IMG/VR virus record: IMGVR_UViG_3300014205_000194 | Coordinates: 28,872-92,871 of that record | Source: a virus | Lineage: Duplodnaviria; Caudoviricetes | Length of the DNA: 64,000 nucleotides | Reading direction: 5' to 3' (one strand) | In this document: positions 1-64,000 of the stretch, piece after piece | How the letters are laid out: every line of letters begins with the position of its first letter | Numbering within the stretch: the stretch's first letter is position 1 | The notes under the pieces: model-generated | Told to the model about the DNA's origin: nothing | Seen by the model: only the letters and a program-made list of their open reading frames with translations | Database searches by the model: none | Position numbers and translations under genes: made by a program

Positions 1-33
1 GGTACTCCTCTACCAACTACCAACGAGGCATGA

Positions 34-1101
34 ATGAAGATTGTAATATTAGGTGATGTTCATATAGGGTGTAGAAACGATAGTATACAATTCCATAGAC
101 ACCTCAGTAAATTCTACGAGCACTGTCTATTCCCATTCATGGAAGAACATAACATCAAAGATATACTACAAACTGGCGATTTGTTTGATCGTAGAAAGTA
201 TATCAATTTTAATTCGATGTATCTCGCTAAAAAATATCTATTTGATCCGATGTATGTAAAGGATATAACTTTTCACACTCTCATCGGCAATCATGATGTG
301 TATTTTAGAGATAAGTTAGATGTGAATTCTACTCAGCTATTGTTAGATGGATATGACAACATATTTGTCTATGATAGACCAACTACAGTATCTTTCGGTG
401 GCGCGGCGATTGATATTATTCCTTGGATTTGCGATGATAACGAGCAACAGATAAAACAGTTCATCAATAACAGCAAATCTACTCTTTGCATAGGTCACTT
501 CGAGCTATCCGGTTTCGAGATGTATATTGGTAGTGTATTTACCGGTGGTATGGATAGGTCGGAATTATCCAAATATGATATGGTATTTTCTGGTCACTTT
601 CACCACAAATCTAGCACAGGAAATATCAATTATGTCGGTACCCCGTATGAGTTGACTTGGGCAGACTACAATGATCCGCGTGGGTTTCATGTGTTTGATA
701 CCAGCACAAGAGATTTGATTTTCATTGAGAATCCATTTAAACTATTCCATAAAATAATCTACGACGGCGATCAGGAGACTAAGTTTACAATTAGATCCAA
801 GCAGTTTTCTAGATATAACGAAACCATTGTAAAAGTTATCGCCACTAATAAAAAGAACGTCGTTCTATTCGATTCGTTTATGGATCTGCTATATAAGGTC
901 GGTCCTTTTGATGTATCTATCGTCGAGGACTTCGTAGATTACTCTAGTGTAGCTGTGGATGATGTTGTCGACCAGAGCGACGATGCAATAACTTCTATTG
1001 AAAAATATATTGATAATATTGGGGTTTCGTTGGATAAGCAGCGTCTTAAAAACTACATGAGAACTGTCTATACCGAATCTCAGAACTTACAAGGAATATA
1101 A
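34..1101 (+). CDS. 47: Recombination endonuclease subunit (Mre11/SbcD-like), T4 gp47
   Basis: Metallophosphoesterase motifs GDVHIG, GDLFD, GNHD, GHFH; directly upstream of gp46. Confidence 0.95.
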   Translation: MKIVILGDVHIGCRNDSIQFHRHLSKFYEHCLFPFMEEHNIKDILQTGDLFDRRKYINFNSMYLAKKYLFDPMYVKDITFHTLIGNHDVYFRDKLDVNSTQLLLDGYDNIFVYDRPTTVSFGGAAIDIIPWICDDNEQQIKQFINNSKSTLCIGHFELSGFEMYIGSVFTGGMDRSELSKYDMVFSGHFHHKSSTGNINYVGTPYELTWADYNDPRGFHVFDTSTRDLIFIENPFKLFHKIIYDGDQETKFTIRSKQFSRYNETIVKVIATNKKNVVLFDSFMDLLYKVGPFDVSIVEDFVDYSSVAVDDVVDQSDDAITSIEKYIDNIGVSLDKQRLKNYMRTVYTESQNLQGI

Positions 1102-2825
1102 TGGCTCAGATCGTATTTGAAAAGGTAAGATATAAGAACTTCTTATCTACTGGTAATATATTCCTAGAGGTGCCATTAAATCAATATAAGACTATGTTGA
1201 TTGTCGGTAAGAATGGTCGCGGTAAGAGTATTGTGACCGAGGGCATCGTATTCGCTCTTTTCGATAAGTCATTTCGTGGACTTAATAAACCGGCTCTGGT
1301 CAACTCCATTAATGGAAAAGATTGTGTGGTAGAGTTGGAATTTTCTATTGGCATCTCTAAGTATAAGATTGTTCGTGGAATCAAGCCCGCTATATTTGAG
1401 ATATGGGAGAATGGATCCCTGATTGGGCAGGATGCAGCTACCAAAGATTATCAAAAATATCTCGAAGAAGTTATCCTTCGATTCAATTATAAAGCATTTA
1501 CTCAGATTGTAATTCTAGGTAGTTCCTCGTATATTCCGTTCATGAAATTGAATGCTGCCGCCCGCAGGGATATCATCGAAGATTTGTTGGATATCCGGGT
1601 ATTCTCTGCTATGAATGTCGTAGCCAAGGATAAGGCTAGTCAGATTAAAAATGCTATATCGGAAACCATCGCTTCAATTGAGACTACTCTAGAGAAGTTA
1701 CAGCTTCAGAAGAAGTACATCGAAGATAAAAAGAAGGACGTTAGCTCGCAGGTAGAATCAAAACAGAAAGAATGTTCTGATATTGAAGCAAATATCAACG
1801 AACACGTAACTGAGATTGGTGTCATCCAGAAGCACGTTGATATCTTAACTAATTCGATATCCGATTGTGATACAAAGAAGACCCAGTTATCCGAGTTGAA
1901 TAAAATTCACACCAAGCTGATAACGAATAAAAGCAAGATCATAAAGGAAATAGAATTCTACACAGATAATACAATATGCCCTACTTGTACTCAGGACATA
2001 CATGAAGAATTCAAGCGCGGCATTGTATGGAAAAAGACAGAAAAATCACAAGAACTATCGAGCGGGTTGACTGAGTTGGAGACTAGATTATCTTCGTTAA
2101 CTGTTCGTTTATCCGAAATCAGCAAGGTTCAGGATAATATATCCAAACATAACGAAGAGATTTCTAGAATTAATGCTACTATTGCTCAGATGAGGAAGTA
2201 TCAGAAAAAGACTCTGGGTGAGATAGAGGCACTACAGAATAAGAATGTTATCGAGGGTGACTTGGAGTCCACTGCCAAGGAACTGTATACCTCGTACCAG
2301 ACAGCAAAACAAACCAAGACAGAATTGACGATAGAGCAGGAGTACGCAAACGCCGCGCTGGCCCTACTAAAGGATTCTGGCATCAAGGCGAAGATTGTTC
2401 AGCAATATCTACCTATTATCAATAAGCTGGTCAACAAATATCTGACGACCATGGGTCTGTTTGTCTCTTTCAATTTAGATGAAGAATTCAAGGAAACAAT
2501 CAAGTCCAGACACCGAGATAACTTCTCATACAATAACTTTTCAGAAGGACAACGTATGAGAATTGACTTGGCCCTGTTGTTTACATTTAGAGCAGTTGCC
2601 AAGATAAAGAACAGTGTCCATACCAACTTGTTGATAATGGATGAGATTTTCGATTCGTCATTCGATCAAGAAGGCAAAGAAATTCTCATTACGATGATCG
2701 ATGAGCTAAGTAAGGACACAAATATTATGGTGATTTCGCATACAACCGATCAATGGGCAGATAAATTCCACGCAGTGATGAAAGTGGACATGGAAAAAAA
2801 CTTTACTACTATGGTGATAGAATGA
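1101..2825 (+). CDS. 46: Recombination endonuclease subunit (Rad50/SbcC-like), T4 gp46
   Basis: Walker A GKNGRGKS, coiled coil with CPTC zinc hook, FSEGQ signature, MDEIFD Walker B. Confidence 0.95.
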   Translation: MAQIVFEKVRYKNFLSTGNIFLEVPLNQYKTMLIVGKNGRGKSIVTEGIVFALFDKSFRGLNKPALVNSINGKDCVVELEFSIGISKYKIVRGIKPAIFEIWENGSLIGQDAATKDYQKYLEEVILRFNYKAFTQIVILGSSSYIPFMKLNAAARRDIIEDLLDIRVFSAMNVVAKDKASQIKNAISETIASIETTLEKLQLQKKYIEDKKKDVSSQVESKQKECSDIEANINEHVTEIGVIQKHVDILTNSISDCDTKKTQLSELNKIHTKLITNKSKIIKEIEFYTDNTICPTCTQDIHEEFKRGIVWKKTEKSQELSSGLTELETRLSSLTVRLSEISKVQDNISKHNEEISRINATIAQMRKYQKKTLGEIEALQNKNVIEGDLESTAKELYTSYQTAKQTKTELTIEQEYANAALALLKDSGIKAKIVQQYLPIINKLVNKYLTTMGLFVSFNLDEEFKETIKSRHRDNFSYNNFSEGQRMRIDLALLFTFRAVAKIKNSVHTNLLIMDEIFDSSFDQEGKEILITMIDELSKDTNIMVISHTTDQWADKFHAVMKVDMEKNFTTMVIE

Positions 2826-3361
2826 CACAGAAAATGTTGAAATTTGTTAATGGTATGATGGTAGAATACTACCTGTATGATCTCATTGATAAATATGATC
2901 CGATTTTGAAAACGAAGTGTACCGAATTCGATTTTGCTTATCCCCCTACTAATCCAGAAACTCTATCCATTTCCTTATTGCAGACGATGATTAAATATAA
3001 GGGGCTCGGGTTAGCCGCAAATCAAGTAGGATTAAAATATCGTGTGTTCGTGATGGGATCGGGCGATACTTGGTATTCCTGTTTCAACCCAGTAATTATC
3101 GGTATGTCCGGTGAGGAAGTAAAAGAAGAGGGTTGTCTGTCACACCCGGGGTTATTATTGCATATTAAACGAGCGAGCGTCGTTAATCTGAAATATTTCG
3201 ATCACAAGGGCGTAGAGAAAACTGATACTTTCACTGGGCTAACTGCCAAGATTATACAGCATGAAATGATGCATCTGGATGGACTTTCGTTCACTGACAT
3301 GGTACCGAAAGTCACGTTGCAGCGGGCACAGGGCAAGATTAAGCGCAACCTAAAGTTATAA
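2822..3361 (+). CDS. def: Peptide deformylase
   Basis: GLGLAANQVG, EGCLS and QHEMMHLDG motifs. Confidence 0.93.
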   Translation: MTQKMLKFVNGMMVEYYLYDLIDKYDPILKTKCTEFDFAYPPTNPETLSISLLQTMIKYKGLGLAANQVGLKYRVFVMGSGDTWYSCFNPVIIGMSGEEVKEEGCLSHPGLLLHIKRASVVNLKYFDHKGVEKTDTFTGLTAKIIQHEMMHLDGLSFTDMVPKVTLQRAQGKIKRNLKL

Positions 3362-3395
3362 CGACCACTCCTTTATAATAAAAACGTATAAAACT

Positions 3396-3448
3396 AAACT
3401 CTAGTAGAATCAATGACTTAGCGTAAGTTGTTGTTTTTGCTGGAGTTT
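3396..3448. repeat. 53-bp imperfect palindrome (copy 1) upstream of an early promoter
   Basis: AAACTCTAGTAGAATCAATGACTTA-GCG-TAAGTTGTTGTTTTTGCTGGAGTTT; related copies at 14315 and 60860; TATAAT at 3477-3482. Confidence 0.8.
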
Positions 3449-3520
3449 TACTATATACGAACCGATCCAGCGACTGTATAATGGACGCATACAGTAAGTA
3501 ATCCGTTGGAGTAAGATGAA

Positions 3521-3820
3521 ATGGCAAACCTCATCAAAGACCTCACCGACCGCATCGAAGGATACCGCGCTGACACCAAAACTCCTTGCAAAAACTACGC
3601 GACCGAAGCTGCTGCCGAAAGGGCTACCGCGAAGATGGCCCAGGCTGCTGCCAATTACTTCAGCAAAGACGGTAAAGGTACTACATCAGCCAACTACGTC
3701 GTATTCTACGTAAAGCCATGGGGTCGCTGGGTTGGTTGCATTGATATGTCAGAACTGGTTAATCGTCCCGACTCAACAGGCGGATACATGGGATATTGCA
3801 CTGGGTTCTTTACTTATTAA
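3521..3820 (+). CDS. Hypothetical early protein
   Basis: 99-aa ORF with GGAG upstream, following the palindrome/promoter cassette. Confidence 0.75.
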   Translation: MANLIKDLTDRIEGYRADTKTPCKNYATEAAAERATAKMAQAAANYFSKDGKGTTSANYVVFYVKPWGRWVGCIDMSELVNRPDSTGGYMGYCTGFFTY

Positions 3821-3837
3821 TCGAATCATATTATAAT
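3809..3837 (+). promoter_or_regulatory. Sigma70-type promoter
   Basis: TTTACT-N17-TATAAT upstream of the VWA gene. Confidence 0.6.
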
Positions 3838-3859
3838 CTAATCACATCTAGTATAAAGG

Positions 3860-5896
3860 ATGCTTGAGTTGAATATTCAATCACAAAAAGCAATTCTCGC
3901 TAAACTTCTCGCGACAGAAGACGTGTTCGTTGTTCATAGCGAAATTGCTGATACTGCATCATTTGACCTAGAATCCCGAGCGCTCACTCTACCGGTATGG
4001 AAAAATATTTCACCCGAGCTCTATGACCTTTTTGTTGGTCACGAAGTGGGCCATGCCCTATATACACCAAAAGAAGAATGGTTGGCTGCAATTAATTCGC
4101 TAGGTGAATCCTCCGGGGCATTCAAGAGCTTTTTGAATGTAATAGAAGATGCTCGAATCGAAAAGCTCATTAAACGTAAATTTCCGGGAATCCGCAAATC
4201 CTTCTTTTCTGGATATTCAGAACTGCTAGATAAAGACTTTTTTGGTATTAATGGGTACGACCAATCCAAATTGGATAGTATGTCGATTATCGATCGTATT
4301 AATGTGCATATGAAGACTGGCTCATTAACCAATATTAATTTCAAACCAAACGAAAAGGTATATGTCGAGCGAATCGAGAATCTACCCACATTCGATGAGA
4401 CAATCGCCCTTGCTAAGGAATTGTATGAATATTCTAAGGAAGAGGCGAAGACTAACAGAGACCCGACCGATGTGTATATCGAAGAAATTGGTGCTAACAC
4501 ACAAGACAATTTCGACGCGCATTCGAAAGATCTAGTGTCTACTGATAAAAGAAAACACGTCTATTTGAATCTACCAAAAGCGGATTTATCTAAGATCATC
4601 GTCCCATATAAAACCGTTCAGGAGACATTCGATAAGAGCTCGGTGTTGTCATTCGGTGTTTTTTATGAGCCGACTATGAAATCTTTGTATGCTAGGATGG
4701 TTAGTCGTACCTCTCGGCACATTCAGGTTCTAGTAAAAAATTTCGAGATGTACAAGAATGCTAAGCAATATGCACGCGAACGCATTTCCAGGAGCGGCGA
4801 TCTAGATACAAAACGGTTGCACTCTTATAAGATGGTCGATGATCTATTTAAGCGTATCACGACCACGGACAAGGGTAAATCCCATGGGCTCGTTCTCTAT
4901 ATGGATATGTCTGGTTCTATGCACAATTGTCTAGCAGAGACTGTAGAGCAATTGTTGATTCTTACTGGATTTTGTCAGAAGGTAGGTATTAATTTTGAGG
5001 TATATGGGTTCTGTAGTGCGCCCTCCCCGGACAATCTAAACCACGATTATTCTGCTTGTTTTGAGCACGATAAGTCTAGGTATTTTTCTTTTGCGAAACA
5101 TCGGGTAACCGCTACATTCCATTTACGAGAATTGTTGAGTTCTAACATGTCGCCGAATGAATATAAAAGAGCGGCGTCTATGCTACTATTGGTATCCAAC
5201 TACACCCGCTCCGCAGACGACGGCTATTTCGATATTATCCACATACTTTCATCGAACCCATCGGTACCTGGTAGAATGCAACCTAATCAGAATGGTTTTT
5301 TATTACATTCTACACCACTAAGTCTCACCGCCATGGCCTCGTTCGAAGTAGTGAAGCAATTCAAACAACGTTATAAAAATGACATTGTGAATGTGGTATA
5401 TCTGACCGACGGTCGAGATGATATAATCGATATCATCGTGCCCTGTTCAGCCACATCCTATGCACAAGAGCTTATATTTAAAGATGGATGCCCAACTGGG
5501 TCAATCGTACATATAGTCCATCCACAAACCAAGGTTTGTAGGACACGCGAAACGAATCTAACAGAAACCTTGTTATCTCTCCTAGGTGAGGTCGAGGGCG
5601 TCAATCATGTCGGGTTTTTCTTATGTTCCGATAAAAGATCATTAGACACCATAACAAAACAAAGGGGATTATCTTCTAAATGTGTTGCTGAAGCGCGGTC
5701 GAGGGGATGGATTGAGTTGAACGAATGCGGGTTTAATTCTTATTATCTAATTAATTTGGGGTTTTCTACAACAGAAGATGTCATTGGAGAATCTGATACT
5801 ACCGGTCAGATTTCTAAGAAATTTATGAGAGGTCTCCAGAATAATCGAGCCACTCGTACTATTCTGGCTAATTTTGCTAAACAGATTGCAATCTAG
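3860..5896 (+). CDS. CobT-like metallopeptidase/VWA-domain protein
   Basis: HEVGH (HExxH), NVIEDARIE, MIDAS motif DMSGS and LTDG; paired with a MoxR ATPase. Confidence 0.85.
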   Translation: MLELNIQSQKAILAKLLATEDVFVVHSEIADTASFDLESRALTLPVWKNISPELYDLFVGHEVGHALYTPKEEWLAAINSLGESSGAFKSFLNVIEDARIEKLIKRKFPGIRKSFFSGYSELLDKDFFGINGYDQSKLDSMSIIDRINVHMKTGSLTNINFKPNEKVYVERIENLPTFDETIALAKELYEYSKEEAKTNRDPTDVYIEEIGANTQDNFDAHSKDLVSTDKRKHVYLNLPKADLSKIIVPYKTVQETFDKSSVLSFGVFYEPTMKSLYARMVSRTSRHIQVLVKNFEMYKNAKQYARERISRSGDLDTKRLHSYKMVDDLFKRITTTDKGKSHGLVLYMDMSGSMHNCLAETVEQLLILTGFCQKVGINFEVYGFCSAPSPDNLNHDYSACFEHDKSRYFSFAKHRVTATFHLRELLSSNMSPNEYKRAASMLLLVSNYTRSADDGYFDIIHILSSNPSVPGRMQPNQNGFLLHSTPLSLTAMASFEVVKQFKQRYKNDIVNVVYLTDGRDDIIDIIVPCSATSYAQELIFKDGCPTGSIVHIVHPQTKVCRTRETNLTETLLSLLGEVEGVNHVGFFLCSDKRSLDTITKQRGLSSKCVAEARSRGWIELNECGFNSYYLINLGFSTTEDVIGESDTTGQISKKFMRGLQNNRATRTILANFAKQIAI

Positions 5897-5914
5897 CCTA
5901 TTATTTGTTATAAT
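5886..5914 (+). promoter_or_regulatory. Sigma70-type promoter
   Basis: TTGCAA-N17-TATAAT. Confidence 0.55.
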
Positions 5915-5952
5915 ACTCCGGTAAATTGATATTAACCTAATATAGGAACTAT

Positions 5953-7104
5953 ATGATGAGACATTTTCGTGATGAACACACCCGTGATGAGTTTATCGAG
6001 AAAGCGAAGTCTACCCTGGGTAGTAGTGCGGAACGCGACACCATCGCCAAATTTGCCGCTGATAATGGATATGCACTTCCATATTTTATTTTCGACAACT
6101 CGCGTCGGGTTAGTCGCGGCACATATAGTCTCGAGTCGAATCCGACCACAACACATCCAGTCAAGAAAGAATCTGCCCCAGATACTACAGTACAAAATGT
6201 CGTCAGGATTGATGTTCGTAAAGTGGCTACTAACGTTACTGATTCTTTCGTGCCGGAGAAAGATCCTACCTACGAACCGTTCGGGTTCTATTCAGATTTG
6301 AAGAAAGTAATTAAATCTGGTCTGTTCTATCCTGTCTATATCACAGGGCTTTCTGGTAATGGTAAGACTCTGATGGTCGATCAAGTCTGTGCTGATCTCA
6401 AGCGCGAATTGGTTCGCGTAAATATCACCAAAGAAACCGACGAAACCGATCTGATTGGTTCGTATGAACTGGTCGATGGTAACACGGTGCGCCGCGAAGG
6501 CCCTGTAATCACAGCTATGCGTCGCGGTGCAATTCTGCTTCTGGATGAAACAGACTATGGCTCAGAACGTCTTTTGTGTCTACAGCCGATTCTCGAAGGC
6601 AAAGGTTATTTCGATAAGAAAACCGGTGAATTCATCCACCCAAAGACCGGGTTTAATGTAATTGCCACCGCTAACACCAAGGGCAAGGGATCGGACGATG
6701 GTCGTTTTATTGGTGCTAACGTATTGAACGAAGCCTTCTTGGAACGGTTTGCCATTACAGTCGAACAAGAATATCCCGCCGAAAAGGTAGAGCTAGCCAT
6801 TCTTAAGAATAATTTCGACCGACTGGGCATCAAAGATGAGGAGTCTGCAATCAAGTTGGTAAAATGGGCGGCGGTAATCCGCAAATCATTCGACGAAGGC
6901 GCAGTAGACGAGATTATCTCTACGCGCCGACTCGTACACATTGTTCGTGCATATGATATATTCTCCAATCTGAAGCGGGCGATTGAACTGTGTCTGAATC
7001 GGTTCGATAAAGATACAAAGGCCGCTTTCTACGATCTCTATGAGAAGATGCAAGCTCCTGCACAAGAAGAACCTAAAGAACCTAAAGAGCAAGTATTCTT
7101 CTAA
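5953..7104 (+). CDS. CobS-like MoxR AAA+ ATPase
   Basis: Walker A GLSGNGKT, LLLDE, ATANTKG, NEAFLERF; typical of T4-like phages. Confidence 0.9.
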   Translation: MMRHFRDEHTRDEFIEKAKSTLGSSAERDTIAKFAADNGYALPYFIFDNSRRVSRGTYSLESNPTTTHPVKKESAPDTTVQNVVRIDVRKVATNVTDSFVPEKDPTYEPFGFYSDLKKVIKSGLFYPVYITGLSGNGKTLMVDQVCADLKRELVRVNITKETDETDLIGSYELVDGNTVRREGPVITAMRRGAILLLDETDYGSERLLCLQPILEGKGYFDKKTGEFIHPKTGFNVIATANTKGKGSDDGRFIGANVLNEAFLERFAITVEQEYPAEKVELAILKNNFDRLGIKDEESAIKLVKWAAVIRKSFDEGAVDEIISTRRLVHIVRAYDIFSNLKRAIELCLNRFDKDTKAAFYDLYEKMQAPAQEEPKEPKEQVFF

Positions 7105-7190
7105 GTATTTCTGGTAGGTCCAGAAATGCCGGGTAGAATCCGCGACTACTCGGCACAATTAGCGGAACTTAATTATGAAAGGTGAAATTT

Positions 7191-7436
7191 ATGGCAAAAA
7201 CGTCAAAAGAAAAATTGTTTAAACTGCTTAGTTCTGGTAAGAGCTATACGACGCGTCAGCTGCAATCGTGGCTTGGTGTGGATCGAATTGCTGCCCGTAT
7301 CCATGAGATGCGTCAGGCTGGTATGATGATTCAAACCGAAATCAAGACTAATAGCAAGGGCGAAAAGGTCTCGACGTATCGTTTCGGTAAACCGACCTCG
7401 TCTTCTCTGGGTATGCAAGCAGCCAAGAAAGCATAA
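7191..7436 (+). CDS. Winged helix-turn-helix DNA-binding protein
   Basis: IAARIHEMRQAG wHTH pattern; RBS AAAGGTG. Confidence 0.75.
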   Translation: MAKTSKEKLFKLLSSGKSYTTRQLQSWLGVDRIAARIHEMRQAGMMIQTEIKTNSKGEKVSTYRFGKPTSSSLGMQAAKKA

Positions 7437-7482
7437 TATAAATTGCTTTCTTCGACATAACACATCATAATAATTATAAATT

Positions 7483-7509
7483 GGTAGCCCGCAACGGGCT
7501 ACCTTTATT
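7483..7509. terminator. Intrinsic terminator between convergent genes
   Basis: GGTAGCCCG-CAA-CGGGCTACC followed by TTTATT. Confidence 0.75.
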
Positions 7510-9052
7510 GTCTTCTCCACACAAAGCATGACATGCCGCAGTCATATACTTTTAGCCAACCGTTATTGTAACAATTTTTGTCGGCTGTTAGAGACGGATC
7601 ATAGTTTTCTAGTTCGGTTGATAGCTTATGTTTCTGGAGCGCAATTCTGTTTTTTACTGCGCTTCCTCTGAAGTAGAAATAACCAGGTTTGGTGTCATGT
7701 GAGTGAACAAACCCAACTTTTTCGTATGATTTGCCATCAAATAGCCTTATATCAGAGAATGTTTGCATAGATTCTATTTGGTTGTTTGATATTGTATATT
7801 TGAATAGTTTAGAGAATCCACCAACGACCGTCGTGTTTAGTTTATGACAGAATCTAAGGAGTTCGTGTGTATATTGTTTATCGAACCTAGACTTACCGGC
7901 GCCGATTACAGACACCAATTCTCCGTCATGGAACAGGCCATATCTAATGGAGCAATTGACTGAACCTTGTATGTGGTTTTCTTCTAGGAAAGAACTTAGT
8001 TTTTTAGACGATATTGCTAAAACTGAACAGTTGCGCGCATATATACGTTTGGTTTTACCAACAATGCTCCTGACAATAGACTTTACTATTTCTTTTTTGT
8101 ATAACCATTCATTGTTCCAGAATTGATATAAACGAATGCCCTTTTCTTTGCATAGATTGTGTTTTTGAATATGACGCTCTTTATCTTCAGCATGCCAATA
8201 TAGTCCATTATATTCAAAAGCAATATTTAAATCCCTGATGTAGATGTCTAGTTCTTTTGGATTAATTATTCTTCTGTCGTTGGATTGTACGTGATATTCG
8301 AATAGAGACTGCACAAATTCATGGAATTGTTTTTGTTCTTTGCCATACTCAGACGGAAATTGATTTGGTTCTATGTTGTATTTTTGGAACCACAGCCAAA
8401 CGGTTCTTGGAGTAGCGCCAAGTTCTTCTGCGATCTTCAATGTGCTCTTGGTTTTATTTTCTTCGATCAACCATTCCTTGGATCGTAGAGTTGGATACGT
8501 ATGATCTTTAGATGCTTGCATTTTTTGTATAACACTGGGGGCCTGTGTGGTATGTTTAACGCCATAACGTTCTAGGCATGTCTGCATACTTTTGTCTTTA
8601 TTGTTATAATATTCGTTGCCATGGCGATCTAATTTTGTTTGTTTGATCTTAGTGACAGATTCTTTTGTCGAAAAATAGTGTTCTACTCCATACTTTTCGA
8701 GATTGGTTTTCTTGACTTTTTCGTGTATAATAGTATAATCTCTATTAGTGGCAATTTTATTATTTCTCTCTGGGCAGACATACATACAATCCTTAGAGCA
8801 ATATTTTGTATAACCAACCTTGAAGCTAGAAAATTTTGATGGTTTATTGCAAACCACACAAAGACTTGGTTCATATTGGTCGTGATATATACTGTACACT
8901 TTATGAGGAATTGTATCCCCATATGACTGCATAAGTTCAGTTAGTTCTTTAGACAGGTTTTTGTTGTACCACCAAGTCTCAATACATACTCTGTTATTGA
9001 GACCACCAGTAACGGTGAGTAGGTTATTTTCTATCCAATGTTTATCTATCAT
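7505..9052 (-). mobile_element. Free-standing Hef-like homing endonuclease gene
   Basis: Only credible long minus-strand gene; CxxC...YCSxxC finger, KTNLEKYGV-type repeats, PD-(D/E)xK-like ELDIYI...AFEYNGLYWH, C-terminal FLEENHIQG/ELLRFC domain. Confidence 0.75.
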
Positions 9053-9100
9053 GATGATTTCCTATTTACTATTTGTTATAATTTGATTGGAGTAATGCTA

Positions 9101-9937
9101 ATGAATTTAGAAATAAAAGTGGATGATCTTAGGAAGAATAAGTTAATGATTTGCACGCCGATGTATGGGGGCATGGCCCAAGGCATGTATATGAAGTCCT
9201 GTTTGGATCTTCAGTCTGTTTGTGCCCAGTATGGCGTTGAAACTCGATTCTCTTTCATTTTCAACGAATCATTGATCACACGAGCACGTAATTATTTAGT
9301 GGATGAGTTCCTTCGGTCTGAATTTTCTCATCTGTTGTTTATTGACTCTGATGTACATTTCGACCCGAAAGATGTCATTGCAATGTTGGCTCTGGATAAA
9401 GATGTAATCGGAGCTCCATATCCTAAGAAATCTATTCGCTGGGGTGCAGTAAAAGAGGCAGTAATTCGCAATCCAAACATCGATCCTGCAGAATTAGAAA
9501 AAGTTACCGGTGATTATGTGTTTAATGCTGTATCGGGTACTGGTCAATTTAACATTGGCGAACCCCTACAAGTATTGGAACTTGGTACTGGTTTTATGAT
9601 GATTAAGCGAGAAGTATTCCCGAAATGGAAAGAACAATATCCTGAATTTAGCTATCGCCCGGATCATGTAGGACAAGCTAACTTCGGTGGAGACAGATAT
9701 ATCCATGCATACTTCGATACCGTGATCGACTCCAAACGAACCATTAATGTCGCGGGTGAGCAAAAAGAAGTCGGTGGGTCTGATCGATATTTATCAGAAG
9801 ATTACCATTTCTGTCAATTCTGGCGCAACATGGGTGGTGAGATTTGGCTCTGTCCTTGGATGCAAACATATCATATCGGAACCTATGCGTTCCATGGTAA
9901 CCTTGCTGCTGTCGCTGCAAATGTTGGTTCTCTGTGA
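9101..9937 (+). CDS. GT-A fold glycosyltransferase-like protein
   Basis: TPMYGG, NESLITRARN, FIDSD (DxD), YLSEDY; start moved to the ATG after GGAG. Confidence 0.75.
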   Translation: MNLEIKVDDLRKNKLMICTPMYGGMAQGMYMKSCLDLQSVCAQYGVETRFSFIFNESLITRARNYLVDEFLRSEFSHLLFIDSDVHFDPKDVIAMLALDKDVIGAPYPKKSIRWGAVKEAVIRNPNIDPAELEKVTGDYVFNAVSGTGQFNIGEPLQVLELGTGFMMIKREVFPKWKEQYPEFSYRPDHVGQANFGGDRYIHAYFDTVIDSKRTINVAGEQKEVGGSDRYLSEDYHFCQFWRNMGGEIWLCPWMQTYHIGTYAFHGNLAAVAANVGSL

Positions 9938-9951
9938 AAGGAGAACCAACC

Positions 9952-10578
9952 ATGCACATAGTAGGATTGACTGGTTTTATTGGTAGCGGTAAAGATACAG
10001 TTGGTGACTTTTTCGTGGAGTGTGGGTACGAGAAGGTCAGCTTCGCCGATAAACTGAAAGATGGGGTCGCCGTAATCTTCGGATGGGATCGAGAATTGGT
10101 CGAGGGTGACACCAAGGAATCTCGCGAGTGGCGAGAAATGAAAGATGCATATTGGTCCGACATGCTCGGGTATGAGGTTACGCCGAGGTCAATGCTACAA
10201 AGATTCGGTACCGATGCCTGTAGGAATGTAGTCGGGGTTAATATCTGGGTGGGTGCGTTAATTCGATCGTTGGATCCGACCAAGAAATATATCTGTACTG
10301 ATGTTAGATTTCCTAATGAAATTGCTGCTATTCGATCAGTTGCCGGTAAGTTGATTCGGATCCGTCGTGGCAATGATCCAATCTGGTATAACCTAGCATA
10401 TTCTGAAAATCAAATACCAAGCGTCAAATTAATGTCTAAATATCACCCAGAAGTGCATTATAGTGAGTGGGCCTGGGTAGGCACAGAGTTTGATTATGTA
10501 ATCTCTAATGATTACGATATAGGCGTATTGGAAGATGATACGCTTAATATAATCAAACACATTGAAAAATCCAATTAA
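9952..10578 (+). CDS. 1: Deoxynucleoside monophosphate kinase (T4 gp1-like)
   Basis: GFIGSGKDT P-loop, SFADKLK, LQRFGTD, DVRFPNE, HYSE. Confidence 0.92.
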   Translation: MHIVGLTGFIGSGKDTVGDFFVECGYEKVSFADKLKDGVAVIFGWDRELVEGDTKESREWREMKDAYWSDMLGYEVTPRSMLQRFGTDACRNVVGVNIWVGALIRSLDPTKKYICTDVRFPNEIAAIRSVAGKLIRIRRGNDPIWYNLAYSENQIPSVKLMSKYHPEVHYSEWAWVGTEFDYVISNDYDIGVLEDDTLNIIKHIEKSN

Positions 10579-10590
10579 CTGTAATATAAT
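10562..10590 (+). promoter_or_regulatory. Sigma70-type promoter for gp45
   Basis: TTGAAA-N17-TATAAT. Confidence 0.55.
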
Positions 10591-10618
10591 GTAACAACAC
10601 AATCAGCATGGAGTAATT

Positions 10619-11290
10619 ATGAACCTGAGCAAATCTACAGTAGAACTAATCAAGAACTTCGCGACGATCAACCAAGGCTTGGTTGTAAAGGAAGGAAAAT
10701 CGCTGCGAACAATTTCAACCAACAAAGCAATTCTTGCCGAGGCTACTATTGAGGAAGAATTTGATCGCGAATTCGGTATTTACGATCTACCCAAATTCCT
10801 CGGTCTTCTGTCAATGGCAAAGGATACTCCGTCTATTGAACTCGGCGATGAGTTCGTAACAGTCAATCACCCACTGGGTAAAATCCGCCAACGTTATAGC
10901 CCGACTAATCTTATCCTTTCTCCGCCTAATAAGAGCATCAACGTATCTGATTACGCAGTGGAGCTCGACCTTCCTGCCGAGAAGCTGGAGTGGATCTTCA
11001 ACGTAGCAAGCATCCTGAAGGCACCTAATATCGTTATTCGCGGCGACGAAAACGGCATCGAAATTGCTGCTATGGATGTGAAAGGCGAGATCGTAGACGA
11101 CGCGTCTACTACAGTGGATGGTAAGGCTACAACTTCGTTCCAAGCTGTGATTAAAGTGGAGAACTTGAAGTTGATCCCGGGCGATTATCAAGTAAAACTG
11201 TCTGACAAGATGGTATCTAAATTCTGTAGTGTTTCGCGTGAATTGCACTACTTCGTTGCCATTGAGAAAGATTCTTCTAAATTCCACTAA
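10619..11290 (+). CDS. 45: Sliding clamp, T4 gp45
   Basis: MNLSKSTVELIKNFATINQG, FGIYDL, ENLKLIPGDY, YFVAIE. Confidence 0.95.
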   Translation: MNLSKSTVELIKNFATINQGLVVKEGKSLRTISTNKAILAEATIEEEFDREFGIYDLPKFLGLLSMAKDTPSIELGDEFVTVNHPLGKIRQRYSPTNLILSPPNKSINVSDYAVELDLPAEKLEWIFNVASILKAPNIVIRGDENGIEIAAMDVKGEIVDDASTTVDGKATTSFQAVIKVENLKLIPGDYQVKLSDKMVSKFCSVSRELHYFVAIEKDSSKFH

Positions 11291-11307
11291 AAGAGGTTGA
11301 CTATATT

Positions 11308-11565
11308 ATGTTGCATACTCTCACCCAAGAACAACGTCGTGCCCTGAAGGGTCGCTTCGAAGAACTCAGCAATTCCATGACTCGCGTAGAATCCGAACGC
11401 GATTTGATGAAAGATATCTACAATGGAATTAAAGAGGAGTTCGAAATTCAACCAAAACTGTCTCGCAAACTGGCGAAAACTTATCATAAACGCGACATTC
11501 ACGAAGTGACGGCAGAAGCCGATGAATTGGAAGAGATCTATACTGAACTGTTTCCGACTGCATAA
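11308..11565 (+). CDS. DsbA-like double-stranded DNA-binding protein (T4 dsbA family)
   Basis: 85-aa helical protein with KLAKTYHK...EEIY pattern resembling T4 DsbA. Confidence 0.7.
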   Translation: MLHTLTQEQRRALKGRFEELSNSMTRVESERDLMKDIYNGIKEEFEIQPKLSRKLAKTYHKRDIHEVTAEADELEEIYTELFPTA

Positions 11566-11579
11566 GGAAAGTTTATATT

Positions 11580-12524
11580 ATGAATGATATTGTAGATCAA
11601 ATCTTGTGGGTGGAGAGATATCGCCCACATAAGATTTCTGATTGTATCCTCCCAGAAGATTTGAAGGATACTTTCCAGAAATATGTGGATAAGAAAGAAG
11701 TACCTAACATGATTTTGTGTGGTGGACCTGGTGTCGGAAAAACGACAATTGCTCGCGCCATGTGCGACGAAATTGGGTTGGATTATATTGTCATTAACGG
11801 TTCAGATGAATCTGGTATTGATACGCTCAGAACAAAGGTAAAAGGATTTGCCTCTTCTGTTTCTCTATACGGCGGTCGCAAAGTTATTGTGATTGACGAG
11901 GCAGATTATTTGACACATGCTGCACAAGCTGGTTTTCGTGGCGTAATCGAGGAATTTTCTTCCAATTGTTCTTTTATCTTCACGTGCAACTATAAGAATC
12001 GTATTATCGAACCACTCCATTCTCGTTGTGCTGTGATTGACTTCAAGATCAAATCGGCAGATAAGGCAAAGATGGCTTCTGGTTTTATGAAGCGAGTCCA
12101 GTATATTCTGGAGCAAGAGAAGGTTGAGTATGATCCAAAGGTTATTGCCGCTCTGATTACAAAATTCTTCCCAGACAATCGTCGCATTCTAAACGAACTG
12201 CAACGTTATTCGATTCGCGGTAAGATCGACACCGGCATCCTCGCTGCTCAGTCAGACATGAAGTTTTCTGATCTGGTTGCAGCTATGAAAGCCAAGAGTT
12301 TTGGTGAAGCGCGTAAATGGGTAACCGCCAACTATGATAATGATGCTGGTGTAATTTTCCGTCAGATTTATGATAGTCTCTATGATATCATGAAGCCCAA
12401 TAGTATTCCTATTGCTGTTGTTATTATCGGAAAGTATCAATATCAGGCTGCGTTTGCTGCCGATGGCGAAATCAATCTAATGGCTGCTATCACGGAACTG
12501 TTGTGTGAGTGTGAATTCGTATGA
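11580..12524 (+). CDS. 44: Clamp loader large subunit, T4 gp44
   Basis: LWVERYRP, GGPGVGKTT, DEAD, PLHSRC. Confidence 0.96.
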   Translation: MNDIVDQILWVERYRPHKISDCILPEDLKDTFQKYVDKKEVPNMILCGGPGVGKTTIARAMCDEIGLDYIVINGSDESGIDTLRTKVKGFASSVSLYGGRKVIVIDEADYLTHAAQAGFRGVIEEFSSNCSFIFTCNYKNRIIEPLHSRCAVIDFKIKSADKAKMASGFMKRVQYILEQEKVEYDPKVIAALITKFFPDNRRILNELQRYSIRGKIDTGILAAQSDMKFSDLVAAMKAKSFGEARKWVTANYDNDAGVIFRQIYDSLYDIMKPNSIPIAVVIIGKYQYQAAFAADGEINLMAAITELLCECEFV

Positions 12525-12904
12525 CGGATCTCTTCAAAGACATTATCCCGAGTATTATGCAGACGAAGAAACATGTCTTGGTGGATGAGTTGTCCACCAA
12601 GACATACAACTCGTTCATGGTTAATAAAAGTCTCTCTTTTCATCCAGATTGCGTCCTACAAGCGAATGAAATGAACATCAATTGGCAGTTAGATAATAAA
12701 CTCCAATATGATTATCTACTCAATAACATTCGTCCGAAGAAAAGACCTTTCGTGAAATGGGGGAAGAAAACCGAAGATTCTGATGTTGATAGCATTTGTC
12801 TGTATTTTGGGTATTCTAAACGAGCAGCGAGGGAATTGATTCAGGCAGAAGTTCTTTCTAAATCACAATTGGAGTTTATTCGTAAACAGACGACCATTGA
12901 CTAA
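12521..12904 (+). CDS. 62: Clamp loader small subunit, T4 gp62
   Basis: YNSFMVNKSLS, ANEMN, QYDYLLN, YFGYS; follows gp44. Confidence 0.92.
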   Translation: MTDLFKDIIPSIMQTKKHVLVDELSTKTYNSFMVNKSLSFHPDCVLQANEMNINWQLDNKLQYDYLLNNIRPKKRPFVKWGKKTEDSDVDSICLYFGYSKRAARELIQAEVLSKSQLEFIRKQTTID

Positions 12905-12944
12905 ATATCGTTACGAATAATAATTAGAGGTGGGGGAATTCGTA

Positions 12945-13346
12945 ATGTTAGAAAATGAGTTGTTGGAGATTGTCTTGCGTTCACCCGACGATTTCTTAAA
13001 AGTTGCCGAGACACTTACTCGGATAGGAGTTTCGTCTAGACCACAGGATGACAGTGAATTACCGGCATTATACCAATCGTGCCATATTCTACACAAAAGA
13101 CAAAAGTATTATCTGGTACATTTTAAGACGATGTTTAGGTTAGATGGCAAGCCTTCTAGTCTTTCTGAGTCCGACCTAGCGCGTAGGAATACAATTGCTA
13201 ATTTGCTGGAGGAATGGGGACTGGTAGGATTGGTTGAGAGAGTAGGAGATAATCTCGCGCCTATTTCCCAAATCAAAATTATCCCATTCAGAGACAAGGA
13301 TAAATATAAGTTGGTTTCCAAATATAGTATCGGAAAACGTAAATAG
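12945..13346 (+). CDS. regA: Translational repressor RegA
   Basis: DDFLKVAETLTRIG, LYQSCHILHK, YYLVHFK, RRNTIA. Confidence 0.95.
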   Translation: MLENELLEIVLRSPDDFLKVAETLTRIGVSSRPQDDSELPALYQSCHILHKRQKYYLVHFKTMFRLDGKPSSLSESDLARRNTIANLLEEWGLVGLVERVGDNLAPISQIKIIPFRDKDKYKLVSKYSIGKRK

Positions 13347-13435
13347 AATATTTCTGGCGCGGATTATTCTGGTCAGATTATACAGCTGGGAGTCTGTATA
13401 AACCTCCTATAGTAGACGCCTTCGGGGTCAAATAA

Positions 13436-13454
13436 CTCGCTTTAATTAAAGGAG
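13436..13454 (+). promoter_or_regulatory. ROSE-like RNA thermometer hairpin sequestering the hsp20 SD
   Basis: CUCGCUUU-AAUU-AAAGGAG with the UCGCU motif and a bulged G opposite the SD. Confidence 0.65.
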
Positions 13455-13463
13455 CATATCTAT

Positions 13464-13868
13464 ATGTTTACATCTAATAGTCTTAATACATTCCATGATG
13501 CTGTTATGAAAAATCTTTCTCCAGAAAGATTCGAGTATAATGGGTTCCCGTCATATAACATAGTGAGCCTCGATGAGAATTCATATTCTATTGAGCTTGC
13601 GGTTGCTGGGTATACCAAAGACGACATTACTATTCAACTCCTGGAAGGTAATAAACTCAGTATAGAGGGGGCCAAGGTAGATCGTCTCGGGGATAAACGC
13701 GAATATCTTCACCACGGGCTTACTAATAAGAAGTTCAACCGGACTTTCAATTTGAACCAAAACATTGTAGTCGAATCCAGTTCGCTTGTTGATGGTATTC
13801 TTGAGATTAAATTAAAATATGTTGCACCAGAAAGCAAAAAGGCGAGGACGATTAAAATCAATGGATAA
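13464..13868 (+). CDS. hsp20: Small heat shock protein Hsp20 (IbpA-like)
   Basis: FPSYNI, IELAVAGY, YLHHGL, DGILEI. Confidence 0.93.
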   Translation: MFTSNSLNTFHDAVMKNLSPERFEYNGFPSYNIVSLDENSYSIELAVAGYTKDDITIQLLEGNKLSIEGAKVDRLGDKREYLHHGLTNKKFNRTFNLNQNIVVESSSLVDGILEIKLKYVAPESKKARTIKING

Positions 13869-14301
13869 ATTTGACTTGCTATATTATGACATCGCAGAGA
13901 GGGTCGCCACCCTCTCTCACGCCAACCGGCTCAAGGTCGGTTCGGTTATCGTAAAAGATAACCGAATCTTATCTTATGGGTACAATGGATCACCAAGAGG
14001 CTTTGATAATGCATGCGAGCACGAAGTAAATGGGGAGATGGTAACCAAGCCGGAAGTCATTCACTCTGAGATGAATGCTCTAATGAAAGTTGCCGCTTCC
14101 CACGATAATACTCGAGGGGCTTCTATGTATATCACTCACTCTCCTTGTGTAGAATGTGCCAAAGCCATCCTACAGTCTGGTATAAAGGAAGTTAATTATA
14201 TAACTCATTATCGCTCTACCCACGTGGTCGCTTTGTTACTAGCTGGTGGCGTATCTGTCAATAGTAAAGATGGTACTGTTCTTTCGACCCAATATAACTA
14301 A
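13861..14301 (+). CDS. cd: dCMP deaminase
   Basis: GYNG, HSEMNA, SPCVECAK. Confidence 0.92.
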   Translation: MDKFDLLYYDIAERVATLSHANRLKVGSVIVKDNRILSYGYNGSPRGFDNACEHEVNGEMVTKPEVIHSEMNALMKVAASHDNTRGASMYITHSPCVECAKAILQSGIKEVNYITHYRSTHVVALLLAGGVSVNSKDGTVLSTQYN

Positions 14302-14314
14302 ACTGTATAAGAAT

Positions 14315-14367
14315 GAACTCTAATAGAATCAAGCACTTAGCGTAAGTTGTTGATTTTGTTGGAGGTT
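14315..14367. repeat. 53-bp imperfect palindrome (copy 2) upstream of an early promoter
   Basis: AATCAAGCACTTA-GCG-TAAGTTGTTGATT core; TATAAT at 14397-14402; shares downstream AGTAAGTAATCC with copy 1. Confidence 0.8.
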
Positions 14368-14440
14368 TAATACTATACTTCTGGCCCTAATAGCAATATA
14401 ATGGTGGTATAGAGTAAGTAATCCAACAAGGACAACTGCT

Positions 14441-14665
14441 ATGAAACTGGTTGAAGTCACGAAGGAAAATATCTGGCAAGTGAGTCAAGACCAGGCATTT
14501 GAGTGGGTTAAAACTGGCGAATGGGACTTGAAAATATTCGAAGCCTGGGTTGATACTATCAAAGAGGATCAGTACCAGTGTGGTTATGACAGCGGCTTTA
14601 ATTCTGGATACTACCAGGCCAGCGAAGCCATCGCCGCCCGATGTCTCATAAGTGAGGGAATATAA
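14441..14665 (+). CDS. Hypothetical early protein
   Basis: ORF with AAGGA RBS behind the promoter cassette. Confidence 0.7.
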   Translation: MKLVEVTKENIWQVSQDQAFEWVKTGEWDLKIFEAWVDTIKEDQYQCGYDSGFNSGYYQASEAIAARCLISEGI

Positions 14666-14666
14666 A

Positions 14667-14843
14667 ATGTCCACTAAACCAATCAATACCAATATTGTCG
14701 AAGATTTGATTCGTCTCAGAGATGAACTTGGTGCTCGCGCATTCACAATGGGCGGTAGGGTTCAAAACGATAACCTCGCAGAAGTTGTATATAAGATAAA
14801 TTCTTGTTTATATAAGGGATATCCGAAGAGAGTCGAGCGATGA
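14667..14843 (+). CDS. Hypothetical protein
   Basis: Small ORF in a coupled run, GAGGG RBS. Confidence 0.6.
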   Translation: MSTKPINTNIVEDLIRLRDELGARAFTMGGRVQNDNLAEVVYKINSCLYKGYPKRVER

Positions 14844-15046
14844 GTAACAAGCTCGAGATAGTTGTATCTGGGTATGAGTCAGAGCTGGAAGAATTCAAGA
14901 ATTCTGGCGATTTGTATAATAATTTATATGATGTTCTCTATGAGCATTATTTAAATAATGGCGAGATGCCATATAGCATCGCCAAGGCACGCACTGGTGA
15001 CCCATATACCTGGGTATGTGAGAAACTCGAACGGGATATAAGATGA
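14840..15046 (+). CDS. Hypothetical protein
   Basis: ATGA overlap with upstream ORF; GEMPYSIAKARTGDPY motif. Confidence 0.7.
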   Translation: MSNKLEIVVSGYESELEEFKNSGDLYNNLYDVLYEHYLNNGEMPYSIAKARTGDPYTWVCEKLERDIR

Positions 15047-15231
15047 GAGCTAAAATTCACCGTCCTATTCCTGAGCTCGGTGATAACTGGTATGGAGACT
15101 GCCCGGTTAGGGTCGTTACTGTGGATAGGATTATCGGTGAATGGGCTGATATATTTGTTAGTGGAATTTGTATAGAAGTTCCGCGATCTTGTCTATTTGA
15201 TATTGAGTATGAAAATGAAAACGATGCTTGA
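15043..15231 (+). CDS. Hypothetical protein
   Basis: ATGA-coupled small ORF. Confidence 0.6.
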   Translation: MRAKIHRPIPELGDNWYGDCPVRVVTVDRIIGEWADIFVSGICIEVPRSCLFDIEYENENDA

Positions 15232-15331
15232 ATTTATTGTATATGCTGTTATAATTATTGCAATTGGCGGGGCAATTTCCGCCGTGGTTGATTATAAAAC
15301 GAAATATGCAACATACGAGAGTCTAAAATGA
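15224..15331 (+). CDS. Small membrane peptide (35 aa)
   Basis: MLEFIVYAVIIIAIGGAISAVV...; fills the gap and its stop overlaps the next ATG. Confidence 0.5.
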   Translation: MLEFIVYAVIIIAIGGAISAVVDYKTKYATYESLK

Positions 15332-16188
15332 AAATAGCATATTGTTCTGATATCCATCTAGAATTTGGCGATATTGAACTATTCAATGATGAACAAGCGG
15401 ATGTATTGATCCTCGCTGGCGATATCTGCGTCGCCAAAGACTTGCTGGAATTTATTCCAGATAGTGGTCGAATTCAAACTTGCAGAATGACCACTAAAAG
15501 TAACCTAATTCATATGTTCTTCCAGCGATGTGCTACAAGGTTTCCGCATGTACTTTATGTCGTCGGAAACCACGAACACTATCATGGCGACCTGTCGACT
15601 ACAGTTTATCATCTGAAAGAACATTTGAGCTACCTTGAAAATCTGCATATCCTGGATAAAGAGTGTATTAAGTTTAATGATATTACATTTATTGGTTCTA
15701 CTCTTTGGACAGATATGAACAAAGAAGATCCCGTTACTCTACATGCTATTAAAGATATGATGGCTGATTTCCGAGTCATTCGAAATAAAAACAAGCTGGC
15801 TGTTGATTTGGTTAATCGAGATAATTTGACTGCCCCATTGCTGAAGCCTATTGATACGGTAGAAGAACATCGCAGAAGCCTGGATTACATTCGTCAGATT
15901 GTTGCTGAACGACACAATGAAAAATTTGTGGTAGTCGGGCACCATTCGCCAAGTTTTATGAGTGTTGCCAAGAAATACTATGATTCTGGGCTTATGAATG
16001 GCGCATATCATTCCGATTTGTCTGAGTTTATCCTAGATAGACCACAAATTAAACTCTGGATTATGGGACACACGCACGAACCGTTTGACTATATGATTGG
16101 AGATACTAGAATTCTTTGTAATCCTCGTGGATATTGTGGCCATGAGATGCGAGCCGTGGAATTTGAATTGAAATACATTGAGGTATAA
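15328..16188 (+). CDS. Calcineurin-like metallophosphoesterase
   Basis: SDIHLE, AGDI, GNHEHY, GHTH, NPRGY. Confidence 0.9.
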   Translation: MKIAYCSDIHLEFGDIELFNDEQADVLILAGDICVAKDLLEFIPDSGRIQTCRMTTKSNLIHMFFQRCATRFPHVLYVVGNHEHYHGDLSTTVYHLKEHLSYLENLHILDKECIKFNDITFIGSTLWTDMNKEDPVTLHAIKDMMADFRVIRNKNKLAVDLVNRDNLTAPLLKPIDTVEEHRRSLDYIRQIVAERHNEKFVVVGHHSPSFMSVAKKYYDSGLMNGAYHSDLSEFILDRPQIKLWIMGHTHEPFDYMIGDTRILCNPRGYCGHEMRAVEFELKYIEV

Positions 16189-16190
16189 CC

Positions 16191-16403
16191 ATGCCAATAT
16201 ATGAAGTTATTACCGTCGAGATGATTAAGAACGTATATTTAATCGAAGCTAAGGAAGAAGGTCACGCGAAGGATGTTGTGACAATGAAGGAGGCTCTACT
16301 CTCTGATGGAGTAGAATATTTGGATGAAGTTATTATTTCTGTTAGTGAAACTAACGAGTTCGCTGGCGATTTGGTGTATAGGATTGAATATGAAAAAGAA
16401 TAA
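16191..16403 (+). CDS. Hypothetical protein
   Basis: ORF with GAGGT RBS. Confidence 0.65.
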   Translation: MPIYEVITVEMIKNVYLIEAKEEGHAKDVVTMKEALLSDGVEYLDEVIISVSETNEFAGDLVYRIEYEKE

Positions 16404-16587
16404 TTCATTCGAAAAAGATTTAGTTATATATCAAAAAGCCAAACGCATTATCGATAGCATAAAAACCCCAGCGCAGCGTCGTATAGCCGACATTTGGTTT
16501 TCCCGAGCATATAATACAGTCAATGACTACGTTATTAAAGTTGAAATAGATTTAATGCAAACGAGCATGTGGAGATTGTTGCTGTGA
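16390..16587 (+). CDS. Hypothetical protein
   Basis: Small ORF in a coupled run. Confidence 0.55.
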   Translation: MKKNNSFEKDLVIYQKAKRIIDSIKTPAQRRIADIWFSRAYNTVNDYVIKVEIDLMQTSMWRLLL

Positions 16588-17357
16588 ATATAAAACCGAT
16601 GATAACCGTAATTACAGGAACGGTTGGGCATCCTATGCTCACCCGGAATATTGAGAGTGTATATGATCAGGTCGGTGATTATAACATTCAACATCTAATT
16701 TTTATCGATGGACCCGAACGAACTAAGGCTACTCAGAGAGCCATTGATATGGCTCTAATCCAAGATAGCCCGACCTATCGTCAAGATATCATTCAACTCC
16801 CATATTCGGTCGGCAAAGATCGCTGGAATGGTCATAGGATGATGGCTGCTGGTTGCTATTTGGCAGACGGCGATTATATTGTATTTTTGGATGACGATAA
16901 TACTCTATTGAATTGTCATTTCCAGTCATGTATAGAAACCCTAGAACGAACTGGTGCTGATTGGACATATTCATTCAGGAATATAGTCGATTCAGAAGAA
17001 AATTGGCTGTGTCAAGATAACTGCGAGTCTCTTGGAATTTGGCCATCTGTGTTATCCGCACCAAATAACAATGATCATTTTGTCGACGTCAATTGTTATT
17101 TCTTGAAACGAAATGTTGCTGTATCTACATCACCGTGTTGGTTCCGAAAATTCCGAGAACCGGGTCAGGCAGAAGTGGATCGAGTCTTGTGCCAAACTTT
17201 GTTACATCATTTTCCGAAGGTTGCACCGACACAATTATATACAGTAAACTACATGGTAGGAAATACACCAAATTCAGTACAGGCAGAATTTTTTACTGCT
17301 GGTAATGAAGAGATGTTACGTCGTTATAATAATAAATTACCGTGGAAACTGTATTGA
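16569..17357 (+). CDS. Glycosyltransferase family 2
   Basis: ITVITGT, FIDG, FLDDDN (DxD). Confidence 0.85.
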   Translation: MEIVAVNIKPMITVITGTVGHPMLTRNIESVYDQVGDYNIQHLIFIDGPERTKATQRAIDMALIQDSPTYRQDIIQLPYSVGKDRWNGHRMMAAGCYLADGDYIVFLDDDNTLLNCHFQSCIETLERTGADWTYSFRNIVDSEENWLCQDNCESLGIWPSVLSAPNNNDHFVDVNCYFLKRNVAVSTSPCWFRKFREPGQAEVDRVLCQTLLHHFPKVAPTQLYTVNYMVGNTPNSVQAEFFTAGNEEMLRRYNNKLPWKLY

Positions 17358-17366
17358 GGGTGTGTT

Positions 17367-18218
17367 TTGGAAAAGACTCTAGTATGTATTATTGGTCAGG
17401 CGCGTGAAGACAAGTATGTCTGGGATAATTGGAAGCAATATCTTCTTGGTCCATTAAACGCAGACCTTGCCGTCTGTATCTCAGACGCAGGTATAGATTT
17501 ATCCAACAACCTGTTTATAGAAAATTCGACATATCAATGGATAGTGAATGAACCAACGGATTGGATTGCTGCGTTTGATGACGAGTCTCGTCGACATTAT
17601 AACAATGATTCATGGAAGGATCTTCTATCAGTACCAGATAATTGGATTTCTCCGCTCAATGGTTCCCGCGGCGCTGGCGGCATTCTAATCTTTTTTAGGT
17701 GGTTGCTTCTCGAGAATCTGGAACTGTCGAATATATTTGATGAGTATGATAGAGTAATTGTTACTAGATCAGACTACATGTTCACTTGCCCACATCCGCC
17801 GATGGAACTACTAGACAAGAAATATGTTTGGGTCCCTAATGGTGAACACTATGGCGGTATTACCGATCGCTACGCTGTTCTATCCAAAGAGAACTATAGG
17901 GGATATTTGAATATCTTCAAACGTATGTGCTGCGACACACAGGATATGTTAAACTTCTGGTCTACGGTGCCATGCCATCAAAACCTAGAACAAGCGGTAA
18001 GGTATACGGTTTTATCTGAATTGGGTGAAGATTCTGTTCGAGAGTTTCCATTTATCATGTACTCGATTAGAACAGAAGGGACAGAGACAAGATGGGCACC
18101 CGGTTATTGGAATGATGAATTACAATGCTATATCAAATATCCAACCGAACATGCTTTAGCAAAACAAATGGAGACTATATACAAAACTACAGAAGATTGG
18201 TATAATATTAAATTTTGA
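17367..18218 (+). CDS. Putative glycosyltransferase-like protein
   Basis: CIIGQAR, YDRVIVTRSD, GGITDR; lies in the sugar cluster. Confidence 0.55.
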   Translation: MEKTLVCIIGQAREDKYVWDNWKQYLLGPLNADLAVCISDAGIDLSNNLFIENSTYQWIVNEPTDWIAAFDDESRRHYNNDSWKDLLSVPDNWISPLNGSRGAGGILIFFRWLLLENLELSNIFDEYDRVIVTRSDYMFTCPHPPMELLDKKYVWVPNGEHYGGITDRYAVLSKENYRGYLNIFKRMCCDTQDMLNFWSTVPCHQNLEQAVRYTVLSELGEDSVREFPFIMYSIRTEGTETRWAPGYWNDELQCYIKYPTEHALAKQMETIYKTTEDWYNIKF

Positions 18219-18225
18219 GGTTGTT

Positions 18226-19383
18226 ATGGAAAAAATTCTTGATTTAGGCATGCATCCTTATGCGGATTCGTTCATTGCAGAGGACCAATTACATCTCCCC
18301 GAACCAGTATATCCGCTAGAATTATATTTAGATAAATCGACCGGACTCATTAAAAATGGCATTATTAATAGTGCCAATGATAGATATAATCAATACAAAT
18401 ATAGCTATACTTCTAGCAATTCTAAAACATCCAGGGATCACTGGGATTCTTATGCCTCTTATGTGAAAGAAAAATATCCAGAAGCGATGTTCGTCGTCGA
18501 GGTCGGTAGTAATGATGGATATTTGATTGGACAATTTGAGAATCGACTTGGCATTGATATATCGAAGGAAATGGTAAATATTGCCAATAAAAACGCCATT
18601 CCGACTGTACTTTTGGATTTTACGTTTGACAATGTAAAACGGACCTTTTGTGAGCAGAAGGTTGACATTATTATCGCCAACAATGTTCTCAACCATGCTA
18701 ATGATCCGTTCGATTTTGTTGCCGGTGTTTCCGCTCTTCTATCAGACAACGGGACATTTATATTCGAAGTTCCTTGTTGGGGCGAAATGATACGGACCTG
18801 TAATATTGACATGGTGTATCACGAACATACCTATTATTACACGCTCACCAGCATCAACAATTTACTACAAACTGCTGGTCTTGTTATCACCGATTATTCG
18901 ATTGTTAATTATCATGGTAAGAGTTTCAGGGTAGAATGTAAAAAATATCACGAAGGTATAGAACCGGCATTTAATTTGACTCTAGATTTAATGGTGGAAG
19001 ATATTAGTGGGTTGTTTGATGTTAATCATTATAAGCAAGTTCAAGAAACTATTACTAGACGACGCAATGAGTGGCTAATTAAATTCTATTCTATCTTGAT
19101 GTTGGATCCAGATGCCGTTATAATTGGAGTTGGTGCAGCAGCAAAAGCAAATACCTGGTTAAACTGGCATAGATTGGATAAGACATTAATCAACTGCATT
19201 ACCGATTCATCCGAATATAAATTAGGAAAATATACGCCGCTTTCCAGGATTCCCATCGTATCAGATGAGGAATTTGCCAAGCACGAATCTCCGTATGCTT
19301 TGATAATGAGCTGGAATATCGGAGAAGAACTGAAGAAGAAGATTTTAGAAATTAACCCAAATACGAGGTTTATTACACAATGA
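18226..19383 (+). CDS. NDP-sugar C-methyltransferase family protein
   Basis: LDLGMHPYADSF, EVGSNDG, ANNVLNH, YHEH, GAAAKAN, SWN. Confidence 0.88.
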   Translation: MEKILDLGMHPYADSFIAEDQLHLPEPVYPLELYLDKSTGLIKNGIINSANDRYNQYKYSYTSSNSKTSRDHWDSYASYVKEKYPEAMFVVEVGSNDGYLIGQFENRLGIDISKEMVNIANKNAIPTVLLDFTFDNVKRTFCEQKVDIIIANNVLNHANDPFDFVAGVSALLSDNGTFIFEVPCWGEMIRTCNIDMVYHEHTYYYTLTSINNLLQTAGLVITDYSIVNYHGKSFRVECKKYHEGIEPAFNLTLDLMVEDISGLFDVNHYKQVQETITRRRNEWLIKFYSILMLDPDAVIIGVGAAAKANTWLNWHRLDKTLINCITDSSEYKLGKYTPLSRIPIVSDEEFAKHESPYALIMSWNIGEELKKKILEINPNTRFITQ

Positions 19384-20366
19384 AGAAATACAACATTAAA
19401 ACGGATAGCGTAGAAGGACTCGGGTCTTTCGTAGATACTCGCGGATCTATCTACGACATTTTCTCCAAAATGCCTATGGACCACGCATGTCTAATCACCT
19501 CAAATCCCAACGAAGTCCGCGGCAACCACTATCATAAAGAAACCGTCCAATATACATTCATTATTAGTGGTAAGATGGAATATCGAACCGCCGATATCGG
19601 AGACGTTCCTGGTGCATATCATTCAGTTGAGTGTCATCCGGGCGATTTTATTATTAGTGACCCGAACGAAATTCATGCGATGAAAGCTGGGTTCGATGGG
19701 TGTACTTTTATCGCCTTCGCTGCTGGCACTCGAGGTGGAGTGGATTACGAAAAGGACACATATCGCATCAATCGTTCATTATTCGACCCCACACCAATCC
19801 CGGTTGCCATTGTGTTTGGTGCGAATGGATATTTAGGTAAAGGAGTTGCTGATGAATTAGAGAAGACGCATAGGGTCATTCGAGATACATTTCACTATCA
19901 AACATCACCGCTGGATTCTTGGCAATTAGTCTCAAACACGATTGATCACTACAAGCCATCATTGATCGTAAACTGTACTGGTATTTTCCTTAATAATGAT
20001 TATGGGCGTTATACAGACACATTCGATGCAAACTATGGTACCAATTGGGCGATTGTTAATCACTTCATTGATTATAAAAATTCTGCTTGTAAGATTATTA
20101 TGGTAGGTTCTAGTTGCTATAATCAACCACGCCGCGATTATATGAATTATGCTGCCAGTAAAGCCGCCCTCAATAGTCTATGGGAAAGTGCATCGGAATA
20201 TTTTGATGGTACCGATGTTAGTTTTAGTATTATTAATCCACCGAAAATTAAATATAGTCCAATGGGGTCGGCTGGTGGTTCGATGGGGCGGATTGACTTA
20301 GGAGAACTTGTAAGATTTATTATGGGTCTGTCTATTAGAAAGCAACAAGAACGTCTGGATTATTGA
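19380..20366 (+). CDS. Cupin (sugar isomerase/epimerase) fused to a short-chain dehydrogenase
   Basis: N-terminal DTRG...RGNHYH cupin; C-terminal GANGYLG and YAASK SDR motifs. Confidence 0.8.
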   Translation: MKKYNIKTDSVEGLGSFVDTRGSIYDIFSKMPMDHACLITSNPNEVRGNHYHKETVQYTFIISGKMEYRTADIGDVPGAYHSVECHPGDFIISDPNEIHAMKAGFDGCTFIAFAAGTRGGVDYEKDTYRINRSLFDPTPIPVAIVFGANGYLGKGVADELEKTHRVIRDTFHYQTSPLDSWQLVSNTIDHYKPSLIVNCTGIFLNNDYGRYTDTFDANYGTNWAIVNHFIDYKNSACKIIMVGSSCYNQPRRDYMNYAASKAALNSLWESASEYFDGTDVSFSIINPPKIKYSPMGSAGGSMGRIDLGELVRFIMGLSIRKQQERLDY

Positions 20367-20375
20367 GGAGAACAT

Positions 20376-21146
20376 ATGAAAATTGGTGTAATTGGTAAGG
20401 GCGTAGTCGGTAGTGCGGTATACGACGGACTTCGACACATTGGTCATGACGTGTCGTTCTTCGATACGAAATATCCAGAAACCAGCATTAAAGATGTGCT
20501 AGATACAGAATGTGTATTCGTGTCCGTTCCGACGGATATGAATCCGGATGGTAGTTGTGATACTACCATCGTAGAGCAGGTCGCTTCTCTGTTGTATATT
20601 GAACGATACGCTGGATTAATTGCAATTAAGAGTACGGTAGCTCCGGGTACTTGTGATGGGCTTCAGAAGTTCTACCCGAGTATGCGGTTTTGTTCTGTGC
20701 CCGAATTTCTTCGTGCAAAAACGGCATTAGCAGATTTCATTTATAATCACGATGTGTTGGTAGTTGGTAGTCGCAGAGAAGAAGATTACGAGTTGATCAA
20801 AAAAATTCATGGTAATATTCCGAAAGATTATTCGTTCATTTCGCCGACAGAGGCTGAATTGGTAAAATATTTCAACAACGTGAATCATAGTGTACAAATT
20901 GTATTCGCGAATCTATTTTATGATATCTCCAAGAAGCTTGATAGCAATTATGATAATGTATATAATACTATCTCCAAGCGTACTTGTTTTAACCCAGCAT
21001 ACCTCACTTGTAATGAAAACATGCGTGGATTTGGTGGTCACTGCCTACCAAAGGATACAGAGGCCGTTGCTGCTCTAATTAATGCCCTCGGGTTAAACTA
21101 TACATTCATCGACTCTATTTTATCTGATAATGAGGCATTGACGTGA
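20376..21146 (+). CDS. ugd: UDP-glucose/GDP-mannose 6-dehydrogenase family (short form)
   Basis: GKGVVG, IKSTV, PEFLR, GFGGHCLPKD. Confidence 0.88.
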   Translation: MKIGVIGKGVVGSAVYDGLRHIGHDVSFFDTKYPETSIKDVLDTECVFVSVPTDMNPDGSCDTTIVEQVASLLYIERYAGLIAIKSTVAPGTCDGLQKFYPSMRFCSVPEFLRAKTALADFIYNHDVLVVGSRREEDYELIKKIHGNIPKDYSFISPTEAELVKYFNNVNHSVQIVFANLFYDISKKLDSNYDNVYNTISKRTCFNPAYLTCNENMRGFGGHCLPKDTEAVAALINALGLNYTFIDSILSDNEALT

Positions 21147-22066
21147 AAAAAATTCTAGTGACTGGCGCTAGTGGATTAATTGGCACCGAATTATGTAAAC
21201 AACTATATGCCGCCGGTAATATCGTGTATGCGGTAGATAATTTTTCTAGATCCAATATAATCCCAGACTGTAGCACATTTGTGGAAATCGACCTTAGTCG
21301 AAAAGATGCATTGTGGGAACTGGATACAGATTTTGATGAAATCTACCATTATAGTGCAATCAATGGCACCACCAATTTCTACGAATTTCCGAATAAGGTA
21401 CTATCAAATAATTTCATTTCAGACGTAAATGTATTTGAATTTGCTGCTACTTGTAAGGATCTACGTAAACTTGTGTATGCTTCTAGCAGTGAGGTTATGG
21501 CAGATTCGGACGATACAACATTGGTGCGCGGCGTGGCTAAAGATGGGTTGCATTCTGATATTTTTATTAATGATATTCACAATCCACGGTGGAGCTATCG
21601 TCTAGCCAAAATTGCTTCAGAAAACTATCTGGCTAATAGCAAACTTCCTTGGCTGATCGTTCGATACTTCAATGTATATGGATCAAACAGCAAACCTGGT
21701 CATTTTATCGGCGATCAGATTCAGAAGATGAAACGAGGCGAATTCTCCGTTATCGGCGGCGACGAAACTCGTTCTTTCTGTCACGTATCGGATGCGGTAG
21801 ATGCTACCATTTTCCTCGCCAATGCTCTGGAATCCAATGAACTGATTAATGTGGGTAATGATCGAGAGATCTATATCAACTATGCAGTCGATGTTATTGC
21901 GAAAGAGATGGGGTATGCTGACAAGACGTTTAAACACATTGACGGCAGGGCCGGTTCTGTTAAATCTCGGCGACCAGATTTAGCCAAACTGTATAATTAT
22001 ATACCCAATTACAATCCCATTCGGTTCGAAGACGCAATTCGTGATATTGTAAAGGAATTAAAATGA
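21143..22066 (+). CDS. NAD-dependent epimerase/dehydratase (UXS/ArnA-like extended SDR)
   Basis: TGASGLIG, YASSSEV, RWSYRLAK, RYFNVYG, TRSFCHVSD. Confidence 0.88.
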   Translation: MKKILVTGASGLIGTELCKQLYAAGNIVYAVDNFSRSNIIPDCSTFVEIDLSRKDALWELDTDFDEIYHYSAINGTTNFYEFPNKVLSNNFISDVNVFEFAATCKDLRKLVYASSSEVMADSDDTTLVRGVAKDGLHSDIFINDIHNPRWSYRLAKIASENYLANSKLPWLIVRYFNVYGSNSKPGHFIGDQIQKMKRGEFSVIGGDETRSFCHVSDAVDATIFLANALESNELINVGNDREIYINYAVDVIAKEMGYADKTFKHIDGRAGSVKSRRPDLAKLYNYIPNYNPIRFEDAIRDIVKELK

Positions 22067-22743
22067 ATCCATGCATTGTTAGTTTCTATATGAGTAATAT
22101 CCACCCACTCACCGTTGACTATCAGCGGCGAGTGGTCGATAAGTTCAATGTATCCAAAGTACCGCACTATCAAATCCAGACTCAAATGCGACATGGTACG
22201 TCAATGGATATGTTCTGGTGTGCCAATGGAGTGGAGATAGAGAACGGAATCAAACCAGAAGGGTTCAACATAGATCACGATGTCGTGATGTTCCTGGATA
22301 TCGATTGTGTTCCTCTAAAGGAGATGTCTATTGATTTCTATCTGAAAGAAGCGGATGCTGGGAGATTGATCGGTAGTGTGCAGCGATCTAATCACATCGA
22401 GAACGATCAACACCTATTCGCCGCCCCGTCCTGTCTTGCTATTCGACGCGATGTGTTTCAGAATATGGGCGCTCCGACTGCATCAGAGACATTTCGTTCC
22501 GACGTCGCCGAGGAATATACCTTCTTCGCCGAGGAAAATAGAGTTCCTGTCGAGCTAATCATGCCGCTGAAATTCGACGAGGCCCCGTCAGAATGTCCTA
22601 GTTGGGCATTGAAGGACGGGATGCAACATTATGGCAGAGGAACCACGTTCGGAGATCATTTGTTCTGGCATTCTTTCCAGATTTTCCATCCAGGACAACA
22701 AGAGAAATTCCACGCTAAATGTAAACAACTTCTAGGAGAATGA
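22063..22743 (+). CDS. Putative GT-A glycosyltransferase-like protein
   Basis: FLDIDCVP DxD motif; lies in the sugar cluster. Confidence 0.55.
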   Translation: MNPCIVSFYMSNIHPLTVDYQRRVVDKFNVSKVPHYQIQTQMRHGTSMDMFWCANGVEIENGIKPEGFNIDHDVVMFLDIDCVPLKEMSIDFYLKEADAGRLIGSVQRSNHIENDQHLFAAPSCLAIRRDVFQNMGAPTASETFRSDVAEEYTFFAEENRVPVELIMPLKFDEAPSECPSWALKDGMQHYGRGTTFGDHLFWHSFQIFHPGQQEKFHAKCKQLLGE

Positions 22744-22744
22744 T

Positions 22745-22873
22745 ATGGTTAATAGAATTAGGACCCTCAGTTCTACCGAGCGAACTGTGCTGTTTTCGCG
22801 CATCGCAAACATTGCTGTTTCTGTCACCATGCTCGCCATGTTGATCTATATCGCAGTAAACATTCCGAAATGA
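22745..22873 (+). CDS. Small membrane peptide (42 aa)
   Basis: AGGAG RBS, hydrophobic C-terminal half, ATGA-coupled to the next ORF. Confidence 0.5.
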   Translation: MVNRIRTLSSTERTVLFSRIANIAVSVTMLAMLIYIAVNIPK

Positions 22874-23064
22874 ATTGTCTGTCAGACCTAAAAGAATTGT
22901 TCGTAGCCAACGGTTATAAAATAAAAAGATTCGTTGGCTACGAACTTCTAGTTGGAAAAGATATTTACGGAATGTATGATGGTGAGTTCTTCAAGAACTA
23001 CGAAAAAGTAAACGAAAAGGAGCTAATCGCCTCCATAAAGAATAAAAATAAGAAAAAGAAATAA
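22870..23064 (+). CDS. Hypothetical protein
   Basis: 64-aa ORF with Lys-rich tail. Confidence 0.6.
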   Translation: MNCLSDLKELFVANGYKIKRFVGYELLVGKDIYGMYDGEFFKNYEKVNEKELIASIKNKNKKKK

Positions 23065-23067
23065 TCA

Positions 23068-23096
23068 TTTACTTTTGTTCCGAATTGCGCTATACT
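23068..23096 (+). promoter_or_regulatory. Sigma70-type promoter for gp43A
   Basis: TTTACT-N17-TATACT. Confidence 0.6.
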
Positions 23097-23123
23097 ATTT
23101 CGATGTAATAATCAGGAGCAAAG

Positions 23124-24620
23124 ATGTTCTATACAAACGCAACGTTAGTAGGAAATAATATTCTGCTGCGCCAGGTAAAAAATGGCAAGCGAATGAATTC
23201 TAAAATACCATATTCCCCTAAACTCTATACCAAATCCAATAATAAGACTGGCTGGAAAACTATCCACGAAGAATATTTGGAAGAGTTACCATTCTCTGAT
23301 ATATACGAAGCAAAAGACTTCTGTAAGAAATATGCCGACATTCCGAACTTCGAAATCTTCGGAATGACCAACTATACCTATGCCTTTATCTCTGATAACT
23401 ATAAGGGCAAGATCAATTGGAATATGTCAGATATTTGTGTGGCATATACAGATATTGAAGTCGATTCTTCCAACGGATTTCCAAATCCGGACACAGCTGA
23501 TTCGGAAATAACTGCCATTACAATGATCGTTGGAGACAGGACTCTCGCGTTCGGACTTCCCAATTATAAAAAACACAAGGAAAATGTCGAATACTTCAAG
23601 TGTACTAACGAAGTTGCCTTGCTAGAATCATTTATTTCTTATTGGACTCTATTCTATCCAGACATTGTTACTGGGTGGAATTCCAAGCAGTTCGATATTC
23701 CCTATCTTGTCAATCGTATCCGTCGTCTGTTGGGCGATGAAGCAGTAAACAAACTGTCTCCGTGGGGCAAGGTTTCTCAGTATAAGACGGAGTTTCGCGG
23801 AAAAGAATCAATCAGTTACGATATCCTCGGAGTAATGCACCTAGATTATTACGAACTATATCGTAAGTTCTCGCCGGCACAGAATCAAGAAAACTTCAAA
23901 CTGGACACAATCGCGGGCGTAGAGCTCGGCGACAGTAAGGTAGATTATGCTGCCCTTGGATATAAAGATCTCACCGATCTATATGAACGCAATCCACAAC
24001 TATACATCGAATATAACATCAAAGATACAGAGATCGTCGTTCGGCTCGAAGAGAAGCTGAAGCTAATTGAATTGGCTCTTACTATTGCATACGATGCCAA
24101 GATCAATTATGAAGATGTATTCTCCCCCGTAAAGACCTGGGACGTTATCATCTACAACTATCTTAAGGAAAACGGCTATATTATTCCGCCGAACAATAAG
24201 CGGGCCAACAAACAAGCATATGATGGCGCGTATGTGAAGGATCCTGTTCCTGGGTTCTATAAATGGATATCGTCGTTCGACTACGAGTCTCTTTATCCAA
24301 AGCTGATCATGATGTATAACATATCACCCGAGACATTAATCGAGCCATATGATTACACAGAACAGATGTATGAAATTGTTTCGGGTCAGACAATTAACGT
24401 TGACGCAATCGTAAAGAAAACAGTAGATACATCCAAACTAAAAGAATTGGGCGTGACTCTAACTCCCAATGGACAACTGTTCAATATTCAGAAAGATGGA
24501 TTTCTTCCTGTACTAATGAAGCGCATGTTCAATGATAGAAAGATGTATAAGAATAAAATGTTGGAATGCGAAAGGGAATTGCAGGAAGTTAAGAAAGAGA
24601 TGACAAAGAGGGGGTTGTAG
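23124..24620 (+). CDS. 43A: DNA polymerase family B, N-terminal subunit (gp43A: exonuclease, motif A, first fingers helix)
   Basis: DIEV ExoI, TGWNSKQFDIPY ExoII, YNIKD ExoIII, SFDYESLYP motif A; ends in the fingers region with TAG. Confidence 0.95.
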   Translation: MFYTNATLVGNNILLRQVKNGKRMNSKIPYSPKLYTKSNNKTGWKTIHEEYLEELPFSDIYEAKDFCKKYADIPNFEIFGMTNYTYAFISDNYKGKINWNMSDICVAYTDIEVDSSNGFPNPDTADSEITAITMIVGDRTLAFGLPNYKKHKENVEYFKCTNEVALLESFISYWTLFYPDIVTGWNSKQFDIPYLVNRIRRLLGDEAVNKLSPWGKVSQYKTEFRGKESISYDILGVMHLDYYELYRKFSPAQNQENFKLDTIAGVELGDSKVDYAALGYKDLTDLYERNPQLYIEYNIKDTEIVVRLEEKLKLIELALTIAYDAKINYEDVFSPVKTWDVIIYNYLKENGYIIPPNNKRANKQAYDGAYVKDPVPGFYKWISSFDYESLYPKLIMMYNISPETLIEPYDYTEQMYEIVSGQTINVDAIVKKTVDTSKLKELGVTLTPNGQLFNIQKDGFLPVLMKRMFNDRKMYKNKMLECERELQEVKKEMTKRGL

Positions 24621-24630
24621 TCCCCCCCCC

Positions 24631-24885
24631 TCATACCCACGTGTGATCTTCGTTATATTCGTAATCGGAAATTGGTATGGCGACTACTCCCAATTCTATT
24701 AGTTGTTTGGCGGCTTTTGTCTTTTTATCGTCGACACGTTTAACAGAAGATAGAGTTGCTTTGGTGGTTTCTATACCAAGATTGCGCATGTGTTCTGCAA
24801 ATCTAGAAATATTAGATGAATGAGGTAAAACATAAACGCTGTTTTTATCCCGTTTGTCGATTACAATAGGTGTATAATTTAATTC
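24631..24885 (-). pseudogene. 5'-truncated minus-strand ORF remnant between gp43A and gp43B
   Basis: Stop-free frame ELNYTPIVIDKRDKNSVYVLPHSSNISRFAEHMRNLGIETTKATLSSVKRVDDKKTKAAKQLIELGVVAIPISDYEYNEDHTWV filling the spacer. Confidence 0.4.
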
Positions 24886-24902
24886 CTAGCGAGGTGATAC
24901 AA

Positions 24903-26307
24903 TTGAGTATAGAAAGTTTAACAAACGAAGAACTAATCATTCGTCATAAAGAACTCAGTAATGACGTAAGTAAATATAATAATCTCCAAATGGCAACAAA
25001 AATCCTTTAATGATGGAGGCGCTTATTCGTGAGGATAGGTGGAAAACTCTGTGAATTCGGTGAAACTCCAGAACGGACGATACCGAGCCAAGCCCATTAT
25101 ATGGGAAGGTGTAACGACTATTCCTACGGGAAGTACAGCCAAGTGGCTGGAAGCGCAGAGCAACTGATTCAGTTGATGAGATAGTCTAATCTGTATAGGA
25201 ATATACAGCAATCTATGGATAGATTTTGGTATGGTATTAACGACACCATATGAATATTAAATGCTTAATAGTCTCTATGGAGGATTAGCGAACGAATGGT
25301 TCCGCTTTTTCGACGTTCGTATGGCAGAGGGCATTACATCGGCTGGTCAGGTGGCAACCAAGAATATGGAACGCTGGTTGAATGTTTATTTAAATTCCAT
25401 CACGAAAACTAACAAAGACATAGCCGTTTATGCGGATACTGACAGTCTCTATATTTCACTCGAAGACATAGTCAATGCCGTGTTTAAAGATGCGCCCGAT
25501 ACAAAGAAAGTTATTAAATTTATGGACAAAGTTTGCTCCGATAGAATTACACCAGAGATTAATCGTATCTGCGAAGAACTAAAAGAGTACGTCAACGCCA
25601 AGGAAAATTCTATGGTAATGAAGCGCGAGGCGTTGATTGATTCTGCAATTTGGGTGGCCAAGAAGAGATATATCCTCAGTATCCATAATAACGAGGGAGT
25701 CGAATACGCAGAGCCTAAAGTCAAGGTTACTGGGTTGGAGTCTGTTCGATCTTCTACTCCTATGATTTGTCGCAATAAAATTAAAGAAACGTATACAATT
25801 ATGCTCTCGGGCGATGAAATGGAGACTCGAAAATACATCGCTGCATTCAAAGATGAGTTTACTTCTGCACCATTAGCCGATGTATCATTCCCGCGTGGTG
25901 TAAATGGTATGGTTGATTACAAAGATAAGTCTAAACAAAACACAACAATGGGCACTCCCGATATACAGAGTGAAATTAGACGATCTCCTTATATCAAAGG
26001 TACTCCGATCCACACCAAAGGCGCCCTAATATATAATCACCTACTCGACACCCTCAAGTTAACCAAGAAATATCCTAAGATTACTGACGGCGATAAGATT
26101 AAGTTTGTCTATTTGAAAATGCCTAATATTATCAATAGCGAAGTGATTGCGTTTCAAGATGCATTGCCTAGAGAGTTCAAGCTAGATGATAAAGTGGACT
26201 ATGCCAAGCAATATGAAAAGACCTATCTAGAGCCTATTAAGAATGTATTGAATGTATTGGGCTGGAAAGCGGAAGAAGAAAGTTCACTAGAAGATTTATT
26301 TGGTTGA
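24903..26307 (+). CDS. 43B: DNA polymerase family B, C-terminal subunit (gp43B); exons 24903-25007 and 25264-26307, 382 aa spliced
   Basis: GAGGTG RBS plus TTG start; exon 1 ends QMATKIL and exon 2 starts LNSLYGG, restoring motif B; YADTDS motif C, KKRY, clamp-binding SLEDLFG. Confidence 0.9.
25008..25263 (+). ncRNA. Group I intron (phage IA2-like), ORF-less, 256 nt
   Basis: 5' exon ends in U paired with IGS GAGG (25016-19); P2 with GUGA loop; P3 CTCTGT/GCAGAG; P7 GACTA/TAGTC; P7.1 and P7.2 hairpins; P8 CAACTG/CAGTTG; P9 CTGTAT/ATACAG; terminal G; splicing restores the frame. Confidence 0.92.
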
Positions 26308-26317
26308 GGGCTATAGC

Positions 26318-26680
26318 ATGAACAAAGAAGTAACAATCCCGAACTATACATATTTCGGTGCCAAGATGGTTTGTCTGGAATTGCATAAATTTACAGAAAA
26401 CGACGATGTGTCCTACAATGTAGTGATGACTACCATCCTGGATGATGAAACCGAAGAGGAAAAGATGGTGTCGACGATTACTAATTTCTGGCACGAAGAT
26501 CCAAAGACAGCCGCTATTGATGCTGCTGTATTATTATTCCCGATGTTCGATTTATCTAGTCTCGTAGCGGTGATTGACGGGGCGACCGGAAATATCGTAG
26601 AGGAATTAAATCTGGATAATATCGTAGAAGAGTATAAACTAGCTAATGGAATTGCAGAAGAATCTGTGGTTTTACACTAA
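26318..26680 (+). CDS. Hypothetical acidic protein
   Basis: ORF with GAGGG RBS between 43B and uvsX. Confidence 0.7.
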   Translation: MNKEVTIPNYTYFGAKMVCLELHKFTENDDVSYNVVMTTILDDETEEEKMVSTITNFWHEDPKTAAIDAAVLLFPMFDLSSLVAVIDGATGNIVEELNLDNIVEEYKLANGIAEESVVLH

Positions 26681-26691
26681 GAGGAAATAAT

Positions 26692-27762
26692 ATGAGTATT
26701 TTAGAAAAAATTAAAAAGAATAGCACAATCAAGGATACTGCTATTCTGTCTAAGTCCAAATTTTTTACTGATAAAGATATGGTCGCGACCGAAATCCCAG
26801 CAATTAATATCGCTCTTTCTGGCAGGATTGACGGTGGGTTGACCCCGGGTCTTACTGTCTGGGCGGGACCTTCGAAACATTTTAAGACTTGTTTTTCTCT
26901 TTTAATGGCCAAGGCATATTTGGATAAGTATCCAGAAGCTGCCCTGCTGTTTTATGATTCCGAATTCGGTACTCCACAATCGTATTTTGATACATTCGGT
27001 ATCGATACTTCGCGTGTGTTGCATACACCATTAAAGAACGTAGAAGAATTAAAATTCGATATTGTCAAGCAACTAGAGGCGGTTGATCGCGACGATAAAT
27101 TAATTATCATTATTGATTCTGTTGGTAACCTAGCATCGAAGAAAGAAGTAGATGATGCGATGGACGGTAAATCTGTAGCTGATATGTCAAGAGCAAAACA
27201 ACTGAAGTCTCTGTTCAGAATGGTAACACCATATCTTGTAATGAAGGACATTCCTATGGTAGCGGTGAACCATACCTATAAGGAGATTTCTTTGTATCCA
27301 AAAGAAATACTTGGTGGCGGTACCGGAATTTACTATTCAGCAGACAACATCTTTATTCTAGGCAGACAGCAAGAAAAAGATGGTACAGATACAATCGGGT
27401 ATAACTTCATTATTAATGTCGAGAAATCTAGATATGTTCGCGAAAAGTCGAAGATCCCGGTGACTGTTTCCTTCGATAGCGGACTGAGTAAGTGGTCTGG
27501 TCTACTTGATATTGCGATGGAAGGTGGGTTTGTAGTCAAGCCATCTAATGGTTGGTACTCTAAAGTAGATGTTTCGACCGGTGCAGTGGAGGAAAAGAAA
27601 TATCGGAATAAAGATACCAATTGCGCCGAATTCTGGGATTCCATTCTAGAATCAACCGAATTTGCCGAATACGTCAAAAAACAATATGCGCTGTCTAGTG
27701 GTCAATTAATGCAACAAGAAGAGCCTGATATCGATTTAGATGATGAGCGAGGAATTAGATGA
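26692..27762 (+). CDS. uvsX: RecA-like recombinase UvsX
   Basis: AGPSKHFKT, YDSEFG, DSVGNLAS, ADMSRAK. Confidence 0.96.
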   Translation: MSILEKIKKNSTIKDTAILSKSKFFTDKDMVATEIPAINIALSGRIDGGLTPGLTVWAGPSKHFKTCFSLLMAKAYLDKYPEAALLFYDSEFGTPQSYFDTFGIDTSRVLHTPLKNVEELKFDIVKQLEAVDRDDKLIIIIDSVGNLASKKEVDDAMDGKSVADMSRAKQLKSLFRMVTPYLVMKDIPMVAVNHTYKEISLYPKEILGGGTGIYYSADNIFILGRQQEKDGTDTIGYNFIINVEKSRYVREKSKIPVTVSFDSGLSKWSGLLDIAMEGGFVVKPSNGWYSKVDVSTGAVEEKKYRNKDTNCAEFWDSILESTEFAEYVKKQYALSSGQLMQQEEPDIDLDDERGIR

Positions 27763-28151
27763 TGAATAAAATAATGCAAAGAATGATTGATTGGGTAGCT
27801 CGCGTAAAGCGGGCCCGTCAATACAAGGTCAACGAATATTTCAACTATGTGCTAGATGCCGAGATTTCAGAGACAGAAGTTCTCCCGCTTGTTATTATCA
27901 AGGGCAAGTATAAGGGCGTAATCTATGTCTATGATAACTTCCGCATCGGAGATAATATTAATCCGGATGGCAGCGCGCCGGCTTCGTATGACGTTCGAAT
28001 CATCGAACAACCGAAGCATCTAAAAGATGGGTTCGAACAAGAAGATAAATTCCACAAGATTACTGGCGATATTCTATTGGCGGTTTTGTGGGAAGCATGT
28101 AAGACCGAAAAGAAACGAGCCGAGGAACTGTTATACGATGATGACGATTGA
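27759..28151 (+). CDS. Hypothetical protein, positionally like T4 gp40
   Basis: Lies between uvsX and 41; sequence similarity not verified. Confidence 0.5.
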   Translation: MMNKIMQRMIDWVARVKRARQYKVNEYFNYVLDAEISETEVLPLVIIKGKYKGVIYVYDNFRIGDNINPDGSAPASYDVRIIEQPKHLKDGFEQEDKFHKITGDILLAVLWEACKTEKKRAEELLYDDDD

Positions 28152-29532
28152 GAAAACAATTCTAAAAAATCTTATATCTAACGAAGAATATACCCGCAAA
28201 ATACTACCATTTATCAAGCCCGATTATTTCCACGATAATACAGAGCGAGTTATCCTAGACGAAATCCAATCTTTCTTGGCAAAATATAACAAGCTACCTA
28301 CGATCGAATCTATCAAGATCGAACTTAGCAACAGACCAGGATTCGTTGCCGCCGAGTTCAAAACTGCCATTGAATTGATTGATGATATCTCCGGAAACGA
28401 CGAAGTAAGTAACCAGGAGTGGTTGTTAGAATCTACTGAGAAATTCTGTCAAGAAAAGGCGCTTCATAATGCAATCCTGGATTCTATTCATATTCTAGAT
28501 GGTTCTAGTAAAGTACACGATAAAGGAGCAATTCCTTCTTTACTTACTGAGGCTCTTTCTGTATCATTTGATCCATACATCGGGCACGACTATTTTGATA
28601 ATGCCGAGACTCGATACGAATATTATCATCGGATAGAAAAGAAAGTCCCATACGATCTAGAATTTCTCAATAAGATTACTCGAGGTGGGCTTTCTAGGAA
28701 GGCACTGGCATGTTATCTAGGTGGAACTGGCTCCGGTAAGTCATTGGTAATGTGCCATAATGCAGCCGCCAATTTGTCGTCTGGGTACAATGTTCTGTAT
28801 ATTACACTAGAAATGGCAGAAGAGCGGATTGCAGAACGGATCGATGCGAATCTACTTAGGATGAAGGTAGATGAGCTAGAACAGATGCCGAGGGATACAT
28901 ACTTACGCAAAATTAGACACATGGAATCTAGCGTAAAGGGTAAGTTGATTATCAAGGAATATCCAACAGCATCTGCTGGCGTACTGCATTTCAGAAGTTT
29001 ACTAAATGATTTGGCATTGAAACGAGGGTTCTTTCCTGATATCGTGTACGTAGATTATATCAACATCTGTTCTTCTTCTAGGCTGAAACACGGCAATAAT
29101 GTCAACAGCTATTCGTACATCAAAGCAATTGCCGAAGAGTTGCGTGGGTTGGCAGTAGAGCGCGATATCGCAATAGTCACTGCCACACAGACTACTAGAA
29201 GCGGAGCATCTAATTCGGACATGGGACTGGAAGATGTATCAGAATCATTTGGTCTACCAGCGACAGTAGACATGATGCTCGCTATTATCCGGACAGAAGA
29301 ATTGGATAATATGAATATGATTATGTTCAAGCAGTTGAAGAATCGCTTCAGTGATTTGACCGAAAACAAACGGTTCATGGTAGGAATTGACAGATCCATG
29401 ATGAGGCTGTATGATGTTGAGCAAGGACAAATTACCGACTCTGGGCAGGAAGAAAAGCCGAAGTTTGATGGGTATCCTAGTAACAAAAATGTCGAAGACA
29501 AATATTCTAAGTTTAAAGGGCTGAGTGTATAA
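28141..29532 (+). CDS. 41: Replicative helicase, T4 gp41
   Basis: GGTGSGKS, YITLEMAEE, IKEYPT, DYINIC, SESFGLP, QLKNR. Confidence 0.96.
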   Translation: MTIEKTILKNLISNEEYTRKILPFIKPDYFHDNTERVILDEIQSFLAKYNKLPTIESIKIELSNRPGFVAAEFKTAIELIDDISGNDEVSNQEWLLESTEKFCQEKALHNAILDSIHILDGSSKVHDKGAIPSLLTEALSVSFDPYIGHDYFDNAETRYEYYHRIEKKVPYDLEFLNKITRGGLSRKALACYLGGTGSGKSLVMCHNAAANLSSGYNVLYITLEMAEERIAERIDANLLRMKVDELEQMPRDTYLRKIRHMESSVKGKLIIKEYPTASAGVLHFRSLLNDLALKRGFFPDIVYVDYINICSSSRLKHGNNVNSYSYIKAIAEELRGLAVERDIAIVTATQTTRSGASNSDMGLEDVSESFGLPATVDMMLAIIRTEELDNMNMIMFKQLKNRFSDLTENKRFMVGIDRSMMRLYDVEQGQITDSGQEEKPKFDGYPSNKNVEDKYSKFKGLSV

Positions 29533-30803
29533 TGAATCTACCGAAGTATGTGTATAACTGTGATGATTTTAAGCCAGGGGATCAGGTTCAATACTCTGGT
29601 CCATATTTCGACGAGACGGAAATTGAGTATGCGATTAAGGCTCTTCGTACTGGTAAATGGCTGACCGCCGGTGAGCACGTAAACAAATTCGAGGCGCGGT
29701 TTTCCAAGAAATTTAATGTCGGATACAGTCAGATGGTAAACTCTGGATCTTCTGCCAATCTTGTTATGTTCACTGCGTTGAAGAGACATTTCAACTGGGC
29801 AGATGGCGACGAAGTTATCGTATCACCAGTCGGCTTTCCGACTACAATTTCACCAATCGTACAGAATAACCTAGTACCTGTATTCATCGATATCGAGACG
29901 GTCACTCTTAACTTCGACGTCAATCATATTGAAGATAGTATTACGCCTAAGACTAAAGCTATTATCGTATCTCCCGTCCTAGGTAATCCACCTAATATGG
30001 ATATACTCAAAGATATCTGCGAGAGACACAATATCCTATTAATTGGAGACAACTGCGATAGTCTCGGGAGTAAATGGAATGTAAAATATATTACTGACTA
30101 TTATTATGCTTGGACTTGTTCCTTTTATCCTGCTCATCATATTTCTACAGGTGAAGGTGGTATGGTTTGTTCGGACGACGAATCATTCGTTGAACGAGCG
30201 CGTAGTATTGCTTGGTGGGGTCGCGATTGTTATTGTGTCGGAGCTTCAAATGCTCTTTGCTCTGGCACATGCGGGAATAGGTTCGATAAGTGGTTAGATG
30301 GATATGATGGAATCGTCGACCACAAATATGTGTTCACAGAAATGGGCTATAATCTTAAACCACTTGATCTACAAGGAGCAATCGGTCTCGCTCAACTAGA
30401 GAAATTCGACAAAGTAGAGGAATTGCGGCGCAAACACTTCAAACGAATTAAGGAAATCGTAGAAAGTAATCTAGTATTCATCACTATCCCAGAGAGTCTC
30501 CCGGAAGCAGATCCTTCTTGGTTCGGTGTACCCATTCTATGTGATAATCGTTATGTTAGAGAAGATTTAACTAAGCACCTAGAGAGTAATAAGATCCAAA
30601 CGAGGCCGCTGTTTGCTGGTAACATCCTAATGCACCCAGCATACAAGCATTTAGGTGATTATCGAGAGTTTCCTAATTCTAATGCAGCATTCAGTAATGT
30701 AGTATTCTTAGGTTGCCCACCGCACTATAATGACGCGGTATTCGATTATATCGAAGATGTGTTTTCTAGATTTCCCAACAAACTATATGATATTAGGGGA
30801 TAA
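29532..30803 (+). CDS. rfbH: CDP-4-keto-6-deoxyglucose 3-dehydrase (DdhC/RfbH, DegT family)
   Basis: VNSGSSANL, DNCDSLG, SFYPAHH (His in place of the catalytic Lys), WGRDCYC...C iron-sulfur motif. Confidence 0.85.
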   Translation: MNLPKYVYNCDDFKPGDQVQYSGPYFDETEIEYAIKALRTGKWLTAGEHVNKFEARFSKKFNVGYSQMVNSGSSANLVMFTALKRHFNWADGDEVIVSPVGFPTTISPIVQNNLVPVFIDIETVTLNFDVNHIEDSITPKTKAIIVSPVLGNPPNMDILKDICERHNILLIGDNCDSLGSKWNVKYITDYYYAWTCSFYPAHHISTGEGGMVCSDDESFVERARSIAWWGRDCYCVGASNALCSGTCGNRFDKWLDGYDGIVDHKYVFTEMGYNLKPLDLQGAIGLAQLEKFDKVEELRRKHFKRIKEIVESNLVFITIPESLPEADPSWFGVPILCDNRYVREDLTKHLESNKIQTRPLFAGNILMHPAYKHLGDYREFPNSNAAFSNVVFLGCPPHYNDAVFDYIEDVFSRFPNKLYDIRG

Positions 30804-30805
30804 TT

Positions 30806-31627
30806 ATGATAACTGTATTGGGTGGGTATGGGTTCGTCGGATCTGAGTATGTACGACATTTCTATGATTCGGCGGTAGTCAATGATAAACACGACTATAA
30901 TATCTACACCAACGATGTACTATATTTTATTTCTACCACACACAACTATCATATATTCGACCACCCACATCTAGACATTGATACTAACCTACACACATTA
31001 ATCACCGTACTAGAAAACTGGCGTAGGTTTGGCGGGAATGGTACATTTACGTTTATCTCTAGCTGGTTCGTTTATGGTAATCAAGAGCACCAGCCAGTAC
31101 ACGAAAGCGTACATTGTAACCCGAAGGGATTCTATTCAATCACCAAGCGAGCAGCGGAACAATTGCTTATTTCTTACTGTGAAACTTATGATCTGAAGTA
31201 TAAGATTCTGCGGTTAGCTAATGTAATTGGTAAGAGGGATCCGTCTGCATCCGCCAGAAAGAATGCACTCCAATACCTAATCAATAAAATGAAGAACAAC
31301 GAACCCATTGAACTCTATGACGGAGGGGATTTTTATCGAGATTATATCCACGTGACAGATTGTGCTCGGGCGATTAATCTGTGTATAGAGAAAGGCGAAG
31401 ATAATACAATCTATAATATTGGTAACGGAGTGCCCGTTCGTTTCTATGACATCATAAACGACGCATATGCACTGATTGGTAGTAAGTCTGAGATAATCAA
31501 CATTGAGCAGAAAGAGTTTCACGCCAAAGTACAAACAAAATCTATGTATCTAGACAACACTAAATTGAAACTGCTAGGATATAATCAGTTATACTCTACA
31601 CAGGACATGCTGAAGGGCATGATCTAA
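30806..31627 (+). CDS. NAD-dependent epimerase/reductase (extended SDR)
   Basis: GGYGFVG, YSITK, RDYIHV. Confidence 0.85.
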   Translation: MITVLGGYGFVGSEYVRHFYDSAVVNDKHDYNIYTNDVLYFISTTHNYHIFDHPHLDIDTNLHTLITVLENWRRFGGNGTFTFISSWFVYGNQEHQPVHESVHCNPKGFYSITKRAAEQLLISYCETYDLKYKILRLANVIGKRDPSASARKNALQYLINKMKNNEPIELYDGGDFYRDYIHVTDCARAINLCIEKGEDNTIYNIGNGVPVRFYDIINDAYALIGSKSEIINIEQKEFHAKVQTKSMYLDNTKLKLLGYNQLYSTQDMLKGMI

Positions 31628-31633
31628 GAATAC

Positions 31634-31696
31634 GCCACTCTTTGGGTATAGAATAAAAATAATATAAATAAGTATATAACAAACCCAAAGAGTGGT
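31634..31696 (+). promoter_or_regulatory. T4-type late promoter TATAAATA inside an inverted repeat whose 3' arm covers the RBS
   Basis: GCCACTCTTTGGGT (31634-47) ... TATAAATA (31663-70) ... ACCCAAAGAGTGGT (31683-96); ATG at 31701. Confidence 0.75.
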
Positions 31697-31700
31697 AATT

Positions 31701-32720
31701 ATGTCAAAACTATCAACCTTCAATTCTAGAAGGTTTTCAAAACCTTTGCTGGAAACAGCACAAAGTCACTTCAAAGCATTGTTCTTGGTCGGCGGACCGG
31801 GGTCGGGTAAAGACATCATAATCAAAGCTGGATTACAAGAATCTGGTATGATCGAAGTTAACTTAGATCGCCTATATAAGTCCATCACCAATCAAACAGA
31901 ACTAGACGAATTTCGCGAGTATTCTTCCGTTTTCATCAACGGCAATGCTGATGATTATTCTAAAATAGCTACATCTAAGCTAGTTCTAGAAGCAATGGGT
32001 TATGATACCTCGATGGTATATGTCTATACGTCCCAGGAAGAATCTAAACGTCGCAATGATGTTCGGATAGATAGCGGGGCCAAGACTATCTCAGAAGATG
32101 CTAGACATTCTAAATACAATTATTCAGTAGAAAATATGCTTAAATTTTCAACTGAATTCGTCCCGTTTATACTATATAATAACTCGGTAGACTATAATGT
32201 AGCGAGTGTGTCTGAACGTACAGAAATTGGCAAATGGACTAGAGAGCTATTCGAACAGGTATCTAATTTCATCTCCGCCCCACCACAACAACCCAAGTCG
32301 CTAGCATGGTTAGTCGAACAAAATAAGATAGATACTACTAATATCAACCTATTATTTGAAGGGGTAATTGCTAATGAATTTTCTCAGAATGATTCTGTCC
32401 TATTTCAATCCAGTGGACTCGACGAAGCCAGTCCCTTCGGAAATAACAGTGGTGGAATCGCCAGAAGCGACAAAAATCGAGCCGAAATCGAAAACCAAGA
32501 CGACGATAACGAAACCAAAGGGATCGACGACGAGGACGACGAAGACCAAGAAAAAAACGACAAAACCAAACCGACCAAATCCAAAAACTTAACAAAGCGA
32601 GCAACTAATCCGGGTGCATATTTCGATTCTAGGATCGGAACTGTACCTTCCGGTGGTGTTGGATTGAGCGCGAACTTAGGCGAATCTAGGAAATCGTTTA
32701 AAGATTTCAGGAGCAAATAA
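31701..32720 (+). CDS. P-loop kinase-like (zeta-toxin-like) late protein with acidic tail
   Basis: FLVGGPGSGKD Walker A. Confidence 0.7.
   Translation: MSKLSTFNSRRFSKPLLETAQSHFKALFLVGGPGSGKDIIIKAGLQESGMIEVNLDRLYKSITNQTELDEFREYSSVFINGNADDYSKIATSKLVLEAMGYDTSMVYVYTSQEESKRRNDVRIDSGAKTISEDARHSKYNYSVENMLKFSTEFVPFILYNNSVDYNVASVSERTEIGKWTRELFEQVSNFISAPPQQPKSLAWLVEQNKIDTTNINLLFEGVIANEFSQNDSVLFQSSGLDEASPFGNNSGGIARSDKNRAEIENQDDDNETKGIDDEDDEDQEKNDKTKPTKSKNLTKRATNPGAYFDSRIGTVPSGGVGLSANLGESRKSFKDFRSK
32374..32592 (+). CDS. Nested basic Lys/Thr-rich protein in an alternate frame (candidate)
   Basis: AAGGGGT RBS; MNFLRMILSYF N-terminus followed by a K/T/P-rich tail. Confidence 0.45.
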   Translation: MNFLRMILSYFNPVDSTKPVPSEITVVESPEATKIEPKSKTKTTITKPKGSTTRTTKTKKKTTKPNRPNPKT

Positions 32721-32721
32721 A

Positions 32722-33252
32722 ATGCAATACGGCGATAAAATCAACAAATCGATAGCCGAAGCTGCCATGGAAGTGATGTCCGCGCCTAAGGTTACTGCAC
32801 CAGACGTATCTCTTGTACTGAGTATGAAGAAAGTCCTTGGTAGTATGTTTATGTTCTACTTCAAGGCCCATAGTTTTCACTGGAATGTGGAGGGTGCTAG
32901 TTTCCCCCAATACCACTCTTTCTTCGATACGATATACAATCAACTCCACGATTCGATTGATCCTATTGCAGAACACATTAGGATCTTGGGTGAGTATGCC
33001 CCGAGCAGCGTATCTGAACTAGCATTATATTCGGCTATCACTGAAAATAGAACCTCGACTATGCCACCAGCAGTAATGTTCCAGTCTCTATTGGCAGACA
33101 ACAATACGATAATCAATGTATTGACTATGGCGTATAATCAGGCAGAATTAGCAAAAGAGGTTGGCCTGTCTAACTTCCTTCAAGATAAAATAGATTCCCA
33201 TAAAAAACTAGGTTGGATGATTACATCCACCTCTAAAGGCACTGGAGTATAA
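32722..33252 (+). CDS. dps: Dps/ferritin-like DNA protection protein
   Basis: HSFHWNVEG, HSFFDTIY, DPIAEHIR, HKKLGW. Confidence 0.92.
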   Translation: MQYGDKINKSIAEAAMEVMSAPKVTAPDVSLVLSMKKVLGSMFMFYFKAHSFHWNVEGASFPQYHSFFDTIYNQLHDSIDPIAEHIRILGEYAPSSVSELALYSAITENRTSTMPPAVMFQSLLADNNTIINVLTMAYNQAELAKEVGLSNFLQDKIDSHKKLGWMITSTSKGTGV

Positions 33253-33253
33253 G

Positions 33254-34534
33254 ATGTCAAAGAAAATCGTCGATATTATCAAGGAAGCGCGTCTACCGAA
33301 GATCAAGATGCCACAACGTTCTGCCCAGGAACGTATGTATCAGCATCATCAGGAGTTGCGTAAGAAAGCAGGTCTTCCTGACGAATCTTACTATGAAAAG
33401 ATGGCTGCTCAGAAGAAGAAAGAACTCGAAGATATGAAAAACGAAGAGGTTAATCTGGAAGAAGCGGTAAACGTTTCACATGAACGCTATATGAGATCGC
33501 ACGGGAAACAAGCAAGCGAAGAAGATAGGGGTATGTGGGCATTTACACATAAAAGATTCGGTGGTGTAGATTATAATAACAATAAAGAATTCCACACTAC
33601 AACTGGTTCATTCAAAGAGGCTAAAAAGTCTGCTAAAAAATGGGCAAAAGAACATGGTCATCAAACTGCCTATGTGATGGAAGAAGTAGAACAGATCGAC
33701 GAACTTTCCAAGGATACTCTTAGTTCATATATCAAGAAAGCTGCTCCACACGCAGTAAGTTCCACCAGAACGGCAGAGCATCTAAGGAAGGTATCTGATA
33801 GAGCAGCCAAAGAAGACGATCATAAAAAAGCCGGTGAATATCAAGGTTATAGCGATAAATTCCAGAAAGGCGTATTCAAGCGCATTGCTGGTATTCAGCG
33901 AGCAGCCGGTAAACTGGCTAAGGAAGAAGTCGATCTCAATGAAGTCTCTATGTCCGATGCTGCTAAGATGGCACATGATCTGAAGACCGCGAAAGAGAAA
34001 CGCGATGTAGAAAAACACGAAAAGGATTTGACTTCTGCTCCGATCAATAAGCCAGACTACGACGTGGTTGTTCATCATAAACACGACGACGGTACGGAGA
34101 AAGATTATACATATAGAGTGACTAAGGCCAAGAACGACAAGCATGCGCAAAATATCGCTATGCTACGTCATCACGAAAAGCTCGGCGGCGGTAACTTCAA
34201 AAGCAGCCTAGATAAAGACGTGAAACGATTGAATGAGGGCGACGAACACTTGCACAAAGATCATATCGAAAAGTCCTTGGCAGACAGTGACATCAATTCC
34301 AGCGTAGAGGGGAATACGGTTCGCGTTCATTCTAGCAATACCAAGAAAGCGGCTAGATTGCTCAAGAATATGGGATATGAACACAAGGTTGCCGGCGGGC
34401 TGAATGAATCAATCGGTATTATTAGAGAGGTGGTAAAAAAGAAAGTGGAAGACAACCGCGGAACTAAGGGCAAGACGGCAACTGGTCAACCAATGCCCAA
34501 AGTAGAAGTTAATCCAGAGTCGAAGGTGGTATAA
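33254..34534 (+). CDS. Probable internal head (poly)protein with repeated protease-site linkers
   Basis: Recurrent EEVNLEE, EEVEQIDEL, EEVDLNE and LNE linkers. Confidence 0.6.
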   Translation: MSKKIVDIIKEARLPKIKMPQRSAQERMYQHHQELRKKAGLPDESYYEKMAAQKKKELEDMKNEEVNLEEAVNVSHERYMRSHGKQASEEDRGMWAFTHKRFGGVDYNNNKEFHTTTGSFKEAKKSAKKWAKEHGHQTAYVMEEVEQIDELSKDTLSSYIKKAAPHAVSSTRTAEHLRKVSDRAAKEDDHKKAGEYQGYSDKFQKGVFKRIAGIQRAAGKLAKEEVDLNEVSMSDAAKMAHDLKTAKEKRDVEKHEKDLTSAPINKPDYDVVVHHKHDDGTEKDYTYRVTKAKNDKHAQNIAMLRHHEKLGGGNFKSSLDKDVKRLNEGDEHLHKDHIEKSLADSDINSSVEGNTVRVHSSNTKKAARLLKNMGYEHKVAGGLNESIGIIREVVKKKVEDNRGTKGKTATGQPMPKVEVNPESKVV

Positions 34535-34535
34535 T

Positions 34536-34901
34536 ATGAATTCAGTCAATATGATAGATATTAGTGAGATCAATGACGGATTGGAATCACTACATGATAG
34601 GCATTTCGCTTCAATCGAAAATATTAGCAAGGAACTCGAGAGTATCCTTGCTCCTTTCGATGTCGACTTTCCGGGTATCGATGATTCGGAAGAGGACTAT
34701 ATCTTCAAGATAGAGACTGCAGAAGGCGATGAAACGGAATATTACCTATACGTCATTGTTGATTCAGAACCCGTTGGTTTCTCGGTTTTCGCGCAAATCC
34801 TGGAATGGGAAGACATTATCGATATCCAGGAAGTATCGCTAGATGTTGGGTTAGATGTAACCGATTTCTTGACCAGAGTGCGCCATTCGGCAGATGATTG
34901 A
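34536..34901 (+). CDS. Hypothetical acidic protein
   Basis: ORF in the late block. Confidence 0.65.
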   Translation: MNSVNMIDISEINDGLESLHDRHFASIENISKELESILAPFDVDFPGIDDSEEDYIFKIETAEGDETEYYLYVIVDSEPVGFSVFAQILEWEDIIDIQEVSLDVGLDVTDFLTRVRHSADD

Positions 34902-35293
34902 TGTTTGATCAGTTGAATGATTCTAATATATTATTGTATGCCATTAAGTGTTATGATACACCTAATTGTGTCATGTCAGAATTTGAAGATGATTTCAACA
35001 GAATATATCGAATCAAGAAGGCGTTTACTAAATATAAAAAAGGGAAGGAATTAAACTTCCAACTAATACTGAATCACATCGTTATTCTTTATAATGTCTT
35101 TGGGGTGGAATGCGCGACTAGATTATTGTTTTATAAATTAGATGTGGACCACTATTCTCTGGTAAAGCCATTTTTATTGGCACTTAACTATATGCCAGAT
35201 GCGGTATTCGGTATACAAAACAAAAACGTGTTGTCATCAGACATACCACTAGACAAAGAGATTGTAGAATGCTTAAGACATTTAGCGAAATGA
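34901..35293 (+). CDS. Conserved T4-like phage hypothetical protein
   Basis: YAIKCYD.P.C...EF, LILNHIVILYNVFG. Confidence 0.75.
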   Translation: MFDQLNDSNILLYAIKCYDTPNCVMSEFEDDFNRIYRIKKAFTKYKKGKELNFQLILNHIVILYNVFGVECATRLLFYKLDVDHYSLVKPFLLALNYMPDAVFGIQNKNVLSSDIPLDKEIVECLRHLAK

Positions 35294-35664
35294 TCGAAGA
35301 AGAATCATTGAACGTTTCGTATGATAAAGAGAAGAAACGTTCTAAACACACTGCTACACATCGCAGGGAACCGCACGTCGCCCATCCGTATACTACTAAG
35401 CCAGCTATGGACGAGAAGTTCAATGTGGATGCTAAAGGTAAGGATATTGTGGATGCCGTGGCTCGCAAGAAAGCGGCAGAATTTCTCAAGAAATCTAAGT
35501 CTAACATTGACTGGGACAAGTTGACAACGACTAAGGGCGCGATGAAAGAAGATGCCGCTCCTGTGTCCGTTGCCGGCGGAGCCGTCCCTTCTATTACTGA
35601 TCCGACTACCAACTATGCTACTCAGATCAAAAACAAAATTCTTAAAAGAGCCAAACCAAAATGA
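35269..35664 (+). CDS. Probable internal head protein with capsid-targeting N-terminus
   Basis: MLKTFSEMIEE resembles the T4 capsid-targeting sequence MKTYQEFIAE. Confidence 0.6.
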   Translation: MLKTFSEMIEEESLNVSYDKEKKRSKHTATHRREPHVAHPYTTKPAMDEKFNVDAKGKDIVDAVARKKAAEFLKKSKSNIDWDKLTTTKGAMKEDAAPVSVAGGAVPSITDPTTNYATQIKNKILKRAKPK

Positions 35665-36167
35665 TTGATCTAGTCCCGACACCCTATAAAATAGTCGCTG
35701 TTATTGCTCTTGTACTAGCATCATATTTCTATGGTCTCCGCGAGGGCAGTGCAAAGGCAGAGTTAGCCATTAATCAATTTGCAATTGATAAGAAAGAGCT
35801 ACAGACTAAAATTGACCAGAAGCAGGTAGAAGTAGTAGAAAAGGTAGTTACTCAATACGTCGATAAAATTGTATATGTAAAAGACAAAGGTGCCGCAAAT
35901 GCTGAAAAATTTAGGTATGTTCCTGATACTAATGTCATGCTTTCTAGTGGGTGGGTGTACTCGCACAATTCTAGTGCCACAGCCACAGATGCCGACACCG
36001 CCAGAGTTACTGATGCGACCCCCTCAGGAGTTACAGCAGATTCCGCTCTCCAAACCATTAACACAAACTACACCATCTGCCACGAAAACGCCGAACAAGT
36101 AAGATCGTTGCAAAAATGGATCCTAGAAACTAAAGTTAATATAGAAGGGGCCCATAATGGAGGATGA
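35661..36167 (+). CDS. Inner-membrane spanin (Rz-like)
   Basis: N-terminal TM, periplasmic coiled coil, C-terminal NY..C..N...LQKW; contains an embedded lipoprotein ORF. Confidence 0.8.
   Translation: MIDLVPTPYKIVAVIALVLASYFYGLREGSAKAELAINQFAIDKKELQTKIDQKQVEVVEKVVTQYVDKIVYVKDKGAANAEKFRYVPDTNVMLSSGWVYSHNSSATATDADTARVTDATPSGVTADSALQTINTNYTICHENAEQVRSLQKWILETKVNIEGAHNGG
35899..36102 (+). CDS. Outer-membrane spanin lipoprotein (Rz1-like), fully embedded
   Basis: AAAGGTG RBS, signal peptide with lipobox LVGGC, Pro-rich mature region. Confidence 0.8.
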   Translation: MLKNLGMFLILMSCFLVGGCTRTILVPQPQMPTPPELLMRPPQELQQIPLSKPLTQTTPSATKTPNK

Positions 36168-36441
36168 AGATAGCGCATTCATTCGTGCATGGCGACCCTC
36201 GGCTGCGTATTGTTACATAGCCATCTGCCTGTTTGATTTCATTTTCGGGCCGGCGATGGTAATGATACTAAATACATTTTTTCATGGTAATCTGGCTACC
36301 TGGCAGAGTCTTACGTCATCTAGTGGTGGATTAGTGCATCTATCTTTTGGTGCCATCCTAGGCGTGACTGCATATGGTAGAACCCAAGAAAAGCTACAAT
36401 CCCAACAAATAACAATAAACGGACAACAGGTAGTAAAATAG
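36157..36441 (+). CDS. Putative holin (3TM/GTA-holin-like)
   Basis: WRP motif, hydrophobic helices, GAILGVTAYGRTQEK; adjacent to the spanins. Confidence 0.7.
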   Translation: MEDEDSAFIRAWRPSAAYCYIAICLFDFIFGPAMVMILNTFFHGNLATWQSLTSSSGGLVHLSFGAILGVTAYGRTQEKLQSQQITINGQQVVK

Positions 36442-36936
36442 ATGTCGAATGGTAATGACCCAACGTTACACAGCGTTAAGTTGGATCTTGAACTCCTTAA
36501 AAAGGATGTTACTCAAATTTCCACAATATGCGAGAAACTAGATGTAACAATCGATAAAATTCAAGAGTTAGCGGCTACTATGACTCGAATGCTTTCTCTT
36601 CATGAACAGAAGATAGAGAAACAAGAACAAAATGATAAAGAGCTGTTTTCACTCGTCGAACTAAGAAGGGTAGAGCTTTTGAGCGATATTAAAGAACTGA
36701 ACACCAGAGTGTCTGGGATTAATAAAGAATTCAACGACAAACTACAGAATACTGAAGATAAGTTAATCAAGGCCGTTCAGGATTTAAAGAAGGAAATTAC
36801 TGAAAAATCCGATACTAATAAGACTAAACTATCGGATGCAATCGAGAGCATAAACCGATGGAAGTGGATGATTATTGGCGGTGCCGTCGTAGTCGGTTAT
36901 ATTATTTCTATTACCATTAAATTAGCGGGTATCTAA
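36442..36936 (+). CDS. Coiled-coil protein with C-terminal TM
   Basis: Heptad-rich body, RWKWMIIGGAVVVG TM segment. Confidence 0.7.
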   Translation: MSNGNDPTLHSVKLDLELLKKDVTQISTICEKLDVTIDKIQELAATMTRMLSLHEQKIEKQEQNDKELFSLVELRRVELLSDIKELNTRVSGINKEFNDKLQNTEDKLIKAVQDLKKEITEKSDTNKTKLSDAIESINRWKWMIIGGAVVVGYIISITIKLAGI

Positions 36937-36965
36937 TTTACTTCTATATAGAATCACGTTATAAT
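36937..36965 (+). promoter_or_regulatory. Sigma70-type promoter for primase
   Basis: TTTACT-N17-TATAAT. Confidence 0.6.
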
Positions 36966-36994
36966 GATGGTTAACCTTTTGTTGTGGATATATT

Positions 36995-38056
36995 ATGTCG
37001 TTATACATCGATAGGAAGTATCTTCTACTCATTTCATCTAAGCTGAGAAATTTCAAAGACAAAGGTAACGATGTCTTTAATTTCTCGTGCCCCATCTGCG
37101 GCGATTCTTCTACCAATAAGCTAAAGGCCCGCGGGTACTTCTACCCAAAGGGCGATAAACTAATCTATTCTTGTCACAACTGTTCTATCTCTACTGGGTT
37201 CTCGAAGTTCCTTAAAGAACTCGATATCACCAAATATAAAGAGTATCTACTCGAGCGATTCGGCGATACCAAGAAAGTCGAGTTGACAGAAGAACGCGCT
37301 AAAAAGAATGCAACCAAACCCGCTTTATTTGGCACTTCTCCTAAAGAGAAGTTTACTAGAAAACTCACTATCGATCTACCTTCGATTAAGTCCCTCCCGA
37401 TCAATCATTCTGCTAGGCAATATATCGCTTCTCGCATGATCCCCGATGAATTTTGGGGAGAGATATACTATGCCGAAGACTTCAAGAAATTCATGGATAG
37501 TTTCTTCCCTGAGCACAATAAGGATTTGATCGAGGAAGATCCACGCATCGTTGTGTTCTTTACTAATAGAAGCGGTGACATCACGAATGTGTCTGGTCGC
37601 TCTATAAGCAAGAATCCGAATATACTGCGATATGTAAACATCAAGATTACCGAAGATAAGAAGGTATTCGGTCTCCATAGGGTTAATTTAAAAAAGACAC
37701 TATATATCGTCGAAGGTCAGTTCGACAGCATGTTCCTACCAAATTGCGTTGCAGCAGGAGATTCTGGTCTTCTTGGTGTAGCCGAGCACGTCAGACCATT
37801 GGTAGATGATAAGTCACAAATTGTAATTGTATTCGATAATGAAGATCGAAATACACATAATATCAAGCAAATGGCAAAATCTCTGAACAGACACTTTAAA
37901 ATTGCATTATTTCCTAAGAATATCATATACAAAGATATCAACGAAATGGTAGAGATCGGTGGGATGGCGCCGGAAGAAATTCTCAACATCATCGAAGATA
38001 ATACTATCAGTGGCCTGGAAGGATTACTGAAATTATCCGAGTGGAGAAAGATATGA
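36995..38056 (+). CDS. 61: DNA primase, T4 gp61
   Basis: CPICGDS...CHNC zinc finger, VEGQFDSMF, FDNE, KDINE. Confidence 0.95.
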   Translation: MSLYIDRKYLLLISSKLRNFKDKGNDVFNFSCPICGDSSTNKLKARGYFYPKGDKLIYSCHNCSISTGFSKFLKELDITKYKEYLLERFGDTKKVELTEERAKKNATKPALFGTSPKEKFTRKLTIDLPSIKSLPINHSARQYIASRMIPDEFWGEIYYAEDFKKFMDSFFPEHNKDLIEEDPRIVVFFTNRSGDITNVSGRSISKNPNILRYVNIKITEDKKVFGLHRVNLKKTLYIVEGQFDSMFLPNCVAAGDSGLLGVAEHVRPLVDDKSQIVIVFDNEDRNTHNIKQMAKSLNRHFKIALFPKNIIYKDINEMVEIGGMAPEEILNIIEDNTISGLEGLLKLSEWRKI

Positions 38057-38646
38057 TTAGTTTCAAAGAATTTCTAATAGAGCTATTCGATAAACCATGG
38101 AAATTGGAAGATCATAGTAAAACACCAAATGGTCAACTATTTAAAAATCACATAAAAAGTATTACTGGTACTCATATTGGGTTTAAATTTTTTAAAGCGG
38201 AGGGGGACAATGGTCATGTGTTGGAATATGCACATAACGGGGCCATTGAAATACATCATTTAGATAAAGACTTTGTTTCTGGAGAAAAACCAGTAATACC
38301 TTCAAATAAACCAAACCCTAGATTTATAGCTACTATGAAAAATAGGATAGAGAATCACGTCGAGCATAATAGACATAGAGTTCGTGTAGTGGCTCCAGAT
38401 AATTTAATAAACAACTACCATAGAATAGCACACAGTTTAGCCAAGAAAAATGGATATCATGTAACTGTTCCAATGCCACACGAACATCCATTTGGAAACA
38501 GAGAAGAAACATATAAATCGTTCTATATTAGACCAAAGAATTCAGTGATACCAGAAGAATTGGCTACTAGAGCAAACTTAAATTCTAAAACACAACAATC
38601 GTTCGATCGAGTGTTGGGCCTAATCAAGGAATTCTACGATGATTAG
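38053..38646 (+). CDS. Probable internal head protein, paralog A
   Basis: MISFKEFLIE CTS-like N-terminus; paralogous to 38639. Confidence 0.65.
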   Translation: MISFKEFLIELFDKPWKLEDHSKTPNGQLFKNHIKSITGTHIGFKFFKAEGDNGHVLEYAHNGAIEIHHLDKDFVSGEKPVIPSNKPNPRFIATMKNRIENHVEHNRHRVRVVAPDNLINNYHRIAHSLAKKNGYHVTVPMPHEHPFGNREETYKSFYIRPKNSVIPEELATRANLNSKTQQSFDRVLGLIKEFYDD

Positions 38647-39184
38647 TTTTAAAGAATTTCTAGTAGAGCTATTCGATAAGCCATGGGAATTGAAAGATAT
38701 ATCAGACTCCAGGTTAGGTAAGATTATGCAGACACAAGTTCATAAAAGAACCAATGGAGAAGCTAAGAATATAAGACTACACAAGGCGGAAGGTAATAAC
38801 GGTTATGTTCTGGAGTTTCATCATAGAGGGGCGCTAGAGGTTCATCACATAGATGACTTCGGCAATTCTGGTTCTATGCACAAATTAGCCAAGCCTAATC
38901 CAAGATTTATTTCTACAATAAAACATAAGATACAGAATCACGTACTAAATAATGGCCCATTACAAGTTAGAGTAATCGGCTCAACGAAAGATGGGATGGT
39001 CGACCATTATCATAAAATAGCCAAGCGGCTAGAGAAGAAAAACAGCATTTCTGTAGGTGAACCAAGTAAACATTCTAATATAGATAACAACAAAGAACCA
39101 AGAAAGGAATTTATTATTCATGCCAGACACGTAGTAAATGAAGAGTTATTATACATTTTTAAACAAGAACTGAAGAAGGAATAG
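38639..39184 (+). CDS. Probable internal head protein, paralog B
   Basis: MISFKEFLVELFDKPW; shares GA.E.HH and KPNPRFI with paralog A. Confidence 0.65.
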   Translation: MISFKEFLVELFDKPWELKDISDSRLGKIMQTQVHKRTNGEAKNIRLHKAEGNNGYVLEFHHRGALEVHHIDDFGNSGSMHKLAKPNPRFISTIKHKIQNHVLNNGPLQVRVIGSTKDGMVDHYHKIAKRLEKKNSISVGEPSKHSNIDNNKEPRKEFIIHARHVVNEELLYIFKQELKKE

Positions 39185-39186
39185 AC

Positions 39187-39846
39187 ATGGCAAATATTGA
39201 AGTAAGATACGTAGATCACATGGGTAGCGACTTGACTGTAGTTAATGCAGCTCGGGTTTCGTTTAGCAAGGAATCGTATTTCCAGCCAGATAATTCTCTA
39301 CACGAAAAAGACAAGAAACTCATTAGTTATCTAGCCAAGCATAATCACTGGACGCCATTCGCCCATCCACAAATTACACTATGTGAGACAGTACCAATCT
39401 TTGTTGCGCGCCAGAGATTCAAACATATGATAGGGTTCACATACAACGAGACTTCGCGTCGTTATGTGGATGATACCCCAGAATTCTACATTCCTGATGT
39501 ATGGCGTTCTCGACCGGATGGTAGTATGAAACAGGGTAGTGGCGATATCCATCCAGATAACGATATGTTCAAGGGAATCTATAGCGAGTACATTAAAGAA
39601 GCTGTCGCTGTGTATGAAAATATGATTGCATGTGGAGTTGCACCGGAACAGGCTCGAATGGTTCTACCACAATCTATGATGACCAGTTATTATGTGACGG
39701 GTTCGCTTGCTGCGTGGGCTCGGGCATACAAACAACGTGTCGACAGTCATGCTCAGAAAGAGATTCAAGACCTGGCTGTCCTTTGGGATAATAATATTAG
39801 AGAATTGTTTCCAGAATCCTGGAAAGTATTAATTGGAGAAGTATAA
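39187..39846 (+). CDS. thyX: Flavin-dependent thymidylate synthase
   Basis: VVNAARVSF, HWTPF, ARQRFKH...NETSRRY, EQARMVLP, HAQKEI. Confidence 0.95.
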   Translation: MANIEVRYVDHMGSDLTVVNAARVSFSKESYFQPDNSLHEKDKKLISYLAKHNHWTPFAHPQITLCETVPIFVARQRFKHMIGFTYNETSRRYVDDTPEFYIPDVWRSRPDGSMKQGSGDIHPDNDMFKGIYSEYIKEAVAVYENMIACGVAPEQARMVLPQSMMTSYYVTGSLAAWARAYKQRVDSHAQKEIQDLAVLWDNNIRELFPESWKVLIGEV

Positions 39847-40220
39847 TGGATAGTAGAAATGATGTAAAAGATTTTATGATTGCGTGCGATCAAGAAGTAA
39901 AAGAAGCACCGCACAATGGTCTGACACAGCAAGCTGAGCTATATATAAAACTAATCGACGAAGAGTATAAAGAACTGCACGAAGGAATCAATCACTTCGA
40001 TTTAGTGGAAATTGCTGACGCCTGTGCTGATTTGAAGTGGGTCATCGAGGGTCTAGAGCACTCTCTTGGTATTCCACGACAGGCTGTGTGGGACGAAGTT
40101 GCCCGTAGTAATATGTCAAAGATTAGCGAAGGCGGTAAAGTATTGAAGCGCGATGATGGTAAAGTCCAGAAGCCGAATACATATTCACCCCCGGATATTA
40201 AATCAATCATCGAAAAATAA
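39846..40220 (+). CDS. MazG-like nucleoside triphosphate pyrophosphohydrolase
   Basis: LIDEEYKEL, IADACAD, SNMSK, DGKVQK. Confidence 0.88.
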   Translation: MDSRNDVKDFMIACDQEVKEAPHNGLTQQAELYIKLIDEEYKELHEGINHFDLVEIADACADLKWVIEGLEHSLGIPRQAVWDEVARSNMSKISEGGKVLKRDDGKVQKPNTYSPPDIKSIIEK

Positions 40221-40233
40221 TAAGAGGTAATCG

Positions 40234-42084
40234 ATGGATATTAGTCAAAGAATTCTTTCTGACATCACGTCATTCAACAAATACGCAAAACACATACCAT
40301 ACCTAAATCGTCGAGAGACGTGGGACGAAATTTGTGATAGAAATAAGGATATGCATAGCGCAAAGTTCCCATTTCTTAAAAAACAAATTAACGAAATATA
40401 CGACAATTTGGTAAAGAGTAAGAAGGTTCTTCCTTCCATGCGCTCTATGCAGTTTGCTGGCGCACCCATCGAGATTTCTAATTCCAGAATATTCAATTGC
40501 GCTTATGTTCCTATGGATCATCCAGTTGCGTTCGCGGAACTAATGTTTCTGCTATTGGGTGGAACTGGAGTAGGGTATTCTGTTCAGCGACATCATGTAG
40601 AAAGAGTACCAACGATCATTGGGCCATCGGATAAGAACAGACGCTTCTTGGTCGGTGATTCGATCGAGGGCTGGGCAGATTCTATCAAAGTCCTCATCAA
40701 AGCATATACCCTAGGTAAATCGAACCCGGTGTTCGATTACCGTGACATTCGCCCGAAAGGCGCCAAGTTAGTCACATCCGGCGGCAAGGCACCCGGCCCC
40801 GACCCGCTCAGAATTTGTATTGAACATCTTCGTTCCATTCTCAATGGAGCAATCGGCAGAAAACTCACCACGCTAGAAGTCCATGATATTTGTTGTTTCC
40901 TTGCAGACGCAGTTCTCGCCGGCGGCATCCGCAGAGCGGCGATGATTGCTGGATTCGATCACGATGATTTAGATATGATGTCGTGTAAGTCTGGAGAATG
41001 GTATGAGCTAAATCCGCAGCGCGGTCGGGCGAATAATAGTGTCGTTCTGGTTCGCGGCGAAATTACAGAGGAAATGTTCAAATCTATTTGGACTAGAGTA
41101 AAGGAGTCTGGATCAGGAGAACCTGGTTTCTATTGGACCAATGATCGTGATATTTTCACAAATCCTTGCGGTGAGATTTCTTTAAATCCATTGCAGTTCT
41201 GTAACTTAACCGAAATTAATGTATCTGATGTCACATCACAAGAAGACTTGATGGAGCGGGTTGCTGCTGGTGCATTTATTGGCACTCTACAGGCATCTTA
41301 TACTGATTTCCATTATCTGCGTTCTGGCTGGAAGGATATTACAGAAAAAGAAGCATTGATTGGTGTTGGTATGACTGGCATTGGGTCGGGTGCAATTCTT
41401 GGTCTTGATCTAAAAGCGGCAGCGGATAAAGTAAAAGAAGTAAATGAGCACATTGCTTCTGTAATCGGGATTAATCCTGCTGCAAGAACCACTACAATCA
41501 AGCCATCGGGTACATCTTCGCTGGTGGTCGGGTCTTCTTCTGGTATCCACGCATGGCATAATGACTTCTATATTCGTAGAATGCGAGTCGGCAAGAACGA
41601 AGCACTATATCAATATATATTAGCTAATTTTCCAGATTTGGTAGAAGATTGTAAGTTCAAGCCGCACCTAGAAGCCGTAATTTCATTCCCACAAAAGGCA
41701 CCTAAAGGAGCCATTATTAGGACAGAGAGCGCGTTGCATTTGTTAGAACGTGTACGAAAGTTCAATCTAGAGTGGGTACATAATGGATATCGCGGCGGAG
41801 CAAATCAACACAATGTTTCGTGTACGATTTCTCTGAAAGATGATGAGTGGGAACCAGTTGGTGATTGGATGTGGAAAAATAGAGATAACTATAATGGGAT
41901 TTCTGTTCTACCATATGATGGTGGTACTTATGTTCAACCTCCGTTCGAAGATTGCACTAAGGAAGTATATGATGAATTAATGACTCACATGCACGGCATT
42001 GATCTTACTCAAGTCATCGAGATAGACGATAACACAAACCTAACCGAGTCTCTCGCGTGTGGTGCAGGCGGTTGTGCAATATGA
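40234..42084 (+). CDS. nrdJ: Class II (B12-dependent) ribonucleotide reductase
   Basis: PSMRSMQF, FNC, TNPCGEI, CNLTE, KPSGT, C-terminal CGAGGC. Confidence 0.93.
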   Translation: MDISQRILSDITSFNKYAKHIPYLNRRETWDEICDRNKDMHSAKFPFLKKQINEIYDNLVKSKKVLPSMRSMQFAGAPIEISNSRIFNCAYVPMDHPVAFAELMFLLLGGTGVGYSVQRHHVERVPTIIGPSDKNRRFLVGDSIEGWADSIKVLIKAYTLGKSNPVFDYRDIRPKGAKLVTSGGKAPGPDPLRICIEHLRSILNGAIGRKLTTLEVHDICCFLADAVLAGGIRRAAMIAGFDHDDLDMMSCKSGEWYELNPQRGRANNSVVLVRGEITEEMFKSIWTRVKESGSGEPGFYWTNDRDIFTNPCGEISLNPLQFCNLTEINVSDVTSQEDLMERVAAGAFIGTLQASYTDFHYLRSGWKDITEKEALIGVGMTGIGSGAILGLDLKAAADKVKEVNEHIASVIGINPAARTTTIKPSGTSSLVVGSSSGIHAWHNDFYIRRMRVGKNEALYQYILANFPDLVEDCKFKPHLEAVISFPQKAPKGAIIRTESALHLLERVRKFNLEWVHNGYRGGANQHNVSCTISLKDDEWEPVGDWMWKNRDNYNGISVLPYDGGTYVQPPFEDCTKEVYDELMTHMHGIDLTQVIEIDDNTNLTESLACGAGGCAI

Positions 42085-42500
42085 AAAAACTACTATTAAT
42101 CGGAATTATGTTTTCTAGTCTATCTTATGCCGATGTATATAATTATAAAGTGACTAGGGTGATTGATGGAGATACGGTCGTGATAGAAGCGCCGTATCTC
42201 CCCAAACCGCTAAAACCATCGCTTAGTCTAAGAATAAATGGAGTAGACACGCCAGAAAAAGCACCGAGGGCGAAGTGTACTGATGAAGCGACTAAGGCAA
42301 CGGCCGCGTCTGCGTATACTAGGCAGCTAGTTCGTAATGGTAAAGAAATCAAAGTAGATATCGCCAAGTGGGACAAATATGGAGGTAGAGTGTTAGGCGA
42401 TTTAATCATCGACGGTAATACACTATCTTCGCAGCTAATAAATAATGGTTATGCGCGCGAGTATCATGGCGGAGCAAAGAAAAGTTGGTGTAACAAATAA
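42081..42500 (+). CDS. Thermonuclease (SNase-like) with signal peptide
   Basis: RVIDGDT, RINGVDTPE, DKYGGRVL. Confidence 0.9.
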   Translation: MKKLLLIGIMFSSLSYADVYNYKVTRVIDGDTVVIEAPYLPKPLKPSLSLRINGVDTPEKAPRAKCTDEATKATAASAYTRQLVRNGKEIKVDIAKWDKYGGRVLGDLIIDGNTLSSQLINNGYAREYHGGAKKSWCNK

Positions 42501-42521
42501 GGCGCTTAATTGCGCCTTTTT
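42499..42521 (+). terminator. Intrinsic terminator
   Basis: AAGGCGC-TTAATT-GCGCCTT followed by a T run. Confidence 0.7.
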
Positions 42522-42535
42522 AATGAGGATGATTT

Positions 42536-42847
42536 ATGAAACAACAATATACAATATCAAGCAAACTAACTGTAGAAAAGATTATATTTGCGCTGAGTAT
42601 GTTCGATGCATTTACAGATGAATTCTGGGAATATGCGATGGAATTCGCGAAAGATAAGAATCTGTTAGAAACACACAACGCAGAAATAGAACATTCTATA
42701 GATTACGGGAAATTTTCTTCGTGTTGTTTTTTTTATGAAATGTCGAACTTAGGTAGATCAATTAGAGCACATAGGACTGATAATAAAACTGTGACATCAG
42801 TAACTATGCGCCGAGAATCGGATAATAAGGAATTATTTGTACTATGA
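42536..42847 (+). CDS. Hypothetical protein, paralog of 43450
   Basis: T.EKI.FA...FDAFTDEFWEYAM shared with 43450. Confidence 0.7.
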   Translation: MKQQYTISSKLTVEKIIFALSMFDAFTDEFWEYAMEFAKDKNLLETHNAEIEHSIDYGKFSSCCFFYEMSNLGRSIRAHRTDNKTVTSVTMRRESDNKELFVL

Positions 42848-43440
42848 AATCATTCTTAGAATTTATCTATGAAATGGCACATAATATAGGCGAACATTCG
42901 TATTCTCCGTTAAAGAGCGAACGTGAAAGAAAGAGTAAATTTAATAACTCAGTTGGTGATAAAATACACAATAAATTGTCTGATTATTTAATTATACACA
43001 AAACGACTAACGGTAATTCTACTCTGTTCCATACAAACGACCATTCCACCGCAGAAACTCTACATTCTTCGCTAATAAAGCACAAACAAAGTTCTAAAGA
43101 ATTTCCTTTCGACCATATAATACAAGAAGAAGTCGATAGAAAACCAGGAGGTATTCTTCATAAAGGATATGCAGTTGATTTTCTATACAATCATTTCAAC
43201 GACCAACATCTACCATTGGTTTCTTCGGAAACTCAATATAGAAAGGGACATGAATTGTGGAGGAAGTTAGTACACAAGGCACTCGACAATGGGCATCATG
43301 TATACCATTGGGATGGCAGTAAACTACACAAATCAAACAAAAATAATGTCGAACAGCACTTAAATTCATCGTTCGGTAAATATGGTGACGAGTCTTATGC
43401 TAATAAACATATGGTTATATCTAAGAATGAACTAAAGTGA
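42844..43440 (+). CDS. Probable internal head protein (CTS-like N-terminus)
   Basis: MKSFLEFIYE; His-rich. Confidence 0.6.
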   Translation: MKSFLEFIYEMAHNIGEHSYSPLKSERERKSKFNNSVGDKIHNKLSDYLIIHKTTNGNSTLFHTNDHSTAETLHSSLIKHKQSSKEFPFDHIIQEEVDRKPGGILHKGYAVDFLYNHFNDQHLPLVSSETQYRKGHELWRKLVHKALDNGHHVYHWDGSKLHKSNKNNVEQHLNSSFGKYGDESYANKHMVISKNELK

Positions 43441-43449
43441 GGGAACAAT

Positions 43450-43776
43450 ATGATAGATTACTACGTATTAATGAATGGTATAACCACAGAAAAGATTAAT
43501 TTCGCTATAGGATTATTTGACGCATTTACAGATGAATTCTGGGAATATGCGATGGATTATTCCAAAGGACATAATATACTTGATTATGAAAGAATAAACG
43601 AAGAAATAATTACCGAACTATATTCATATCCATCTTGTGATATAGATATATGTAGTAATGGAAAACGTCTGGTAGTAAAAAGGTTGGGTGACGTATTACA
43701 GAGCATAGAAATATCTAATTCAGATACAGGTAAAGTTTTATTTAGCCACAAAAGAACGAATAAGGGGAAGGAATGA
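43450..43776 (+). CDS. Hypothetical protein, paralog of 42536
   Basis: 35-nt identical block 43522-43556 = 42608-42642. Confidence 0.7.
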   Translation: MIDYYVLMNGITTEKINFAIGLFDAFTDEFWEYAMDYSKGHNILDYERINEEIITELYSYPSCDIDICSNGKRLVVKRLGDVLQSIEISNSDTGKVLFSHKRTNKGKE

Positions 43777-43976
43777 AATACGATAGACATGCTGTTGTAT
43801 CGTGCGATAATTGCGACGCAGTCGAATATGAAATCAATTACTCAGAGGAAGCTGGTGTGCCAGAAACATGTCCATTTTGTGGAGAAGAATTAGAAGATGT
43901 GCAGGTAATAGAAAAAGATGACTTCGAGAAATTAGCAGATTATATGGAAGAAATTGGTAGCTATGCCGACGAATGA
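43773..43976 (+). CDS. Zinc-ribbon protein
   Basis: CDNC...CPFCG. Confidence 0.75.
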   Translation: MKYDRHAVVSCDNCDAVEYEINYSEEAGVPETCPFCGEELEDVQVIEKDDFEKLADYMEEIGSYADE

Positions 43977-44520
43977 TATTATTTCTGTTGGGATAGATTA
44001 TTCACTCACGTGTCCTTGTATGTGTTTTTCTACTGGTGTCGGTTTCGATAAATCTTCATTCTATTTTCTTACTGATAAGAAAGCACATACAGGAAAGCTA
44101 CTAAATAACGTCACCGGTACATTACACGATGACTATCTATGTAATCAAGAAAGATATGATAATATATCCAATTATTTCATTACGCTGATTAGCGAAAACG
44201 TCAATGAACATATCGTTATCAATATAGAAGATTATTCATTCGGATCGAAAGGTAAGGTGTTTAATCTTGCAGAGAATTGTGGTTTACTTAAACACAAACT
44301 ATGGGGACTAGGATACAAGCTAACTCTAATTCCACCAACCACCCTAAAGAAATTTGCAACAACAAAAGGTAATGCTAATAAGGAGTCAATGTATCAATCA
44401 TTCATTGCTGCCGGTAATCCTGATATCAATAAAACCTTATTTCCTACCAAATCTAAAATAGATAATCCGGTGTCGGATATCGTGGATTCTTATTATCTAG
44501 CTATTTATCCTGTTTCCTAG
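43963..44520 (+). CDS. RuvC/RNase H-fold nuclease
   Basis: GIDYS, IEDYSF, LAENCG, PTTLKKFAT.KGNA.K, DIVDSY. Confidence 0.8.
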   Translation: MPTNDIISVGIDYSLTCPCMCFSTGVGFDKSSFYFLTDKKAHTGKLLNNVTGTLHDDYLCNQERYDNISNYFITLISENVNEHIVINIEDYSFGSKGKVFNLAENCGLLKHKLWGLGYKLTLIPPTTLKKFATTKGNANKESMYQSFIAAGNPDINKTLFPTKSKIDNPVSDIVDSYYLAIYPVS

Positions 44521-44579
44521 AGATACTTAATTGGTCCTTATTTGGAATGGTTTTGACCTCCCCTTATCGCCAACACCTA

Positions 44580-44608
44580 ATTATAACCAATAGCGATCGA
44601 CATGTCAA
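44580..44608 (-). promoter_or_regulatory. Perfect-consensus sigma70 promoter on the minus strand
   Basis: Reverse complement reads TTGACA-N17-TATAAT. Confidence 0.7.
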
Positions 44609-44654
44609 GAGCTGTCAAGCATTATTTACCAATGTTACGAAAGGGTAATGTTAC

Positions 44655-44682
44655 TTGATTTCGGTGTGATTCTATGTATAAT
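44655..44682 (+). promoter_or_regulatory. Sigma70-type promoter for the NAD module
   Basis: TTGATT-N16-TATAAT. Confidence 0.55.
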
Positions 44683-44722
44683 ACGAACAGTTGGTTGGCG
44701 AGATAACTAGAGGAATTATATA

Positions 44723-45553
44723 ATGGGTTTTGTGAAGTTTGGACCAAATGGTAATGAATGGGATGTCGATAGCTTCAATTTCCCTGGAGGAGAAGTTCAG
44801 GTAAAGCTCTTAAACACATCTCTCGGATACTCTGAGTCAGTAAACGTCGATGCACAGATCCAAAGCTCTGATGATGTAATGAAATTGCTCCTAACCTGTG
44901 AAGCACTCTGTGCAAATGGGTGGAATTGTCACGCGTTGCACATCGCATACGTACCATACGCAAGGCAAGATCGCAGGTGTAATATTGGAGAAGCACACAG
45001 TCTTAAAGTTTTCTGCAAGCTGATAAACAGTCTGAAATTTAAACAAGTGCGCGTATTAGACCCCCACAGCGATGTTGTAGAGGCATTGATTGATAATGTT
45101 ATGTGTATTCCGCAAGAAAAAATTGTGGAACGATCTGTTCCATATATCCGCGAATATTATTTAATCAGTCCTGATGCTGGAGCATTGAAGAAGATTTATA
45201 AAGTCGCCAAAACATCGGGTGCAAAGGGTGTGATCAAAGCCGATAAGGTTCGGAATATCCAGACCGGTAAAATTGAAAGTGTTGACGTCAATGTCGACTC
45301 GAAATTATTAGACTCGAACAATAAATTCCTTGTCGTGGATGATATTTGCGATGGCGGTCGGACTTTTGTTGAGCTGGCCAAGGCACTAGCATCGGAGGGC
45401 ATCAAAAAAGAAGAGTTGACTTTATTTGTGACTCATGGTATATTTAGCAATGGGTTCGATGAACTGTTGCAATACTACAATCACATCTACACGACGAATT
45501 CGTTCAGATGTGATATCAACCACAAAGACGTAACCGTCTACAATATTTGGTGA
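44723..45553 (+). CDS. PRPP-synthetase-like protein (NARP1 Adps-like)
   Basis: FPGGE, PYARQDR, DPHS, SPDAGA, VDDICDGGRT, VTHGIFS. Confidence 0.88.
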   Translation: MGFVKFGPNGNEWDVDSFNFPGGEVQVKLLNTSLGYSESVNVDAQIQSSDDVMKLLLTCEALCANGWNCHALHIAYVPYARQDRRCNIGEAHSLKVFCKLINSLKFKQVRVLDPHSDVVEALIDNVMCIPQEKIVERSVPYIREYYLISPDAGALKKIYKVAKTSGAKGVIKADKVRNIQTGKIESVDVNVDSKLLDSNNKFLVVDDICDGGRTFVELAKALASEGIKKEELTLFVTHGIFSNGFDELLQYYNHIYTTNSFRCDINHKDVTVYNIW

Positions 45554-45558
45554 TTATT

Positions 45559-45762
45559 ATGGTAACTGGATTGATATTTTTGTCTATTGCTATATTCTGT
45601 CTTATGGTGTGGTTTGTTTTTATGGAATATAGAAATGAATGGGTATATAAACAACGAGTTATGATTATTGAAAACGACTCCGACGAAATTGAAAAATATA
45701 TCAGTTATGACGAAATGATGCGTAGGTTCTGTATCTGGGATGTAGAGAAGTTGAAGAAATGA
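45559..45762 (+). CDS. Small membrane protein
   Basis: N-terminal TM, RNEWVY...SYDEM. Confidence 0.6.
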   Translation: MVTGLIFLSIAIFCLMVWFVFMEYRNEWVYKQRVMIIENDSDEIEKYISYDEMMRRFCIWDVEKLKK

Positions 45763-45884
45763 AAACGATTATCGCCGGCAGCCGCGAAGGATTTTCGATA
45801 TATGATGTCACCGAGGCTGTTAAGTGTAGTGGGTTTATAATTACGTATACCTCACTTAGTGTGGAGATTGATGATGGAAATTAA
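45759..45884 (+). pseudogene. Truncated YspA/SLOG-family gene
   Basis: Begins MKTIIAGSR; stops after 41 aa, before the expected G-A-x-G-A-D loop. Confidence 0.5.
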
Positions 45885-46095
45885 AATTAAAGAAACAATT
45901 CCAGAAAAACGCGAATTCAAGCCATTGACGATTGAGCTTAGTGTGGAAACACAGGAGGAGCTATACAACCTGTGGCATCGGTTCAATTCCGATCCAATCG
46001 AATATAATGCTAAAGTACCGAGTGGTAAAGATAATTCGCGGAAAGTCCAGGAAGAGTTGAGCAAAGAACTTCGTAAACTTGGAGTGAATGTTTAA
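45871..46095 (+). CDS. Hypothetical protein, paralog of 48833
   Basis: FKPLTIELSVETQEELYNLWHR. Confidence 0.65.
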   Translation: MMEIKIKETIPEKREFKPLTIELSVETQEELYNLWHRFNSDPIEYNAKVPSGKDNSRKVQEELSKELRKLGVNV

Positions 46096-47038
46096 AATGA
46101 AAGTAACCCGAGTGGACTCAACGGATCAAAACGTCTGTAAATATGTGTTTGACTTTGATGATGCAGTAGCCGAATCGGTTCTTTATAAGTACCCGACATA
46201 CGAGGAACGGACGGTCATTTGCTGCAGTACACAAAGCGGTTGTCCGGTTGGTTGTAGATTCTGCGGCGCGGGAGATGCGTTCGTTAGATCACTCACTGGC
46301 GACGAAATTGTGTCCCAGGTACAGCATCTATTCACTGATCGCGGTATTGTTCCAGAACAAGTTAAGAAAGGCCAGATCATGTTTATGAGCATGGGTGAGC
46401 CACTCTTAAATCTTAAGGGTCTTTCTGATGCAATTCGACAACTATATAAAATGTATCCGAATTTTGCCCTGTTGATTAGCACCTCTGCCCCGAATTCTAA
46501 TTATGTTGCGCTAATGGAATTGTCAAAAGAAGTTCCGACTGTTGGTTTACAATTCAGTGTTCATGAAAGCACCGATTCCAAACGTAACAAACTTATCCCC
46601 TTTAAAGCAAAATTGACACTAGAAGAAATATCCACGCAAGGTTGGTCGTGGTGGAATAATACAGGACGTAAACCATTCTTCAATTATTGCGCACACGAGG
46701 GTAATACGTCCCAAAAAGATGCTCAGCGTCTTTATAAGCTATTTGACCCGTATATTTGGGAAGCAACTATTTCTGTTATCTGTGAACGAGACGAATCGGT
46801 TGCTGCTGCTAACGAACGACAAAGAGAATTGGCTGAAAGTTTTATGTCAAAACTAACTGAGATGGGATATTCCACTAGGTGCTTCAATCCAGCTGGTCAA
46901 GACGATATCGGCGGAGGTTGTGGTCAACTCTGGTTTGTTCAGGATTGGATGAAGAAGAACAATCATCTCACCCACCCATCTGTAGGTAGAGGATTTCCTG
47001 TAGTCCATACGCCACAACTTATTCACAAAGAGGGTTGA
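46088..47038 (+). CDS. RlmN/Cfr-family radical SAM methyltransferase-like protein
   Basis: CCSTQSGCPVGCRFC, MSMGEPL, SVH, DIGGGCGQL. Confidence 0.85.
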   Translation: MFKMKVTRVDSTDQNVCKYVFDFDDAVAESVLYKYPTYEERTVICCSTQSGCPVGCRFCGAGDAFVRSLTGDEIVSQVQHLFTDRGIVPEQVKKGQIMFMSMGEPLLNLKGLSDAIRQLYKMYPNFALLISTSAPNSNYVALMELSKEVPTVGLQFSVHESTDSKRNKLIPFKAKLTLEEISTQGWSWWNNTGRKPFFNYCAHEGNTSQKDAQRLYKLFDPYIWEATISVICERDESVAAANERQRELAESFMSKLTEMGYSTRCFNPAGQDDIGGGCGQLWFVQDWMKKNNHLTHPSVGRGFPVVHTPQLIHKEG

Positions 47039-47046
47039 TATTTAAA

Positions 47047-48597
47047 ATGAAACTTGATGCATTGGAAATTATTGATTTTTACAAAACCTCTCACCGCGAG
47101 CAATACCCCGAGGGTACTTCGCTTGTCTACAGCAACTTCACCCCACGTAGTGGTCGGTTGGCCCCGGTGCTCGATAGCTGGGACGAGAAGGTTGTTGTCT
47201 TTGGTATTCAATACCTATGTGAATACTTTTTGAAAGAAGTCTTCGACGAATCATTCTTCCTTCGTGAGAAGGCTGAGGTTGTTGAAGAATATAAGAGTCG
47301 AATGGACACTGCCCTCGGTAAAGACGCAGTTCCTGTAGACCATATTGAAGAATTGTGGGATTTGGGCTTCCTTCCAATTGAGATTCGTGCAATTGAAGAA
47401 GGGAATGTAATCCCAATGAAAGTCCCTGTGTTGACAATTAAGAACACCGGCAGCAAATACTTTTGGCTGGTGAACTATCTGGAAACATTAATCAGTAATG
47501 TCCTGTGGCATCCGATGACGGTGGCTACAATTGCTCGGGAATATCGCCGTCTGCTAGAGAAATATGCAGATGAGACCGGGGCGGCAAAGGAAGGTATTCA
47601 ATTCCAGGCACATGACTTCAGTTATCGCGGTGTCAGCAATCCATTCTCGGCTGCTGCCAGTGCCGGACATTTGTTGTCTTTTGTTGGAACTGACACTGTG
47701 CCAGCTATTCGGTTTATGGAACGGTACTATTTTGCTGATGCTGAGAAAGAGTTGATTGGGTGTTCTGTTCCGGCGACTGAACACAGCGTCATGTGCATGG
47801 GTGGTCAGGATGATGAGGTTGAAACTTTTAGGCGTTTAATTACTGATCTTTACCCCAATGGCATCGTCTCCATCGTTTCCGATACTTGGGATTTCTGGCG
47901 CGTCGTTACTGAATACGTATCTACTCTTAAAACTGAAATTCTTATGAGAGATGGAAAGGTTGTAATTCGTCCTGATAGCGGAGACCCGGTAAAGATTGTT
48001 TGTGGCTATGCGCGTTCAGAAGTTGTTTATCTACGCCACGTTGAGCTTGGTAATATTGAAGTACCACATTGTCGAATAACTGGTAATCGCTTATCTGAAG
48101 CAGAAGTCAAAGGAGCCATCAAATGCCTATGGGATGTCTTTGGTGGCACTGTAAACGACAAGGGCTTCAAAGAGCTTGATCCGCACATCGGCCTCATCTA
48201 TGGTGACAGCATTACCTTAGAGCGTGCTGAAGCCATCCTGGAGGGTCTGAAGGCTAAAGGATTTGCATCGAGTAATGTAGTCTTTGGAGTGGGTTCATTC
48301 ACATATCAGCACGTAACCCGAGATTGTTTTGGCTTTGCGATGAAAGCTACATACGGAGAGGTGAATGGGGTAGGTCGGGAAATCTTCAAAGACCCTAAGA
48401 CAGACTCGGGCACTAAGAAATCTGCTAAGGGCTTGTTGTGTGTTGATCTTGTTGATGGTGAGTATGTATTGAAAGACCAATGCACCGAAGAAGAAGCGGA
48501 GGGTGGTGAACTGAAGGTTGTATATCGTAATGGTGACTTGATTAATCCCGTGTCTTTGCAGACAATTCGTGAACGAGTAGTGGAGAGTTTGAAATGA
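47047..48597 (+). CDS. Nicotinamide phosphoribosyltransferase-like protein (NARP1 Namat-like)
   Basis: DFYKTSH, HDFSYRG, ATEHSVM, VSDTWD, RPDSGDP, YGDSIT, KKSAKG. Confidence 0.92.
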   Translation: MKLDALEIIDFYKTSHREQYPEGTSLVYSNFTPRSGRLAPVLDSWDEKVVVFGIQYLCEYFLKEVFDESFFLREKAEVVEEYKSRMDTALGKDAVPVDHIEELWDLGFLPIEIRAIEEGNVIPMKVPVLTIKNTGSKYFWLVNYLETLISNVLWHPMTVATIAREYRRLLEKYADETGAAKEGIQFQAHDFSYRGVSNPFSAAASAGHLLSFVGTDTVPAIRFMERYYFADAEKELIGCSVPATEHSVMCMGGQDDEVETFRRLITDLYPNGIVSIVSDTWDFWRVVTEYVSTLKTEILMRDGKVVIRPDSGDPVKIVCGYARSEVVYLRHVELGNIEVPHCRITGNRLSEAEVKGAIKCLWDVFGGTVNDKGFKELDPHIGLIYGDSITLERAEAILEGLKAKGFASSNVVFGVGSFTYQHVTRDCFGFAMKATYGEVNGVGREIFKDPKTDSGTKKSAKGLLCVDLVDGEYVLKDQCTEEEAEGGELKVVYRNGDLINPVSLQTIRERVVESLK

Positions 48598-48836
48598 GTA
48601 AACATGATGACGATGACTTAGTATTTCTTGGATGTTTGGAAGCAGTTGGTGTAGATAACTGGCAGGGTTATGATATTGCTAGAGATATGCTGTTAGAACA
48701 ACTATCCGAATGCGAAAAGGAACCAGAAGCATATGTAAAGGAGTTGATGCTTCTCGATTGCCTCATGGCTTGTGGTGTTGATAACTGGGAATGGTATGAA
48801 GAGGCGCAAAAGATGTTTCGGGAGTGTTTGAGATGA
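48594..48836 (+). CDS. Small protein with a duplicated CL.A.GVDNW..Y motif
   Basis: CLEAVGVDNWQGY and CLMACGVDNWEWY. Confidence 0.7.
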   Translation: MSKHDDDDLVFLGCLEAVGVDNWQGYDIARDMLLEQLSECEKEPEAYVKELMLLDCLMACGVDNWEWYEEAQKMFRECLR

Positions 48837-49060
48837 AATTTAAAGAGGTGGGAGATAGTAGTAAATTTAAACCAATCACAGTCGAGCTGACGTTCGAAAG
48901 TGTCGATGAATTGTGTAATATGTGGAATAGGCTGGAGATCGCCGATGATATCATAACTGAACATTCAGTTAGTGGTGTTCCTATAGGTATCGACAATTGC
49001 TATGACTTGTGGCGTTTTATCGATAACAAATTAGTTGAATTGGGGGTTAAGATTCGGTGA
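48833..49060 (+). CDS. Hypothetical protein, paralog of 45871
   Basis: FKPITVELTFESVDELCNMWNR. Confidence 0.65.
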   Translation: MKFKEVGDSSKFKPITVELTFESVDELCNMWNRLEIADDIITEHSVSGVPIGIDNCYDLWRFIDNKLVELGVKIR

Positions 49061-50001
49061 AGTATTTGGTAGCGGGTGGTGCTGGATTTCTGGGTTCACA
49101 TTTAGTCAAAGAATTGTTAGACGGTGGCAACGATGTTATCGTCGTCGATAATCTATGTACCGGGAATATGTGTAATATTCAAGAACATTTCAAGAATGAT
49201 AAATTTAGTTTCTGGTGTATGGATATCAGGGATTTAGATGTGCGTCAGTTTAATTTGCGACTCGACGGTATATTCAACATGGCGTGCCCGGCGTCGCCGT
49301 TGCATTATTTTAGGATCCCTGTAGAAACACTAATGACATCTGTCCAAGGAACCTATAATCTATTGCGCATTGCTGATGAACATGGCGCAAGAATTCTTCA
49401 TACTTCTACGTCCGAAGTCTATGGAGACCCGCTGGTACACCCACAAACAGAAGAATATTGGGGTAATGTTAATCCCTATGGTATGCGTTCTTGTTATGAT
49501 GAAGGTAAACGAGCCGCCGAGGCTCTGATGCATGACTTCAGAGACAACTATGGTACAGACACCAGAGTCGTTCGTATCTTTAACACGTATGGTCCTAATA
49601 TGGATGTCGATGATGGGCGAGTAGTATCTAATTTTATTGTTCAGGCTCTTCGAGGCGTTCCTATCACAATTTGTGGCGATGGTACGCAGACTCGTTCATT
49701 TTGCTATGTATCTGACTTGATCCGTGGAATTTGGGCGGTCTTCGATAGTGACGTACACAGTCCATTGAACATAGGTAATCCTGTAGAATTTACGATGAAC
49801 GAATTGGCAGAAATTGTCATCCACAAAACAAATTCCAAATCTATCATTAAATATGTAGAATTACCAAAAGATGATCCGAAACAACGTAAACCTGATATAA
49901 GCAGGGTTACAACGCATACTGGATGGAGTCCTTCTATTCAGTTAGAACAGGGAATTGAGCTTTCGATTCCTTATTTTGAAGAAGCACTAAAGAGGAAATG
50001 A
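49057..50001 (+). CDS. uxs: UDP-glucuronate decarboxylase (UDP-xylose synthase)
   Basis: GGAGFLGSHL, ACPASP, STSEVYGDP, RSCYDEGKR, DDPKQRKPDI. Confidence 0.92.
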   Translation: MKYLVAGGAGFLGSHLVKELLDGGNDVIVVDNLCTGNMCNIQEHFKNDKFSFWCMDIRDLDVRQFNLRLDGIFNMACPASPLHYFRIPVETLMTSVQGTYNLLRIADEHGARILHTSTSEVYGDPLVHPQTEEYWGNVNPYGMRSCYDEGKRAAEALMHDFRDNYGTDTRVVRIFNTYGPNMDVDDGRVVSNFIVQALRGVPITICGDGTQTRSFCYVSDLIRGIWAVFDSDVHSPLNIGNPVEFTMNELAEIVIHKTNSKSIIKYVELPKDDPKQRKPDISRVTTHTGWSPSIQLEQGIELSIPYFEEALKRK

Positions 50002-50285
50002 TTATGCATAATTTTAATTCGATCTATTCGGCACTGCAACACAGCGTCTGTACCGTTAAATTCAAGAAAGCGAGTGGCGAGACTCGTACCATGAACTGCA
50101 CTCTTCAGAATTCCCACCTTCCAGAAGAGTACCGCAATCGTAGTAGCGTCTTAGCCGAACCCGGTGCAACCCCAGACAAGATTTCTGTATGGGACGTGGA
50201 TGCTAATGATTGGCGTGCATTCTTGGTATCTTCGGTTACTGATTTTAGTGACCCTGCTAGCAAACAAGGTATGCTGCTCGGATAA
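49998..50285 (+). CDS. WYL/SH3-like fold protein
   Basis: VKFKKASGETRTMNCTL...VWDV...WRAF. Confidence 0.7.
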   Translation: MIMHNFNSIYSALQHSVCTVKFKKASGETRTMNCTLQNSHLPEEYRNRSSVLAEPGATPDKISVWDVDANDWRAFLVSSVTDFSDPASKQGMLLG

Positions 50286-50295
50286 ACTCCAATAG

Positions 50296-50363
50296 AATCA
50301 ATAAGTTACGAACAGCCCTTTGAGCTCACTTAAAGGGCTTTTTCTTTATAAATCAATAACTTA
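50296..50363 (+). promoter_or_regulatory. Pair of direct IHF-consensus boxes
   Basis: AATCAATAAGTTA (50296) and AATCAATAACTTA (50351). Confidence 0.5.
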
Positions 50364-50437
50364 CATGAAATCACTTAAAAGAAGCCGATTTTATCTGTAT
50401 CCAGGGCACCAGAATACCTACATAACCCAAATAATAG

Positions 50438-50466
50438 TTGACTCTATAGGATGTGGTGTATATAAT
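50438..50466 (+). promoter_or_regulatory. Sigma70-type promoter
   Basis: TTGACT-N17-TATAAT. Confidence 0.75.
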
Positions 50467-50497
50467 AGCCAAATCAACAACCAAGAGGCGATCCATT

Positions 50498-51583
50498 ATG
50501 GATACTTCAAAGCAAAAAGAAATACGTCGCAAGTTGCTTGGCAATGGTGACGAGCCCAGTTGGAACTCCCCGATCGAATGTACCTTCTCTGAAGTGGCCC
50601 TGGCCATTCGTTGGTACAATGATAACAAAGACGATAAGTTCGCAGCGAAATTACTCAAGTGTGATGCCAAGAAGGCACGTGCGTACACATCGCTGGCGTG
50701 GGGTAAGCGATTGGTAGAGCGTGGGTTTGTGCTCCCAACAAAGTCGCTTAACACAATTAAAACAATGCAGGAAAAGTTTGACGCCGACACTGGTCAGGCG
50801 GTAGAATATGACCAGGACGGTAATGTAATCTCCACGAAGCCAGTTAACGTAAAAACCAAAATTGAAGAGGGTATTAGCGCGAAGTTAGACTTCTTTATTG
50901 GTGAACTGGAAGGCTTCTTGGATGAATATGTGGCTAATAGGTCTGCGTTCAAAGCGTATGAGTGGATGGTAGAGAACGAAGTCAAATCCACCCATGCTAA
51001 GGTGATCGTTGACCATTTCGCGACCCGAGCCAAGGAGCTAATGCAGGCTGATGCTGGTACTGATGAAGAACTGAAAGAAGGGTATTCTAACTTCACACGT
51101 AACAGACTACGCGACGTCATCGTCTTTGTCGCTAACATTATCAAAGATGCCAAGAAAATCGACACCAATCAAAAGGTATCTAAGGTACGTGCCCCTAGGA
51201 AGAAGAAAGCGGTATCCGTCGATAAAGTAGTGTCTAAGTTGAACTACAAGGCGAGCGACACCGAATTCAAGCTGAAATCGGTCAGTCCTGCCTCGATCCT
51301 GGGTGTTGATCAGCTCTGGGTGTTCAACACCAAGACCCGGAAACTCGGTGTGTATAAGGCAGCAGGTACCGCGGGGTTGAGTGTGAAGGGCTCTAGAATC
51401 ATGGGCTACGACGAGACACAGTCTGTATGCAGGACCCTACGTAAGCCCGAGGGCGTGCTAGAGGGTATCGTGACAGGCGGTAAGCTAGTGCTACGTAAGG
51501 CCCTAGATAAGCTGACCACCAAGGAAACGACCCTCAATGGCCAGATCAACGGCGACACTATCCTGCTACGTGTTGTGAAATAG
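50498..51583 (+). CDS. Conserved hypothetical protein of large T4-like phages
   Basis: Long ORF behind a strong promoter; LWVFNTKTRKLG...TLRKPE...NGQIN. Confidence 0.75.
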   Translation: MDTSKQKEIRRKLLGNGDEPSWNSPIECTFSEVALAIRWYNDNKDDKFAAKLLKCDAKKARAYTSLAWGKRLVERGFVLPTKSLNTIKTMQEKFDADTGQAVEYDQDGNVISTKPVNVKTKIEEGISAKLDFFIGELEGFLDEYVANRSAFKAYEWMVENEVKSTHAKVIVDHFATRAKELMQADAGTDEELKEGYSNFTRNRLRDVIVFVANIIKDAKKIDTNQKVSKVRAPRKKKAVSVDKVVSKLNYKASDTEFKLKSVSPASILGVDQLWVFNTKTRKLGVYKAAGTAGLSVKGSRIMGYDETQSVCRTLRKPEGVLEGIVTGGKLVLRKALDKLTTKETTLNGQINGDTILLRVVK

Positions 51584-51637
51584 ATAGGTAGATCACTAAA
51601 TACCTCTTGTATATCAACGTACAAGAGGTTATGCTAG

Positions 51638-52105
51638 GTGTTAAAGTTCTATGGTAAGCTGAGTAAGAGCGACAAACAATACCTAAGGGAAGCCGCTCAG
51701 TTTGCTATGAATAGATTTTTCAGTAGTAAGGAACAGGATAAAATACACATCAACGTTAGGGTAGTAGAAACACACGAAGATGGTTGGAAGGGTGAGTGTG
51801 TAGTTGATGGTAAAAGGGGTGGTATAAGGTACTTTACAATCTACGTGGTAACGGATATAATGGATACTGAAGTAGCATTGAGTACCTTGTTCCACGAGCT
51901 AGTACACGTTAAGCAGTTCTTCAGGAATGAGTTAAAGGTATATGCCAACGGTAATTCGAAGTTTGTTGGTAGGCTATTCAAGGAAGACTATGATTATTGG
52001 GATCTGCCCCATGAGATAGAGGCATATGGAATGACTCCGGGGCTTATGTTTAAATTTTCTGAATACATGCGAGAGAAACAAAATGAGCAAGCAAAATCGT
52101 TCTAA
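51638..52105 (+). CDS. Zinc metallopeptidase-like protein
   Basis: HELVHVKQ, YWDLPHEIEAY. Confidence 0.8.
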   Translation: MLKFYGKLSKSDKQYLREAAQFAMNRFFSSKEQDKIHINVRVVETHEDGWKGECVVDGKRGGIRYFTIYVVTDIMDTEVALSTLFHELVHVKQFFRNELKVYANGNSKFVGRLFKEDYDYWDLPHEIEAYGMTPGLMFKFSEYMREKQNEQAKSF

Positions 52106-52250
52106 GTCAAACGAAGACTTCTACTACGATGATGAACATGAGTACAAGAAGGACTCCAAGAAAAAACACAAGCATCGGCAGTGCACACATACCGAGCGCA
52201 GTGACTATAAGAACGGCGACTGGTACAAGTCCAAAGACCGAGACGAATGA
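52083..52250 (+). CDS. Small charged protein (55 aa)
   Basis: MSKQNRSKSNEDFYYDDE...; below the ORF-track cutoff. Confidence 0.5.
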   Translation: MSKQNRSKSNEDFYYDDEHEYKKDSKKKHKHRQCTHTERSDYKNGDWYKSKDRDE

Positions 52251-52340
52251 TGAATATCAATAGAGTTTCTGTTTCCCGAAGAATATAACAACCACGAAGA
52301 TGCAATTGTCAGAATAGATTGCCAGTTAATTATCGAGGAC

Positions 52341-52820
52341 ATGATGACGAATTCAGTGACGGAAGATAAGTATGTTTGGGGCCCTGCCGCGGAAGATGGG
52401 GTTTGGCGTTGTAGTCGTCGAGGCAACCCGCTCTCACTGGTAGCCGAGGTAAAGCGCCAGCCCGACGATACCTGGAGCAAGTATATCGTCGGCAACTCAT
52501 CAATTCCGCTTGGTCGATATCCGGATGCTAGTAGCGCAATGAATGCAGCCGAGGTTGAATTGGATAGACCCCCGGTCGGTAACTATTGGGTTTCTGTTGG
52601 TGTTCGTACATCTGCATATTGCGCGCCCAACGGCAAGGTGCTCGGCGAAGTAGATGGGCCGGCGCTCGGTAGCCAATATTTCTATGCATCAAATGCATCC
52701 GGCAGATCATTCGGGAAGTTCGTTAACCTCGAATCGGCTAAGAAAGAAGTTGAGGTTCAACTGAATCCACTATGCGCTCGTAGTTCAGTCTGGAGAGAAC
52801 AACTGACTTCTAATCAGTAG
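52341..52820 (+). CDS. Hypothetical protein with two similar halves
   Basis: GAGGA RBS; LGRYPDASSAMNAAE and FGKFVNLESAKKEVE; stop lies inside tRNA-Arg. Confidence 0.65.
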   Translation: MMTNSVTEDKYVWGPAAEDGVWRCSRRGNPLSLVAEVKRQPDDTWSKYIVGNSSIPLGRYPDASSAMNAAEVELDRPPVGNYWVSVGVRTSAYCAPNGKVLGEVDGPALGSQYFYASNASGRSFGKFVNLESAKKEVEVQLNPLCARSSVWREQLTSNQ

Positions 52821-52851
52821 GTCGCAGGTTCAAATCCTGCCGGGCGCGCCA
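52774..52851 (+). tRNA. tRNA-Arg(UCU)
   Basis: Acceptor GCGCTCG/CGGGCGC, anticodon arm ACTGA-CTTCTAA-TCAGT, TTCAAAT T-loop, encoded CCA. Confidence 0.93.
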
Positions 52852-52869
52852 TATTAAAGAGAGAATATC

Positions 52870-53049
52870 ATGAGTTGGTTATTGATTGTCATTTCGGTGC
52901 ATCACGGTATAACCAGATTCGCCAGCACAACGGTCCAACAGGATTTAACTGTACTAGGGCATTTCCAAACCAAGGCGGAGTGTGACGCAGCGGCATCGAG
53001 ACTAGCTAAGTATTCTACCACAAGTAATAAGTTCTATTGCGTAAATTAA
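52870..53049 (+). CDS. Small secreted/membrane protein (59 aa)
   Basis: Hydrophobic N-terminus, F.TK.EC..A...C pattern; lies between tRNAs. Confidence 0.55.
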   Translation: MSWLLIVISVHHGITRFASTTVQQDLTVLGHFQTKAECDAAASRLAKYSTTSNKFYCVN

Positions 53050-53050
53050 T

Positions 53051-53127
53051 GCCCGAATAGTCCAACTGGCAGAGACATGAGCCTTAAACGTTCATCAGTG
53101 TGGGTTCGAATCCCACTTCGGGTACCA
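53051..53127 (+). tRNA. tRNA-Leu(UAA) with short variable region
   Basis: GCCCGAA/TTCGGGT, anticodon loop CTTAAAC, GTGGG-TTCGAAT-CCCAC, ACCA end. Confidence 0.88.
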
Positions 53128-53144
53128 AACATCGGGGTTATATA

Positions 53145-53408
53145 ATGAAAATTGTCATGATCGTTCATCGTTCTGATGGTTATACATATGCCTTCTCGGA
53201 AACATTCCCGGTCGTTTATGATTCCACAGAAAAGGCTCTTGTTGATTTTGAAAATAACTTGGTGGAGTCAGCAGGTAATACTTTTATGTTTCTGGGAGAA
53301 GAGTTTTACGCTTCCGATTTCACTAAGAGCAACGGGGAGCTAAATCCAGATGCATACCCAGAATTCCTAACAATAGATGAGTGGTTCTCTCAATATTCGG
53401 GCCTGTAG
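53145..53408 (+). CDS. Hypothetical protein
   Basis: DGYTY...PVVYDS...FLTIDEWF; stop lies inside the next tRNA. Confidence 0.7.
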   Translation: MKIVMIVHRSDGYTYAFSETFPVVYDSTEKALVDFENNLVESAGNTFMFLGEEFYASDFTKSNGELNPDAYPEFLTIDEWFSQYSGL

Positions 53409-53473
53409 CTTAAAGGTAAAGCGTGGAGCTCATAACTCCGGGAGTGCTGGTTCAATTCCAGCCAGGCCCACCA
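53399..53473 (+). tRNA. tRNA with CAU anticodon, probably Ile2 (lysidine type); elongator Met not excluded
   Basis: GGGCCTG/CAGGCCC with G1-C72 paired (not initiator), C4-G69 and C5-G68, loop CTCATAA, ACCA end. Confidence 0.85.
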
Positions 53474-53487
53474 ATCAAGGTAAAGCA

Positions 53488-53661
53488 ATGAAACAATATC
53501 CAACACTACCGGAAGAATTGAATAATTTCCTAATACAATGGAGGACAGAAGATGGTGATTTTTATCAGTCATCTTGTACAGAAAAAGAATACCTGGCGGT
53601 AGTTTCTAATCTAGTCAGAGACCCATATGTAGTATACTGGCGTTCTATTAAAATCTTCTAG
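53488..53661 (+). CDS. Hypothetical protein
   Basis: AAGGT RBS directly after the tRNA. Confidence 0.55.
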   Translation: MKQYPTLPEELNNFLIQWRTEDGDFYQSSCTEKEYLAVVSNLVRDPYVVYWRSIKIF

Positions 53662-53670
53662 GAGTTTATT

Positions 53671-54012
53671 ATGAGCTATGCATTGATAATCTATTTGATG
53701 GATGTTATTGGTAATATCGACGTTACTCTTGGCTTATTGCTATTCCTTTGTATTATCATGGCGGTTTTTGTTGGTGTGAATTATTTTGTTGATGGCAACG
53801 AAAGATGTGGGAAATGGTTTAAATCCCTTATTGGTGTTGTTTGCGTGTGTAGTATTTTACTGGTGTTGATCCCATCCAATAAAACAATGTATGCTATGGT
53901 CGGTGCCTCTGTTGCTCAGAAGATCATTGAAGATCCGCGCTCTAAAGAAATTAGTGACAAGGTACTGTTGATCGTCAACCAGAAATTGGATGGCACAATT
54001 AAGTCTAAGTGA
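53671..54012 (+). CDS. Membrane protein
   Basis: Two TM helices, IPSNKTMYAM motif. Confidence 0.75.
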   Translation: MSYALIIYLMDVIGNIDVTLGLLLFLCIIMAVFVGVNYFVDGNERCGKWFKSLIGVVCVCSILLVLIPSNKTMYAMVGASVAQKIIEDPRSKEISDKVLLIVNQKLDGTIKSK

Positions 54013-54050
54013 AAGATATATAAGAGTGAATTCGTTTTAATGAGGACGTT

Positions 54051-54899
54051 ATGAATAAGATTAAGGTAACTGAGTTGTTTACTTCGCTACAAGGCGAGGG
54101 TAGGTATGTGGGGGTACCTAGTGTATTTTTACGCACATTCGGCTGCAATTTTTCTTGTGCGGGCTTCGGCTGTGCGCCCGGGGAGAAATCCATAGAGGCG
54201 GATATCATCGCAAAGGATGTTCATTTATATGCTAATATAAATGATCTACCGCTCGCTAAGACTGGGTGTGATAGCTATATCTCTTGGCACCCGGCATTTA
54301 AGAATTTCAGTCCGTTCTATACCACAGGAGAGCTCGCCAAAAAGATTCAAGACATTCTACCTAATGGTAAGTGGCAGCAGAAATCCGGGAACTCGGTTCA
54401 TCTAGTGATTACTGGCGGCGAACCGCTTCTCGGATGGCAACGTGCTTATTTGGAACTGTTCAAAACACCGGAGCTAGAGGGGCTAGAGTACATTACGTTC
54501 GAGACTAATGGTACTCAACACCTATCGACCAATCTCAAAGAATATATCAGCAATGATCATAGACTATACACATTCTCCGTATCACCCAAACTATCATCTT
54601 CTGGTGAGCGCCGCGTAGACGCAATCAAGCCATCGGTTATCGAGGAATACAATGGGTATGGCATGACATATCTTAAATTTGTCGTAGAGACAGAACAGCA
54701 TATTGATGAGGTCGATGAAGTAGTCGAGCTTTATCGCGAGGCTGGGTTTGATGGTAATGTATATCTAATGGCAGTTGGTGGTACCGAGCAATCATATTTC
54801 GCGAATGCTACAAAGGTCGCCGATATGGCTCTGGCGCGTGGGTATTATTATTCGCCGAGGCTTCATGTAGACTTGTGGAAGAATGGGTGGGCGCGATGA
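54051..54899 (+). CDS. queE: 7-carboxy-7-deazaguanine synthase (radical SAM)
   Basis: SLQGEG, FLRTFGCNFSC...GCDS, ITGGEP, ETNGT, SPKL, SPRLH. Confidence 0.92.
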   Translation: MNKIKVTELFTSLQGEGRYVGVPSVFLRTFGCNFSCAGFGCAPGEKSIEADIIAKDVHLYANINDLPLAKTGCDSYISWHPAFKNFSPFYTTGELAKKIQDILPNGKWQQKSGNSVHLVITGGEPLLGWQRAYLELFKTPELEGLEYITFETNGTQHLSTNLKEYISNDHRLYTFSVSPKLSSSGERRVDAIKPSVIEEYNGYGMTYLKFVVETEQHIDEVDEVVELYREAGFDGNVYLMAVGGTEQSYFANATKVADMALARGYYYSPRLHVDLWKNGWAR

Positions 54900-55339
54900 T
54901 TAATTTTTCATGGGGCGGCATCGATACATATATTACCAGGCTGGAAAATCAGATTAAAACTAGCAACATTCCTGTCACGATGGTAGTAGGAGTTGCTCGC
55001 GGTGGATTAATACCCGCCATTATGTTGAGCCATCGACTAGGTGTAGAGTTCGATATGATCTGCTGGCAGACTCGCGATGGTAGTTTTCGAGATATCGAAA
55101 AGGTATGTAACCTAAATAAGGGTACTTTGATAGTAGATGATATATGTGACAGCGGTCGCACTATTACCGAGATCAAAGAAATGAACCCTAACCTGATGTA
55201 TGCAGTGATCGTCGATAAACTCGAAGATTCAATCGTTGATTTCTATGGCTGTTCGATGTATACTGAAGAATGGATTCATTTTCCATGGGAACGAGACGTA
55301 GAGCAAAAAACAAATTATATAGGAGCAATAAATGAGTAG
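54896..55339 (+). CDS. Purine phosphoribosyltransferase (Gpt-like)
   Basis: VARGGLIPA, LIVDDICDSGRT, WIHFPWE. Confidence 0.9.
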   Translation: MINFSWGGIDTYITRLENQIKTSNIPVTMVVGVARGGLIPAIMLSHRLGVEFDMICWQTRDGSFRDIEKVCNLNKGTLIVDDICDSGRTITEIKEMNPNLMYAVIVDKLEDSIVDFYGCSMYTEEWIHFPWERDVEQKTNYIGAINE

Positions 55340-56003
55340 ATGTGATCCAGAATTGGGATTTGCAATCCACGAACACCTAAAGGCGGCTGGTGTAGAGACG
55401 CCGATGTTCATTGATGTGGTGAACTCAGATAACAAAGAAAAACTCAGGGCAATCAAACATCATTTCACCGAGATTATGACCGTCCTCGGTCTCGATCTTA
55501 CTGACGATAGTCTGATAGATACGCCGACCAGAGTCGCGAAGATGTATGCCAATGAGATTTTTCGTGGACTAGACTATAACAATTTTCCGAAATGCACTGC
55601 GGTAGACAATAAGATGTTATATGACGAAATGGTCATCGAGCGCAACATTGTAGCAATATCTAGCTGTGAGCATCATTTTGTTACTATTGACCAGCGAGTC
55701 GATATTGCATATATTCCTAATGATAGAGTTCTTGGGCTGAGTAAACTGAATCGCATCGCCAAGTTCTTCGCTCAGCGCCCGCAGATTCAGGAGAGGTATG
55801 CGGAACAACTCTTTCATGCACTAGAATATATTCTTCAAACGAATAATATTGCGGTGGTCGTTAACGGTAAACATTATTGTGTCGCTCAGCGTGGAGTAGA
55901 AGATACGAATTCGTATACGATCACTTCTAAATTGGGTGGTGCATTCAAATCTAATCCAGATTTGAGAAAAGAGTTCATGGATTTGGTTAAGTCGACGAGG
56001 TAA
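55332..56003 (+). CDS. folE: GTP cyclohydrolase I
   Basis: TPTRVAKMY, CEHHF, GLSKLNR, QIQER, HYCVAQRG. Confidence 0.95.
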   Translation: MSRCDPELGFAIHEHLKAAGVETPMFIDVVNSDNKEKLRAIKHHFTEIMTVLGLDLTDDSLIDTPTRVAKMYANEIFRGLDYNNFPKCTAVDNKMLYDEMVIERNIVAISSCEHHFVTIDQRVDIAYIPNDRVLGLSKLNRIAKFFAQRPQIQERYAEQLFHALEYILQTNNIAVVVNGKHYCVAQRGVEDTNSYTITSKLGGAFKSNPDLRKEFMDLVKSTR

Positions 56004-56005
56004 TT

Positions 56006-56611
56006 ATGGGATTACAAGAAAGAACCGCCACTGCGATTGATAGAATTAAAGCTGCATTTTGGGTAAATGATGGAGATGTAATATCCGGACACTCGGGCGG
56101 TAAAGATTCTGTGGTTATCGATGATTTGATTAGACGAAGTAATTATGAGCCCGCTTATATCGTCCATAACGTCAAACCATTATTGGGTACGTCGGGTGAT
56201 CCTGTCGCCGCTCTGACGGAGATGCACCCACTCACTCTGGAATTCCTGTATACTGATGTTTGCATGAAAAGAACCATTACTTTTATGCACTCGTCTCGGA
56301 TGAGTGATTGGTTGCTTTGTGTGAATGTTAAATGTCAGATAGATGGATCTAGATTATGCGAATTTAGCCGATCAGGTAAAAGCTCACAATTCATTATGAA
56401 CGGTGTATCCACATCTAGATCTGAAATGACCGAATATGTTAAGAATGGAATTTTCGGTCTAAACATGTCATATCCAATCTATGACTGGTCTGATGACGAT
56501 GTATTCGAATATATCCACGAAAACGGACTTAATATCTCGAAAGAATATGATGTGAATGGGGAATATGATGACTGGAAAAGACGTAATAATATTAGCGCCC
56601 CATGTCGATGA
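56006..56611 (+). CDS. PAPS-reductase-like PP-loop protein
   Basis: SGGKDS PP-loop, GSR..E, PIYDWSDDDVFEYI. Confidence 0.8.
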   Translation: MGLQERTATAIDRIKAAFWVNDGDVISGHSGGKDSVVIDDLIRRSNYEPAYIVHNVKPLLGTSGDPVAALTEMHPLTLEFLYTDVCMKRTITFMHSSRMSDWLLCVNVKCQIDGSRLCEFSRSGKSSQFIMNGVSTSRSEMTEYVKNGIFGLNMSYPIYDWSDDDVFEYIHENGLNISKEYDVNGEYDDWKRRNNISAPCR

Positions 56612-57161
56612 TGAGCTCATTGGATGTTATCGTGTTCTAACAGAAGGCAGGGTGAGTGATGTATTTTACTTCTTTGATTTAACCGATGAAAGAAAAGACG
56701 AAGCAAGAGCAGTAGCTGAGTATTTCGGTTTTACTGCTCACTTTCCACACGAGTTCGAAAGGGATATTGATCCAGTTAAGATTATATACGCACCGAACAT
56801 ATCCGATTATCACCCACACCACAAAAAAATTAATTATCTAGCGAAAGGGCTCACTAATAAAAAACGGTATTATTCTATAGATATGAATCGAGACATAGAG
56901 CTCGTATCTCATGAAAGGAAGCGTGAACTACTGCATAGGTTCTATCCATCACAAGCCAGCCTGTTAAACTCGAACGATAAATATTTTTTGTTTGAATCAG
57001 ACATCCCCACTGATGTACTGTATATAGATAAATCCACTGGAATTGAGACGTCGGTATCTAGATCAATTGAGGCTGTAGTGGATTCCATAATATATAAAAA
57101 CCCGGGTAGATATTTAAGATTAGAAATTGATGATATACTGGTAGAATTTAATCCACACTGA
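56565..57161 (+). CDS. PIG-L/LmbE-family deacetylase
   Basis: APHVDDELIG, R..EA, HPHH, YPSQ. Confidence 0.8.
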   Translation: MMTGKDVIILAPHVDDELIGCYRVLTEGRVSDVFYFFDLTDERKDEARAVAEYFGFTAHFPHEFERDIDPVKIIYAPNISDYHPHHKKINYLAKGLTNKKRYYSIDMNRDIELVSHERKRELLHRFYPSQASLLNSNDKYFLFESDIPTDVLYIDKSTGIETSVSRSIEAVVDSIIYKNPGRYLRLEIDDILVEFNPH

Positions 57162-57170
57162 GGAATTATT

Positions 57171-57557
57171 ATGCATATTGGGCTGGAAGCGGAAGGTCGG
57201 TTAAAGGGTGTACCGACATTGAATTTAACCGCGGATGAATTTATTAACAAGACATATGAAAGAGTTACTGCTCCTTACGGTAATATCTACATCACCGATC
57301 TAGAAAATATCTTGGATCTAGACACGATTGATAAAGAGCGCAATCCGCTAGTGGATCCCATCTTGTCTATCGAAAGGACGAAGGTTGATCGACAATATCC
57401 GAACATCAATATTATCATCTATGCAGATGTGCCTATTATGATGCTGAAGGACACGGATCAGATTAAAGTTCATTCAGGACAAAATGTCTGGATGATAAGC
57501 AAAGAATCTATGATCAAGTCTACACCCGAAGATTTCGAAGGAGACTTTAGTGTCTGA
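57171..57557 (+). CDS. Hypothetical protein of the deazaguanine cluster
   Basis: GAGGA RBS; IGLEAEGRLKGVPTL. Confidence 0.7.
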   Translation: MHIGLEAEGRLKGVPTLNLTADEFINKTYERVTAPYGNIYITDLENILDLDTIDKERNPLVDPILSIERTKVDRQYPNINIIIYADVPIMMLKDTDQIKVHSGQNVWMISKESMIKSTPEDFEGDFSV

Positions 57558-58656
57558 ATTATTTTATGTGCCTATTGAGCCATTGGAAGAGCGTTATACC
57601 GAGAGTTGGTATCGTAATTTTCCGAAAGCATTCGTCGCCAAGGGACTAGATGTATCTGTTGTTGACGGAATCCCGTTGACCGATCATGTCGATGTTGGTA
57701 CGTTCCTGGATATCAACAGTACGGTGTGTTATAAGAGTTCGCAGATGCGTTCTATTGCCGGGTTGTTTCATAACAAACGTGTATCAAATGGTGATATATT
57801 CTTCATAGGTGATACTGAATTTTGGGGCATCGAAGTAATCAGACTTCTGGCTGATATGAACAACGTCAAGGTAAAAATCTTTTCGTTCTTACACGCAGGA
57901 TCCTATACTAAGGAAGACGCGTTCGAGATTGCGTCTCCTTACCAGAAATACACAGAGTTGGGTTGGGTCGCATCAATGGACGGAATCTTTGTTGGTACCC
58001 AGTACCATAAAGACGCATTTATCGAAAGACGGATTAAACCATATGCTGCTGCGGAAGATGTAAAGTCGCTGTCAGATAAAATTCATGTGACTGGCAACCC
58101 TATGTTCTACGAGGACTATCGGGGATTTGATTTGCCGAAAGAGAATAAAATTATCATATCGAACAGATTCGATTGGGAGAAGCGACCAAACGTTAGTCTG
58201 CAATTCGTTTATCTGTTAAAGAAACGACATCCGGATTGGGAAATTGTCGTTACGACCTCTAGACCTAAATTCAAATCAAATAAACAATGGTTGGTCGAGT
58301 TGGCGCGGAACATGGAAGCGGATGGTATCATTAAAATAAAAGAAGGGTTAAGTAAAGAGGAATACCATCGAGAATTGGCAACGAGCAAGGTAATGCTATC
58401 TAATAGTATCGAAGAAAACTTCGGCTACTGTGTTGCCGAGGCATTACACTATAACACGGCGCCTGTCCTTCCGAATAAACTATCGCATCCAGAATTGGTT
58501 TCTAATGATCAGATGTTCTTGTTTGATGATGAGGATGATATCGTAGATAAGGTCGAGAAAATAATGGACCTAGATAAAGTGGAAACGCGCAAATATGTTG
58601 CTCGTTATTTCGATCTTTGTATGAATGATATTATAGGACATATGATTAATGATTAA
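57550..58656 (+). CDS. GT-B (GT4-like) glycosyltransferase
   Basis: NRFDWEKRP, EENFGYCVAEA (Ex7E-like), SHPEL. Confidence 0.85.
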   Translation: MSELFYVPIEPLEERYTESWYRNFPKAFVAKGLDVSVVDGIPLTDHVDVGTFLDINSTVCYKSSQMRSIAGLFHNKRVSNGDIFFIGDTEFWGIEVIRLLADMNNVKVKIFSFLHAGSYTKEDAFEIASPYQKYTELGWVASMDGIFVGTQYHKDAFIERRIKPYAAAEDVKSLSDKIHVTGNPMFYEDYRGFDLPKENKIIISNRFDWEKRPNVSLQFVYLLKKRHPDWEIVVTTSRPKFKSNKQWLVELARNMEADGIIKIKEGLSKEEYHRELATSKVMLSNSIEENFGYCVAEALHYNTAPVLPNKLSHPELVSNDQMFLFDDEDDIVDKVEKIMDLDKVETRKYVARYFDLCMNDIIGHMIND

Positions 58657-59890
58657 TGGAAATGAATTACATTACATTTCTAGTGGAATGGGGCACACTA
58701 GACTCACTGGTATTAGAGAACCCAAGACAGTCGAGTGGGTGAACTCAGTCATCAAGAAGATGAACAACGATTTATATCAGACCGGGTTCCTTTATAATGC
58801 ATATACCGAACGAAATATCGGTCAGTTGATCGATAAATTCTATAAAGATAGTCTATGTGACGTCCACGCCGACTCAGGTGGTCTTCAGATGATCACCCGC
58901 GGGCATACTGTGACCGAGGAGATGAAGGATCGTATCTATAATCACCAGGCAAAGTACAGCACTATCGCGATGTCGTTCGATGAGATTCCCGTCACGTCTG
59001 GCAATGGAGTGACGGATTTTTCTAATAGACGATTTAATAGACATCTAGTAGAGGAAAAGGCTGCCGCATCCGGCAAAAATCTATTAAGGCAACTGGAAGT
59101 TTTTGCTAAGTGTAAGACAAAGGCAAAGCCATTACTAATTGCCCAGGGTAACTGTCTAGATACATATCGTACATGGGTCGATGTTGTGCAACAACAGATA
59201 CCAACCGAATTGCTCGATATGTTGGGCGGAATCGCCATGGCGGGCGCGTCTATGGGTAATGGTGATCTGGAGAATATCAGGACTGCGTTCTACTTTACCC
59301 AGCTAAATCTTAAATTCGATTGCAAGCAAGTCCACTTGCTGGGTGTCGGTTCGTTGAGTAGATTGCTACCTACTCTGGTTTTTATGCGTAATGGGTTATA
59401 CAAGAATCTCGTCATTTCGCTCGACTCTACTACGCATACCTCTCAGGTTTCGCTGCGGAAATTTAATACTGAAAATGATATCATCTTCCTTGGTAGATTC
59501 TACGATCCTATAAGTTATAAAAAACTATACGAATATTATAAATTTTTCGACGTTACGTTCGACGATCCGTATGAATTGTTTACTATAATGAACGGGCCAT
59601 CTTTTAAAGATATTCCACCGGCTAATACCGAATACATCCACAAGTATATGCAATCACAGTTCGGACTATTCGCGATTTCTGCTAAGAATGTGTTAGATAA
59701 TGCAGTACAGTTCATAGAGAATAAACGGGTACACGATCTAATGTCAGATAAATTATCGGCACCGATTAAATTTTTAGAAGAAGTCCAGACACTTGAAGAT
59801 TATATACACTGGGAACGTAATTTCGCCCAGCACATGAAAACAAACAGAGTACCCGTTTCGGACGAGTCTACACTAGAGGGTTTATTTTGA
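58649..59890 (+). CDS. dpdA: TGT-fold DNA transglycosylase (DpdA-like)
   Basis: ADSGGLQ, SFDEIP, AQG, GIAMAG, HLLGVG, SLDSTTH; deazaguanine gene context. Confidence 0.8.
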   Translation: MINGNELHYISSGMGHTRLTGIREPKTVEWVNSVIKKMNNDLYQTGFLYNAYTERNIGQLIDKFYKDSLCDVHADSGGLQMITRGHTVTEEMKDRIYNHQAKYSTIAMSFDEIPVTSGNGVTDFSNRRFNRHLVEEKAAASGKNLLRQLEVFAKCKTKAKPLLIAQGNCLDTYRTWVDVVQQQIPTELLDMLGGIAMAGASMGNGDLENIRTAFYFTQLNLKFDCKQVHLLGVGSLSRLLPTLVFMRNGLYKNLVISLDSTTHTSQVSLRKFNTENDIIFLGRFYDPISYKKLYEYYKFFDVTFDDPYELFTIMNGPSFKDIPPANTEYIHKYMQSQFGLFAISAKNVLDNAVQFIENKRVHDLMSDKLSAPIKFLEEVQTLEDYIHWERNFAQHMKTNRVPVSDESTLEGLF

Positions 59891-60240
59891 ATACGTATAT
59901 CCGAGTAAAAACAGAGTTTGAGGGTTGGCATTGCTATCCCAATGCAGGATCGATCGATAGCAGGATTAAATTCTTAGAAAATGAACATCGACATATCTTC
60001 AAGATATGTGCTAAAATATCCGCAACTCATCTCGATAGAGAACTAGAATTCTTCTTAGTAAAGTGGAAGATTGATGAATTCATTAAGTCTGGTGATAGAA
60101 ACCATCAGTCATGTGAAATGATTGCAAACGACATTCTGGCACATTTGAGTCGAGAATATGGACATGATAGATATTACGAAATAACTGTATCGGAAGATGA
60201 CGAGAATGCCGGCATCGTAGAATATGATGGGAGGGTATAA
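59887..60240 (+). CDS. QueD-like T-fold protein (DpdL-like)
   Basis: LENEHRHIF matches LxxxHRHxF; RELEF, SCEMIA, VSEDDENA. Confidence 0.7.
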   Translation: MNTYIRVKTEFEGWHCYPNAGSIDSRIKFLENEHRHIFKICAKISATHLDRELEFFLVKWKIDEFIKSGDRNHQSCEMIANDILAHLSREYGHDRYYEITVSEDDENAGIVEYDGRV

Positions 60241-60689
60241 TGGGTAAATATATCAGCACAAAGACCTACGGAGCCGAACGAGGGTTTAGTGTTAGTTACA
60301 GACAATGGAGAGCGGATTCACATTGTAATCTTATTCATGGATATGCTTTGTGTTTTCATGTGGAGTTCGAGGCCACTGATCTGGATGCTCGTAATTGGGT
60401 TGTGGACTTCGGGTCTCTTAAGAGCTTCAAGTCGTTTCTCGATGATCATTTCGACCATACCTGCCTAGTGGCCTCGGATGATCCTGAATATGATCTGTTC
60501 GTCGAAATGCACAACAAAAAATTGATTAAGATGGTGGAAGTAGAAAAGACTGGGTGTGAGGGTCTTTCTAAATTCCTGTTTGACTATTTAGGATGCTGGA
60601 TTGCGGATAATGGGTATTCGCCCCGAGTCAGAGTACGGAAGGTGGAAGTAAGAGAAACCCCATCGAATTCTGCCATGTATACTGAATGA
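60240..60689 (+). CDS. queD: 6-carboxytetrahydropterin synthase
   Basis: CNLIHGY, WVVDFG, FDH, VRETPSNSA. Confidence 0.9.
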   Translation: MGKYISTKTYGAERGFSVSYRQWRADSHCNLIHGYALCFHVEFEATDLDARNWVVDFGSLKSFKSFLDDHFDHTCLVASDDPEYDLFVEMHNKKLIKMVEVEKTGCEGLSKFLFDYLGCWIADNGYSPRVRVRKVEVRETPSNSAMYTE

Positions 60690-60714
60690 CTATCATTAGA
60701 ATAAACCCTTTATA

Positions 60715-60783
60715 AATCAATAACTTACGTATACCATAGAATAGCTCACTCAAGGTACTTTTTCCAATAGATTCAAGCACTTA
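60715..60783 (+). promoter_or_regulatory. Pair of direct IHF-like boxes, similar to 50296-50363
   Basis: AATCAATAACTTA and ATTCAAGCACTTA with AGCTCACT between. Confidence 0.5.
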
Positions 60784-60859
60784 CAGGAAATCCCTTTAAA
60801 AGTAGGGCCTCAATCAGTACCCATATACGTTAGATTTTAATACAAGATACCCCCAAATA

Positions 60860-60912
60860 AAACCCTAGTAGAAACAACGACTTAGCGTAAGTTACTGTTT
60901 TTACTAGGGTTT
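60860..60912. repeat. 53-bp imperfect palindrome (copy 3)
   Basis: AAACCCTAGTAGAAACAACGACTTA-GCG-TAAGTTACTGTTTTTACTAGGGTTT. Confidence 0.8.
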
Positions 60913-60918
60913 CTTTTC

Positions 60919-60947
60919 TTTACTCTGGTGTTCGGTGTGACTATAAT
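60919..60947 (+). promoter_or_regulatory. Sigma70-type promoter
   Basis: TTTACT-N17-TATAAT. Confidence 0.65.
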
Positions 60948-60984
60948 GGCTACATCAACAACAAACACCAGAAGGTGAACTGAA

Positions 60985-61323
60985 ATGGCATATATGTCGC
61001 AGGAACACAAAGCAGAAATTGCACCGGTTGTTAAGAAGATTCTCAACAAATATGGGCTGAAGGGTTCGCTGTCCGTTCGTGACCATAACTCATTGGTGCT
61101 CACGATCAAATCCGGTAAGTTGGATTTCGTTGGTGAATACAACAGGAGCGAGTCCAACCGTCATGGCGACTCGACCATCGCCGAGTGTTTACAGGAGCTC
61201 GCCTCTGCCCTTCGCAGGCCGCGGTTCTTCGACGAAAGCGACATCTCGACCGACTACTTCTGCTCACACTACATTGATATCAAAGTCGGCAAGTGGAATA
61301 AGCCATACGAGTTGACAAAGTAA
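60985..61323 (+). CDS. Conserved phage early protein
   Basis: MAYMSQEHK..IAP.VK.IL.KYG.KGSLSV...FDESD..TDYF...GKWNKPY. Confidence 0.8.
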   Translation: MAYMSQEHKAEIAPVVKKILNKYGLKGSLSVRDHNSLVLTIKSGKLDFVGEYNRSESNRHGDSTIAECLQELASALRRPRFFDESDISTDYFCSHYIDIKVGKWNKPYELTK

Positions 61324-61340
61324 GACGAGTGGGTTATACT
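61312..61340 (+). promoter_or_regulatory. Sigma70-type promoter
   Basis: TTGACA-N17-TATACT. Confidence 0.7.
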
Positions 61341-61366
61341 GTCTGACATAGATAGGAGTAATTAAG

Positions 61367-61540
61367 GTGTCCTGTAAAGCCAGACAGTATAGCGACCAGA
61401 TGTATTGTTCGTCGTGTGGGTTGTCCTGGGACGTTAATGACCCAGAGCCGCCCAGTTGTTCCTGGGAATTCATTGAGCAGCAACGCAAGACAAATGGTAA
61501 CGATTGGCTGAAAACGATTAAAGAATTTTTGGGAAAATAG
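61367..61540 (+). CDS. Small Cys-rich (zinc-binding) protein
   Basis: C.ARQYSDQMYCSSCGLSWDVNDPEPPSC; AGGAG upstream. Confidence 0.65.
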   Translation: MSCKARQYSDQMYCSSCGLSWDVNDPEPPSCSWEFIEQQRKTNGNDWLKTIKEFLGK

Positions 61541-61601
61541 TTTGATTTTTGTGTCGAAACAGTTATACTAAGCACATCAAAACTAACTAGGGTAAGTTGA
61601 C

Positions 61602-61784
61602 ATGGACAAGCGTGAACTGTTCAAGACCGCCATAATCACTTCTACTGGCAGTGTATTTCAGGAAGGGGAGATTGTTTCTGTTAGCGTAAAACATCGAATG
61701 TCTGGCCCCTGGGTATTCGAGTGCCGTAGAGGCAAGCGAGTCGCTAACTATAGCGAAGGTTTCCTTACCAACTTTTGTCTGTGA
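61602..61784 (+). CDS. Hypothetical early protein
   Basis: ORF behind TTGATT-N16-TATACT. Confidence 0.6.
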   Translation: MDKRELFKTAIITSTGSVFQEGEIVSVSVKHRMSGPWVFECRRGKRVANYSEGFLTNFCL

Positions 61785-61993
61785 GACTAGACATGAACGA
61801 CAAAGAAAATGAAGTATACTGCGCGGTCGGAACCCTGGTTCTGGCATTCTTGACTGTAATTATGATGGGAGTCATGTGATATGAATGGGGTGCAATTTCT
61901 GTTCTTGATTTTGGTTATTATTTTTGCTCCGACTTTTAACAGGTTTCGATGATATAGCTATTATCATCGAAAACAGGCGACTGATCATCACCT

Positions 61994-62155
61994 CGGGTGT
62001 ATGGTGACGCTCGGGTCTTTGGCTCCGCTCGGGTGTATGGCTGCGCTCAGGTGTTTAACACCGCTCAGGTATCTGGCTCCGCCTGGGTGTTCGGCCACAC
62101 GCACCTGACTTCAGGTGAATATAAAGAAGAAATACTGTGCGAGGAGGCGTCGTGA
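61994..62155 (+). pseudogene. 3' fragment of a hexapeptide-repeat (left-handed beta-helix) gene
   Basis: RVYGDA-RVFGSA-RVYGCA-QVFNTA-QVSGSA-WVFGHT; in-frame stop just upstream at 61982. Confidence 0.65.
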
Positions 62156-62457
62156 TTGAGAGACCTGTCAAACTCAACCTCCTGACACTGGGCGCACGTG
62201 TTTCCGAACACAAACCTGTAGCCTTTGGCGAGTTAACCTGTGGTCTGAACCCGCAAGGTCACTACGTGGTGCGTAATCTGCACTTGCCGCTGTTTGTCTG
62301 CATCAACGGCGTCTGGTACATGGCCGAGAAATGCCGGAGTTACATCAAGCCCCTGCCGGACACCCTGATGTTGGAACACCTGGAAGCCACCTTGATGCCA
62401 GTTCCCATCAAGATCCCGCAAGACCTGTTGACCGCGATGGTTGCCCCATCCAGTTAG
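62152..62457 (+). CDS. Hypothetical protein
   Basis: GAGGAGG RBS, GTG start overlapping the upstream stop. Confidence 0.6.
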   Translation: MIERPVKLNLLTLGARVSEHKPVAFGELTCGLNPQGHYVVRNLHLPLFVCINGVWYMAEKCRSYIKPLPDTLMLEHLEATLMPVPIKIPQDLLTAMVAPSS

Positions 62458-62486
62458 TTGACTTTTGTTATCACTTGTGATATAAT
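62458..62486 (+). promoter_or_regulatory. Sigma70-type promoter
   Basis: TTGACT-N17-TATAAT. Confidence 0.75.
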
Positions 62487-62635
62487 GTATACACATCAAT
62501 AGGAGAACACCCGTTAACACCTGAGCGAGAGGAGTGCTGTGCAGCCACCAACGTTCCGCCGAGTTCCACTTTCCAACCCTGTTGGAAACACAAAAACGCA
62601 CGACAACCATTGACCACACAATGAGGTAACACACC

Positions 62636-63736
62636 ATGTCAAATGCACAAGCCATGTATGAACTGAATCTCGACCAGGCTGTGGCCGCTATCGCTGCCAA
62701 CGGGCACAAGCGCACGACGCTGGTACAAGGCCACATGGGCTGCGGCAAGTCGTCCATGCTCGCGGTACTGGCCGAACGGTTTCCCACCCACCACGCCTGC
62801 TACTTCGACTGCACCACCAAGGACTTGGGCGACATTACCATCCCGCACATTGCCCACCTGAAAGCCGGTGCTGATTACGTCGAGTACCTGACCAACGAAG
62901 AACTTGGTCTGCATCTGGACAAGCCCGTCATCCTGATGATCGACGAGTACGGCAAGGCGAACCCGGCAGTGAAAAACGCCCTGCTGCGCCTGATGCTGGA
63001 GCGCAAGATGGGTGGCCGCAGCTTGCACAGGGACAGTATCGTTTTCTCCACGACTAACCTCGGGGTCGAAGGGGTGGGTGATCTGTTGCCAGCGCATGCC
63101 CGCAACCGCCTGACCGTGATCGCCCTGCGCAAACCGACGCACATTGAGTGGATCGAGTGGGGTATCGAGAACGGCATCGACCTTGCCTTGTTGGGCTGGG
63201 TCAAGGACAACCCGCAGGTGTTCGCCGACTTCCGCGAAGTCAAAGACCCCGATGACAACCCGTACATTTTCCACCCGCGCTCGGCACGCACGGCGTTTGT
63301 TACCCCGCGTTCCCTGGAAGGTGCGTCGGACTGGTTGAAAGTGCGTGACACGCTGGACCGTCAGACCCTGACCGCCGCCCTGATGGGTACGCTCGGTGAC
63401 CGCGCCGCGATGGACTTGGCGGCGTTCATTACGCTGGCCGATCAACTGCCGAAACTGGAGAGCATCAAGGCCAGCCCGGACAGCGCGCCCGTGCCGACCT
63501 CGCCGAGTGCCGTATGCATGGTGGTATTCAAGGTGTTGCAGGTTATTGAGCAGGAGTGGGTCGAGGCATGGCTAACCTATATGAACCGCCTGCCGAAGGA
63601 AGCGCAGGGTATGTTTGTCAATGGTATCCGCGCGCCGAAGTACAACGCCGAGCGGCGTAATGCGGTCATGACGAGCCGGGGCTTCGGTGCATGGGCCCGC
63701 CAGAATGCGTACCTGTTCAGTGCCGACGGGGTTTGA
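62636..63736 (+). CDS. MoxR-like AAA+ ATPase (GC-rich)
   Basis: GHMGCGKS, MIDEYGKA, TTN, NR, TPRS. Confidence 0.85.
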   Translation: MSNAQAMYELNLDQAVAAIAANGHKRTTLVQGHMGCGKSSMLAVLAERFPTHHACYFDCTTKDLGDITIPHIAHLKAGADYVEYLTNEELGLHLDKPVILMIDEYGKANPAVKNALLRLMLERKMGGRSLHRDSIVFSTTNLGVEGVGDLLPAHARNRLTVIALRKPTHIEWIEWGIENGIDLALLGWVKDNPQVFADFREVKDPDDNPYIFHPRSARTAFVTPRSLEGASDWLKVRDTLDRQTLTAALMGTLGDRAAMDLAAFITLADQLPKLESIKASPDSAPVPTSPSAVCMVVFKVLQVIEQEWVEAWLTYMNRLPKEAQGMFVNGIRAPKYNAERRNAVMTSRGFGAWARQNAYLFSADGV

Positions 63737-63737
63737 G

Positions 63738-64000
63738 ATGAAAAAATATACCCTCCTGCCAACGGACACCGTTGAAGTCAACGGCACAACACTCCATCGC
63801 ATCCAAGCGTTGCGAGCCTTCGGCAGCGTAGCCAAGGGTGACTTGGGCGGTTACGTCGGGAGTGAAGACAACCTGAGCCACGACGGCGAGTGCTGGGTGT
63901 CTGGCGACGCTCAGGTGTCTGGCTCCGCTCACGTGTATGACGACGCTCGGGTGTATGACGACGCTTGGGTGTATGGCGATGCTCGGGTGTCTGGCTCCGC
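63738..64000 (+). CDS. Hexapeptide-repeat phage protein (runs off the window)
   Basis: LHRIQALRAFG.V.KGDLGGYV..E.NLS followed by A(W/R/Q)V(Y/S)(G/D)D repeats in 18-nt units. Confidence 0.85.
   Translation, partial: MKKYTLLPTDTVEVNGTTLHRIQALRAFGSVAKGDLGGYVGSEDNLSHDGECWVSGDAQVSGSAHVYDDARVYDDAWVYGDARVSGS

Follow-up and report, generated by a model that had tools for sequence, protein, structure and literature searches.

Gene 43 of Aeromonas phage 25 is known to contain, in its 43B cistron, a group I intron that lacks a resident endonuclease gene (Petrov, Ratnayaka and Karam 2010, J Mol Biol 395:457, as cited in the reviews PMC2993671 and PMC2988022). These reviews describe an untranslated spacer by which the gene is divided into 43A and 43B, a free-standing homing endonuclease gene of seg type situated between these cistrons, and an intron of the self-splicing type that is predicted to use this free-standing endonuclease for its mobility. 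In the GenBank record (NC_008208, Aeromonas salmonicida phage 25) 43B is annotated as split by a group IA2 intron, and a homing endonuclease CDS lies between 43A and 43B. Gp43 polymerases broken at the fingertip form a class that includes those of phages 133, 44RR, 31, 25 and 65 (summarized in PMC3061061 from Petrov et al. 2006 and 2010), and the split 43A and 43B products of the 44RR/25 group are reported to co-purify with polymerase activity (PMC2988022). A second putative group I intron, reported to contain a truncated endonuclease gene, was described in gene 43 of Escherichia phage JSE (PMC2993671). Self-splicing group I introns are also reported from SPO1-like and T7-like phages, where they interrupt genes for family A polymerases (Bonocora and Shub 2004, as quoted in PMC8351571). 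In an Rfam search of the published genomes, the phage 25 intron scored 64.2 bits and the JSE intron 42.9 bits, the latter below the threshold. The sequence-only reading of the DNA analysed here had assumed that phage polymerase introns are confined to family A enzymes and that T4-type phages carry introns only in td, nrdB and nrdD. This premise is refuted by the published gene 43 introns of phages 25 and JSE, so the novelty claimed on its basis falls with it.

The DNA in question, a stretch of 64,000 nucleotides (the window, within which positions are numbered below), corresponds to positions 28872-92871 of a 92.9-kb IMG/VR viral contig with a CheckV completeness estimate of 54%. It derives from an uncultivated T4-type phage whose replicative family B polymerase (PolB) gene lies in three DNA pieces, and it is another instance of the phage 25-type arrangement, at a nearby, distinct and recurrent site within motif B. 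The polymerase was classified as T4-type because its closest relatives from cultured phages are those of T4-like cyanophages (approximately 47% identity) and because a UvsX-like recombinase gene is found nearby; this gene follows the polymerase directly, in the same order as in phage JSE. Near-identical DNA is present in a landfill metagenome (public runs), from which the contig probably originates, and fragments of it also occur in the runs of a second study. The features of the polymerase gene are as follows:

23124..24620, plus strand: cistron 43A, 498 codons, encoding the N-terminal and exonuclease domains, the beginning of the palm and the first helix of the fingers, and ending at the fingertip
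24621..24902, no strand assigned: intercistronic spacer of 282 bases, absent from unsplit homologues, which run straight across
24891..24905, plus strand: purine run resembling a Shine-Dalgarno sequence (24891-24897), then the 43B start codon TTG (24903-24905), as read from the sequence
24903..25007, plus strand: 43B exon 1, 35 codons, encoding the returning finger helix and the motif B lysine (codon 24999-25001), then Ile-Leu
25008..25263, plus strand: ORF-less group I intron (256 nt) of subgroup IA type, identified by Rfam and covariation
25264..26307, plus strand: 43B exon 2, 347 codons and a stop codon, encoding the remainder of motif B (LNSLYG...) together with motif C (DTDS), the palm and the thumb (Pfam DNA_pol_B)

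The gene is thus split at the fingertip into two cistrons. The 43A product matches the Pfam domains DNA_pol_B_exo1 (E 2.4e-22) and DNA_pol_B (E 4.6e-20), and the break at its stop codon (24618-24620) aligns both with the fingertip of unsplit homologues and with the break in phage 25. Gp43A of phage 25, which is 33% identical, has the same length (498 aa), and its end falls on the same position of the alignment. Exon 1 aligns with the ...LQ-A-KK... segment of homologous polymerases, while exon 2 shows 46-49% identity over its full length to the PolB proteins of T4-like cyanophages and of IMG/VR. Since 43B has its own start after the fingertip split, the exon preceding the intron is a micro-exon of 35 codons, comparable in size to the first exons of 34-36 codons in three of the related contigs described below (L108, L113 and L150). 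The earlier account of the gene structure was right in placing an intron within motif B, but it overlooked the upstream split into 43A and 43B. As in phages 133, 44RR, 31, 25 and 65, there are two cistrons broken at the fingertip with an untranslated spacer between them, although the PolB lineage of the window differs from theirs. The nearest full-length relatives are unsplit PolBs (46-52% identity). Megablast of the gene against phage records gave no matches, and no closer relative above approximately 54% identity was detected by a scan of metagenome contigs.

The intron is recognized by the Rfam model RF00028 (Intron_gpI), which matches 24998-25208 on the plus strand with 81.3 bits (gathering score 50; E 4.2e-19) and is covered from position 1 to 253 of 253; this is the sole RF00028 match within the whole 92.9-kb contig. 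Open reading frames inside the intron comprise just 42-62 codons and overlap the conserved core, none of them reaching the size of an endonuclease gene. The proposal that a family B polymerase of T4 type is interrupted in motif B by an endonuclease-free group I intron is thus borne out. Its 5′ splice site is preceded by U25007, which pairs as U.G with G25016 in P1, and its last base is G25263, a terminal G being present at the frame-restoring position in all eight aligned introns. The frame of exon 1 is closed by a TAA codon (25008-25010) and that of LNSLYG opens at 25264. Only the boundaries 25008-25263 combine a U.G pair in P1 with a terminal G and with restoration of the reading frame. Identity, structure and boundaries of the intron are in this sense established, while splicing itself and the resulting junction are predicted from the sequence. 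Excision of 25008-25263 would fuse two Leu codons to give KIL/LNSLYG (the slash marks the junction) and restore the K-x3-NS-x-YG motif, just as had been proposed. The ATG at 25261-25263, as also recognized before, consists of the final three bases of the intron, and a protein started there would lack the motif B lysine. This residue is the equivalent of K560 of RB69 gp43, which contacts the phosphates of the incoming nucleotide, with N564 four residues on (PMC3061061).

All of the helices listed in the sequence-only reading were recovered, with agreement between a thermodynamic fold and the Rfam alignment. They are distributed as follows, all on the plus strand:

25004-25009 with 25014-25019: P1, six pairs, formed by the last four exon and first two intron bases with the internal guide sequence (25014-25019)
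25020-25041: P2, nine pairs, GNRA loop
25047-25053 with 25154-25160: P3
within 25056-25109: P4-P6
25116..25186: catalytic core, i.e. the P7 5′ strand, P7.1, P7.2, the P3 3′ strand, P8 and the P7 3′ strand, with blocks that are invariant in eight introns
25116-25120 with 25182-25186: P7
25121-25132 and 25136-25149: P7.1 and P7.2, both covarying across the alignment
25161-25175: P8
25192-25207: P9, GNRA loop
25211-25224 and 25228-25251: two further 3′ hairpins

P1 is short, with its six pairs, and P10 (the guide sequence with the 3′ exon) is weak as judged by eye. RNAalifold analysis of eight related introns predicted 54 pairs and recovered P1, P2, P3, P4, P7.1, P7.2, P8, P9 and the 3′ hairpin. 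Compensatory changes were found in 34 of the 54 pairs, which strongly indicates that selection acts on the structure in this lineage and also on the copy in the window; the two strands of P7 are complementary but invariant, and hence uninformative in this respect. The GNRA loops of P2 and P9 are conserved in the eight introns although the stem sequences differ. At the splice site, the pair formed by alignment columns 8 and 18 is U.G in six of the eight introns, and the pairs on either side of it change in step with the respective host exon. Hairpins P7.1 and P7.2 are typical of subgroup IA. The intron may be classified more narrowly as IA2-like, the type to which the T4 introns of td, nrdB and nrdD belong, by alignment to that of phage 25, which is designated IA2 in its GenBank record. 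Between these two introns the core blocks can be aligned, as can the 3′ hairpin, the loop of which is conserved; changes in the stems are compensatory, and each guide sequence matches its own exon; their lengths differ, however (256 nt in the window and 347 nt in phage 25).

The predicted product was compared with intronless homologues, for which 80 related PolB loci with 39-52% identity were taken from IMG/VR. A query composed of the 43A tail, exon 1 and the beginning of exon 2 aligned in a single piece and a single frame with 79 of these loci; the remaining one shows a frame change, which may be a sequencing error. In a multiple alignment, KIL/LNSLYG corresponds column for column to motif B of the homologues, and the junction is free of gaps. 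The joined exons are colinear with their intronless counterparts.

If the intron were a relic that no longer splices, the gene would be either a pseudogene or the source of three polypeptides, namely 43A, a peptide of 35 residues and a product initiated at ATG 25261. Such a reading draws on the fact that the DNA is a metagenomic fragment, estimated as 54% complete, from a phage of unproven viability, on the in-frame position of ATG 25261 relative to exon 2, and on the loss of any endonuclease gene that could maintain the intron. We consider it quite improbable, as every core helix is intact, the score lies far above the Rfam threshold, compensatory changes preserve pairing relative to seven related introns, and all three coding pieces are open and conserved. 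Moreover, ATG 25261 lies inside the 3′ tail of the intron and by eye is not preceded by an evident Shine-Dalgarno-like run, and a polymerase without the motif B lysine would lose a phosphate contact to the incoming nucleotide (PMC3061061, RB69 K560).

The preferred reading combines a gene split into 43A and 43B, a self-splicing intron of 256 nt that rebuilds motif B, assembly of gp43A with gp43B, and an intron left stranded by the loss of its partner; as a single account we assign it a probability of about 0.9. The 43A and 43B cistrons would be translated as separate products. In the transcript the intron would fold, and external guanosine would attack after U25007; the freed exon end would then attack after G25263, joining the Leu codons to yield K-I-L-L-N-S-L-Y-G. 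Loss of the intron from the 43B message would precede the synthesis of gp43B, which would subsequently associate with gp43A to form the active enzyme. This assembly is presumed by extrapolation from phages 44RR and 25, whose 43A is just 33% identical to that of the window. It is a reasonable inference that replication of the phage depends on GTP-dependent self-splicing, as the sequence-only reading had suggested. The intron was probably brought in by collaborative homing, through a neighbouring free-standing endonuclease that cut intronless motif B, and this partner would since have been lost from the phage; judged by analogy, the intron would thus have been mobile in the past.

The genes lying between 43A and 43B in phage 25 and in related IMG/VR contigs bear on this proposal. 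The following elements were distinguished in this slot:

L163: sense-strand gene for a homing endonuclease (PHROG 655, E 5e-42)
L110: HNH-type gene related to that of L163, frameshifted and antisense (E 5e-16)
L108: endonuclease of the DUF559/Vsr-like type that includes a helix-turn-helix (Pfam E 4.5e-7)
Phage 25: seg-type gene of the GIY-YIG family (PHROG 314, E 3.5e-46)
L113 and L121: short remnants of the C-terminus of an L163-type gene
Window, 24634..24885, minus strand: open frame of 84 codons from stop to stop, with an ATG-started ORF of 52 codons at 24631-24789
Window, 24603..24634, no strand assigned: G/C-rich hairpin across the 43A stop codon, terminator-like when read on the minus strand (24634 to 24603)

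Across the loci the slot thus holds intact genes of three endonuclease families, in both orientations, as well as frameshifted copies and short remnants, and in the window close to nothing. Most of the related contigs have an endonuclease gene or a recognizable remnant between the cistrons, but no recognizable endonuclease was found in the window's spacer, and where phage 25 has an intact GIY-YIG seg-type gene, the window has only the 282-base spacer. An intact endonuclease gene next to the intron-bearing cistron, as in a collaborative-homing cassette, is present in relatives (L163, L110, L108 and phage 25) and absent from the window; nor does the window's intron contain an endonuclease ORF of the kind found in T4 td (I-TevI). 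No match to the 84-codon frame was obtained in Pfam, PHROGs, phage tblastn or a collection of 5.8 billion proteins. When it was compared with the slots of the relatives by tblastx, its sole similarity was one match of 16-17 residues, to the C-terminus of the antisense ORF of L110 (17 residues, pairwise E 0.002), at the equivalent position beside the 43A stop codon. It is plausible but unproven that this frame is the 3′ end of a decayed antisense endonuclease gene. The hairpin (-18.3 kcal/mol, z -1.9) is located 3′ of the frame and overlaps the 43A stop codon. A poly-C run within it (24622-24630) has three more C in the Logan contig of run X1. A promoter scan of 24400-25050 revealed nothing beyond chance. 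With no more than a decayed remnant in the slot of the window, the intron has probably been left as a stranded passenger.

Phage T4 uses translational bypassing in gene 60. With this precedent, and with a stable hairpin at the 43A stop codon, it could be supposed that the spacer itself is removed, as a second intron or by bypassing, to yield a polymerase of one chain. This is scarcely credible, since the spacer has no similarity to any Rfam family even at E 1, 43B possesses its own Shine-Dalgarno-like run and TTG start codon, the relatives accommodate whole endonuclease genes between the stop and start codons of this slot, and the homologous split in the phage 44RR/25 group gives rise to two co-purifying subunits (PMC2988022). 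An assembly artefact, i.e. a foreign group I intron joined into the phage contig, might be suspected as 25044-25152 is cross-matched by group I cores that belong to other organisms of these metagenomes (X1 records 2-8), but it is rendered very unlikely by a single 45.9-kb contig of run X1, the probable source run, that covers the whole stretch at issue and by a contig from an independent study (X3 record 20) that bridges 24773-25120, with spacer, exon 1 and the 5′ part of the intron; in addition, the guide sequence pairs with the exon of its own gene and a related intron occupies the same place in seven other PolB genes. The spacer is also covered by contigs of the second study (X2 record 12 and X3 record 20). 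Among the contigs of four DNA runs compared with the locus, of which those of X2-X4 cover it in part, no joint marking an intronless or spacer-less allele was observed.

With the split gene and self-splicing intron as the preferred reading, the arrangement of phage 25 (a split polB, a neighbouring endonuclease and an endonuclease-free intron) is extended to a distant, uncultivated branch of T4-type phages, while the known picture of group I intron biology remains unchanged. In phage 25, as in the window, an ORF-less intron of IA type lies inside motif B, in 43B of a fingertip-split PolB. JSE shares with the window a group I intron in a T4-type PolB gene, but there the intron is located elsewhere, between two annotated polymerase CDSs at approximately codon 403, and there is no fingertip split in the gene. 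The introns of SPO1-like and T7-like phages are similar in being group I elements within a conserved catalytic segment of a replicative polymerase; however, their host enzymes belong to family A, and that of the window to family B. There is also a consequence for annotation: gene callers would report a truncated 43A, miss the micro-exon and place the start of a C-terminal fragment wrongly at ATG 25261, and the correct polymerase product is obtained only when both the split and the splice are recognized.

IMG/VR was scanned with a 16-base signature of the J6/7-P7 segment, and 80 loci were kept. Seven of these lie in T4-type PolB genes and represent six distinct introns. In all seven contigs (L110, L150/L145, L108, L121, L113 and L163) the alignment to the protein of the window begins exactly at the first residue of exon 2, and the insertion point is the same within two bases. 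Five of the seven introns score 92-98 bits with Rfam; those of L150 and L145 are identical to each other and fall below the Rfam threshold, yet they can be aligned throughout. The intron core of L110 is 81% identical to that of the window over 175 nt, whereas the host proteins of these contigs are just 33-44% identical to the window's, and several of them carry further PolB insertions. All of the intron-bearing PolB genes found in this way are also split at the fingertip. With the first base of the codon for the motif B lysine taken as base 1, the predicted splice point follows base 9 in the window and in L150/L145, base 8 in L108, L113, L121 and L163, and base 7 in L110; these offsets of one or two bases are predictions based on sequence rules. 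By the same rules the splice point in phage 25 follows base 31, in the Leu codon of ...YGAL/G..., so that the site in the window (after base 9) is 22 bases upstream. The motif B site is thereby shown to be in repeated use.

In a PolB tree built by maximum likelihood (31 rows, 800 columns, quick search), the 21 unsplit, intronless polymerases formed one supported clade (SH-aLRT 95). All intron carriers fall outside this clade; their branches are long and unresolved, and JSE and one unsplit locus are placed with them. As the carriers were found through the intron signature, the sample is biased, and the tree is compatible both with an old single origin followed by vertical descent and with lateral spread of the cassette.

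We tentatively suggest that motif B is a homing hot spot for one intron lineage and that the 43A-43B slot represents a natural series of endonuclease decay. Doubtful as it still is, this idea would cover the splice points after bases 7, 8 and 9 as well as the phage 25 site 22 bases downstream. If it were true, the offsets of one or two bases would constitute a rare documented case of intron sliding, and the set of loci would provide a ready-made series for testing collaborative homing as an origin of mobile introns. Related loci with endonucleases at various stages of decay could in any case be used to test the mobilization, and then the stranding, of endonuclease-free introns. When the introns of the window and of L113 were compared with phage records by blastn, the matches listed showed only core similarity to introns in other genes or phages and included no cultured T4-type phage with an intron at the site used in the window; the core of the window's intron was 72-80% identical to those of introns from Klebsiella, Pseudomonas, Shigella and Bacillus phages.

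Several sites appear to have been invaded in the PolB genes of the intron-bearing group, that is, the contigs whose split polymerase carries a related group I intron in motif B (L108 and L150 within the part corresponding to 43A, the upstream cistron). Further insertions were found at motif C (DTDS) of intron-bearing polymerases, including that of L145. The located insertions are as follows.

L108, 3650-4657: additional insertion within the 43A part of PolB
L150, 685-1577: additional insertion within the 43A part of PolB
L150, 3216-5137: further insertion at motif C
L163, about 1-1500, minus strand: further insertion at motif C

The 43A insertion of L108 contains a 242-codon minus-strand ORF, for which a Pfam search returned no match. 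In L150, an HNH-like motif is present in an ORF of the 43A insertion (748-1269). The frames flanking the motif C insertion of L150 resemble Pfam Intein_splicing, one its N-terminal and the other its C-terminal part (E-values of 9e-7 and 8e-5, respectively; both matches fall short of the curated cut-off). These similarities suggest that this polymerase gene carries an intein, possibly disrupted, besides the intron. At the same place in L163 there is a 362-codon ORF with a weak restriction-endonuclease-like match.

In Escherichia phage JSE (NC_012740), another group I intron-like match, the second in this genome and a weak one, was identified outside gene 43, at 36756-36983 on the minus strand (L006); its score of 27.4 bits is under the threshold.

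The following additional features were distinguished in the window.

21143-22066: ORF two genes upstream of 43A, match to a PHROG annotated nucleotide-sugar epimerase (E-value of 1e-48)
24622-24630: poly-C run just 3′ of the 43A stop codon, forming the 3′ arm of a G/C hairpin
52774-52848, plus strand: tRNA gene (Rfam)
53051-53124, plus strand: tRNA gene (Rfam)
53399-53470, plus strand: tRNA gene (Rfam)

The poly-C run comprises 9 C in the window, whereas the Logan contig of the probable source run has 3 C more, a discrepancy due either to variation in the length of the homopolymer or to the assembly. At 24870-24880, approximately 25 bases upstream of the start codon of 43B, the downstream PolB cistron, there is a TATAAT hexamer with TG in front of it; it was not called as a promoter by a simple promoter scan, since it lacks a matching -35 hexamer. 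Genes encoding tRNAs are common in T4-type phages, and the three predicted here have Rfam scores of 54-72 bits.
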